A DNA stretch of 54,352 nucleotides, filler included, from Squatina squatina (Eukaryota): the NCBI GenBank assembly GCA_031763465.1. It is 2 parts of 2 records of this genome, joined end to end, with 100 filler letters (N's around TTAATTAATTAA, not from the genome) between each part and the next. Parts side by side here need not be neighbours in the genome. Positions count along the whole stretch, not along the records: positions 22,777 to 54,352 come from JARFOE010000120.1; 1 more part is not named here. One strand, given 5' to 3'. This document shows, one piece after another, positions 1 through 54,352 of this stretch. Below the pieces are notes generated by a model, which was not told the DNA's origin, made no database searches, and worked only from the letters and a program-made list of their open reading frames with translations. Position 1 is the first letter of the stretch; every line of letters starts with the position of its first letter. The position numbers and the translations under genes are program-made.

Positions 1-67
1 CTGGAGTTTCAATATGTTCTTATTATGTACTCATAAACTACTCGCCTTGCTGCTTTGCTGTCCGCAG

Positions 68-267
68 GAGCCTACCTCTTCGGTCAGCGGTTTCCTCGTG
101 TTGTTAATGAATCAGTCGGATGGGCCAGACTCTGTCGCGAGTGCTGAAAACCAAGCTGCAGAAAATATCTGTTGCAAATCAGACACAGGTGGCAGCTACT
201 TCCACCTAAAACTGGAGCAGAATCCCACCTGGTTGCAACAAGGACGCAGTTACAGGGAATTTACCAG
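68..267 (+). CDS. POLN: Internal exon of DNA polymerase nu
   Basis: tgtccgcAG|GAG...ACCAG|GTgaga splice sites. Translates EPTSSVSGFLVLLMNQ...YFHLKLEQNPTWLQQGRSYREFTR, resembling human POLN PVSSVRGIVVLVKRQ...IYIQIEHSAIWDQEQEAHQQFAR as I recall it. NAT8L, its human 4p16 neighbour, follows in the scaffold. Confidence 0.7.
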
Positions 268-423
268 GTGAGAGCGAGCACAAAAATTGGGGTAGATTTT
301 AAGAGTTAGTGCTCTCGGTACAGAGCTTTGTGAGACAGGAATGCATTTTGGGAATTCAGGCGAAGGAGTCAGTGTGCCCTGCATGATTTTCCAATATAGA
401 AGGAAAGGCTTGCATTTACACAG

Positions 424-758
424 AGGGGCCGAAATTAGCCCTTTCTTTAGCCCCATTAGTGCCTCTGAGAGGCGGGGGGGGCAGATCTTGGCTCTCGGGA
501 AATTGCCTGGGAGGTTGTGGAAGTGCTAGATTCTTTTTGCCACGCCCCGCGATTATCGCCCCGGGCCGGTGCGCGACGTCATCAACATGCGCGCCGGCCC
601 CTCACCGGCCCGTGGTGATCCCTTTGTGCCCCGCGGGTGAAATTGCCCCGCAGGATGCGAGGCTGACAGCCGGCGATGGCATCGACAGCTTTGCGGGTCA
701 TGAAGCTGCCGGACATCACTGCCTGCCCCTCCCCTCAAAGTAGAAGGCATTTGCGCCC
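424..758. mobile_element. Left end of a GC/CpG-rich non-autonomous DNA transposon (Harbinger-like MITE)
   Basis: Begins AGGGGCCGAAATT, the terminal motif type shared by several CpG-rich elements in this window; truncated by a gap. Confidence 0.45.
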
Positions 759-858
759 NNNNNNNNNNNNNNNNNNNNNNNNNNNNNNNNNNNNNNNNNN
801 NNNNNNNNNNNNNNNNNNNNNNNNNNNNNNNNNNNNNNNNNNNNNNNNNNNNNNNNNN

Positions 859-2164
859 GGCAGTGAGAGCGCGAGGAACACACTGGTCACTGGAGGGTAA
901 TGAGAGAGATAGGAACACACTGGTCACTGTAGGGCTGTGAGAGGGAGAGGAACACACTGGCCACTGGAGGGTAGTGAGAGAGACAGGAACACACTGGTCA
1001 CTGCAGGGACAGTGATAGAGAGAGGGACACACTGGTCACTGTAGGGCTGTGAGAGAGTGAAACACACTGGTCACTGCAGGGCAGTTAGAGAGAGAGGAAC
1101 ACGCTGGTCATTGCAGGGCAGTTAGAGAGGGGAACACACTGGTCACTGGAGGGGGCGGTGAGAGAGAGATAAACACACTAGTCACTGGAGGGGGCAGCGA
1201 GAGACAGAGAGGAACATGCTGGTCACAGTAGGGCAGTGAGAGAGAGGAACACACTGGTCACTGGAGGGCAGTGAGAGAGAGAGAGAGGAACACACTGGTC
1301 ACTGAAGGATAGTTAGAAAGAGAGGAACACACTGGTCACTGCAGGGCCGTTAGTGAGAGGATCACACTGGTCACTGGAGGGCAGTAAGAGACAGAGAGGA
1401 ACACACTGGTCACTGGAGGGGGCAGTGAGAGAGTGAGACACACACTGGTCACCTGGAGGGGGCAGCAACAGACAGAGTGAACACACTGGACACTGGAGGG
1501 GGCGGTGAGAGACAGAGAGGGACACACTCATCACTGGAGGGAGCAGTGAGAGACAGAGAGGGACACACTTGTCACTGTAGGGGCAATGATAGAGAGAGAG
1601 GAAGACAATGGTCATTGGATGGGGCAGTGAGAGAGAGAGGAACACACTGGTCACTGGAGGGCAGTGAGAGAAAGAGGAACACACTGGTCACTGTAGGGCA
1701 GTGAGAGAGAGAGAGGAGCACACTGGTCACTGGAAGGGGCAGTGAGAGACAGAGAGGGACACACTCATCACTGTAGGGGCAATGATAGAGAGATAGGAAC
1801 ACACTGGTCACTGGAGGCGACAGTGAGAGAGAGGAACAAACTGGTCACTGGAGGGTAATGAGAGAGATAGGAACATACTGGTCACTGTAGGGCAGTGAGA
1901 GAGAGAGAGGAACACACTGGTCACTGGAAGGGGCAGTGAGAGACAGAAGGACACACTCGTTACTGTAGGGGCAATGATAGGAGATAGGAACACACTGGTC
2001 ATGGGAGGCGACAGTGAGAGAGAGGAACAAACTGGTCACTGGAGTGGTCAGCCAGAGCCAGAGAGGAACACACTGGTCACTGGAGGGGGCAGTGAGAGCG
2101 CGAGGAACACACTGGTCACTGGAGGGTAATGAGAGAGATAGGAACACACTGGTCACTGTAGGGC
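859..2164. repeat. Minisatellite array, unit ~35-40 bp (GAGGAACACACTGGTCACTG(G/T)AGGGCAGTGAGA)
   Basis: The whole contig consists of imperfect copies of this unit; its first and last 77 nt are identical. Confidence 0.97.
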
Positions 2165-2399
2165 NNNNNNNNNNNNNNNNNNNNNNNNNNNNNNNNNNNN
2201 NNNNNNNNNNNNNNNNNNNNNNNNNNNNNNNNNNNNNNNNNNNNNNNNNNNNNNNNNNNNNNNNTTTCCCACATTACAACAGTGACTACACTTCTAAAGT
2301 ACTTCATTAGCTGTTAAGCACTTTGGGATATCTGGTGGTCGTGAAAGGTGCTATAGAAAAATGCAAGTCTTTCTTTATTAAAGCTCCAACGTGCTGGAT

Positions 2400-2587
2400 T
2401 ATGGAAAGGAGAGTCACCAAGTCATGATCACACTGTACAGTGCTCTGGTCAGATTGCAGATTGAGTACTGTGACCAGTTCTGATGAGCAAACGGACATTC
2501 AAGTGCTGGAGGCAGTGCAGAGAAGAGCCACGAGGCTGATCCCCAAGTGCCAACAGTCTGAGTTATGAGCAATGACTGGAGGGACTT
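2400..2587 (+). mobile_element. Decayed CR1 LINE ORF2 3' fragment
   Basis: ctggaggcagtgcagagaagagccacgaggctgatcccc...ctgagttatgag corresponds to the CR1 LEAVQRRATRLIP...LSYE motif. Confidence 0.7.
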
Positions 2588-3327
2588 GGGGGCCCCAATT
2601 CGGCTGCACTGAAATGGGCCGCTGAATTTGGAGCCCCGAAGCCCAGTGTGCAACACGTCACTGGCGACGCACAATGATGTGGACTTGGGCTCTCTGTTGA
2701 TGTTTCGGGCCAGGGTAACACAACAACGCTGAATCAGCATTGCCACGGCGCTGACCTGGCAGTGACCCCGCCAATGCCGCATCACATCCGGGTTGCGTCA
2801 CAGGCTTTTGCCAAAGAGGAGGATTGACGGCCCACCAGGCCATCATGTTAGTGGCAAAAAATTTTTAAGCTGTCGGCTTGGGGTGGGGAGGGTGGTTCCT
2901 CGGGGGAGATCGGCCACCAGACATAGGCTGACAATGACGTCGGCCAATGGTTAAAGATGGCATCCAATGCTGCAGGCCATGCGCCTTTAAGGGCCCCTGG
3001 TGATAACAGGTGAAACCTGTCGTTGCCAGCACCAGTGACACCGGGGTGGCATGGGGGGAGAAAGGCTGCCTCCAATTTCGGAGACAGCCCCCCCCCCCCA
3101 ACCCCGGCGCACATGGGGGTCGTGGGCAGGCGCTGAGGGGTCAGTATGCGACATGATGACGTCGCGTGTCCGACGCCGGCGCCAATTGCGTTCCTGGTGG
3201 CAGAGCATTTACGCCATTGGGATACCAGGCCCAAGGCCTCAGTTTTCATTCTTAGGCCTCTATGCTGATTTCACGCCCGGTTTAATCGTCACAATCCAGG
3301 CGTGAGGTCAGACGAATTGGGGTCCCC
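2588..3327. mobile_element. Complete 740-bp TIR element (MITE, probably PIF/Harbinger) nested in CR1
   Basis: Left GGGGGCCCCAATTCGGCTG (2588-2606) and right CAGACGAATTGGGGTCCCC (3309-3327) are inverted repeats matching at 17/19; CR1-like sequence resumes after it. Confidence 0.75.
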
Positions 3328-4203
3328 TAGGATTCTTCCAACTACACATTTAATCCATTAAAAGAANNNNNNNNNNNNNNNNNNNNNNNNNNNNNNNNNN
3401 NNNNNNNNNNNNNNNNNNNNNNNNNNNNNNNNNNNNNNNNNNNNNNNNNNNNNNNNNNNNNNNNNNCCAAACGTTCCCATTCACGAGGTGGTTGGTGTCC
3501 TCCCTCCTGTCTCAGTACCAGGGTTGCATCGTGTGATATACAAAAACAAAAGGAATTCAGAAAGTTGGCAACATTTTCTATGCAAGAGTATTCTGGCAAG
3601 AAAATCCTTAACCTCAGCTGCAAACTTGGACAATCGATGCTGTGTTTCAGGAGGATTGCCATTCAAAGCGCATTCCAATTAAAGGAATAAGAGCTGCTTC
3701 ACGGGGAGTGCAGACCCGAATGTTCTCAAATAGCTGTGGAACTACCTGTATGCATGGGAAAGAAGTAATATTAAACACCCAACTGAAGGGAATCATTGTA
3801 GACCATGAGATAAAGGCCAGTGGCTGGTACTCAAGAGTACTGTAACTTTAGATCTGTTTTTGAGCGCATTTCTGCAGGCGCGTATGAAAAGGCTTTTGTC
3901 TGATTACTCAGTCTGTCTAGAGAAGCTGTACATGATATAACAAAGTCACTTCATTCACGTGGTAATCAAAAGGCTTAGCTCTTGAGAACTCTGTTTTCTA
4001 TCCAAAGCNNNNNNNNNNNNNNNNNNNNNNNNNNNNNNNNNNNNNNNNNNNNNNNNNNNNNNNNNNNNNNNNNNNNNNNNNNNNNNNNNNNNNNNNNNNN
4101 NNNNNNNNTGGTGATTTTGTTTTGTGTTAAGATGCAGAAAAGCCTCAAGGGCAAATAGTTAATTTTTTTTAAATGTTACTTACATTTAAAAAAAAAGTTT
4201 TAC

Positions 4204-4318
4204 CTTCTTTTAAAGTCCACTTGATCTCCCCAGTCCGTTTGCTGACAGCATGCAGGTTCCCATCGAGTGTGGATACAAAGAGCAGAGTTTCCGGGAGAGT
4301 CACTGTGCTGGCAGCACA
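4204..4318 (-). CDS. ERN1: IRE1 (ERN1/ERN2) exon 2, start of luminal domain
   Basis: ttgtaccAG|TGT...AAAGAAG|GTaaaa. Translates [38 protein letters not shown], near-identical to ERN1 [35 protein letters not shown]; ERN2 paralog not excluded. Confidence 0.88.
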
Positions 4319-4699
4319 CTGGTACAAGAAAAAGGGTATTTACTCTCAAAATCCAAAGAGGAAATAAATCAAAATATCAATCCATCTAAGTTCAACTTGC
4401 TTTTTTTTCTCCATAGGCCAAGGACACTGACACCAATTGCAGCACCATTACTGCCTGAGATTCTCAGTGGAGCTTGTCATATAGGCTTGGCATGTACAGT
4501 ACTCAAACACTCACATTTTGATGTCACTGTCTCCAGGTCGCCCCATTATTTCAGCTCTTTAACTTTTATTGTCTAAACTTTGAGTTTTAGGAATCAAATT
4601 CCCTGAAACACAAGATTGCTACAAGCAGATCAACGCCCAACATCATGCAATACAGAGTTACAAGACATAGGTCCTTCTCTACACCTCACTGACCGATCC

Positions 4700-5400
4700 C
4701 TGGACAAACACATCTTCACTGGGAGAGAAAAGCGGGATTAGAAGTTGCCAACTAGCTCAGGTGGCTGAAGAGTACAGTCAGCAAAGGTCAGAGTGCGGAT
4801 CACTTGTCCATGTTCTGGACTGGAAATGGTGCAATAGCAGGAAGCAGTCAAGTTGTAAAAAGCATCAGAAAATCAATATTTCAGCATTATTTCATGATGT
4901 GGTAAAACATAAGCATCATTAACACTCCTTCATTTGCTGATGATATCGATCTTATAGTTGTGGATGCGCAGAAATGAAGAGAGTCAAAGCAGCTAATAGA
5001 ACCTGTGTAACGACTCATGCAATGGCCCCAGACAGCAGCTTTCGGACAGACAGGCACGGTGAAAATAGCAGAGAGAATTGATGCACATTATGGTTGGGAA
5101 GCAAACAGTGGCAGAAGGTGACAGAATTCAATTACATGGGCAGGGCCTTCAATCAAACTAGCAACTGCTCAGGGGAGATAAAGAGAAAACGAAACTGGCA
5201 ACAAGGTGACTGCTGCTTTGCAGACAGTTCAGAAAGACAGTAACATTGCGTTCGGGGACTAGGTCAATGCAGCCCAGCATCTTCCCAGTCTTCCAGTAAG
5301 GCGCTGAAGGCGGGCAGCTGACAGATAGTTGAATAGCATTTGAAACTAACTTGTTATGTCAGATGCTACAAGGTCATATTGTTTAAAGCACCTTAAGGTC
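4700..5400 (+). mobile_element. Heavily decayed RTE-clade LINE reverse transcriptase remnant
   Basis: INTPSFADDIDLI (~4918-4956) and a downstream FNYMG...EIKRK motif, with many stops and frameshifts. Confidence 0.6.
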
Positions 5401-5901
5401 ATCAGTACAAAAATAGGGCCTGTGGTTCTCTGAAATCCACTCTCATTCTTCTAAANNNNNNNNNNNNNNNNNNNNNNNNNNNNNNNNNNNNNNNNNNNNN
5501 NNNNNNNNNNNNNNNNNNNNNNNNNNNNNNNNNNNNNNNNNNNNNNNNNNNNNNNATCATTGATATGGTGGTGGTGATGGTGGGGGAGGGAGGGAGGTGG
5601 AGGAGGAGGATGGGGGCATGTGTTTCCATGGAAAACACAGCCTCCGATCTGCTCAACTGACATCATTCAGCCCAAACGGAAAAAAAAAAACTAAAAGCAA
5701 AACTCAAAAAAAAACCTAACGGCAGCATAGAGACTGCTGTGCGCACGCGGAGGGTTTAGCTCACAGTCACCCGATTATGGAAAGGAGGGAGAAACTCAAT
5801 GCTTATTTTACAATATGCAACATGGGATCAAGAATGTTCAAATGACTGAATCTTGCTGGCTTGTGAAGACAATGGAAATAAGAGTTATGATATTGGATGC
5901 A

Positions 5902-5904
<3 letters not shown>

Positions 5905-5931
<27 letters not shown>
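5905..5931. repeat. (CT)n microsatellite, likely in the NAT8L 3' UTR
   Basis: Direct dinucleotide run. Confidence 0.9.
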
Positions 5932-5932
<1 letters not shown>

Positions 5933-6917
5933 AGTTTTGGCAGCACACAGCACATCCAAGTATTTATTTTTATTTTTATTTTTTTAAAAAAGTGCATGTC
6001 AGAGCCCAGGCGCAAGTGAATCAGGCCAGGCCAGGCCAGGATGATCTTCTTGGCGTTTCTGCACTTCCTCTTCATGCAGCAGAGCAAGCTGGGATTTGAT
6101 CTCGAAGAGTATAACACTAAGAACTACTGACATGAAGGGAGTTATATTCACACTGGCACGGAGGGGCGGTGGGGTTCGGGGTTGGGGGGAAAGAGTACTA
6201 ATCNNNNNNNNNNNNNNNNNNNNNNNNNNNNNNNNNNNNNNNNNNNNNNNNNNNNNNNNNNNNNNNNNNNNNNNNNNNNNNNNNNNNNNNNNNNNNNNNN
6301 NNNNNNNNNNNNNNNNNNNNNNNNNNNNNNNNNNNNNNNNNNNNNNNNNNNNNNNNNNNNNNNNNNNNNNNNNNNNNNNNNNNNNNNNNNNNNNNNNNNN
6401 NNNNNNNNNNNNNNNNNNNNNNNNNNNNNNNNNNNNNNNNNNNNNNNNNNNNNNNNNNNNNNNNNNNNNNNNNNNNNNNNNNNNNNNNNNNNNNNNNNNN
6501 NNNNNNNNNNNNNNNNNNNNNNNNNNNNNNNNNNNNNNNNNNNNNNNNNNNNNNNNNNNNNNNNNNNNNNNNNNNNNNNNNNNNNNNNNNNNNNNNNNNN
6601 NNNNNNNNNNNNNNNNNNNNNNNNNNNNNNNNNNNNNNNNNNNNNNNNNNNNNNNNNNNNNNNNNNNNNNNNNNNNNNNNNNNNNNNNNNNNNNNNNNNN
6701 NNNNNNNNNNNNNNNNNNNNNNNNNNNNNNNNNNNNNNNNNNNNNNNNNNNNNNNNNNNNNNNNNNNNNNNNNNNNNNNNNNNNNNNNNNNNNNNNNNNN
6801 NNNNNNNNNNNNNNNNNNNNNNNNNNNNNNNNNNNNNNNNNNNNNNNNNNNNNNNNNNNNNNNNNNNNNNNNNNNNNNNNNNNNNNNNNNNNNNNNNNNN
6901 NNNNNNNNNNNNNNNNN

Positions 6918-7060
6918 CAGGGCCTTGGCAATGCCTTTCCCCCGCTGGTCAAAGTCCACGGACATGCGGCGAAGTTCCACTGTGTTGTCCTCCTCGTTGC
7001 CTCTGGCAGCCACGATGCCCACAACATTCCCATCCAAAACTGCAACCCAGAAGCAGGAGC
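6918..7060 (-). CDS. NAT8L: N-acetylaspartate synthetase, last coding exon (partial, runs into gap)
   Basis: ttgtcacAG|GCTCC acceptor; GSCFWVAVLDGNVVGIVAARGNEEDNTVELRRMSVDFDQRGKGIAKAL matches NAT8L including the GNAT RGKGIA acetyl-CoA motif. Confidence 0.95.
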
Positions 7061-7560
7061 CTGTGACAAGAAGAACAGGTGTCTCAACATTTTGGGGATT
7101 GACAATTGGGTTTCTCTTGACAAGGGTAGATATCGACTTTGTGCGATTGTGTAAAAGATGTGAGGGNNNNNNNNNNGATGTAAACGGACTGTTTACACTA
7201 TCACACAAAATCAAAATCTACCACGACAACATTTCACTAATACCGACAATAAAAATATAGAAAAATCTTCAAGCATTAGTTCTTTATACTTGTGTCTCAA
7301 AATTCATAAAATCAACACATGATTAAACATGATAACTTTGAGAGGGGATGGTAGTGCACAGAAATCAATGCATAAGCTGGTAAAAACTGGGTTAAATATT
7401 TATCTCGGACAGTTGGCTGAGCGTCTCGCCCCTCCTCCAACCCCGTCCCCCACTNNNNNNNNNNNNNNNNNNNNNNNNNNNNNNNNNNNNNNNNNNNNNN
7501 NNNNNNNNNNNNNNNNNNNNNNNNNNNNNNNNNNNNNNNNNNNNNNNNNNNNNNTATCAT

Positions 7561-7720
7561 CCAATCAAACTCAATGATCACTGATCTTCTGTCCAATCAA
7601 AAGGAATGATCACAGATCTTCCATCCAATGAAACTGAATGATTGCAGATCTCCCGTCCCATCAAACTCAATGATCGCAGATCTTTCATCCAATCAAATGG
7701 AACGATCGCAGATCTTCAGT
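7561..7720. repeat. Five tandem 32-bp units (CCAATCAAAnnnAATGATCnCAGATCTTnnnT)
   Basis: Units start at 7561, 7593, 7625, 7657 and 7689. Confidence 0.92.
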
Positions 7721-8063
7721 TTATAAAGCAAACTGAACGTGTATAGGTCTTCACTGACAATCTTTTGAGATCCACTATTTTCAGGAGTTAAAATAAATGT
7801 TGTAAGTGTCTGCACTGTTGCTGACAACATGCAGACTTTACTCAAGTGAGTATGTGGCTGGCAGTCTGGATAAAAACAGCATTGACCTGGGCTTATTGTC
7901 CAACAGAAAAGCAGGATAATTGGCCATCAGCTGAGCTGTGCCGCCTCCCCTCCCCTGCACAGCTCGCTATGACCAAGAAACCCTCAACAATTGAAGATCA
8001 AAGAACTGAGAACAGCTCATAATTTGCTGTCAGCGCTACATGAATAATAGCTACACAAAGTAC

Positions 8064-8212
8064 CTGTGAGCGATGAAAAAAGGCAAGAATCAGGCTGCAG
8101 AACTTGTTCCACTGGAGACACGAGTTCTGTCACAGGAAGACTCCTTTTAGGTGGGGAGAGACGTTCGGGGTTTTCCGCTCCTGTGCTCGCCAACCTCTCA
8201 TTTTCCACCCAT
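8064..8212 (-). CDS. Candidate internal exon of an unidentified gene
   Basis: cctttaaaacAG|A TGG...CTCACAG|GTactt; open frame WVENERLASTGAENPERLSPPKRSLPVTELVSPVEQVLQPDSCLFSSLT; no homolog recognised. Confidence 0.3.
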
Positions 8213-8724
8213 CTGTTTTAAAGGACAGGGATCAGGGGCTGCAAGCACAGAATCAGAAAACCTTCGTCAGCTTGTCTCTGTCACATATGAAATTGGTTTA
8301 ATTTGCACCAACTTCACCTTTAAGCCCATAAAAATATATAGATCATCTGTTCATTCATATTATTGTGGGACCTTACTGTGCATAAAGTGGCTGCCACGCT
8401 TCCCAATGTTAGAACAGTGACTACACTTCAAAAAGTACTGAGTGTCCTGAGCTAATCAAAGATAAATGCAAGTCTTTCGTTCTTTAAAAATACTCAAACT
8501 TTCTTGCTTTTGTTTTGCTTTGAGTTTTCCCTTCTTTCAATCATTTGCTCGTTTCCCGAGCTCCACCAGCTCTAGTAATTCACTGTTAGCTGGCTGAGGA
8601 TTGAACATGAGATATGGGCCTGGGATTACCATGGAGTGGGGGGATTTGGCCCGATCTCCTGTCGTAACATCAGCGGGAGATCGGTGAGAAATTGGGACAA
8701 TGCCCATGGAAATCACAGAGAAGG

Positions 8725-8947
8725 ATAAGAGGTGATCTAATAGAGGTTTTGAGTAGATAGAGAAAAACAATTTCCTCTGCTGAGTGGGGCAATAAATGGA
8801 GGTCGTAGATTCAAAATTATTGGAAAAAGATCTCGAGGGGAGATGAGTCAAAGGTTATGGGAAAGTGGAGTCAGACCAGCCATGTTCTCATCGAATGGCG
8901 GAGCAGGCTCGAGGGGTGCAATGGCCTACTCCTGCTCCTATGTTCTT
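8725..8947 (+). mobile_element. CR1 LINE 3' end
   Basis: agaggtgatctaatagagg and the shark CR1 tail gaatggcggagcaggctcgaggg...atggcctactcctgctcctatgttctt. Confidence 0.8.
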
Positions 8948-9460
8948 AAATCTGCGATGTTCCTAGTTGTATAGCTCAATTCTACAATGGGCAGCGCACT
9001 TACCAATTGAGGCACCGGGGGAGCAGCTCAAAGAGGTTTGACACAAAGCACAAACTGTAAGGAGTGGATTTGTTTACAGCTGCTTTTCAGAACCTGATGC
9101 GACAGGCGATCGGAAGGCCAGAGTTCAAAAGTTTTGACTGACATTTACACTCGGGTGTCTTTAGGATCAGGGTGTTGAATGAAAGAAAGAGATGTAGCAA
9201 TGGTTTGCCACATCACCCACAAGGCGGGAAAGGGAGAGGAAATGGTGGGATCACTTCCCATGTTGTTCTTCTGTTGTACCAAACAATGAAGAGCAGAAAA
9301 GGCTAAGAGGAGATTTGATAGAGGTGTTTAAAATCATGAAGGGTTTAGATAGACTAAATANNNNNNNNNNNNNNNNNNNNNNNNNNNNNNNNNNNNNNNN
9401 NNNNNNNNNNNNNNNNNNNNNNNNNNNNNNNNNNNNNNNNNNNNNNNNNNNNNNNNNNNN

Positions 9461-9873
9461 CCTCTGACCTTTCTATATATAGGTATAGCCTGATTCTCAG
9501 ATGTGTTTGCAATCGGACATCTGTCATACCCGCCCTTTTTCTGCTTCATCATATTCCTTATCTGTTTCATCATCGAGGAAGCTCTGACTTTAGTTGCCCT
9601 ACCTTTCCCCCTCATGGGAATGTACCTCGACTGTACCCGAACTATTTCCTCTTTAAAGGCAGCCCATTGTTCCACTACAGGTTTGTTTGCCAATCTTTGA
9701 TTCCAGTTTACCCGGTCCAGATCCGTTCTCATCCTACTGAAATTGGCCTACCCCTCGAGTAAAACATTTTTTACTCTGGATTGCTCCCTGTCTTTTTTCC
9801 TTAGCTAATCTAAACCTTATGATACTATGATCACTGTTCCCTAACTGTTCACCTACTGACACTTGCTCCACTT
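9461..9873 (-). mobile_element. CR1 LINE ORF2 fragment (region just after the endonuclease)
   Basis: VSVGEQLGNSDHSIIRF and MRTDLDRVNWNQRL...EQWAAFKEEIVRVQSRYIP motifs. Confidence 0.85.
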
Positions 9874-9956
9874 GCATGTACTGCTCCCTGTGTAGTCTTA
9901 AGATGAAGTTATTTGTCAATATTACTGTCTCAAGCAGTGTACCTATGTTTTTGCAG

Positions 9957-10024
9957 CGCTGGGCTATGGATTGCTGTGCCTCGGAATGGCGTACATCGCA
10001 TCACTGATGGGCTCGGTGCTACAG
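9957..10024 (+). CDS. SLC5A6: Sodium-dependent multivitamin transporter exon
   Basis: tttgcAG|CG...CTACAG|GTgctg; (A)LGYGLLCLGMAYIASLMGSVLQ matches SMVT. Confidence 0.92.
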
Positions 10025-10113
10025 GTGCTGTATGATATGCCTCTCTTTGAATATATTTGGGTTGCCCCCCGAGTGCCTGGATTTTTTTGACATGTTTTTT
10101 TTTTCAAATGTAG

Positions 10114-10200
10114 GCCGCGTTGAGTATTTTTGGGATGGTTGGAGGCCCACTACTCGGAATTTTCTGCCTGGGAATGTTTTTCCCCATGGCTAATTCTGCG
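10114..10200 (+). CDS. SLC5A6: SMVT exon (87 nt)
   Basis: aaatgtAG|GCC...TCTGCG|GTgagt; [29 protein letters not shown]. Confidence 0.95.
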
Positions 10201-10364
10201 GTGAGTTTTTGTTTTAAATACTGTTCCTTTCTGGTTTGGCAGTATGTTTATGTTGAGGTAAGTTCATCAGCTAACTTGGTAAGTTAAATTACTTGACTCA
10301 AAGGTTTAATTGGGAGGGGGTGTTGAGTAGATATCCTCCTGTTAATGCTGTGCTAATGTGAGTA

Positions 10365-10720
10365 TGGTGGTGTAGTGGACTAATTGGACTAATCAAGAGA
10401 ATGCAAGTTCAAATCCCTTCAATGTCCTTTGAAAATTTGAATTAATTTTTTCAATTAAAAATGTGAATAAAAGGCTGGTATCAGTAAAAGTGACCCTGAA
10501 GCTGTTGGATTGTCATTAAAAACCCAACTAATGTCCTTTAGGGAAGAAATCCTGCCGTCCTGACTCCAGTCTGGGCCTATGCATGACTCCAGTCCCATAC
10601 CAACATGGTTGACTCTTAACTGCACTCTGAAGTGGCCAAGCAAGCCACTCAGTCAGGGCCACTTGGGATAAGCAATTCATGCCGGCCTTGCCAGCGATGC
10701 CCCCATCCTGAGAATTTTAT
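10365..10720 (+). mobile_element. Shark SINE (tRNA-like head); second copy at ~11340-11600
   Basis: The two intronic copies share aaaacccaact...aatgtcctttagg...cctgcc...ggttga; B-box-like GTTCAAATCC at ~10407. Confidence 0.7.
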
Positions 10721-10852
10721 ATTTAAATGGGATGATTTTGCTGAGTTAATTTTCTGTGGGTCACTAGTATATTTAAATCTTGCGTGTTAAGAGGTTTTGC
10801 TGACTAACAGACTCTTATTCTGGCTGACTCCTCTTTGTCTTGTATGTAATAG

Positions 10853-11016
10853 GGAGCGATTACCGGATTGGTGGCGGGTTTGATAATGGCATTCTGGATC
10901 GGAATCGGCAGTATTGTTTCCAAACAAGCAGCTCTTCCATTAAATGGGACCATTATCCAGAATGCAACCAGCGTCATGGCAGCAGTCAACCTGACGACCG
11001 TGGTGACAAGTGCAGG
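10853..11016 (+). CDS. SLC5A6: SMVT exon (transmembrane helix plus N-glycosylated loop)
   Basis: gtaatAG|GGA...GCAGG|GTaagt; [24 protein letters not shown] matches SLC5A6 [22 protein letters not shown]. Confidence 0.93.
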
Positions 11017-12956
11017 GTAAGTACAGGTCCCATCATTGAGGTGAATTTTATGGGTGGGATGGGGGCTAGGCTTTGTTAGAGCTGAATCATGGAAAATGTC
11101 CGACTGTGCTGTCCGCATGACTTAGTCACATTTTGTATCGGCCAGTCTTGGCTGTATTGTGCTTTATAAGATTAACCTGCAGTGGGTAGAGAATGAGAGT
11201 GGGGATTTTGGGGGCTGATCGTCCCATTCATGCACCTGTTGCTGTTGGATTGTCTGGGCCAGAGCTTAACCGACAATCGGATGAGGAGGAACGTTCAGTC
11301 ATAGAGCAGCCCATCCAGTTTTTCGTCCATTTAAATTAGCGGACAATAAAAATTGACCATGAAGCTATCGGCTTGTTGTAAAAACCCAACTGGCTCACTA
11401 ATGTCCTTTAGGAAGGGAAACCTGCCATTCTTACCCGGTCTGGCCTTTGTGTAATTCCAATCACACACCAACATGGTTGATCCTTTAACTGTCCTCCGAA
11501 ATGTCTCAGCAAGCCATTCAGTTGCATTAAACCACCTTAAGGGCAATTAGGGATGGGCAGCCTTGCTGATGTCACTCACATTGTGAGAATGAGTTAAAAA
11601 TTTACAAAATCAGTGCCCACAAACTAGGCGTTCAGGCCTACATGCCCAGCTTACATGGGCTCTCCCTGCAGTGCATGGGTACAATCGGCCATCTCACCAT
11701 CGCAAAGTCATCCCTCCAATTTTAACCGCTGGGTAAAGATGACCTCTGGACATGTGTAATCAGCACCCACGCTCTGTAACACTTAAATGAACTCCTACTA
11801 GGTTTAGAAAGTGTCCTTGGACATTTCAGGGGAACCCATGGATACTCTTGATAACCCAATATCTCTTTCTTTGGCTTGACTTTAATTTCTGTCTCCCCTC
11901 CTCATTTTCCATCGCCCTTCAATTATTTCAGTTTCAAGTATTTATCCAATTCTCTTTTGAAAGTTATTATCGGGTGGAAATTCAATACACTCGGGGTGCA
12001 TACGGAGCGCACACGTGCCCGGAGAGACCCCACAAGTTTCAGGTTTAGGGCCGCACTGCAAATGCCCCTAAATCCGGAACTCGCGATCTGGTAAAGAGCT
12101 TTCCTGAGCGGAGAATTGGGCTATTTGCCCAACTCTGGCCCATAGAAAGCTCTTTAATTCCTTACGCATGGTAAAAGCAAGTGTACAGGCCTGCTTTNNN
12201 NNNNNNNNNNNNNNNNNNNNNNNNNNNNNNNNNNNNNNNNNNNNNNNNNNNNNNNNNNNNNNNNNNNNNNNNNNNNNNNNNNNNNNNNNNNNNNNNNGCT
12301 GGTACTGCACAATTGAAATGGAATGTCTGCCATTCTCAGTACAAACATCCCAAAATTTGATGAGCACTACATGCACAGAAAAATTAGTGAGCTGGGGGTG
12401 GTGGGGGCCACAGTCTGAAAAGTTGGTGATTCAGAAACCTGAATTATAATTTCTTTAAAATCCAACACTCAGTCCCTGAAATGTTAAAGGTGAGTTTCCC
12501 TCTGTGTGGTAGATTTATTATTGTGTCACTGTGAGTGGGGTCAGAGCTATTTGTCAGGCTGGGTCAAGTAGAGCAAATTCCTGCTGGGCTCTCTGTTGCT
12601 GGGCAACACACCTCCAGGCCTCATCCCTTGTTGTAAGAATTACTCAGCATCTGAGACTGAGAACATTGTGCTGGCTGACGACTAATATGGTCAAGCTGCA
12701 CTCTCCCGCCTTCATGTTGAGCTTTATTCGCATGAGTTCTGTGTTCTGGGCTTCATCCATCCTATGGATTTGGTGAAAATATTAGAACCATGCCAAGGCC
12801 CTGCAGCAACACACTCTCCATCCACCCTCGCACAGGCTACTACACATCCACATTCCCCCAGCAATTAGTGCCATTCATCACTCTCTAGGTCTTCCCCTCT
12901 CATTCCCACCTCCACCAACTGCACCAATGACTCACTCCCTCTCTTTTGGTATTAAT

Positions 12957-13265
12957 CGTGGCTCAGTGAGTAGCACACTCGCCTCTGAGCCAAAAGTTCC
13001 TGGGTTCAAATCCCACTCAAGTAATTCAGCACATAAATCCAGGCTGACACTCTCAATGCAGTACTACCTCAGTACTGAGGGAGTGCTGTGCTGTCAGAGT
13101 GTGCCGCCTCTCAGGTGAGACATTAAACTGAGGCCCTGTCTGCTCTCTCAGGTGGACATAAAAGCTCCCAGGGCACTATTTGGTCCTGGCCAATACTTAT
13201 CTCTCAATCAACATAACAAAAACAGATTATCTGGTCATTGTCACATTGCTGTTTGTGGGAGCTTG
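12957..13265 (+). mobile_element. tRNA-derived Deu-domain SINE (SacSINE1/AmnSINE-like)
   Basis: A box TGGCTCAGTGAG, B box GGTTCAAATCCC, and Deu-like core gagacattaaactgaggcc...caggtggacataaaag...tcctggccaat. Confidence 0.8.
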
Positions 13266-14329
13266 NNNNNNNNNNNNNNNNNNNNNNNNNNNNNNNNNNN
13301 NNNNNNNNNNNNNNNNNNNNNNNNNNNNNNNNNNNNNNNNNNNNNNNNNNNNNNNNNNNNNNNNNCCAGGTAAATTCCTACGGATCTTTCTGGTCAGAGG
13401 CCTGCATCTGCGGGAAGGCTCCAACCAGAATTTCAGCCGCAATAGCTAGTTTTTGTTTAAGTTTTGTGGTTAGCTGGTGCCCAAGCTAGTGTTGTCTTCC
13501 TTGCGTTTCCTAAATTTGGTGTAACGTGCTGTCACTGCTTACATGTCACCCCCTACAGCTCCCAGGAACATTACCTGGTGACCCACAAGGAGAAAAGTTT
13601 GGACACCAGATTGCCATCGGTGGGGACATTCATACAAGAGGTGTGGTAAGGTGGGATTTTCATCAATTTAAATGCCCGACACAGACCCCAGCAAATTTCC
13701 TGGGCTCAGCCTCATTTACATATTCACGGTAGGTTCTGAGCTGTATTGCCACCCGGGCTTGGGAGCTCGCGATTGGGTGAGGGGAGGGGGTTGTGTTGTA
13801 ATTAGCCATTGCTGCAAGGATCAGACACCCACAGCAGTCTAAAGGGCCAGGCTGCCCCCCTCAATTGGGGTCACCTTGCTGGTTCCATTCCTGCAAATCC
13901 TGGTAATAAGGGGAACATTGTAAGTCTCTCACTCCACCATAGTCCCTGCCTAGGCATTTAAAGGTTCCTCCATGTTTCCCATTGCCGAGCAACACTGCCT
14001 GTTGCATGTGTGTATGAACTAATGTTACTGAGGCAATTAAAAGGGAAGTGTCACTCCGTCAGTATCACCTCATTTAAATGCTCCTGTCCGAAGCTGGCTG
14101 AGTGCTTCCAGCATCTGGTAGAAGTGATGCCAGAAAACACATTGTGCACAAAAGTGGGCAAGGATCCCGTTACCTGATCCATTTCTGCATTCGCCCGCCC
14201 AAATACCTCTAAACCAGTCCAATGGCAGAGCAGAATCCTGCCACAGGGCCTGCTCTAAAATGACACAATAATTACAACGATTGATACATCAGTGCTTAAA
14301 GAGGAAGTACATCCTAATGCATTGGGCTG

Positions 14330-15714
14330 CCGTCCTGACTGTAATAGATAGCTGGTTGAGTGTGACCAGTGCCTCGATGCTGGGAATGTTGGCCTGAGAG
14401 AAGACGCTCACATTGGTACACCTAGCCTGCCAGTGGATTTCCAGGATTTTGCAGTCAGCATTGGTGGTATTTCTCGAGTGCTTTGAGGTGCCTGCTGTAC
14501 ATTGACCATGTCTCTGACACATACAGGAGGGTGGGATTCACTGCTGCCCTGGCTTGAGGTCCTTACCTTCAAACACTCTTTTCCTCAAACAGCCGAAGGC
14601 TGTGCTGGCACACAGGAGGCGATGTTGGATTTCATCATCTATGTCTGCCTTCGCTGAGAGGGAGGCTCCCAAAGTATGGAAAATGATCCACGTTGTCCAG
14701 GGGCTCGCTGTGAATCTTGACAGTTGGGGGGCAGTGTTGTGTGGCTGGGGCAGGCTTGTGTAGGACCTTTGCCTTATGGATGTTTAGTGTGACACTCATT
14801 CTCTCGTATGCCTCAGTGAATAAATCAATGATGGTTTGGAGCTCAGCCTCCGAGTGTGCACAGACACAAGCATTGTCTGCNNNNNNNNNNNNNNNNNNNN
14901 NNNNNNNNNNNNNNNNNNNNNNNNNNNNNNNNNNNNNNNNNNNNNNNNNNNNNNNNNNNNNNNNNNNNNNNNNNNNNNNNCACTGTGGATCTTAATATTC
15001 GGGGGGTTGTGTTGTGCGGCTGGGGCAGTCTGGTGTAGAACCTTTGTCTTGCGGATGTTTAGCTTAAGGCCCATTCTGTCGTATGCCTCAGTGAATAAAT
15101 TGACGATGGATTGGAGCTCAGCCTCCGAGTGTGCCCACATGCAAGCGTCATCTGCGTACTGCAGCTCGATGATGGAGGTTGGGGTGGCCTTGGTTCTGGA
15201 CTGGAGGAGGCGGAGGTTGAAGAGTTTCCCACTCGTCCTGTAGATTAGCTCTGCTCCAGCGGGGTGCTTCATGCAGATGGGACAGAGTGTTGTGGCAAGG
15301 AAGATGGAGAAAAGCGTCAGTGCTATGACACAGCCTTGCTTGACCCCAGTATGCACTTGAATTGGGTCTGTGGTTGAACCGTTGGTGAGGATCACAGCTT
15401 GTATGTCATCGTGGAGGATGGTGACGAATTTTTGTGGGCAGCCAAACTCGAGGAGAACCCTCCATAATCCCTCCCAGAGGTTGATGCTGCTCTCTGCACT
15501 TTTCTTGGATTTGCCGCGCACTGACAATCTTGTCCGTTGTGCTTCTTGATGGGCGGAATCCGCATTGTGACTCTTAGAGGAGCTCTTCAGTCACTGGCAG
15601 GAGAGGGTTGAGGAGGATTCTTGCGATGACCTTCCCTGTGGCGGACGGCAGGGAGACCCCTCTGTAATTTCCGAAATCGGACTTGTCTCCTTTCTTGAAG
15701 ATGGTCACGATTAT
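14330..15714 (-). mobile_element. RTE-clade LINE ORF2 fragments from two different copies on either side of a gap
   Basis: IVTIFKKGDKSDFGNYRGVSL, GVKQGCVIA, ELQYADDAC and GLKLNIRKTKV motifs. 14720-14880 and 14981-15160 are diverged duplicates of the same segment. Confidence 0.9.
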
Positions 15715-15814
15715 NNNNNNNNNNNNNNNNNNNNNNNNNNNNNNNNNNNNNNNNNNNNNNNNNNNNNNNNNNNNNNNNNNNNNNNNNNNNNNNNNNNNNN
15801 NNNNNNNNNNNNNN

Positions 15815-15990
15815 ATATATACCACAAAAAGCAAGGGACCTGGTACTGAGCCCTGTGGAACCCCACTGGAAACAGCCTTCCAGTCACAAAATCACCCATC
15901 GATCATTCCCCTTTGCTTCCTGCCTCTGAGTCAATTTTGGATCCAACTTGCCACTTTGCCTTGGATCCCATGGGCTTTTACTTTCATCAT
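15815..15990 (-). mobile_element. CR1 reverse transcriptase fragment
   Basis: Reverse strand encodes WKAVSSGVPQGSVPGPLLFVVYI. Confidence 0.85.
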
Positions 15991-15992
15991 TT

Positions 15993-16240
15993 AGATGAGA
16001 CGTTAAACCGAGGCCCCATCTGTTCTCTCAGGTGGACATAAAAGATCCCATGGCTCTAGTTTCGAAGAAGAGCAGGGGAGTTCTCCATGGTGTCCTGGCC
16101 AATATTTATCCCTCAGCCAACATCACTAAACAAAACAGATTCCTGGTCATTATCACATTGCTGTTTGTGGGAGCTTGCTGTGTGCAAATTGGCTGTCACG
16201 TTTCTCACACTACAACTACACTTCAGCACTTTGGGACGTC
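15993..16240 (+). mobile_element. Deu-domain SINE, 5'-truncated
   Basis: gatgagacgttaaaccgaggcccc...gatcccatggc...gtgtcctggccaatatttatccc. Confidence 0.82.
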
Positions 16241-16641
16241 CAGTGGTTCCAACTCACCGCTGTGAACAGAGCGACAGCTGGGTACTGATAAACGTCCCGC
16301 AATTTTTGGAGCAATCTCAGGCTAATTTTAGTTGAGCCTTTCATTCAGGCAACACGAGCTGAAATTCTCTAAACATCCCTTTTATTCTCTATTCCTTGTA
16401 AATCAGTGCCTGATCCAGATTAAACTGCATGGGTTTAACCAGAATCCCTCTGATAAACAGGCTTCCAATTATTTTCAAATCAAATTGTATTTAATAATAA
16501 TCCCAGATGTCAAGTTCCGGTTTATTTGACCTTAAGTGCAGTCGTTATTGGGATTCGGAGGGATAGAAATCAAATCCTCCATGACTGGGAGATAAACAGA
16601 CAGTCTCTCTCGACAGGGAGATGAACAGTCCCGGGACACAG

Positions 16642-17265
16642 TGGGGGAAATTTTAACAACAACAACTTGCATTTATATAGCAACTTTAACATAGTAAAAA
16701 GTCCCAAGGCACTTTACAGGAGTAATACAAGACAAAAAAAAACCCAAAACAGGCGGATTAAAGTCGAGTGAGATGTAAAAACTTTTAAATCTTCAAACCC
16801 GACCCCAACCCGCCCACTTTCAGGTTCAGCAGAGGCGGGGCAGGGGGCGGGCAGCCAACCTACTCCCAGAGATGGAGACGGGTTGGCCATTTAAATATTT
16901 TAATCAGGCTGGGAGCCTCAGATTTAACCTGCTTTCCGGGTTTAACCTTGACCAACCTAGGGTTTCCTAGACCTCGGGAAACCCGGCAGCTCAAGGGAGG
17001 TGAGGGCAGCTTCAGGGAAAAAGTGAGTGCAGCTTTGAGGAGAAGGTAAGAACCTTTCCAGCACTGCTCGTGGGCCAGCAGGAGCAGGATTGCTTCCCTC
17101 CGGCCTCTCAAGCTTCCCTCGGTTCTCACCTCACATCCAAAGAACCCGGCCCCCAAACTCCCACTAACGCAGCAACAGGTTTCTGAGGATGCAGCTTGGT
17201 CCCGATTGCTCCCCACCTGACTGGGAGCCAAGCCTGCCAACTGGGCTGGCTTCTGGGCAGGGATC
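16642..17265. mobile_element. Harbinger-like MITE end with an inverted SINE/L2-type tail nested at ~16657-16740
   Basis: GGGGGAAATTTTAAC terminus, then (CAA)n-ttgcatttatatagc tail, then GC-rich body. Confidence 0.45.
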
Positions 17266-17547
17266 NNNNNNNNNNNNNNNNNNNNNNNNNNNNNNNNNNN
17301 NNNNNNNNNNNNNNNNNNNNNNNNNNNNNNNNNNNNNNNNNNNNNNNNNNNNNNNNNNNNNNNNNGCGCCTCCGGGGCTCAGCACTTAGCGCCTAAAGTG
17401 TCCACTTTGCGCTTCCCGATAGCACCTGCCGGGACAAAAGTGGCCAATTTAGCAGCACAATTGCACCTCCGATTGGAGACGCTAATTACTCATAAACCTT
17501 TTGGTTAGTGCTTCCACGGAGGCGCTAGCAAATTCCCCCCCCCCGGT

Positions 17548-18270
17548 CTGGAAACTCACTGGAACGTCAGGGAGGAGCACAGCCAGAACACTTTGCACTG
17601 CAACAATGGCCCTAGTCTACTCTGCTGCAGAATACTGCTCTGTCTCGTGGTCCTGCAGCCTCCACACAAAGATCGTGGATGTGCAGCTAAATGCTGCCAT
17701 GGCTACAGTGTCAGGGATGCTTAAGTCCACTTCAACAGAGTGGCTCCCGGTGCTGTCCCACACTGCCTGCCTGCCATTCGCCACAACGCCATCGTGCTCC
17801 ACAAGATGGAAAAAACCATGAGCAACATCGACCTTCCCATTTACGAAGACTTGAAAGACCCACCATTAAAGCACTTAAAATCACGCCGGCCATTCTGGGA
17901 AACAACAGCCAATATTCGTGCAGCTGGTGTCGAACCACTATCCAGATGGACGGAATTGTGAGACGCACTCGATATAAAGAACCAACACCTCATCACTGAC
18001 CCAACAACAGAGGTCTCTGGCTTTGACCTCCCTCGAAGACATTGGACAGCGCTCAGCCCAATCCGCACAGGGAATGGACGATACGACCAACTGCTCCACA
18101 AGTGGATGATGAGGGATGTCCTAGATTGTGACTGTGGCCATGAGTCCCACATCACATGGAACACATCACATCAACCTGCCCACTAAGGTGTGCTGTGGGA
18201 GGCACCTCATTCCTCCACTCAGCATCTCAGCAGACCAGCGAATGGATAGCCAAACTAGACATCCCATTAT
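17548..18270 (+). mobile_element. I-group LINE (Ingi/Vingi-like) ORF C-terminal region, frameshifted
   Basis: ALVYSAAEYC..W, VDVQLN, WLPVLS, LKSRRPFW, GFDLPRRHW, IRTGNGR, LLHKW and a degenerate CDCG...H...CP zinc knuckle; these motifs are not CR1, L2 or RTE type. Confidence 0.65.
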
Positions 18271-18289
18271 AAGCTTTTCCCGTTATATT

Positions 18290-18459
18290 TGAATTTGAAT
18301 TTCTTTTCCATGGCTCATATCAAGGCGCCACGGGGGACATTGGCAATGTCTCCCACTGTGCCGTCCACTGCAGCACTCACCAGGTGACCAAGGCTCTGAA
18401 CCGTAGGAGGAGGCAGTACATCTCCTTCTCCATGACCAGGGAGAAGCAGCATGAGCGAG
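18290..18459 (+). mobile_element. PIF/Harbinger (HARBI1-like) transposase fragment
   Basis: LNFF-(frameshift)-GSYQGATGDIGNVSHCAVHCSTHQVTKALNRRRRQYISF matches the Harbinger HTH-to-DDE junction. Confidence 0.75.
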
Positions 18460-18767
18460 NNNNNNNNNNNNNNNNNNNNNNNNNNNNNNNNNNNNNNNNN
18501 NNNNNNNNNNNNNNNNNNNNNNNNNNNNNNNNNNNNNNNNNNNNNNNNNNNNNNNNNNNAGTCTAAATGCAATCACCAGCTCTAATTATACAGTCCGTCA
18601 AACACAATTATGGAATGATTCTTAGCTCTCTGATAATTGATGCGGTCCATGCAGAAGCCTCCAATGTACACAGTGAAGGCATGTCCTTCCGACAAAGTTA
18701 CAAAAGGGGAAGTATCTCCTGTGATTATTGATTACTCACTGTAAATAACTCTTATTTAAAATTGAAA

Positions 18768-18935
18768 TCTTTGACATCCACCTGAGAGGGCAGATGGGGC
18801 ACCTCTGGCAGTGCAGCACTCTCTCAGTACTTCACTGGGAGTGTCCGCCGAGATTATGTGCTCAAGTCCCTGGGACTTTGAACTCGTAACTTCCTGACTC
18901 AGTGGGCAAGAGTGCTGCCCACTGAGCCACGGCTG
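18768..18935 (-). mobile_element. Deu-domain SINE 5' half immediately upstream of the NIM1K ATG
   Basis: Reverse strand reads gccgtggctcagtgggcagcac...gagttcaaagtccc...acttgagcacataatc...caggtggatgtcaaagat. Confidence 0.8.
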
Positions 18936-19011
18936 AGACCCAAGAGTGATGTAGGGGGAGAAGGAAATACCCAAACCGAGCGCAAAGAAGCCGAGGTGCC
19001 CGTTCCAGAGT

Positions 19012-19303
19012 ATGACCGCGGTCTATGCCAATGGTGGCACCATGGTCAACCACCGCTACAGCCGCTGGAGCCGGCAGAACAGCGCAGAGGACTACCCGCG
19101 GGCAGAGGTCTACGAGGAGGGTGAGGATGGGCAGCCGCGCAGGCTGACCCCGCTGGAGAAGCTCTCCCACGAGATGGCGCATGATGAGCGGACCATCAAG
19201 GAGGTGACGCTGGGCAAACGGATCGGCTTCTACCGCGTGCGAGGCGAGATCGGCAGCGGCAACTTCTCGCAAGTCAAGCTTGGTGTCCACTCACTGCCGA
19301 AAG
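19012..19303 (+). CDS. NIM1K: Serine/threonine kinase NIM1, first coding exon
   Basis: MTAVYANGG...RLTPLEKL...EVTLGKRIGFYRVRGEIGSGNFSQVKLGVHSL with the kinase Gly-rich loop; phase-1 donor AAAG|GTagtg. Confidence 0.96.
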
Positions 19304-19309
19304 GTAGTG

Positions 19310-19623
19310 ACCAGGAGGGACCGGGGTCCGTGTCCAAGGGGAACCGGGGTCACGGACTGGGGGGTCAGGGACTGGGGGTCAGGGACCGAGGGGAACCGCG
19401 GTCACGGACTGGGGGTAAGGGACTGGGATCAGGGAGCGGGGTTCAGGGAGCGGGGGTCAGGGACCGGGGATCAGAGACCGAGGGGGACTGGGGTCAGGGA
19501 ATGGGGGTCAAGGACCAGGGTCCAGGGGTCAGGGTTGAGGGTCTGGGACCGGGGTCAGTGACTGAAGGGGAGCGGGGGTCAGGGAGCGGGGTCAGTGACC
19601 GAGGGGGACCGGGGCTCAGGGAC
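19310..19623. repeat. G-rich degenerate minisatellite (GGGGTCAGGGACC-like) in the NIM1K intron
   Basis: Many imperfect copies of ggggtcaggga(c/g). Confidence 0.85.
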
Positions 19624-20365
19624 TAATCTTGTTGTGCGAGGCCCCTTGGGCAAGAGTGACCATAATATGGTAGAATTCTTCATTAAGATGGAGAGTGACA
19701 NNNNNNNNNNNNNNNNNNNNNNNNNNNNNNNNNNNNNNNNNNNNNNNNNNNNNNNNNNNNNNNNNNNNNNNNNNNNNNNNNNNNNNNNNNNNNNNNNNNN
19801 TATGCTTGGTTTTACCAGCATAAGAGTTGTTAAAAATTTTTAATCAAAAAAATTAATGGTACATTATTTTAAATCATTCCCCGTAAGGTAAGTAATTTTA
19901 AAAGATTTTTTATTGAATTTCAATAAAGAGTCTTATTTATCTCCTTTTTATTAAATTTTACTGTTAGAATAGTTCTTTTTAAAATGTTTTGGGATGTGTT
20001 TGTGTTACTTTTCATCTTTCATTCATGTTTTGACAGTTCTCAGAACTGTCAAAAGCTTGAATGAAAGGTGCTCCGACCTGATTGTTTGGAGCCTCCCATG
20101 TGACCTTTCCAGCCTTTACACTGGACTTCCCCAGGAATCTACAGAGCCCCGCTCCGAAACTCCAACTCAGGGGTGCTGAATCTCGCACGGTCGCGTGAAT
20201 CGAGGACCGTCAGGTAAGTACGTAAATATTTTTTCCATCAGAGGCTCCCGCACACAGGAAGCCTCCGATCGCAATTTCAGGGCCACAGTGTCTGTATAAG
20301 GTCTGAGGATATATTTCACTTGTGAGAGATACATTGCCTACATAAGGTCGGAAATGCAGACTCAC

Positions 20366-20813
20366 CGTCCCAGGAGCTGGACTCCACCCAATTGACGGAG
20401 TTGAACAGAGCAGCGGTTCCGCCGTAGCAGGCGTTGGTGGTGTCGATGCCCTCAATGTCGGTGTTGCCGGACTCCTCGAAGAGCTGCATGAGGACGGTCT
20501 TCACCGACTTGGATTTGTCGATGATGGTCTCAGTGCCCACCTCCAGCCGCCCAATGCTCTCGTACGGCAGGCTATTCCTCTCCAGCAGCCGGTGCACGGC
20601 GGTCAGGCACAGAGAGTTAATGTCCTCGCGGTCGGAGCAGAAGCCCATCCTGGACTGGCCCAGGCCCACTGTGTACTTGCCCGCATCCACCCCATCGAAC
20701 TTCTCCAGCTCCGTCTGCTCCACGTACTGCGACGGGAAGTAGATCTCCATGGCAATGATACCCACATCCTTGGGCCAGCCAGCCTCAGCATTGACAGGAA
20801 GGGATCCAGGCAT
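20366..20813 (-). CDS. HMGCS1: Cytosolic HMG-CoA synthase, first coding exon
   Basis: [19 protein letters not shown]...catalytic [14 protein letters not shown]...SSSWDG; acceptor 10 nt before the ATG, donor G|GTgagt. No mitochondrial presequence, so HMGCS1 rather than HMGCS2. Confidence 0.97.
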
Positions 20814-22177
20814 CGTGGAAAGACTGCGGAGAGAGGAGGAACAAAAATAAATGTCGTGAGGAGTCTGNNNNNNNNNNNNNNNNNNNNNNNNNNNNNNNNN
20901 NNNNNNNNNNNNNNNNNNNNNNNNNNNNNNNNNNNNNNNNNNNNNNNNNNNNNNNNNNNNNNNNNNNTCAGCATGACCCTACCCTCTTGCCCCTTACCCC
21001 CGACACCCCCCCATTGCACCCGCTCACTGCGCCCCCTCCTCACCTCCCTCTGGGTCCCCCCTCTCCTCGCCTCCCCCGCCCCACCGATCGCGGAACCCCA
21101 CCCCATCACCCCTGCATCCCCGGAACTATTAATCAAACCTCAAACCTCAATCCTCTGTCCCTGGCCCTCCATGTACACCCGCTAGCGTGAGGCTGAGAAT
21201 AAGTGCGATGAGATATTACCTAAGGTTTTTGGTTGCTGTCTATTCCTGTTTTTACTGTTAATGCCTTTGTGTTCGATAAACATCGTTATTTTACCAACCA
21301 CCTGCTCTCAACCTAAACCTCACCCCAGTCTCAAATCTACATGACCGTGTGCAGTCTTCAGGAGTATTTTCTTCTGAAACAATCAAAGCAACGCTGGCAT
21401 TTGACCCCTGTGGTGTAACCTTAAAATTGAAGTGGTCAGGATATTTTTTTTGCAAGCCATTTAATTTATTGGACAGGCACAGAATATTCAAACTTCCAGC
21501 ACGTTGAAGATCTCGAGAAGCTGTAGGCTTTTTTCTTGTGTCGTGAGCCTTTGCTGAGTTTTTGTCCCAGTGTTGCCTCATCAGTGCTTTTCTTTCTCGA
21601 GCAGAACTATTGAAAACCAGGAGACTCTCAATACATTCCCAGAGTAGGAATTGGCATTGAATCTAAACAGGAGAGAGAGTTACAAGCCAAGGTTTAGAAA
21701 CAGCACAATTATTGACAGTGTCTGTAATTGGGCACTTCGCAGACATTGAATTACTGTGGAGTGCAGTGACTAGTTATTCAAGCACATGGGGCAACCAAAT
21801 TGTGCATAGGTAGAGCCCACAGACAGTAGTAGGGTGAGTGACCTGTTTTGGTGGTGGTGATTGAGGGAGAATGTTGGCCCAGGATATTAGGAGCAGGCTC
21901 TTGTTTGAATGGGCCATTCATCAAATTAATGTTTTGGGGATCCTACAAAAAGTCACCGCATTTCAAAGCCATTCTATGATAGCCTTTGAGAGCAGTGGTG
22001 TGATGCTCCATCAATGCATTATTTGTTTTCTCTAGCCAAGTCCCATTTTAATTAAAGATATTTATTTGCACTTCTAAGTGTGGGGATATTTTTCCTTCCT
22101 CTGCAGTGTTCTTGAACTGTTTCTGTTGCCTCGCCCACTGTTCCCTGTCCCGCTCACTGTCCTGCTCTGTTTTTCAG

Positions 22178-22676
22178 GAACAATGCAGCTTCACCGATGG
22201 CCAAAGCCAAGACATCTGGCAAGAGGAAAGTCAAGAAGTGGACGATAGCGGAAACGTCGAACGTCATTACGGAAACCCTGCCATCCATCCAGGAGACGGA
22301 GACGGTGGAGATCGACCAGGAGAACGTCTTTACCACGGAGATCGTGGAGATCGATGCGGAGGCGGAGGAGATGGAAGATGAGGCTGCTGCTGCTGCTGCC
22401 GCGGAAGCGGTGGAGAACCTGTCAACAGCAGACGAATCGACACGGCCGTCTGGCAACGTGGTGGGCTCGGAGCAGCCAGCGGAGTCAGCACTGGCCCTGC
22501 TCGCCGACATCACCAGCAAGTACCAGCAGGATGAGCTGGACAAGGAGCTGGAGAAGGAAGGGGAGCGGGAGCCCGCGGTCCGGTCCCGCGAGGAGTCGGA
22601 GGCTTCCATGACGTCGGAGGACGGGATTCACATTGTGGAGGTGCTGGCGCAGGGCGACAAGCTGTTCTGCTGTGAG
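22178..22676 (+). CDS. ZNF131: Zinc finger protein 131 (BTB-ZF) linker exon running into the first zinc finger (partial)
   Basis: tttttcAG|GAAC acceptor; IAETSNVITE and SALALLADITSKY motifs of ZNF131; ends LFCCE at the gap; neighbour of NIM1K/HMGCS1 in human. Confidence 0.9.
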
Positions 22677-22776
22677 NNNNNNNNNNNNNNNNNNNNNNNN
22701 NNNNNNNNNNNNNNNNNNNNTTAATTAATTAANNNNNNNNNNNNNNNNNNNNNNNNNNNNNNNNNNNNNNNNNNNN
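22677..22776. other. Artificial linker N44-TTAATTAATTAA-N44
   Basis: Palindromic six-frame-stop 12-mer centred in a 100-nt spacer. Confidence 0.95.
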
Positions 22777-22960
22777 AGTCCTTGTGTATATTTAAGGCTG
22801 AGATAGATAGATTTCTAATCAGTAAAGGAATCAAGGGTTATGGGGAAAGGGCAAGAAGGTGGACTTGAGGAATGTCGGATCAGCCATGATCAAATCAAAT
22901 GGCGGAGCAGGCTCGAGGGGCCGAATGGCCTACTCCTGTTCCTACTTCTTATGGTCTTAC
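22777..22960 (+). mobile_element. CR1 LINE 3' end
   Basis: aaggctgagatagatagattt...gatcagccatgatc...ggcggagcaggctcgaggggccgaatggcctactcctg. Confidence 0.88.
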
Positions 22961-23155
22961 TTAATCTGTCTCTTTTCCCTATTCAAGCCACTGTTGCTCG
23001 GTGTATTTTCTCTGACCCACTCTATAGAGCTGACATTAAATTTAAATTTAAAAAAAACGACAAGAACTGCACAGCGGGTTTCTTGCTATTCCATGTGCTG
23101 AACAATCTGCTCAGAGGTTTAGCATTTGCAGTTTTCATTTTTATTAAAATAACTA

Positions 23156-23278
<123 letters not shown>

Positions 23279-23696
23279 TCAATAGTGTAGAAAATGTAAT
23301 TATTTCCATTAAATCTTCCAAAAATAAAGAACTTGTATAAAAGCTAGCACAACTCTGGATTCCTATGTTTGCTATTAGACTATTTACATAAGTTTCAAAA
23401 GTGGAAATTACACACAAGAAGTTCAATTTAAAGAGATTCTAGTGAACTCACTAAAAACAATTCTGGGATTTTGTTCCTCCAAGGCATAAATGCAACTAAA
23501 TTTTATTGGCAACTTTACTTAAAAAGTGTAGGCACAACCATACATTTACAATGGAACTGTATTATACACCAATCAATTGGGAAAGACAAAGGGAAAACTT
23601 GCTCCTAATTGGTGTTTTATACAAAAAAGGCATTTGGTTAACTGTTGGTATATCTTGCTTTCAGGTTTGGATAAAACTGTACATTCATCTACTTAC

Positions 23697-23777
23697 TGGT
23701 CGTTCAACCAAGTCATCCCTACGTATGATCTCAGGAGGATAGATACCACCACGGATTCGAATATTGTACCAATGTGC
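23697..23777 (-). CDS. POLE: POLE exon 8 equivalent
   Basis: 81-nt exon; [27 protein letters not shown]. Confidence 0.95.
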
Positions 23778-24364
23778 CTAGAAAGTAAAATGTGGTTAAA
23801 AAATATAAAGAATCCTAATCAATACATAATCAAGTCAACACTGCTGAAAAATAGACAAAATTACAGAACTAACTTTCTACTTAAACAAAGCTTTCATAAC
23901 CTTGCATTGCTGAGATTACATCCAGATGAGCACAGTTACCTTTAATACCAGAGGAAGTCATCCAACAGGAATCACTGGCAGGAGAACTGTAACACTAGAA
24001 TTCTATTCCCAATAATCTCTACTTCATAAATATATGTTCAGAAAATTCTACCACGTGTGCCCAAGTTTAATTAAAATTGAAAGGGAGATTCGGCCGCAGG
24101 AATACTTTCACGCAACTCCTGGATGCTCAAACTCTATTGACGGAAATCTGGGAACAGGTCACCGGCTAACCTCTTGGCCACAAGTAGCACAAGACCCAGG
24201 AATACATGTTGGCTAGGGAGGATGGAAAGGTGTTCACAACTTCAAAGAAATTATGAGCCACGCTTGGTTTCAGATTCAGTTAATAGCTTTCCATTATCAT
24301 GGAGATAGCATTGGTTTACTTATACTTCAGTCCATAAATTCGAACAAAATATCAGTGTGCTCAC

Positions 24365-24503
24365 CACTTGAATCTTCAAATCAATGGATACTCGGACATG
24401 ATAAGGTACATCATATTCTCTGATGTCAATTATGTTTTCCATTTGATCAGAAATTTTCTTGGATGTTCCTTCCTCTTCGGTCACACTGCCCCCAGCCAAG
24501 GCA
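24365..24503 (-). CDS. POLE: POLE exon 7 equivalent
   Basis: [46 protein letters not shown]|GTgagc. Confidence 0.96.
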
Positions 24504-24732
24504 CTACCATTACAAACAAATATCACTAAACATAGAGCAAGAATCGCCACAAGATCCTATTCAATGCAGGAATAGCTTTACAGAAACTGATCTATAGACC
24601 AACGAGGCTTCAGCAATTTATTAATGCATAATNNNNNNNNNNNNNNNNNNNNNNNNNNNNNNNNNNNNNNNNNNNNNNNNNNNNNNNNNNNNNNNNNNNN
24701 NNNNNNNNNNNNNNNNNNNNNNNNNNNNNNNN

Positions 24733-24751
24733 GTTGGAAAGGTAAAGCAAC
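24733..24751 (-). CDS. POLE: POLE exon 4 equivalent (5' part, truncated by gap)
   Basis: tttttcAG|GTTGCTTTACCTTTCCAAC = VALPFQ (human VALPYKP). Confidence 0.8.
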
Positions 24752-25368
24752 CTGAAAAAAGAAAACTGAATGAATAATAACAATAAAGATAGTGACAAAA
24801 TTTAAATAACTATAAAACAAAGATAAATAGAAACAATGGCGAGAAATGAAAAGTTAAAAATATCTTTGTTCTTCACCAACTTTTCACATTGTTGAATTGA
24901 TTCTTTGTTATTTTAATGTCAAAATTGATCCAAAATACAGTAACAGCTATTCACTGGTGCATAACATTCACAAGAATGGCTAATCGTGTTAGCTTACTCA
25001 AGAAAGCTAGTGTTTATCCTGTGTTTTTGACTGTCTATTTAATATGGCACTTGGGGACACTAGGTCATAGAGAGAAGATTTTGAGCATGGCTGGGAAAAT
25101 TAAAATAATTTAGTTAGAGATCACAGGACCTGAGGTTATACTGAAGGTTTCAAACATGGGACAAGAAACACCTGACATAAACTGAAATTAAAATTTGAAG
25201 CGGAATTATCTACTTCGGTTTCCCACTGTATCAAAACTTATACTTACATCATATTGCAGTGTCAACTGTGCCTAGAAATCCAAATTCACAACATATAGAA
25301 GCCCAGTTACTCTTATGTATGTTGTCAGCCCGTTCCAGGATGATGAATACATCCATAACACTGCAAAC

Positions 25369-25417
25369 TAGTAACTAGACACAAATAGCAATTGAAGCCA
25401 TTTGTGTCTAGTTACTA
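25369..25417. repeat. Perfect 18-bp inverted repeat with 13-nt spacer in a POLE intron
   Basis: TAGTAACTAGACACAAAT (25369-25386) and ATTTGTGTCTAGTTACTA (25400-25417). Confidence 0.95.
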
Positions 25418-25772
25418 AAGAAGTTGCGGTGCAGGTCAGCTACAATCTAACTGAATGGCAGAACATAGTCGAGGAGATGAATGGTCTGTTTCTCTTCCTG
25501 TGTAGCAAATCATGCTATACCCCGAGTATACATCAATATATCTACACACAAAAATGTTGAACTACATGGTGTAAATGATAAAAGAGGACTTATTTTATTA
25601 TCAAATATAAAATGATCCAACTGCAATAATTAAGCTATATAAAAAAACATGAATTAACAGCTGTACATGAAACCCTTATACAGTTTGACTATTTGGCTTT
25701 TATCAGATGGAGTTAGAGATGGCTCATGGCGGACTAGGACATGCAAGTGTGCTTGCATACATTGTTACAGAC

Positions 25773-25853
25773 CTTAAACCTGCTCCCGTCCTCCTCAACA
25801 AAATAATAATCCACAACACTGATCATTCTCTTGTCTTCATCCAAGATTTCTGC
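25773..25853 (-). CDS. POLE: POLE exon 3 equivalent
   Basis: 81-nt exon; [27 protein letters not shown]. Confidence 0.95.
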
Positions 25854-26107
25854 CTGTGAATTGAAATTAATATACATCAGTACAGGAAAAAGAGTGGCAT
25901 TTAGCAAATGGACAGGGTTGTTTTTGATATACTAACTTTATACTGATGGATACAAATTATTTTATTCTCTGAAAAATTACTCAGTCACTGTAATCTACAT
26001 AAACAACATTGTTTGTGCCATTTGCAGCTCTACCAGCACAATGCCAAGGGTTATAGTGTAGCATTTATTTCAACTGGAACCAAGGTAAACTCAGAATAGC
26101 AACTAAC

Positions 26108-26243
26108 TGGGTGCATGTTGATAAGCCAGCCAGTACTCTCTCCTGGATCTTTGAGGCGCTCAAATCCAAACCGTGCATCCATCTCATCTGTCCACTGACT
26201 GCGCTCCAGGCGCTTGAGTGCAGGAAGGGAGGAGCCATCGTCA
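26108..26243 (-). CDS. POLE: POLE exon 2 equivalent
   Basis: [45 protein letters not shown]|GTtagt. Confidence 0.96.
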
Positions 26244-26587
26244 CTGAGAACAAAAACACAAGATATATATTTATATCATCCGTTAACAGCCATTTCATCA
26301 CGTAACACAAGAAAGAAGCTGGATCCTTACTTGTTCCTANNNNNNNNNNNNNNNNNNNNNNNNNNNNNNNNNNNNNNNNNNNNNNNNNNNNNNNNNNNNN
26401 NNNNNNNNNNNNNNNNNNNNNNNNNNNNNNNNNNNNNNNTGGACAGCTGTCAAGACTATCAGAAACCATTCAAAGTAACGGCAACCAACGTCTGAAAATT
26501 TAGTATTGTTGCCCGCTAGTGATCAACTCTGGGTAGTGCTGCACATTACCATTTTGTGTGACTCAGGTAATTTGGTCTTTCTTTGTC

Positions 26588-27010
26588 AGCTGTGGCTCAG
26601 GGGGTCTCAGTCTCGTTTCTGAGTCAGCAGGTTGTGGGCTCATAGTCCCAAGTCCAGAGACTTGAGCACAAAAATCTAGGTTGACACTCCAGTGCTGAGG
26701 AGGTGCTTCACTGTCGGAGGTGCCATCTTTCGGATGAGACGTTAAACCGAGGCCTCTCAGGTGGATGTAAAATATCCCATGGCACTATTTTGAAGAAGAG
26801 TAGGGGAGTTCTCCCCAGTGTCCTGGCCAATATTTATCCTTCAAACAACATCACTAAAACAGATTATCTGGTCGCTGTCACATTGCTGTTTGTGGGAGCT
26901 TGCTGTGCAAAGATTGGCTGCTGCATTTCTTACATTACAACAGTGACCACACTTCAAAATTATTTAGTTGGCTGTAAAGTGCTTTGGGGCTCTGGAAATG
27001 CAAGTCTTTT
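26588..27010 (+). mobile_element. Near full-length Deu-domain SINE
   Basis: tRNA-like head gctgtggctcag, Deu core, and tail gtaaagtgctttggg...aaatgcaagtcttt. Confidence 0.85.
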
Positions 27011-27199
27011 ATTCGAAGAATGACCATTTGGAAAAGCTACTAGAAGGCTGCCAACGCCCATGGAACCATCCTAAATGCTGTATAGGTGCTCCACAATGCT
27101 GTTGAAATAGTTATAGTACTAGTAGACATAGTACTCAACAGGTCCAGTCACTGTGGAACAGCAAACAAAACAACTAGAACGTGCACAAAACAGCATAGT

Positions 27200-27700
27200 T
27201 CACGATGGAGGATGCTAACTGTGTTCAGTGTTCTGGTCAGACTATATCTTGAGTGCTGAGCCCAGTTCTGGTCTCTTGAGACACAAGGGAAACATTGAAC
27301 CCTGGAAGAAGAGCTATGAGACTAATCACTAGCATCAAAGAACTGAGTGTAAAAGAAACATTTGGCCTATTCATTCTCGAAAGAATGTGACTGAGAGGAC
27401 CTCATATGTGATATAATCGGTAAAGTAAACCTTAATCTGGAGCACTACAAGCTAAACTGTGACAGTAGGAAAAAGGGGTACAGGATCAAATTGGTGATAG
27501 GCAAATTAAGAACTGCTGCCAGAAAGAAATTCATCCAAGGAGCAATACACATTTGGAATAAGCTTCTAGCTAGTGGAAGCAGAAACCCATGTCATTCAAG
27601 AGCCAGTAGAAGTCTGTGGTAGGGGATGATTGTAGATTTGTTTTCAATCGATGAATAATGGGCCAATGACCTTCCTTGTTTGTATTTATTTCCTGATCTT
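27200..27700 (+). mobile_element. Old CR1 3' fragment (a related copy lies at ~31400-31910)
   Basis: ctggtcagactatatcttgagtgctgagcccagttctggtc and a decayed 3' tail. Confidence 0.65.
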
Positions 27701-27747
27701 CTGAAAGAGTGTAAACTAGGGCTAATTAGGAGGGTTTTAGTGTTTGC

Positions 27748-28110
27748 TTGGCTCAGTTGGTAGCACTCCTGTCTCTAGGTTAGAAGGTTGTGGGTTCAAG
27801 TCCCACACCCAGACTTGAGTGCATAATTGAGGCTGACACGTCAATGCAGTATTGTAGGAGTGCTGCAGTAATCATGAGACATTAAACCGACGTTCTGTCT
27901 ACCTGTTTGAGTGATTTGGGGGGACATTAAAGATTGCATTGGAACTACTTGGAAAAAAAGTGAGTTCTTAAGGTGATCTGGCCAATATTCCTTTCTAACT
28001 AATACTATCTGTGTGACATTGCTGATGTGGAAAGCTTCCTTGTCTGCCTACACAACAAAAGTCATTCTAAAAGTAATTAATTTTGTGAAGTGCTTTGAGA
28101 TGTTTTATTT
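27748..28110 (+). mobile_element. Diverged Deu-domain SINE
   Basis: TGGCTCAGTTGG A box, GGTTCAAGTCCC B box, gagacattaaaccga core. Confidence 0.78.
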
Positions 28111-28182
28111 TTCTGTATATCAATTGGCAATACTGAGAGGAATGATCCACTAAAATGACCAGAAATAATGTGTCTGTAATAG

Positions 28183-28302
28183 GGGAAGAACTTGAAGGCA
28201 CTAAAGGATAAGATGCAGACTGGATACTGGACAGCACTGAAAATGAACTGGAAAGTTTGGACAATCTTCCAGTATATTAACATTAATTATGTTCCTGCTC
28301 AG
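28183..28302 (+). CDS. PXMP2: Peroxisomal membrane protein 2 (Mpv17/PMP22 family) exon
   Basis: 120-nt AG/GT exon; GKNLKALKDKMQTGYWTALKMNWKVWTIFQYININYVPAQ resembles human GFWPALRMNWRVWTPLQFININYVPLK; divergent from POLE as in human. Confidence 0.93.
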
Positions 28303-28616
28303 GTAAAGTATGTTTGCTGGTTGTAGAGGTGAATATGATTGTTTAATGATTGGTACTATGTCCATAGCCTGGGCTATTGAGCTCTGCCAATACATTTAAG
28401 GAACAACAGCCATTTTCAAGGTTCACCTGTGTAATATTGTAAAATGCCCAGCATGAATCAACATTGTTGCTCACAGGAAAGGTAATCCGTTAGCATGAAC
28501 TCCATATACACCTAGGNNNNNNNNNNNNNNNNNNNNNNNNNNNNNNNNNNNNNNNNNNNNNNNNNNNNNNNNNNNNNNNNNNNNNNNNNNNNNNNNNNNN
28601 NNNNNNNNNNNNNNNN

Positions 28617-29244
28617 GAGGTAGAGCTGGGTGTCGTCTGCGTACAAGTGGAACCTGATATGTTTTCGGATGATGTCGCAGAGGGGCAGCATGTAGACGAG
28701 CAATAGGAAGGGGCCAAAGATAGATCCTTTGGGGGACTCCAGAGGTAATCGTGCAAGAGCAGGAAGGAAAGCCATTGCAGGTGATTCTCTGGCTACGACT
28801 GGATAGATAGGAATGGAACCAGGTGAGAGCAGCCCCATCCAGCTGGACAACAGAGGCGAGGCTTTGGAGATAGGATGGTAGTATGCAAGGGGGTAGAGGT
28901 CAAGAGCGGGCTTTTGAGGAGATGACAGCAGATTTGAAGGGGTGGGGTAAGAGTACCTGAGGAGAGGGAACCATTAACAATACCAGCTAACATGGTGGGC
29001 CAGGAATGGAAGTTGGACAGTCAGCAGTTTGGTGGGAATAGGGTCGAGGATGCAGGAGGAAGATGAGCTTGGAGAGGGCTGAGGGAGAGAGGAGAGAAAC
29101 TAGAGAAAGATGCAAGCTCACGACTAGGGCAGGAAAGAACCTTACGGGAAGTTTGGCTTGGTGTGCTAGGGGAAGGGAGGGAAGCGGCATAGGCAGCTGA
29201 ATGGATGGTCTCAATTTTAGTGACAAAGAAGTCCTGAGCTCCTC
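28617..29244 (-). mobile_element. L2-clade LINE reverse transcriptase fragment
   Basis: [20 protein letters not shown] and DFFVTKIETI motifs. Confidence 0.88.
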
Positions 29245-29710
29245 NNNNNNNNNNNNNNNNNNNNNNNNNNNNNNNNNNNNNNNNNNNNNNNNNNNNNNNN
29301 NNNNNNNNNNNNNNNNNNNNNNNNNNNNNNNNNNNNNNNNNNNNATTGGGCCTCATTGTGCTCGTTTTATGCCCGTAAAACAGGGGCATAGAGGTCCAAT
29401 TCCTATCCCATTGACTCACTGGATATCATAATAAGCTCCCTCTACATGAGACAATCTGTGCAGGAAGTATCGTAGAAATGATCAAAATGAGTTGACCTTG
29501 TAAAATGTCACGAAGTCACTTGAGCTCCACATGTTACTTGCATGCTGCGTATAGAGTCCCAACTGCCTACGGCATTCACATTCTCATTTAAGTCTTATCA
29601 AGTGTTAAGTTTTAGACACAGTAGATGTTTGTAAATGTAAACCTTGAAATGAGCCAAGAAAAGTTATCAATTTAACTGTTGACTGTAGTTAGCTCTTAAA
29701 TGACTTTCAG

Positions 29711-29761
29711 ATGGAGAAAAGGCAGAATCGGCTCTCTTTGGACCTTCTCACATCGTGACAG
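29711..29761 (+). CDS. Candidate 51-nt symmetric micro-exon of an unidentified gene
   Basis: gactttcAG|ATGG...GACAG|GTatat; open in phase 1 as (D)GEKAESALFGPSHIVT. Confidence 0.35.
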
Positions 29762-30009
29762 GTATATTTTGCCGATAATATGTAAGTGCTTTTTCGGATT
29801 TATTTTCCTTTCAGAATACTTTTCTTCAAATTAAAATTCTCAGTTTTCTGAAGCTCCTATAGCTGTACAGAGTGTCACTGATGGCAGGCACAGGTCAATA
29901 AATTAGATCCTTGATCTCATGCGCTCAATTTACACCATGATAATTTTTCAATGTATATAGGGAGCTGCATATGACTACGCTGCAGGAAAATGTTAGCCAC
30001 ACTTCATAG

Positions 30010-30241
30010 AATCTTAGAATGATACAGCACAGAAGGAAACCATTTGGCCCTTCGTGCCTGTACTGGCTCTTGGAAAGAGTCCCATTCCAATTAGTCCCAC
30101 TCCCCTGCCCTTTCCCCATAGTCCTTCAAATTGCTCCCATAAGACCATAAGAAGTAGGAGCAGGAGTAGGCCATTCGGCCCGTCGAGCCCACTCTGCCAT
30201 TCAATTGGATCATGGCTGATCCGACATTTCTCAAGTCCACC
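30010..30241 (-). mobile_element. Two adjacent CR1 3'-end fragments
   Basis: acagcacagaaggaaaccatttggccc and ataagaagtaggagcaggagtaggccattcggccc (reverse-oriented CR1 tails). Confidence 0.8.
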
Positions 30242-30457
30242 NNNNNNNNNNNNNNNNNNNNNNNNNNNNNNNNNNNNNNNNNNNNNNNNNNNNNNNNNNN
30301 NNNNNNNNNNNNNNNNNNNNNNNNNNNNNNNNNNNNNNNNNTTTTTATTTGAGGATACTTATCTTCAAATAAAATCCCTGATTAAACCTAAAGGACAAGG
30401 TAAAGTGTAAAGGTTTACAATTTGATGACTGCAATTTCTCTCAAATGTTTTTTTCAG

Positions 30458-30508
30458 TTTCACAATTTGCGAAGTTTGATCTCATTGGATCTTGCCACCA
30501 TCTGCAAG
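30458..30508 (+). CDS. Candidate 51-nt symmetric micro-exon of an unidentified gene
   Basis: tttttttcAG|TTTC...GCAAG|GTattg; open in phase 1 as (V)SQFAKFDLIGSCHHLQ and in phase 0 as FHNLRSLISLDLATICK. Confidence 0.35.
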
Positions 30509-30684
30509 GTATTGTTTGGGATGCATATAAATACTTTTTACTATCATTAAAGGCTGTATTGTCCTTTGTCTGTTAAGTTAAACGGTTGAGCAAAACTTGT
30601 AGGAAGTGATAATGGATCATTTTCCATTTTTACTGCTACTCAGTCTTGCTCCCAACCTAAAAACATGTTCGTTGACTGTTAACT

Positions 30685-31073
30685 CCAAGGCTGAAGCATT
30701 GAAACAATCCTCAGCCAGAAGTGCCAAGTGAACGATCCTTCTCTGCGTCCTCCTGAGGTCCGCACCATCACAGATGCCAGTCTTCAGCCAATTCGATTCA
30801 CTTTGCGTGACTCAAAGAAATGGCTGAGTGCACTGGACACATTAAAGGCTGTGGGCCCTGACAACATCCTGGCTGTAGTGCTAAAGACCTGTGCTCCAGA
30901 ACTAATCCCACCCACAGCTATGCTATTTCAGTAAAGTTACAACCCTGGCATCAACCCAACATTGAGGAAAATAGCCCAGGTATATCCAGTCCACAAAAAT
31001 CAGGACAAATTCAACCAGGTAAATTACTGACTCATCAGCCTATTCCCAATTACCAGCAAAGTGATGGAAGGAG
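30685..31073 (+). mobile_element. CR1-clade LINE, RT N-terminal fragment
   Basis: ALDTLKAVGPDNI..VVLKTCAPEL and KIAQVYPVHKNQDK motifs with stops. Confidence 0.85.
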
Positions 31074-32221
31074 NNNNNNNNNNNNNNNNNNNNNNNNNNN
31101 NNNNNNNNNNNNNNNNNNNNNNNNNNNNNNNNNNNNNNNNNNNNNNNNNNNNNNNNNNNNNNNNNNNNNNNNNCTGCACATCCTTACTCACAGCAACTTA
31201 CCTTGCACCTCCACCCATCCCTCTTTCCTGGTCACAAACAATCTGGTTCAGCCACAGGCAGTAACCAGAAAGAGGGATGGAATCTGATGAAGTTGAAAGG
31301 GATTTGGGGTGAAAATAGATTCAGTGCTTAACATCTCAAATCACTGTGAAACAGCAATAAACAAGTAAATAGAATTCCAAAATATATTCTAGATCAGTGT
31401 CATAAATTGGACTATGTCATGCAAAAACTATAGTGCTCTGGTACTGTGTTCCATTTTAGTTACTAAGACGGAAAGCAAGCATTTAAGCAATGGAGACAGT
31501 GCTGAGAAGAGCCATTAGGCTGAACTCTGGAGTTAAAGAATTAAGTTTTGGCAAAATCTGGACAGACTGGAGCTCTTTAGCCTTGAAACAAGGCAACTGA
31601 TTATAGATCTTATCAAAGTTTGCAAGATATTAAACAGTTAAGAGAAGGTAAATCCAGAGTACTATTACAGGTTAAGCAAAAGCATTAGAACAAGGTTATA
31701 GCCTAAAATTGGTGAGAGCACAGATCAGGAAAAACTTCTTCATATAACAAGTGATCAGTAGTTTTCCATATACAGATGAGGTAAAAACCTCAGATTTACT
31801 CATGCTACAGTTAGATATTTCATAGGTGGTGGGGGACTATAAATATTTTTCTGATGCATGAGCTAAAATGGGCAAATGGCTCCTTCAACTGAATTTTCAT
31901 TATGATATTGTGAATGACTTGCAAAAAAGAGTTAACGGTGAGTCTCAGAGAAAGGCTCAAGAGGGGAAAGGGACAATCACTCACACCAATCAGGACAGAA
32001 ATTTCTTAAAGGGACAGCATCACAGATGATTTTCCTCCCACCCCCCTTCCCTTGGGATATGAATGAATGTGGAAGAATTGAACACTAAGAAAGTCAAGAA
32101 AATTGTAAGTTTTAATATTCTTGCTGAATTATGGATTCTTCAAGCAAATTGTATATTATATTTCATGTAAATGATTTACATTTCTCCCAACTTCATTTAA
32201 TTATTGTACTTTTATTTGCAG

Positions 32222-32679
32222 AAATGTTTAAAAAGTTGAAGAGAGGTGTGAACTTTGTTCAAAGACACAAAAAGGAAATTATTTGTTGTCTTAAAATGAC
32301 TCAGCCAATCTGGTCACATTTGCGATCCAAAAAGGTCATCAGCAAAGATGAAGAACATGAAGTTGCCTCTCACATTACAGAAACTCAACAAAATAGAGCC
32401 CTTGTTCAACTTATCATGAATAGGGGAGAAGAAGCAGAAGAAGGACTGTACAATGCTCTGCTAGAAAATGATCCTTACTTTGTGAACGATGTCGAATGTA
32501 ATTATTCAGACAAATTATGCAACAACTGTATAAAACGATGGAGTTTAGTTTCTTTACAGGGAGATAGCTTATCTGTACAAGAAATGAATAACAGAACTGG
32601 AAGAATGTGGCTTGCTCATTTAGTGTCTATATTTAGTGGCATGATTGCAGGTTATCTGCTTGGCTACAATTTTTCATAG
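32222..32679 (+). CDS. Terminal exon/ORF encoding a CARD domain plus a C-terminal transmembrane segment
   Basis: ttttatttgcAG|AA ATG acceptor. FVQRHKKEII...PIWSHL..KKVISKDEE..V....T..QQNRALVQLIMNRGEEA..GLYNALLENDPYFVNDV fits the CARD consensus; hydrophobic WLAHLVSIFSGMIAGYLLGY ends three residues before the stop. Confidence 0.8.
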
Positions 32680-34599
32680 ATGTCGTTCTTTGCAGAATTA
32701 CAGTACAATATATGCTGAAGCTTTCTGCAGATCAGTTTTTATCTACCAAAGAAAAATATTGTTCATTATAATTTTATCTCAACAAATCTTCCTAGTTTCC
32801 CCTCCCCAATNNNNNNNNNNNNNNNNNNNNNNNNNNNNNNNNNNNNNNNNNNNNNNNNNNNNNNNNNNNNNNNNNNNNNNNNNNNNNNNNNNNNNNNNNN
32901 NNNNNNNNNNCGTTAACAGCACCGCACCTGGTAGCAAACTCATTTGCAACCTGTTAGGAGGTGCAAAGGCGCCCAATTTCTCCCCCAAAGGGTATCCACT
33001 CCAGAGCAATGCAGTCGCCCTGCTTACCTCGCATCAGTTTTGGTAATGAGTTCAAAGTTCGCTTCTGTAGGTGAGCTTCACTTCATCCACATGAAACACC
33101 TCATTTTGAAGGACTACTTGGAGACTAAACTTCATCCAAAGTGCTCCGGTTGCTCACTGTTTGAGATAAACCATTGCAAAATAGGTATATCAATATAGTA
33201 CACTTGACAGTTTTTAGTATTCCACTGTATTGTGTTTCTCCAATTATATCATCCGCAAAAAAAAATCAATAGTTTTATTCTTTATGTATTGCTCTGATTG
33301 TGATTTTTTTTTTGCCTTGTGGAATAGTGGGGAAATGCCATGGTACAAATAAGGAAACAAGTCTTTCTTCATTACTGACTCTGCTTGTGGAAGCTACCAT
33401 TCAGTTATGAACATGAGAGCAGATGTTTGGAAAATGCCTGAACCACAGAAGTATCATTATAGTAATGGATGCAAAATTATACCAGGTGAAGTAAGCAGCA
33501 GGAAGGGTACCCAAGGTTAAAGATCTCCCCACAACCAGGCCAGTATTTCCAATGACACCATTTAATGTAATNNNNNNNNNNTAATGTAATGGTTGCTTGT
33601 CATAAGTGTTTTGTGAAGATTTTATAAATATGTGTGAATTACTTTTTTAAAAATTAGTAAAGTTGGCCATGAGATCTTGACAAGACAATATTGGTAACTG
33701 CTGTATAATTTCAAAATTATCACAATAGTAATTATGTTTAATGATTGCTATTACTACAACTATATTTCAAAGATAATTGTGTAAATTAATATAATAATAT
33801 GCATTTATGAAAGATATATGTATAGTAAAGAGCTTGATTAATATAAAAATATTTTAACAGGGAAAATTAGGTGAAACCATTGATAAATATTGTGATACGA
33901 ACACTGAAAAATACTTTTGAGTATGAGATTGTTGACACATGTCTGGTTTTTCTACCCCTGCTCCGGAAGATTGGTGTATTACTTCTGAGCAGATGGCGCT
34001 GGGATTGTGAAGGATTTAATCCAGATAGAGCAGATTCCTCTATCAGCTATGTCTCTCTACTCTTCTCTGCCTTATAATATCAGACAGAATCTGACCAACT
34101 TCAGTGGATCTCTTTTCATCAGCAATAAAACTCGAGACTGTGGCGATGGACATAACAATATTCCAGGTAAGGCGCATTTAGCAGAAACTGCAGGCTTAGC
34201 CTTGTAATTCCTGAACACAAAAAGCAATAACTCGAAGAACATGACAGGCTTACAGAGAGAGCTCCCTTACACAGTGCTAGCGATAACCCAAAGACCTACA
34301 AACACTACAGACTTTAACAGGGAGCTCCCACATAACATTGGCAATAATCCAAAAACCTACTAACTGCATATGCTTACGCAGGAAGATACAATACCATCAA
34401 TAACTCGGAGTGAATCGAATATAGGGAACTCCCATATATAGTAATAGAAATAGCAACCCAAAGTTATAAAGGATGATATAGGACTGGTAAAAGCCAGTAN
34501 NNNNNNNNNNNNNNNNNNNNNNNNNNNNNNNNNNNNNNNNNNNNNNNNNNNNNNNNNNNNNNNNNNNNNNNNNNNNNNNNNNNNNNNNNNNNNNNNNNN

Positions 34600-34745
34600 C
34601 ACAGATTGACAGGATACAGCTGGGCAGAGGCTGTAAAATATTACAGCCAGGCCCATTCCCGTGGCCCTCATTTTCACACATGGTATTCTGAACGCCAGTG
34701 AGCCCCATTCCAGCGAAAAGATCCCCTGGCACAAGTGATTTCCAC
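34600..34745 (-). CDS. Candidate exon (partial) of an unidentified gene
   Basis: cacacttacAG|G TGG; open as WKSLVPGDLFAGMGLTGVQNTMC... to the gap; phase-compatible with the exon at 35151-35385. Confidence 0.3.
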
Positions 34746-35150
34746 CTGTAAGTGTGACTGTGAACAGGTAACAATGTAAATTATTCATGTCAGACAATGT
34801 GTCAGCAAGGACAGAGATTCCTGTTGCTTGGAGTCCCAGGTGTAATTAGATAGTGGCCACCGAAATGTGCCCATTGCTAGACATTAAACACGGATGCAGC
34901 ATGAGGCCAGTATCACCAGACTGGATTACTCAATTGGCAGACCTGAGTTATACAGTCATCATATCTCCCAATAAACTTACTGGCAATGGAGTTCTGTGTG
35001 TGCATCTTCCCCTGTTATGGTAGAAAGAACAGGATCATCCACTTTCTCATACTGAAACATTGGTAACAGTAAGGTTATAAAATCTCCAGGAGATCCCATG
35101 AGTTTGGTATTAAACTGCACCAGGTTCAAACTCCTGGCAATTGCACACAC

Positions 35151-35385
35151 CTGGTCTCGGTTCTCGGTTTCAGCCGTATCATATTACTGAGTGATGGCCG
35201 GGACCATTTGTGGGGAAGGGAGTTGGGAGAGAGGGTCACTGCAAGGGGTTCCTGTGCACTTCCAACAGCCAGCCGTAGAGCAACGTTGGTTGAAGGCTGG
35301 GGCAGTCTGTCCTCTCCGATTGGTGGGGGTTGTCGGGGAGGTGGAACATACAGGGGTGGTTGATGCTTCTGAAGTGACGTGATAC
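35151..35385 (-). CDS. Candidate proline-rich exon of an unidentified gene
   Basis: tcttgtatcAG|GT ATC...GAGACCAG|GTgtgt; ITSLQKHQPPLYVPPPRQPPPIGEDRLPQP...RLKPRTETR. Confidence 0.4.
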
Positions 35386-35789
35386 CTGATACAAGAACAT
35401 TGACCCGAGAGTTCAAAATGAGGGGTGTCACAGAGACTGATGTTCACTAGAAGTGAACGGGGATGGAGTTTTGTAGAAAATGTTGTACACAGGCTGAGAG
35501 TTTTTAATGTAAGTAATGCAACGCTTTTCTTCAACAGCGTATCACAGAATTGGGTGTTTCCAGCTTTCCAGTTTTCTCTTTCCTGTTTTGTATCTGGTGC
35601 ACTGTTGGAAACTTGAGTGCAACATAGCTCTTTGTTTTTGCACCATGGCGACTAACTACTAAAGATTTTCTGATGTATATTCACGATTACAGGAAGTTTC
35701 ACAGGGCTGTATAGGTGACGATGTGACCCACAGTAATTAAGGGGTCTCCATAAGATACCGCAGCTTAGAGTGAAACTAGGATAGCATTA

Positions 35790-36182
35790 CCAGACTGTTG
35801 GCATCTTATTTGATCCTGAGATGAGCTTCCAAGACATCTGCTCCATGACCACGACCACCTACTTCCACCTCCATAACATTGCTCGACTCCGCCTCTGCCT
35901 CAGCTCATCAGAAACCCTCACCATGGCTTCGTTACCTCCAGACTAAGACTATTCCAACGTTAGCCTGGCTGACCTCCCATCTTCCACCCTTTGTAAACTT
36001 GAACTCATCCAAAACTTGGCTGCCCGTATCCTCAGTCATACCAAGTCCTGTTCGCCCATCACCCCTGCGCTCACTGACCCACGTTGGCTCCTGGTTAAAC
36101 AATGCCTCTGTTTAAAAATTCTCATCCTTGTTTTCAAATCCCTCCATGGCCTCGCCCCACCCAATCTCTGTAACCTCCTCCA
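35790..36182 (+). mobile_element. L2 LINE ORF2 C-terminal fragment
   Basis: LELIQN.AARIL...SPITPAL..W...LKILILVFKSLHGLAPPNLCNLL. Confidence 0.88.
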
Positions 36183-36689
36183 NNNNNNNNNNNNNNNNNN
36201 NNNNNNNNNNNNNNNNNNNNNNNNNNNNNNNNNNNNNNNNNNNNNNNNNNNNNNNNNNNNNNNNNNNNNNNNNNNNNNNNNNGAGGACAACCTTATATAA
36301 AAAAAAACAGGGATTAACTAAGATGTGTAGAAAGCAGTGAGATACCTGGGCAATGAGATTTGATGGGCTGTGTTTTAATTGAGCTCCAAAATATATCTGT
36401 ACTGTAAAAGAGTTTAATCTCCACAAGATCTGCTAAGTTCTTTAAACACTGCCTGTTCGTCCTCATTGGTGAAGTAAAGGTTAAATCTTTCTTTCAGCCC
36501 ACCAGTAATTCCACAGTTTATTCAGTTGCATATTTCCATAGCTATGCACTGATCTCGCTGCTCACCAATGTTGGGTATTTCCTGTCATGGTAGTGGGCAT
36601 GTTGTGGGCAGCACTGAGCTCCCATTGTACTCGCATTTGGGAGCTCGTTTAAATATAATAAAAGGCTCGCAACCTGCAGCACTGAAAAC

Positions 36690-36860
36690 TGAAATACTGC
36701 GGATGCTGCGAATCTGAGGCAAAAACAGAAAATGCTGGAAACGTTCGGCAAGTCGGGCCAGCAGCTGATAAGAAAAGGAAAATGTTGACATTTCAGGCAT
36801 AGTCCCTCATCAGAACTGGAAGGTGCTACAGGTGAACAGCTTATAAGAAGGAACAAAGTG
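36690..36860 (-). mobile_element. Penelope-like element terminal-repeat fragment
   Basis: aaatactgcggatgctgcgaatctga...aaaacagaaaatgctggaa...gttgacatttcagg...tcatcagaactgg, a pattern I recognise from fish/shark Penelope termini. Confidence 0.65.
36784..36816 (-). ncRNA. Minimal type I hammerhead ribozyme motif (degenerate)
   Basis: Minus strand reads GUU-CUGAUGA-GGG acuaug CCU-GAAA-U-GUC-AAC: both core boxes, stem II, a GUC cleavage triplet and stem I (GUU/AAC). Confidence 0.55.
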
Positions 36861-37839
36861 AGGGAAAGGGGGTTGCTCTTCTCACACCCGGGATGCAATG
36901 CAAAAACAGTTTTTGTACACATGAAGCGTACATCAATAAAGTGAGTCTGTCATCATCACTCGTGCATGCTAGTACAGTAATGTTGAAGTGTCCTTGCACA
37001 CAGGACTATCTACATTAATAGGTGGAGACTTCAAATCTGGCCATGAAGCTCCAATTACCCCTCCCCCCCCACCCGCCGGCGTGCACAATTTACGCACAAT
37101 TGAATGTTTAGCCCAGCAAGTTTTACAAATTTGCACTTTTGGCATGGATCTCCTGTATCAAAAATCCTGCAGAACTGAATGACCTCTGCACCCAAATCCA
37201 CAATAGGGCGATTCCAGGTCCCCAGTGGGGCACCATGCTCATGAGGAGAACTTCATTTTATATCCATTCATTTTGTTAATGGCGGGCAAATCACAGGCTG
37301 CCTGCCCATGATTTCCCACAATGCACTGCCTGCAAAGTCCTAGGTGTGCAGGATTATTGAATTGACCCTAATATCTGCTCATTCCATGCCGAGAGCACAA
37401 AGTCATAACATTTACCCTTCAGCGTTAAATTGCGAGCAGCTTTGTATATTGGTTCCACACCCACCAGGATCTGAGCTGAAACTGTCTAACCTCATTTCAT
37501 GGAGAACCCATATAGTTAGGAGGCAGAGGAAATTTTATTCCAGTCGTCTGAACGAGATGTAAATTCAGTTCATAGAGGTGATAGGAGATGCTCTGACCCA
37601 TTATGCCACACAGTTCGCAGCAAGTCAAACCAGGAGTGTTATGGTGCCATTGAGGGTTGTGCTGAATTATTTGCTCTATTATAGCATAAATCTGTGCGTG
37701 ACAGGAATACATATACTGAAAATTTAGTACAGAGGTCATTGCGCCTTGTATGATTTTCCACCTATTGGCATTGGTAAAATTTGCCTCATAATGTCATGAT
37801 ATTTGCTAATTAATGATACTTGTAAAATCAAGAGATAAT

Positions 37840-38168
37840 GGGGGTGAAATTCGGCATGGATCGAAATTGGAGCGCGCCTCCAGCAAAATTCGCGAGAGGA
37901 ATTAAACTTTCGCACCTCCGCGGCGAGGCGAGATCAAGTTGGCGCCTCCGATGACGTCATCAGTGCGTGCGGCGCCTCGTTGGCGCCCCGTTTCAAAATT
38001 CCCCAAACTTTGCGCTTAATGAGTCCTCCCAAATACAACGCCTACAACAGTTGTTGTTCCACTTTTCTGACGGCTCCAGCCGCCATCTTGTTGTAGGCAC
38101 TGAACATCGGGGACTGAGATTTACATTCCAACGACTGCAGGGCCATTACCCAATGGCCATCAATTGCC
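37840..38168. mobile_element. End of a CpG-rich Harbinger-like MITE
   Basis: GGGGGTGAAATTCGGC terminus followed by an abrupt CpG-rich body. Confidence 0.5.
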
Positions 38169-39102
38169 NNNNNNNNNNNNNNNNNNNNNNNNNNNNNNNN
38201 NNNNNNNNNNNNNNNNNNNNNNNNNNNNNNNNNNNNNNNNNNNNNNNNNNNNNNNNNNNNNNNNNNNNATCTAACTCAGTCTGAGGGAGGATAACAATCA
38301 GTAACTGCTGGAGCAGATCGTGAGATGGAACATGACAAGAATGCAGCCTTGTTTTTTCCTCTGTAATGTTTCCCAGCTGTGCAGTATGCAGAGTGAAACC
38401 TTCGTGTTATTTGGTTGCTCACCTGCTTTGTTCTGGCGATTCCTTTTTCTCTTTTGCCTAAAAAAAACTTTGCTGTAAAAGTATGGTTGGGGTTTATTTA
38501 ACATCGGACAGTCGAAGTTAGTGGCTAAAACAGAGCTTCTCTGAGCCCTTACGGACAGGAACTAGACTCAACACCTCGCCTTATTTCTGGTGTAGTGAAG
38601 ACGGACTAAAGCTCAAATTTAAGGCTCCTTTGACAGGTACGCTTCATTTATTGAAGATCATTGTGATTCTCCTGGTGCAAGGACAGTGAGGGCAAAATTG
38701 TGTGAGCGAGGTCAGGCTGGGAGTGGGTAGAATGGAGGGCGAGTGTGTGTTTATTGGGCGCTGTGCCCAGACCAAGCGTTAAACTCGGATGAACAGCATC
38801 AAAGCGCTGCTGCTTCCCTTGCGCTTCCAGCTTTGAAGCTACGATGCTTTGTTCTGCTTCTCAATGGCGTGATGATATCATCGAGTCTTCAGCTCGAAAC
38901 TGCTTCCTGGAGAATGGATACAATGTGTTGCAGCTGACTGGCGATGTCCAGGATCCTGCTTGGTCTGTTGAAAGAAAATGTTCAGCTAATTTCTATTTGT
39001 ACTCTGCATATAGTGGAAACCCATGTGTACAATGCTCAGGTTTGTAAGCTTTTTTTTTCTCTGTGAACTGACTCCATTACAGTAATTTGTATTCACCTCT
39101 TG

Positions 39103-39705
39103 GAATCATAGAATTCTTACAGCGCAGGAGGCCATTCATCCCGTCGAGCCCGTGCTGGCTCTCCACAAGAGCACCTCCGCTCGTCCTACTCCCCGCCCTT
39201 TCCCTGTAGCCCTGCAATTATTTTCCTTCAGATCATAACCACTCGCTGCGTTAATAAAGTTTTTCCTCATGTCACCTTTGATTCTTCTGTCAATCACCTT
39301 AAATCCATGTCCTCTGGTTCGCGACCCTTCTGCCAATGGGAACAGTTTCTCTCTATCTACTCTGTCTAGACCTCTCATGATTTTGAACAGCTCTGTCAAA
39401 CCTCCTCTCAACCTTCTCCGCTCTGAGGAGAACCACCTCATCTTCTCTAGTCTATCCACTTAACTGAAGTCCCTCATCCCTGGAATCATTCTCGTAAATC
39501 TTTTCTGCACCCTCTGAGGCCTTCACATCCTTCCTAAAGTGCGGTGCCCAGAATTGGACACAATACTGCAGTTGAAGCCGAACCGGTGTTTTATAAAGGT
39601 TCAACATAACTTCCTTGCTTTTTGTACTCTGTGCCTCTATATATGAAGCCCAGGACCCTGTGTACTTTTTTAACCGCTTTCTCAACCTGCCCTGCCACCT
39701 CTGAT
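39103..39705 (-). mobile_element. CR1 LINE 3' ~600 bp
   Basis: EVMLNLYKT.VR..LQYCVQFWAPHFRKDV and RRRLRGGLTELFKIMRGLDRVDREKLFP motifs. Confidence 0.92.
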
Positions 39706-40677
39706 TTTCTTCCACTCTCCAGCATATCTTGCTGTTTATAATAGATCATCTGATTTTGAGGTTTTCTTTTCTTTTCCCTGCATTCGGGTGAAAACATTTG
39801 GGTTGAATCAGCTGTGCACAAACCTGTGCTTGTACACGTTAAAATTAAAGCAAAATCCTTGTAATCAATAAAAAGGTTAAATTAGCAAACTGGACTCCAA
39901 AGGATCAGATACACAGCAGCTTCCAGCCAAACATTTTTGGAGCAAACAGATGGAATACTTGTATGTAAATAAATATTTGTAGCTGTTGTCACAAAGCTAA
40001 ATACTAAATGGAGCTACTGTACATTTTTATTTGCATCCTCAGTGCCATGTGGAATTTTGTTCTATCTGTACATTTTAAACCTGCCAAATAAATTGAGTAC
40101 AATAAGAATATAATATTTGCAAAGTTCCATTAAAAATTTTGGTCTGCAGAATCTTATTTCAATAATTATCCTAGCTAATGAGCTAACAAAAATGAATGAC
40201 AGTCTGATTTTTTTTTAATTTAAAGGACAATTTAGGATTTATATTGATTAATTGCTAAGGGGCTGAATGGTAGCCTACAGTATCCAAATAACCAACACTG
40301 CTAATTGTACAAATGTCAGACTATTTATGACTAATAATTCTAAAATTGTTAGAAACCACACCATAGACACATATGCAGATGATTTATAATTGATAAAATA
40401 GTACTATTTAGGTTAGATTCACCATTAGTGTTCTGCTTCAGAGCCCAGGAAGTCAGGTATCATTTCCTGTGATTGCCCGGAAGCAATTTGTGTATTGAAA
40501 CAACAAACACCTGTGATTGTTTAAAAATCTTGCATCGATAAGAATACAAATCACTTTGTCATTAAAATAGTAAGTTGTTTTGCCTTTTTTATTACAATAG
40601 TTGTGTATTAATATATTAAAATGAATATATAATGAATATCTATGTGGCTATCTTACACTTGGTATTATTTATTATAA

Positions 40678-41290
40678 GTTTGGCTCATTTGGTAGACCTC
40701 TTGCCTGCATTCAAGTTCCAGTTTGTGACTTGAGCAGATTGATCTAGCCTAACACTCCATGTAACTCATGTTACTGATATGATACCACAGATTTTCCACT
40801 TGCAGTACCTGAACTTTAAGAATCATCTGGGAATGGCACACAGAGGAAAACCTGGGTGGGGAGGATTGCACACCCACAATGGAGCCTGCCTTGTTTTCTG
40901 TCAATTAAATCAGGCTCCTTTATTGCGCTCAGGCAATCCTTTACACTCAAGCACAATAAGAGGGAAATGTGCGCTGACCTCTTTTGGATGAGATGTTATG
41001 CCGAGACCCTGTTTGCTTGTTCAGATGGATGCTAAAGGTTCCATGGTGCTATTTTGAAGAGAAGCAGGGAATTATCCTCCTCCAAATTTTTCTCCACTGT
41101 TCATAGAATCATAGAATAGTACAGCACAGGAGGAGGTAATTTGGCCTATTGAGTCTGTGCCAGCTCTTTGAAAGAGCAATCCAGTTAGTCCCACTCCCCT
41201 GCTCTTTCCCCGTATCCCTGTCATTTTTTCTCCTTCAAGTATTTATCCAATTCCCTTTTGACGGCTACTATAGAATCTGGATCGACCACC
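40678..41290. mobile_element. Diverged Deu-SINE pieces (+) followed by a CR1 3' end (-)
   Basis: ggatgagatgttatgccgagacc...ccatggtgctattttgaagag, then catagaatcatagaatagtacagcacaggagg. Confidence 0.7.
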
Positions 41291-41520
41291 CTATCAGTTC
41301 ATTTGATTTTGTGGCATTAACATGGACANNNNNNNNNNNNNNNNNNNNNNNNNNNNNNNNNNNNNNNNNNNNNNNNNNNNNNNNNNNNNNNNNNNNNNNN
41401 NNNNNNNNNNNNNNNNNNNNNNNNNNNNTGAAAAACAATTAATTTTCTCTCTTTTTGCAGGACTTAACTCTTCAGTATTACGTCGTGCAGGATGGTGGAT
41501 GCCTAAAATAGAAGACTGTC

Positions 41521-43469
41521 ATGGCAACGTGGGTGGAGGGGAAACCTGCCCCACCGCCAAAGAATACCTTGAGTGATGTGAATGATATTGTAAACGAGAC
41601 TAAGTCTCCGTGGAACCGCATAAGCCCTCTTTCAGACGCAAGCAATAAAGCACTTGAACCAACACCTCCAATTTCTCCCCATATATTTGATAATGACAGC
41701 AAACTGAATTATAATTTGCGTTCAGTAACCAAGCCCGTAACAGGACCAAAACCAAGACTTTCTCCACGACCATTTACTTTGGAAAAGCCATCAGTGCCAT
41801 ACACGTCACCAGGGACCACACAAGCACCTCTCACCGCCCCTAAGCCTATAAGTGTTGCTTCTAAGATAACACCATCAGGGAAGCTGACTGTAGGCACAGG
41901 CGATGCAAAAGCAAGCTTCAGACACACAGAGTCAAAACATGCACCAAGTGGGACTGTTTTGTCAGTATTGTCTTCCTTTGCCCAAAAGTCTTCAATAGAA
42001 TCTGACAATACCAGTTGGATTAAGGCAGGTGAATCTCAGGACGGTGAGAAGTTGCTCAACTTGCATTCAACACCAAATCATTGCAATGCCGCAGTTTCCT
42101 CTTCAACCGTGGCATTGAATTCTGAAAGAGTGACAGAAGAGAAGTGTGAACATTCCGAAACAAAACCAACTACATTGGTTATTTCAGAAACTTCTGTTCA
42201 GAAGTTAAAATCAAAGAAGTCCAGTGAAGGTGATAAAGATATTGGGAAATGGACAAGCAGGGACAGCTCACCGGATCAAGAGTTGCAAGGGACTATGAAA
42301 CCTTTTGTGTTGTCTAAGCCATCCATTCATTCCAGGAAATACAGCCCAAGTGCCACCCAAGGGTTCGGGACATCAAAACCTGCATCGCTCTTGAGAATTA
42401 CTTCATTGGGCATTTTAGGAAAATGGGACCAGGTTACAGAGGAAGGTAAAGACAAAACAGACAAAGAAAAGGATAGTGCTGAAAGCCCACCTTCGCCCAG
42501 GGTTCAGTTAAGAAAATCTAGGCTATTATCTGCTTGGCTTCCTGGAACCACGGTTGACCAGAAATCAGAGTCGTCTTCAGAAACCACAATAAATCCCGAT
42601 GAAAAGGCTTCTACCCCTGACAAACCTTGGCTTAAGAAACCCAGGCCTTTATCAATGGGCCTCACAGCCAAGTTTGAAGCCTCTGCTCACAAGAGAAATG
42701 TTCCCCCAACAGAGGATAGTAAAGAAAATGTCCCCATTATTAAAGCCGCTAGCGCTCTGCCCTCGGAGACCAGACGCGATGCAACAGTTCAACAGGAAGA
42801 GTCTGCAGCAGAGGCAGTAAAGTGTTGGTCTCCAACTTCTCCAAATGACGACGAAGACGAGACAAAAAGTTACTTGTTTGTTGCTAAAAAGAAATTCAAC
42901 AACAGCCCAAAGATGGATATCAGTAAGAAAGATGTCAAGACGCCCACATTGTATGAGAGAGATAATAAAGAGAAAATTACTTCCCCAGAAAGAAAGATTC
43001 CATGCAAAAATGACCCAAATGACACCAAAACCACTGCCAGTCAAGGGGAAGAGGAAAAGGGAGACAGAATACCGACTACCTCATTAAAAACTGAAAAAGA
43101 GAAATTGGGAACTGACCAAGAGCGACTTAAGAGTTGGGCACATAAGGAATTGGATAAAGAATGTTCTGATCGGGAGCGAGCTTCAGATGACGAAAACCCT
43201 TTAGGCTCCAATGATCGAGGAAATAAAGTGCCAGTTTCTGGCGGAATAATCAAGAGACGCATCAGCCTCCTCTTAGATTCCGCCAGTAGTAGCACAGCAA
43301 AAACGGATTCTCCACAGGCTACCGCTGTGAAGGAAAAGATAAACATTCGTGTCAGACAACGAATCCAAAGCTTTAGTTCAGGGGACAAGGATTCCAACTG
43401 GGAACAACTCCAAACCTCCCAAAGACGACTGTACCAATTGAGGCCTCTGTCTTCAGATATGACAAAAAG
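41521..43469 (+). CDS. KIAA1671: KIAA1671 first large coding exon (exon begins at 41461)
   Basis: 1949-nt open frame; MATWVE start, PRLSPRPF, TPDKPWLKKPRPLSMGLTAKFE, IKRRISL, VRQRI and RPLSSDMTKR match KIAA1671 conserved blocks; donor AAAG|GTgtgt. Confidence 0.88.
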
Positions 43470-44379
43470 GTGTGTTGAGTTTTAATTCTTTTAAATGTTT
43501 AGTTTTAAATGAAGACTTTTTTTTTAAATTGCACCTCGTAGCATTCACTTGTTTTCCAGTCAAGAGGCTTGCCACGTCTGAATAAATACTTGAATGGCTG
43601 TGGTAGTAACTGGAATATTCCTGTCAAGGAAAAACAAAAGCAGTACAAGAGAAGATATCAGAGTGTAATTGCCATAATATGCCTACTCTCATCAGGGAGG
43701 GCATCTGATGTTCAGTTAACAATATGCAAGTACCATACTTATGAATTACCACATCTTTTCATCACATCTTTGTGCTTAAGGTGACTTCGACAAGATATAT
43801 CAATGTGGCTCATGAGTGATTTGACAATCATTCACTCACTGCCTTTTCCTCAGGTTGAGAGCGGGAATTTGCTGTGTTGAGAAATCCCAGCCGCAAACAC
43901 ATGCTCTACTGCTCCGTGGCGGGTGTACCAAAGTGGTGCCACCACAACAGTGTTAGTTTAAAAAGAAACCGTGAAAAATATATATTTGTCCTTAACAATA
44001 GAGTACCAAAATATTCAGTACATTTCATTATTGCAATGTGCTAATCATTATGGCAAGCTCTTCACTTTAGTTGTACATTTGTTGGAGTGTGGAAAGTAAA
44101 TTGTTAGCTTAGCTTAAGAATACTTCCTTATTACTGGCATTTAGGAGTGAGGCTACAACATAAAACATTGGAATTATAAATACTACAAAACCGTGAGCCA
44201 CAAGCCTAGAAGTTTGAATTTGTTCCGACAGTGCCATCATAACGGTGTCTTGTGTTGATTTACTAATAGGTGATAGGATATGGTTTTGGCCTGTGACTTG
44301 ACTGGCGAGGTGATGAGTATTTTACCTCTGCGACTATGGGGAGAAGTGCTTTCCTTTTGGAAGTGAAAACTGAGCATGT

Positions 44380-44610
44380 AAGCATAGCAAGGGGAGTATG
44401 TCATTCAGCCTCAAACCTGTTCCACATTTAGATCCTGGCTCATCTGTATCTTAATGCCATTTACCCACCTTGATTCCATATCATAGAACCATAGAATGGT
44501 TACAGCATAGAAGAAGGCCATTCGGCCCGTCGAGCTCGCGCCGGCTCTCTGCAAGAGCACCACAGTTTGCCCCACTCCCCCGCCCTTTCCCTGTAGCCCT
44601 GCAAATTAGT
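44380..44610 (-). mobile_element. CR1 3'-end fragments
   Basis: catagaatggttacagcatagaagaaggccattcggcccgtcgag. Confidence 0.78.
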
Positions 44611-44752
44611 TTATTTTGGATGCTTCTCCAATTATCTTGAGTCTGCCTCCANNNNNNNNNNNNNNNNNNNNNNNNNNNNNNNNNNNNNNNNNNNNNNNNN
44701 NNNNNNNNNNNNNNNNNNNNNNNNNNNNNNNNNNNNNNNNNNNNNNNNNNNG

Positions 44753-45906
44753 AATCAACCACCTCCTGCTGAGAACAGCTCTATTCTGGAGACACCATTG
44801 ACTGCACCGAATTCTGAAATCAACGTAGCTGAGGTGCTGAACGCTGTTCGAAATCAGCAATCTCATATTGAGCTCATGCTAACCACAGCCAAAGCGGATT
44901 CCAATAAAGTTGGAAAGAAACAATTGAAAGCGACTCAGCTCAACTCCTACAGTAGCACAGAAAGATTAACTATTTCAAAAGGTAGCTCCAGAGATTTTGG
45001 ATCGAGAAAATACAATGAAGCTACCAGCCTGGAACTACTGCCCTCTGCTGGGTGCATTGATGTGAAAGATTCAAAGGGCAGTGTTGACGCAGAAGCGGGA
45101 AAAAAAGCAAAAGCGTTGCTGCAAGGCGATGGAACGGTAGAATTTTGTGGGAAGGTCCTTCCAAAGGAAGGGAGGGACAAGAGAAGGAACACAGTTTCTT
45201 TGGAGCCCAGCTCTACAATCTTTACAAGAGATCAGGTCTCTGATTGTTTAACTGAGACTAGTTATGTCAAACACAGATATACATCTGAGCCATTGTCCGC
45301 CTCTGTCAGTCGGCCAGTTGATAGATCTAAAGATGACTTCTTTGAGGAGTACACTAAAAATTATCCCAAAATGTCCACCCCAGAAAAACCTAAAACAACT
45401 CTGTTGTCTGAAGCGTTTCTTGATATGCCGTGGACGAATGGAGAGGGTGCTGCTTCAGAGGAAAGCCACGTAACACCAACTGTGAAACAGTCTAGAATGG
45501 CGAACACTGAGAAGTCAAGAAAGAGCAGGGACACTTTGATCTGTAACAAGCACAATGTAGTAGATGTTGATGCTTTGATGGCAGATTACAGAAAAGAAAC
45601 ATCGAAAAGAAAAAGTGAAGAATCAAAGACTTCTCATTACCATGACAAGAAGGATAGCTACCATTCCAATACTCGTCAAAAAGATTATGAAGAACAGTGC
45701 ACCCAAAAGATGATAAAATCTGCTGATCAGGGCTTTGGAATATCATCCTCTTCAGGTAAAAGTCTAGATACTTCTGATATGCTTAATAAAAAAAGCTTGC
45801 ACTGCAATCGTGTCCTTGACCTAGATGCACTGATGGCCGATTATGCAAAGGGAATATCAAAACCCGGAGACCTTGTACAAAAGACCATCAGTTCAAAGAT
45901 AGCTGA
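44753..45906 (+). CDS. KIAA1671: Part of a second large KIAA1671 exon (open across the whole contig)
   Basis: Uninterrupted ~385-codon frame with repeated VVDVDALMADY / VLDLDALMADY motifs resembling KIAA1671; same strand, downstream of the first exon. Confidence 0.75.
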
Positions 45907-47499
45907 NNNNNNNNNNNNNNNNNNNNNNNNNNNNNNNNNNNNNNNNNNNNNNNNNNNNNNNNNNNNNNNNNNNNNNNNNNNNNNNNNNNNNNNNNNNNNN
46001 NNNNNNGCGCGAATATTTTGAGCAATTTTCAGGTAATTGTCGGGACACCAGGATGTTTCCTCAAACCGGGACTGTCCCAGCAAAACCAGGACGTCTGGTC
46101 ACCCTACATACAGGGGGCCTGGAAATTGGTCCACACAGCACCCGTTAGAAGTAAGACAACAGCAACAACAACTTGGATTTATATAGCTCCTTTAACGTAA
46201 TAAAAACATCCCAAGACACCAATACATTGCGCACCGTGCTAGTGTTTTGTAATGAATGCCTGTGCTACTGAGTGAAAGAGTAACAATGATATTAAGAAAA
46301 GGGCGATACTTAGTGGGTAGTGCCGATGCCTCCAAATTTTCTCTCTCCACTCATTCTCCGACGTTGAGTAAAACATGTTTCTGGCCCATTTCTCAGAACT
46401 CTGAACAGCTCTTTGACAATGGGAGACCCCCTTGCTAGTATACCCTCACTCCCAATGATTGTAAGCAGGCTGAAGCATATTATGCACATCCAGATGTTAG
46501 AAATTGGCAGAACACACAAACAGCTATCCTTGCTGGCAGTCCACGTCCCTCCTTGTGTGAGTACATTGCAGAGCAGCACGCAAGCAAGTTTCTGGTGGCA
46601 GTGCTGAATCCGAGCCCTTCTCCCAACAATAGTGCGTCGGGGAAAGCGTGCCCTTTAGCTTTTCTGCAACAATAGTGTGCAGAAAAGGGTGAAATGTTGG
46701 CCCCATCCTTTGCATGCTTCTACCCTAAGAGTGCTGCGTGCACAATCTTGATTAGCGCCATGTGATCTATGCCGCAGTAGTAAAATTATGTATGCAAAGC
46801 AACAGATGCTTATTTTGGCACTTCTCCTGAAACAACAGAACCCCATCCCCATCTGTTCCTTATGGACATGCGGGCGCCTCCATTCACTCTCTCTGTAACC
46901 TTCATTCAAGAAGCTTTAACTACACTTCCAAATAGTGCCAACCTTTGCTACACTGCTTGCAACTGGATTTCTAAGGGACCATTAAAATGGGGAGAGTTTC
47001 CTCATTATTGTTGGCAGAAAAGAATTTGTTCAGCCAAACAAGAAAAGTACTCCCCTTTAATACTCCTCAAGAACTCTTTTTTTGCTGGATCTGCTGACTG
47101 CCCCTCAGCCAATTACCCTAAAATTAGGGGGAAAAGCTGGCTTTGCAGAATTTGGTGAGGACAACTCTCACCACTGCTGGCTGAAGCCTCACCCGCTGCC
47201 ATTGGGTCTCTTGTATTGTAGCGTTAGACCCTAGTAGACATGCAAAACATTTTACATGAATATCTGATGCAATTTTACAACTTGTTCACTGGAATTGAAT
47301 TTTTTCCTACGAAACCCAATTTGAAAGGAAACTCCATGTGTGAAGGCACTCCAAGAGCCTTTGGATTTTTTTTTTGTTATTCAATTTTACATTACCATTT
47401 TAATATGCTGTTTTTGTTTTTTTAAATATTCACAATTTTTCATTTACTCATTACAGTAAGTTTAGTTTTAAATATATCAAAGTCGATTAGCGTGCGCAA

Positions 47500-47905
47500 A
47501 GAAAGAAGTGGCATTTCTATAGTGCCTTATCACAGAAGATATCCTAAAGCGTTTCACAACTAATAAAATTACATTTGAAATGTGTTCACTGGGCAGCTGC
47601 AGCAATCAATTTGTGCACAGCAAGGCCCAACAAACAAAGTGAATTGAATTACTTGTTTATCTGTTTTTGCTTGAGGGAGGAATATTGGTCAGGACATCAA
47701 GTGAGCTCCCTGCTATTATTTGAATAGTGCCATGGGATCTGTTATGTCCACCAGAACGGGCAAACAGAAGACAACACCCCAATGATATAGCACTCACTTA
47801 GACTGCACTGAAGTATCACCCTCGATTAAATACTGAAGTCCAAGAGTGGGGCTTGAACCCATAACCTTCTGACGTGAGAGGGTTGTAAACTGAGCCAAGT
47901 CACCA
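47500..47905 (-). mobile_element. Deu-domain SINE
   Basis: aatagtgccatgggatct...gtccacc and gagtggggcttgaacccataaccttctgac...actgagccaag (reverse head). Confidence 0.78.
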
Positions 47906-48289
47906 GAAAGGGAACTATAAGCAAATCATTCACAAGGTGTGACCGGAACAGGTGGGAAAAAAAAAGGCACATGGAAAAGAATTCTCCCACTTCCAACATT
48001 CACGAGAGCTCAAGGAGCCACAAGACATCCAAATGTAGGGTGTTGTGGTAGACAGCAAGTGAAGGTATACTTTTTGAAGGTGGTTGGTTTGGAAGAGCCA
48101 CAAATACACTATTTCATGGTTGAACTGGTACTAAAGGAACAAAAGACATGTTGGGGAGATCAACAAGTACCTGAGCTATACTGGCCACANNNNNNNNNNN
48201 NNNNNNNNNNNNNNNNNNNNNNNNNNNNNNNNNNNNNNNNNNNNNNNNNNNNNNNNNNNNNNNNNNNNNNNNNNNNNNNNNNNNNNNNN

Positions 48290-49165
48290 TTGCAATCTTC
48301 CAGTCCTCTGGCACCGCCCCCATATCCAAGCAAAGTCGGAAGGTTGCGGCCAGATCCTCTGAAACTTTCACCCTTACTTCCCTCAGTAACCGAGGATGCA
48401 TCCCATCTGGGCTCTGTGACTTTGAAGACTGCCAACCTTTTAAGTCCCATCTCTTTATTTTCATCCTGTCCAATATCACTACTGCTTCCTCCTCCTTCAC
48501 TGTTACATTGGCAACATCCTCTTCTCTGGTGGAGAAAGATGCAAAGTCCTCATTTAGTACCTCAGCCAGGCCCTCTGCCTCCACAAGAAGATCTTCTTGG
48601 TCGATAATCAGCCCCACACTTCCATTGACTACCATTTTACTACTTATATTTATAAAAGACTTTTGGGTTCCCTTTTATGTTAGCCACTAATCTAGTCCCC
48701 TGGTCCCTCTTTGCCCCTCTTATCCCCATTTTTAGACCTCCTCTGTACTTTCTATAGAGTACTTCTATACAAGTAGAGCTTGGTTCTCTACTGTATTATG
48801 AACCGTACAAATGTCATAAGCCTCCTTTTTCTGTTTCATTTTAAGCTATGTATTTTTAATCATTCAGGGAGCTCTAGCTGAGAAAGTCCTTCCTTTCCCC
48901 CTCATAGGAAGGTGCCTACTCTGTACCTGAACAAGCTTCTCGTTGAAGGCCTCCCATTATTCATTTAATGTTTTGCCTACCAATTTTTGATTCCAATCCT
49001 TTTTCCACTCACTGAAGTTAGTCCTCCTCCAGTTAAATATTTTTACACTTGATTGTATCTTGTCTCTTTCCATGACTGTTCTAACATTGATGATATTATT
49101 ATCACTGTTCCCCAAATGCTCGCCCACTGAAACATACTCCACATGCCCCACAGAACTAGATCCAG
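48290..49165 (-). mobile_element. CR1 LINE ORF2 fragment
   Basis: VSVGEHLGNSD.NII, AEVLNE.FAS.STRE and SPDGMHPRLLREV...VPEDWKIA motifs. Confidence 0.9.
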
Positions 49166-51837
49166 NNNNNNNNNNNNNNNNNNNNNNNNNNNNNNNNNNN
49201 NNNNNNNNNNNNNNNNNNNNNNNNNNNNNNNNNNNNNNNNNNNNNNNNNNNNNNNNNNNNNNNNNTAATATTGGATTGATGTCCTGAAATTTTGATACGT
49301 TTGAAAGGCCACAGAAAGTTTTCAGCAGCCTCTCTTAATGGAAGTTTTTCGTGTGATTTTTTTTTTTTCTCATCTCCCTCAAGAGATTAAATTGGGGTGA
49401 GTCCATTCCCAGGCAGAATGCGCAGTTTGTTAGAAGGAAAATGCCCAAGTGGCCAGCTCTTATTTTCTGTTGTTTTCTTATCACTGGAGTTTCCACGACT
49501 GTTGCACTCTGCCTCGCTGATTTATAATCACAGAGTTGGCTGCATGGAAGGGATAAATGGGTCAGGGAATCCTGCAGCAATTTTTTCAGGGCAGTGCATC
49601 CGTAAACTCATAACTGTGTTCAGTAAAATGTAGGAGCTGCTTAATAACAGCGCTTCTTGTACAGAGGAAAGAATAAAAATCTTTTTGCAACCAGGGAATA
49701 TTGTCAAGAGTTGCCACAGAGGCAGGCAGTGTGACGCCATCAGCTTCTTGAGTAGCTGTGAGGAGCTTACAAAATCCAGGTTCCAACACCGCCAGCCAGG
49801 AAGGCCGTAACAGTGGTTTTAGGGATAACAATCTGAATATCAAGGTTTCACTGGGAGAGATTCAAACAGTAGCTCTGAAAGGGATTCTGCCTTCCCTGCT
49901 TAAACTACCTCTTCCCTCTGTCAAGTATGTAGGTCGAAGAAAAACAAGATGGTCCCCTCCCCCTCTGGTGTCTGTAGCAGCCAATTGCTTGCAGGCAGTG
50001 TGAGGTAATGAGGCTTGTTTTCATTTGCAATGTGTCATTTCAAAGAAAGTGCACCAAGTGCTAACTCCAACATCAGATCAGCCCCTTCGTTTTGACAGCA
50101 TAGGCCTGTTTATTCTGATGTGTAAATGGGTCAGTTTAATGTCCTGTTATTCACTGCCTACTGTGATGTAGGAATATCAAGATTTGAAGTTAAACTCTGT
50201 TTGACCTGGAGAACTTTTCAAAAACATTAACAAGACTCAGAATTACTACAACAAATACTTAATAGAATTTTTAAAAAAGCATCAAAATATGATTTGCCTG
50301 TATCCCCAGTCCTTCTCTCCAGGAACACAGATTGGGGAAATATAAACTGACCAAAGTGGCAAAACAAGGGTATTCATTTCTTAAATGGTACAGAGACAGC
50401 ACACGATTGTATATGGAGATTGATATGGAGTCAGATCAAAACAAATGAGCAAGAGTACTAACTGGAGCAGGATTAAAAGACAGTCCCAAGCAAAATTCAA
50501 ATCTAATAAACTCTGTTGATACATTTATAAAGATACCATACAAATGACATTGAGTTTTCAGGTAATTTGACCCAGCACTCATTTTTTTATACTTTATAAT
50601 AAAGTCTTTTTTTGGGTACTTACATTTTTGAGAGAACTATATTATTCTAAGACCCCATAATAGCTTTAACCTCAAGAATTTGCAGGGGAAATTTTCTAAT
50701 CTCATTTTAAAACATTATATGCAATGCAGTTAACCTGCAGACTGGGCCACCATCCTCACGGCAATTTCAAGTTTGTGTGTAAAAATAAGCAATGTCTTTA
50801 GTCTGTTTCAAGCACCCCGATTAATCTTTGCTTCAAGTGGAGCAAGAATGCGGGGAAATGAAGCTAAGCGAGCAAACTTCCAGTTTCCATATGTAGCTTT
50901 AAGAATGCTGATCTTTATCACCAACCTAACCACAAATGTGGCAAGTTTAACTAAGCAGAACAATATAGCCCCAGTATACTGCACCACAATATATCGTGCA
51001 TTGCTCCTAGATGCTACCAAAACCTAGTTATTTTGCAAATTTTCAAAGGGGAGGAGGGAGTGATAATGGCAGTGATGAGTTACACCAGGCTATTTTGATC
51101 TTTACAAAGATAGTGCACAACACCACGAGATCCAAGAAATGGAATGCTTTGATTAAAAGGAGAGAAAAAGTTAGCATGCATATNNNNNNNNNNNNNNNNN
51201 NNNNNNNNNNNNNNNNNNNNNNNNNNNNNNNNNNNNNNNNNNNNNNNNNNNNNNNNNNNNNNNNNNNNNNNNNNNNNNNNNNNGTCGGAAATACACAACT
51301 TTATTGTTAGTGTGAACCAGTAGCTGCTTCACTCCAATGGTAAAATTATGTAAACGTACCCTCTATTTGCCTAATACTTGGTACCCTAGATTTAAATAAA
51401 TTTCAGTTTATGCACAGGTGTGTTTCAGAGCTTTTCAAGAAGGAAAAAGCTGTGAGTCTTCGATGTGAAGTATAATCTGTTTAAAACCAGCAAAGCATTT
51501 CCTTTTTGCCGACCTACTTACTGAGATTTAATTCAATTTAACAAGTGCCCCGAAGCTTGTTGCACGAGATTATTTGTATGTGTTGGTCAGTAATTAAGAT
51601 CGTTTGATATCCATTTGGTGTGTTCTCGCTCTGATGTCCATCTCTTCAAAGAAGGGAGTCTGCAAATGATTGCAAGTAAATTGGTCTGAGTCTTTCTGTG
51701 AATTTAATGGGATGATACCTGCTGTTCACAAATGTTCAAGCTAAAGATCACTGGGAGCGGGAGCTGCCACCCCCTGCAGCATTTAGATTCAACATCAGTC
51801 TTTCCAGTCAATTAGCTTTTATTTGCTGCTTTGGTTT

Positions 51838-51910
51838 CAACAACAACAACAACAACAACTTACATTTATATAGGGCCTTTTAGATAGTAAAATGTCCCAA
51901 TGCACTTAGT
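51838..51910 (-). mobile_element. SINE/L2-type 3' tail with (CAA)n microsatellite
   Basis: (CAA)7-cttacatttatatag...aaatgtcccaa, the same tail as at ~16657 and ~46157. Confidence 0.7.
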
Positions 51911-52929
51911 TTTCATAGAAATAGGCTGCCTCTAACACTTCGGGACATCTTGGTTATACAATCTGTGACCGCAGAGTGTTCAGGAATTTATACTGTGTAT
52001 TCCAGGGAAGGTGTGTATTTTTTCAATTTTCTCCCTTCCTCACCTGAAGCTGGTGACTGTTATTGGACACAGGCACTTTGCCCTTCAGTACCACACCCAA
52101 GTCATAATTCTTCATGTGTGAACCCAAACAGTGAGCGCTGGCAGCTATGTGCTCATTGCAGGGGGCACAGGGAAAGCACCATGTCCAAGACCAGCCCAAT
52201 TCTGCCTTCATTCAGCACCCATAAAGATGCAGCTTCCAGTGGAGGCGGGTTCACTGGATAGGACGTCAACTAGAATCCTAGCTGATTTCTGCACCCCCAC
52301 CCCACTTTAGCCCAGGGCCACCCTAAGGCCAATTGTAGGACCCCAAATGCTGCTCTGGTTGAAATCAGCTAATTAATCACAGGCCAAGGCAAAGTACAGT
52401 GGGTCCACCAATTCCAAAAGGACAAAGAACAGGTCAAATNNNNNNNNNNGGCTTAAGGAGCCCAGATATATGCAGGGGTACTGATGGAAATCAACCAGCT
52501 AAAACCATGCAGCCTATCAGCACAAAGCATTGGTAAGCTTCTTGCTCCTTGGCCAGCTGGGATCACCCAACACGTTGGGGTATTGATTTGCAGTTACCTG
52601 GAGCCAAGCTCCGAGTGATAAGTATGGTCCTCTGGATCTCACTAAGGAGTCAACATGCTGGTCAGTTATCAACATTGCCCAGGAGTGCTGTAGACCTGCC
52701 TAATACAGAAAATGGATTACCGAGTGCGNNNNNNNNNNNNNNNNNNNNNNNNNNNNNNNNNNNNNNNNNNNNNNNNNNNNNNNNNNNNNNNNNNNNNNNN
52801 NNNNNNNNNNNNNNNNNNNNNNNNNNNNGTGCATTTCCGAATCGTGCAATGAGGAGAATGTGTCCCATTTGAGTAAGTCTTCTTTCCAATACTGAAACAT
52901 TTGGTTTATTTTATTTTACAGAGCAATGA

Positions 52930-53067
52930 ATGAATAAGACCCAAGAAGAAAATGAGTCTGATACAAGCCTTAACTCTCCACCAACTTTTAAAAAGAAAGA
53001 AAAAGAAAAAAACATGTGCTGCTGCTGTCGCTTCCTGCCTCGCTACCTGCATGGTGCCTTCCCATAG
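52930..53067 (+). CDS. Candidate 45-aa small ORF or alternative first coding exon
   Basis: Strong acceptor ttttattttacAG (52921); MNKTQEENESDTSLNSPPTFKKKEKEKNMCCCCRFLPRYLHGAFP*. Confidence 0.3.
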   Translation: MNKTQEENESDTSLNSPPTFKKKEKEKNMCCCCRFLPRYLHGAFP

Positions 53068-54352
53068 TACTTTATGAATAGGCTGCTTAAAAGTTCATAC
53101 ATGAATCAGAAAAATGCTCTATTTTGTGAGACACTCGGGTTCATTGCCTGAAACCCTAAGAAATGTCACTTTAAAACAAATAATAAATATACAAAAAACA
53201 CAATCCAATGGATTGAGCTTGGTGCTCTCCACAGTGCTCCAATTAAGAGAGAGGGTTGTATTTGTGGAAGATGGGGATTGGAGAGCATGTGACCCAGGAA
53301 GTTCTGGTGTATATGGTCACTCTCGCCTGCTGGAACCACAACTATTCACCAGGAAATTCTTGAATAATATTCCAATGCAAAGAGCAGATGAGCCCATCTC
53401 ATTGGAATGGAGTTCACCACCCACCTGAGTCGGACTACCCAACATTGTTCATTCTGTGATGCTTTGGTGCTAGTGGTAATAAAACAAAAAGAAGGCTCTA
53501 AAAATCAATTCCTTACTTAAAATTGTTTGTATCATCTTTCTGGGTGATCCTGTTTCACAATAATATGGCGGTGAGCCCCATATAATGTACACTTTTATAT
53601 CATTTGTGCCCATTGAGTGCCCTGTATGTAGCATTGTATGTGTGTATCAGGGGAGTAGGTATTAAAAGCCAATGACCACCTTCCCCATGCCCCTCAGTGC
53701 ACTTGGAATTGATTTTTAGAAACCTTGCTTCATTCACTCCTCTTGAACTCTTGTTAAGAAGAACTAGACAGTGTGTGTTTTCTGTTTTTATGAAATGTAA
53801 ACAAAAGAACAAAGTGTTTATCCACCATGACAGGAATGCAAGCATGACTTATTGGCTATGTCACAATTTGATTGGCTAGATGTAGAACAATTTTTACAAA
53901 ATGCTGTATCATTGGCAAAGACCTTTTTTTGACACTGATTTTCACAAGAAGCACTTGCCTGTGTTTATGAATTATTGAAATATCTGCCCACCTGCCAGGT
54001 AGGCAAGATGCCTCGTTAAAATATTGTGCTTCTGTTCAATATATAGATAAATATTTCTTTTTTTTTCTTGCCTCCCGTTTCCATCAATTTCTCCCTTGCC
54101 TCTTCTCCTTGCTGGGATATGGTTCCATAGCTACTGGTTGATCTCTGTAACTTTCTAAATGTGTGACCCCAAACAGTGTGTGCTGACAGTTGAGACCCAT
54201 CCTGTCCTCTCGCCTCATTCACACCAATGAAGGGTGAGAAACAGGAATTCTGGCTAACTTTCCCTTCCTTAATCCAGGAACACTGACACCGACACCAATT
54301 GTATTGCCTCTTTCATTGCCATGAGTGAAGTCAGCTAAATTAACGTAGACTC

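Follow-up and report, generated by a model that had tools for sequence, protein, structure and literature searches.

A CARD8 paralogue of sharks and rays with a predicted C-terminal membrane anchor and a degenerate FIIND cleavage site

The segment 32222..32679 of the analysed stretch of Squatina squatina DNA (the window: 54,352 nucleotides, assembly GCA_031763465.1) is, by its sequence, the last exon (phase 1) of a CARD8 paralogue found in cartilaginous fishes. We somewhat favour the reading that the gene encodes a tail-anchored, non-cleaving member of this family, which, tethered to a membrane, would be a brake on inflammasome CARDs or a scaffold for them. An earlier note on the window had recognised a CARD followed by a hydrophobic tail; the FIIND that precedes both in the orthologues was missed there, and it decides the mechanism.

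Last exon, gene structure and orthologues

The frame at 32224-32679 was found to be intact, as the earlier note had read it, and encodes 151 aa followed by TAG. A polypyrimidine tract with AG at 32220-32221 places the exon start at 32222 and sets phase 1. The following elements of the gene were recognised in the window:

29711..29761, plus strand: upstream coding exon of 51 nt, phase 1-1, belonging to this gene's long linker (AG/GT bounded; Narcine P0003 747-763, tblastn E 0.16)
30458..30508, plus strand: upstream coding exon of 51 nt, phase 1-1 (AG/GT bounded; P0003 HSP 776-807, tblastn E 7e-5)
31074..31173, no strand: assembly gap of 100 N, inferred place of the TQT-linker and FIIND (ZU5-UPA) exons that are missing
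32203..32221, plus strand: splice acceptor, polypyrimidine tract and CAG (sequence; alignment of contig X4 record 26 from 32225)
32222..32679, plus strand: last coding exon, phase 1, with CARD, linker, tail and stop (72-77% identity to the C-termini of P0003, P0004 and P0005)

Both 51-nt exons match the Narcine linker in the correct order. The exon at 30458..30508 was the top of 593 candidate exon frames (score 79), and that at 29711..29761 was second with a score of 53, only slightly above background (next score 49); the latter is weak by itself and is backed by its strand, order, and phase. No FIIND match was found anywhere in the window, including a Pfam scan of 114 window frames. The window (1-54352) contains 38 gaps, mostly of 100 N. 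Its scaffold strings together contigs of 1-2 kb, and isolated exons from many genes are found across it; reference-guided scaffolding probably lies behind this assembly. Distances and gene completeness in the window are therefore unreliable, and the missing FIIND exons of this shark most likely fall in assembly gaps. Neighbouring exons with database or by-eye identification were:

20316-20978, minus strand: HMG-CoA synthase exon (Pfam)
24365-26275, minus strand: POLE exons (PDB match E 3e-16 for 24365-24523; the remainder recognised by eye)
28183-28323, plus strand: Mpv17/PMP22-family (PXMP2-family) exon, just upstream of the CARD gene

The POLE and PXMP2-family exons stand head to head upstream of the CARD exon, as do human POLE and PXMP2. 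From their translations we take other exons to be IRE1/ERN-like (4184-4318, minus strand), NAT8L-like (6198-7217, minus strand), SLC5A8-like (10114-10278, plus strand), NIM1K-like (18955-19311, plus strand), and KIAA1671-like (41512-46021, plus strand). The earlier note had set the CARD exon between PXMP2 and KIAA1671-like neighbours; the first of these is indeed present upstream as a PXMP2-family exon, but the KIAA1671 label received no confirmation in the Pfam scan of the 114 frames.

A search among proteins of similar length gave one match among 8 candidates, an unnamed 150-aa Logan protein (an unannotated gene call), which starts at the equivalent of the Met at 32224. Among 2389 longer proteins, three matches were obtained, from Narcine (1596 aa), Scyliorhinus torazame (432 aa), and Hemitrygon (283 aa); a cluster look-up added S. 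canicula (843 aa), and a search that started from the FIIND brought in pieces from skate, ray, and chimaera (8 matches among 4227 candidates). The search of 1.84 billion representatives yielded 97 matches at E<=0.001, only P0004 spanning all 151 residues. Since P0009 escaped the word-based homolog searches, nothing follows from a lack of matches in other shark species. The Narcine model P0003 has two FIINDs, then CARD and tail; the Scyliorhinus models P0004 and P0102 are FIIND-CARD-tail, and the Hemitrygon model P0005 is UPA-CARD-tail. In all four annotated shark and ray orthologues the UPA directly precedes the CARD, with a whole FIIND in three, and the same linker and tail follow. After the CARD, about 60 residues (61-66) ending in the hydrophobic tail were present in 6/6 elasmobranch orthologues. 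The closest other single-CARD match, P0009, is a chimaera FIIND-CARD model that ends at the CARD and has no start Met; by these sequences the tail is shown for sharks and rays only. In databases the orthologues are labelled CARD8-like, NLRP1a-like or uncharacterised, names without any hint of an anchor. At its start (1-89) the Narcine model P0003 carries a piece of retroelement integrase, which is probably an artefact of gene prediction.

In a CARD tree of 29 rows, the CARD from the window grouped with the five elasmobranch orthologues and P0009 (98/97). The FIIND tree, of 22 rows, gave the orthologue FIIND a clade to itself (100/99), from which the canonical chimaera CARD8-like P0018 was separate; both trees are midpoint-rooted and do not include human CARD8, NLRP1, MAVS, or CARD19.

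Contigs from four runs (three studies) come from relatives and not from Squatina squatina, and their RNA status is a software guess. Contig X4 record 26, probably RNA, aligns from 32225 and extends 99 letters upstream; 30 of these letters, translated by eye, give LWEILVRPD, with which the UPA exon ends, so that in this relative a UPA exon is spliced onto the same acceptor. Thus, of the two possibilities raised in the earlier note, a standalone protein and the phase-1 last exon of a longer protein, the second has been borne out. That the main product is a standalone CARD-TM protein of 151 aa from ATG 32224 is very improbable, although the Met is kept in 6/6 protein orthologues and the Logan protein begins there: UPA or FIIND lies upstream in four annotated orthologues, X4 has Leu (by eye) at the supposed start, the Logan protein is an unannotated call, and coding exons of the long form are present upstream within the window. 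The CCAAT box (31986) and donor-like GTs (31938 and 32105) cited in favour of a standalone gene do exist as letters, but the only upstream exon with an ATG that ends at the 32105 donor would be spliced to the last exon out of frame. A short isoform from ATG 32224 may exist beside the long form.

The earlier note had asked whether transcripts splice out before the tail. Contigs from all four runs cross from CARD to linker without a joint, three of the four reach the tail, and two (X2 record 14 and X3 record 19) pass the stop into the 3' flank. No contig covered 31724-32218 or the exon at 29711..29761, to which no weight is given. A donor-like GTAATT at 32498-32503 lies exactly at the CARD end, where the canonical paralogues stop, which suggests that the last exon was extended beyond an old stop and thereby gained the tail. 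Removal of the tail through this GT as the main form was rejected: the site is not conserved in the catsharks, is absent in orthologues with Phe at that position, and is read through by four contigs.

CARD, linker and predicted tail anchor

The last exon is divided as follows:

32251..32493, plus strand: CARD domain, residues 10-90, of the CARD8/NLRP1/ASC class (Pfam PF00619, E 1.3e-15; PDB; Foldseek)
32497..32559, plus strand: conserved Cys linker, residues 92-112, predicted helix of low confidence (mean identity 0.79; 12/21 columns invariant)
32560..32607, plus strand: variable polar spacer, residues 113-128 (mean identity 0.40; 1/16 columns invariant)
32608..32667, plus strand: predicted tail anchor W129-Y148 (uncharged in 6/6 orthologues; helix in both models at low pLDDT)
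32668..32679, plus strand: uncharged C-terminal end, NFS and stop (frame; contigs X2 record 14 and X3 record 19)

All motifs quoted in the earlier note as a CARD signature are present, and the Pfam match reached 57.6 bits against a cut-off of 23.9. AlphaFold, with a 46-sequence alignment, placed a six-helix bundle of high pLDDT at residues 7-92, and two further helices at low confidence (100-116 and 126-147). The top Foldseek match was the CARD8-CARD filament 6xkj (rmsd 0.8 Å, TM-score 0.93), and zebrafish ASC, CARD8, and NLRP1 CARDs were the best of 33 PDB sequence matches, in agreement with the class proposed earlier; ESM Atlas matches were all <=0.77 and fell into generic CARD clusters. The CARD has a mean pairwise identity of 0.83 among six orthologues, higher than any other large region. 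Equivalents of CARD8 E523, D525, Y527, K509, and D511 are retained in it; R464, D473, and D477 are lost, and the charges of E487 and R495 are swapped. This residue map was made by eye from a structure-hit alignment of about 22% identity onto the residues of PMC7794386 and is weak; the pattern would fit a signalling CARD as well as a decoy.

The CARD followed by a single membrane helix is a layout in common with MAVS and CARD19, yet the probability that the gene is a divergent orthologue of either is negligible, as the earlier note had also held. CARD_2 (PF16739) was not among the two Pfam families matched at E<=1, and neither MAVS nor BinCARD occurred among the 33 PDB sequence matches or the listed Foldseek rows to rank 50; moreover, a FIIND lies upstream and the CARD is C-terminal, not N-terminal. 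Both MAVS and CARD19 (BinCARD-2) hold a CARD on the cytosolic face of an organelle through one membrane helix (PMC13032619 and PMC8997538), but they belong to another CARD class, have the CARD at the N-terminus, and have no FIIND. In addition, targeting of MAVS depends on a charged tail, whereas the orthologue tail has zero charge, and the helix of CARD19 is central rather than terminal. The likeness is, on our analysis, an analogy only.

The linker of about 40 aa noted earlier is 37 aa long (residues 92-128) and has three Cys; its CxxC (residues 99-102, 32518-32529) is invariant in the orthologues. An invariant CPC is also found just before the CARD-proximal FIIND of the orthologues, and in chimaera, tortoise, and bird the canonical CARD8-like proteins carry a CxxC ahead of their FIIND. 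The CxxC/CPC is a possible metal, redox or acylation site. Of the polar part, the NNRTGR basic residues pointed out earlier are present in this shark but are not conserved as such among the orthologues.

The last 20 hydrophobic residues, W129-Y148, end three residues (NFS) before the stop, as had been noted, and form a single conserved hydrophobic stretch of about 20 residues, predicted helical, near the C-terminus. Mean pairwise identity over six orthologues was 0.68 for the tail and 0.85 for residues 138-151 vs. 0.40 for the preceding spacer; conservation in other sharks, on which the earlier note had made its claim depend, is therefore seen. G139, G143, and G147 are invariant, and position 132 is His, Asn or Gln. 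The segment has zero charge in 6/6 orthologues with zero charge behind it, lies 3-8 residues from the protein end, and is marked at its ends by Trp and Tyr/His. Its GRAVY is 1.31-1.62, its hydrophobic moment 0.58-0.74, and its biological-scale sums +1.6 to +2.6. As a chance control, 17/233 other window frames of at least 60 aa have a 19-mer with KD >=1.5 in the last 40 residues, so the claim is carried by conservation and not by hydrophobicity alone. A comparable C-terminus was found in 0/110 other retrieved proteins, which agrees with the lineage-specific C-terminal anchor suggested in the earlier note. Tail pLDDT is <65, the tail peptide gave 0 PDB matches at E<=10, and a homodimer prediction (alignment not used) scored 0.07. 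The glycines and the polar residue 132 resemble the layout of the BNIP3 transmembrane dimer motif.

The tail probably inserts into a membrane. It is improbable that it instead forms a helix packed on the CARD or lying on a membrane or lipid-droplet surface, which the moderate hydrophobicity, the hydrophobic moment, the low pLDDT, and the higher KD of beta-strand stretches inside the FIIND would allow; 20 uncharged C-terminal residues in 6/6, preceded by a variable polar spacer and bounded by Trp and Tyr/His, speak against it, and the arrangement of W129-Y148 is the usual tail-anchor layout. Mean tail charge is 0.21 for ER and 1.12 for mitochondria, and mitochondrial tails are less hydrophobic (PMC5450235). 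By these figures the zero charge of the tail would favour ER and its low hydrophobicity mitochondria.

CARD-proximal FIIND and N-terminal architecture

Cleavage of CARD8 requires S297 and H270, and F296 is buried (PMC3210808). The FIIND exons of this shark are missing from its assembly, and the register of the site was taken from the alignment of P0004 with the CARD8 structure. In the CARD-proximal FIIND the site reads SL/A in Narcine, PL/S in two catsharks, PL/G in Rhinoraja, and PL/T in two chimaera models, i.e., the S297 equivalent is Ala, Ser, Ser, Thr, Thr or Gly in the six models. The F296 equivalent is Leu in 6/6, and that of H270 is Cys in four and His in two; F/S was found in none of the six, and neither was Ser together with His. 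In the canonical controls (chimaera, tortoise, and bird), SF/S and His are kept in 3/3. The domain as a whole is 58-77% identical across shark, rays, and chimaera, and the DPP9-contact strand of CARD8 (V277, L278, and E279) aligns to V-L-E in P0004. A site so degenerate in a domain yet so similar across species suggests that the FIIND has likely been retained for its fold and binding surface and not for proteolysis. From these residues, the CARD-proximal FIIND probably does not self-cleave. Ser is kept in both catsharks and Thr with His in one chimaera model; slow cleavage may occur.

The orthologues share with human CARD8 (7jkq and 6xkj) a disordered N-terminal region, ZU5-UPA, and a C-terminal CARD; P0004 matches 7jkq across FIIND and CARD (E 6e-38), and CARD8 gives the best fold match of the window CARD. 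ZU5-UPA was found directly N-terminal of the CARD in the orthologues and at the splice junction of the relative. They differ from human CARD8 in the 61-66 additional residues after the CARD, in not having SF/S and H270 together, and, in ray models, in an added ubiquitin-like domain (UBL) and second FIIND. Hence, by two tested features, the cleavage residues and a CARD at the free C-terminus of a soluble protein (here followed by about 60 hydrophobic-tailed residues), the sequences place the gene as of the CARD8 kind but not a canonical cleaving CARD8. NLRP1 (rat 7crw and human 6x6c) likewise ends in FIIND-CARD, P0004 has its best sequence match in rat NLRP1 (E 6e-40), and one orthologue is named 'NLRP1a-like' by NCBI; the orthologues differ from NLRP1 by the tail anchor and degenerate cleavage site and by having no NACHT, LRR or PYD, none of which was found in models P0003, P0004, P0005, P0102, and P0113-P0116 (models perhaps incomplete). 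The CARD8-like proteins of tortoise (P0023), bird (P0027), and chimaera (P0018) have CARDs about 40% identical to that of the window, but they keep SF/S and His and end 1-4 residues past the CARD. The tortoise and bird proteins share a UBL head with the ray models, and P0018 does not have it.

Two ray models, P0003 and P0115, have the UBL and a first FIIND upstream and an acidic linker to the second FIIND. Such acidic linkers of rays contain 4-7 TQT/VQT motifs (P0003 920-1093, P0114 7-254, and P0115 337-461); TQT is the usual LC8 anchor (PMC12057147), and the linker is a possible multivalent LC8 (DYNLL1) binding region. The first FIIND of Narcine keeps F/S, and its catalytic His is Tyr (one sequence). 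It groups with chimaera P0018 (91/92); the UBL-FIIND1 part may thus be a fused neighbouring gene in the two ray models. An N-terminal UBL occurs in CARD8-like proteins of tortoise, birds, and rays (P0023, P0027, P0039, P0003, and P0115) and is a possible built-in degron for functional degradation. Other FIIND-CARD proteins (P0006, P0007, P0042, P0077, and P0099) have up to 11 tandem CARDs, or TRIM or dynamin-like N-termini, and P0077 also has two FIINDs.

Proposed function and its meaning

In the brake or scaffold that we favour, the conserved hydrophobic tail would anchor the FIIND-CARD end to an organelle membrane and the uncut FIIND would bind DPP8/9. It would capture the freed UPA-CARD of the canonical CARD8-like paralogue, and the captured UPA-CARD, or pro-caspase-1, would be held at the membrane; we regard this mechanism as evenly balanced. 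Human CARD8 offers a precedent for such capture: its uncleavable form S297A can bind DPP9, take up free UPA-CARD, and protect cells that UPA-CARD would otherwise kill (bioRxiv 2021.01.13.426575; PMC11760013). The standalone CARD-TM adaptor or decoy of the earlier note gives way here to the FIIND-CARD end of a longer protein.

A membrane-tethered activating sensor, in which anchored FIIND-CARD clusters in the membrane and nucleates caspase-1 filaments, is the main rival but an unlikely one. Its trigger would be delivery of the N-terminus to the proteasome, brought about by the UBL and FIIND1 or by cleavage of the disordered linker through a pathogen protease. Dimerisation would come from TQT repeats of the LC8 type and from the tail's glycine-lined face. 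The UBL-FIIND1-linker-FIIND2 order of P0003 and P0115, the 4-7 TQT/VQT motifs of ray linkers, the invariant tail glycines, and a conserved CARD with equivalents of E523, D525, and Y527 are consistent with it, E523 and Y527 being modelled caspase-1 contacts (PMC7794386). With F/S retained in FIIND1, an upstream cut in the Narcine protein could activate it; however, the catalytic His of that FIIND is replaced by Tyr (one sequence), and the domain may belong to a neighbouring gene, given its grouping with the separate chimaera CARD8-like gene. Moreover, an uncut ZU5 remains joined to UPA-CARD, which is the inhibited state in CARD8. We hold it doubtful that the protein is a CARD8-type sensor of cartilaginous fish that never releases its CARD and, tail-anchored and dimerised by LC8 and glycines, nucleates caspase-1 filaments on an organelle surface; if true, NLRP1/CARD8 parts would here be put together in a MAVS-like geometry.

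The literature searched, which leaves out most subscription papers, describes no FIIND-CARD with a membrane anchor. CARD8/NLRP1-like proteins occur in all clades but tunicate and lamprey in a survey that included great white shark, and 'transmembrane' is absent from the available main text of that paper (PMC11258412); likewise, 'shark' does not occur in the accessible part of a mammalian phylogenomic survey (PMC10249858).

CARD8 and NLRP1 signal through self-cleavage and release of a soluble UPA-CARD, and the shark and ray paralogue is predicted to break both rules. If it is a brake, it would be a natural, dedicated counterpart of the engineered S297A FIIND that damps CARD8 in human cells, and the DPP9 checkpoint could be split into a gene of its own and put on a membrane. 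If it is a sensor, FIIND proteins could signal through membrane clustering.
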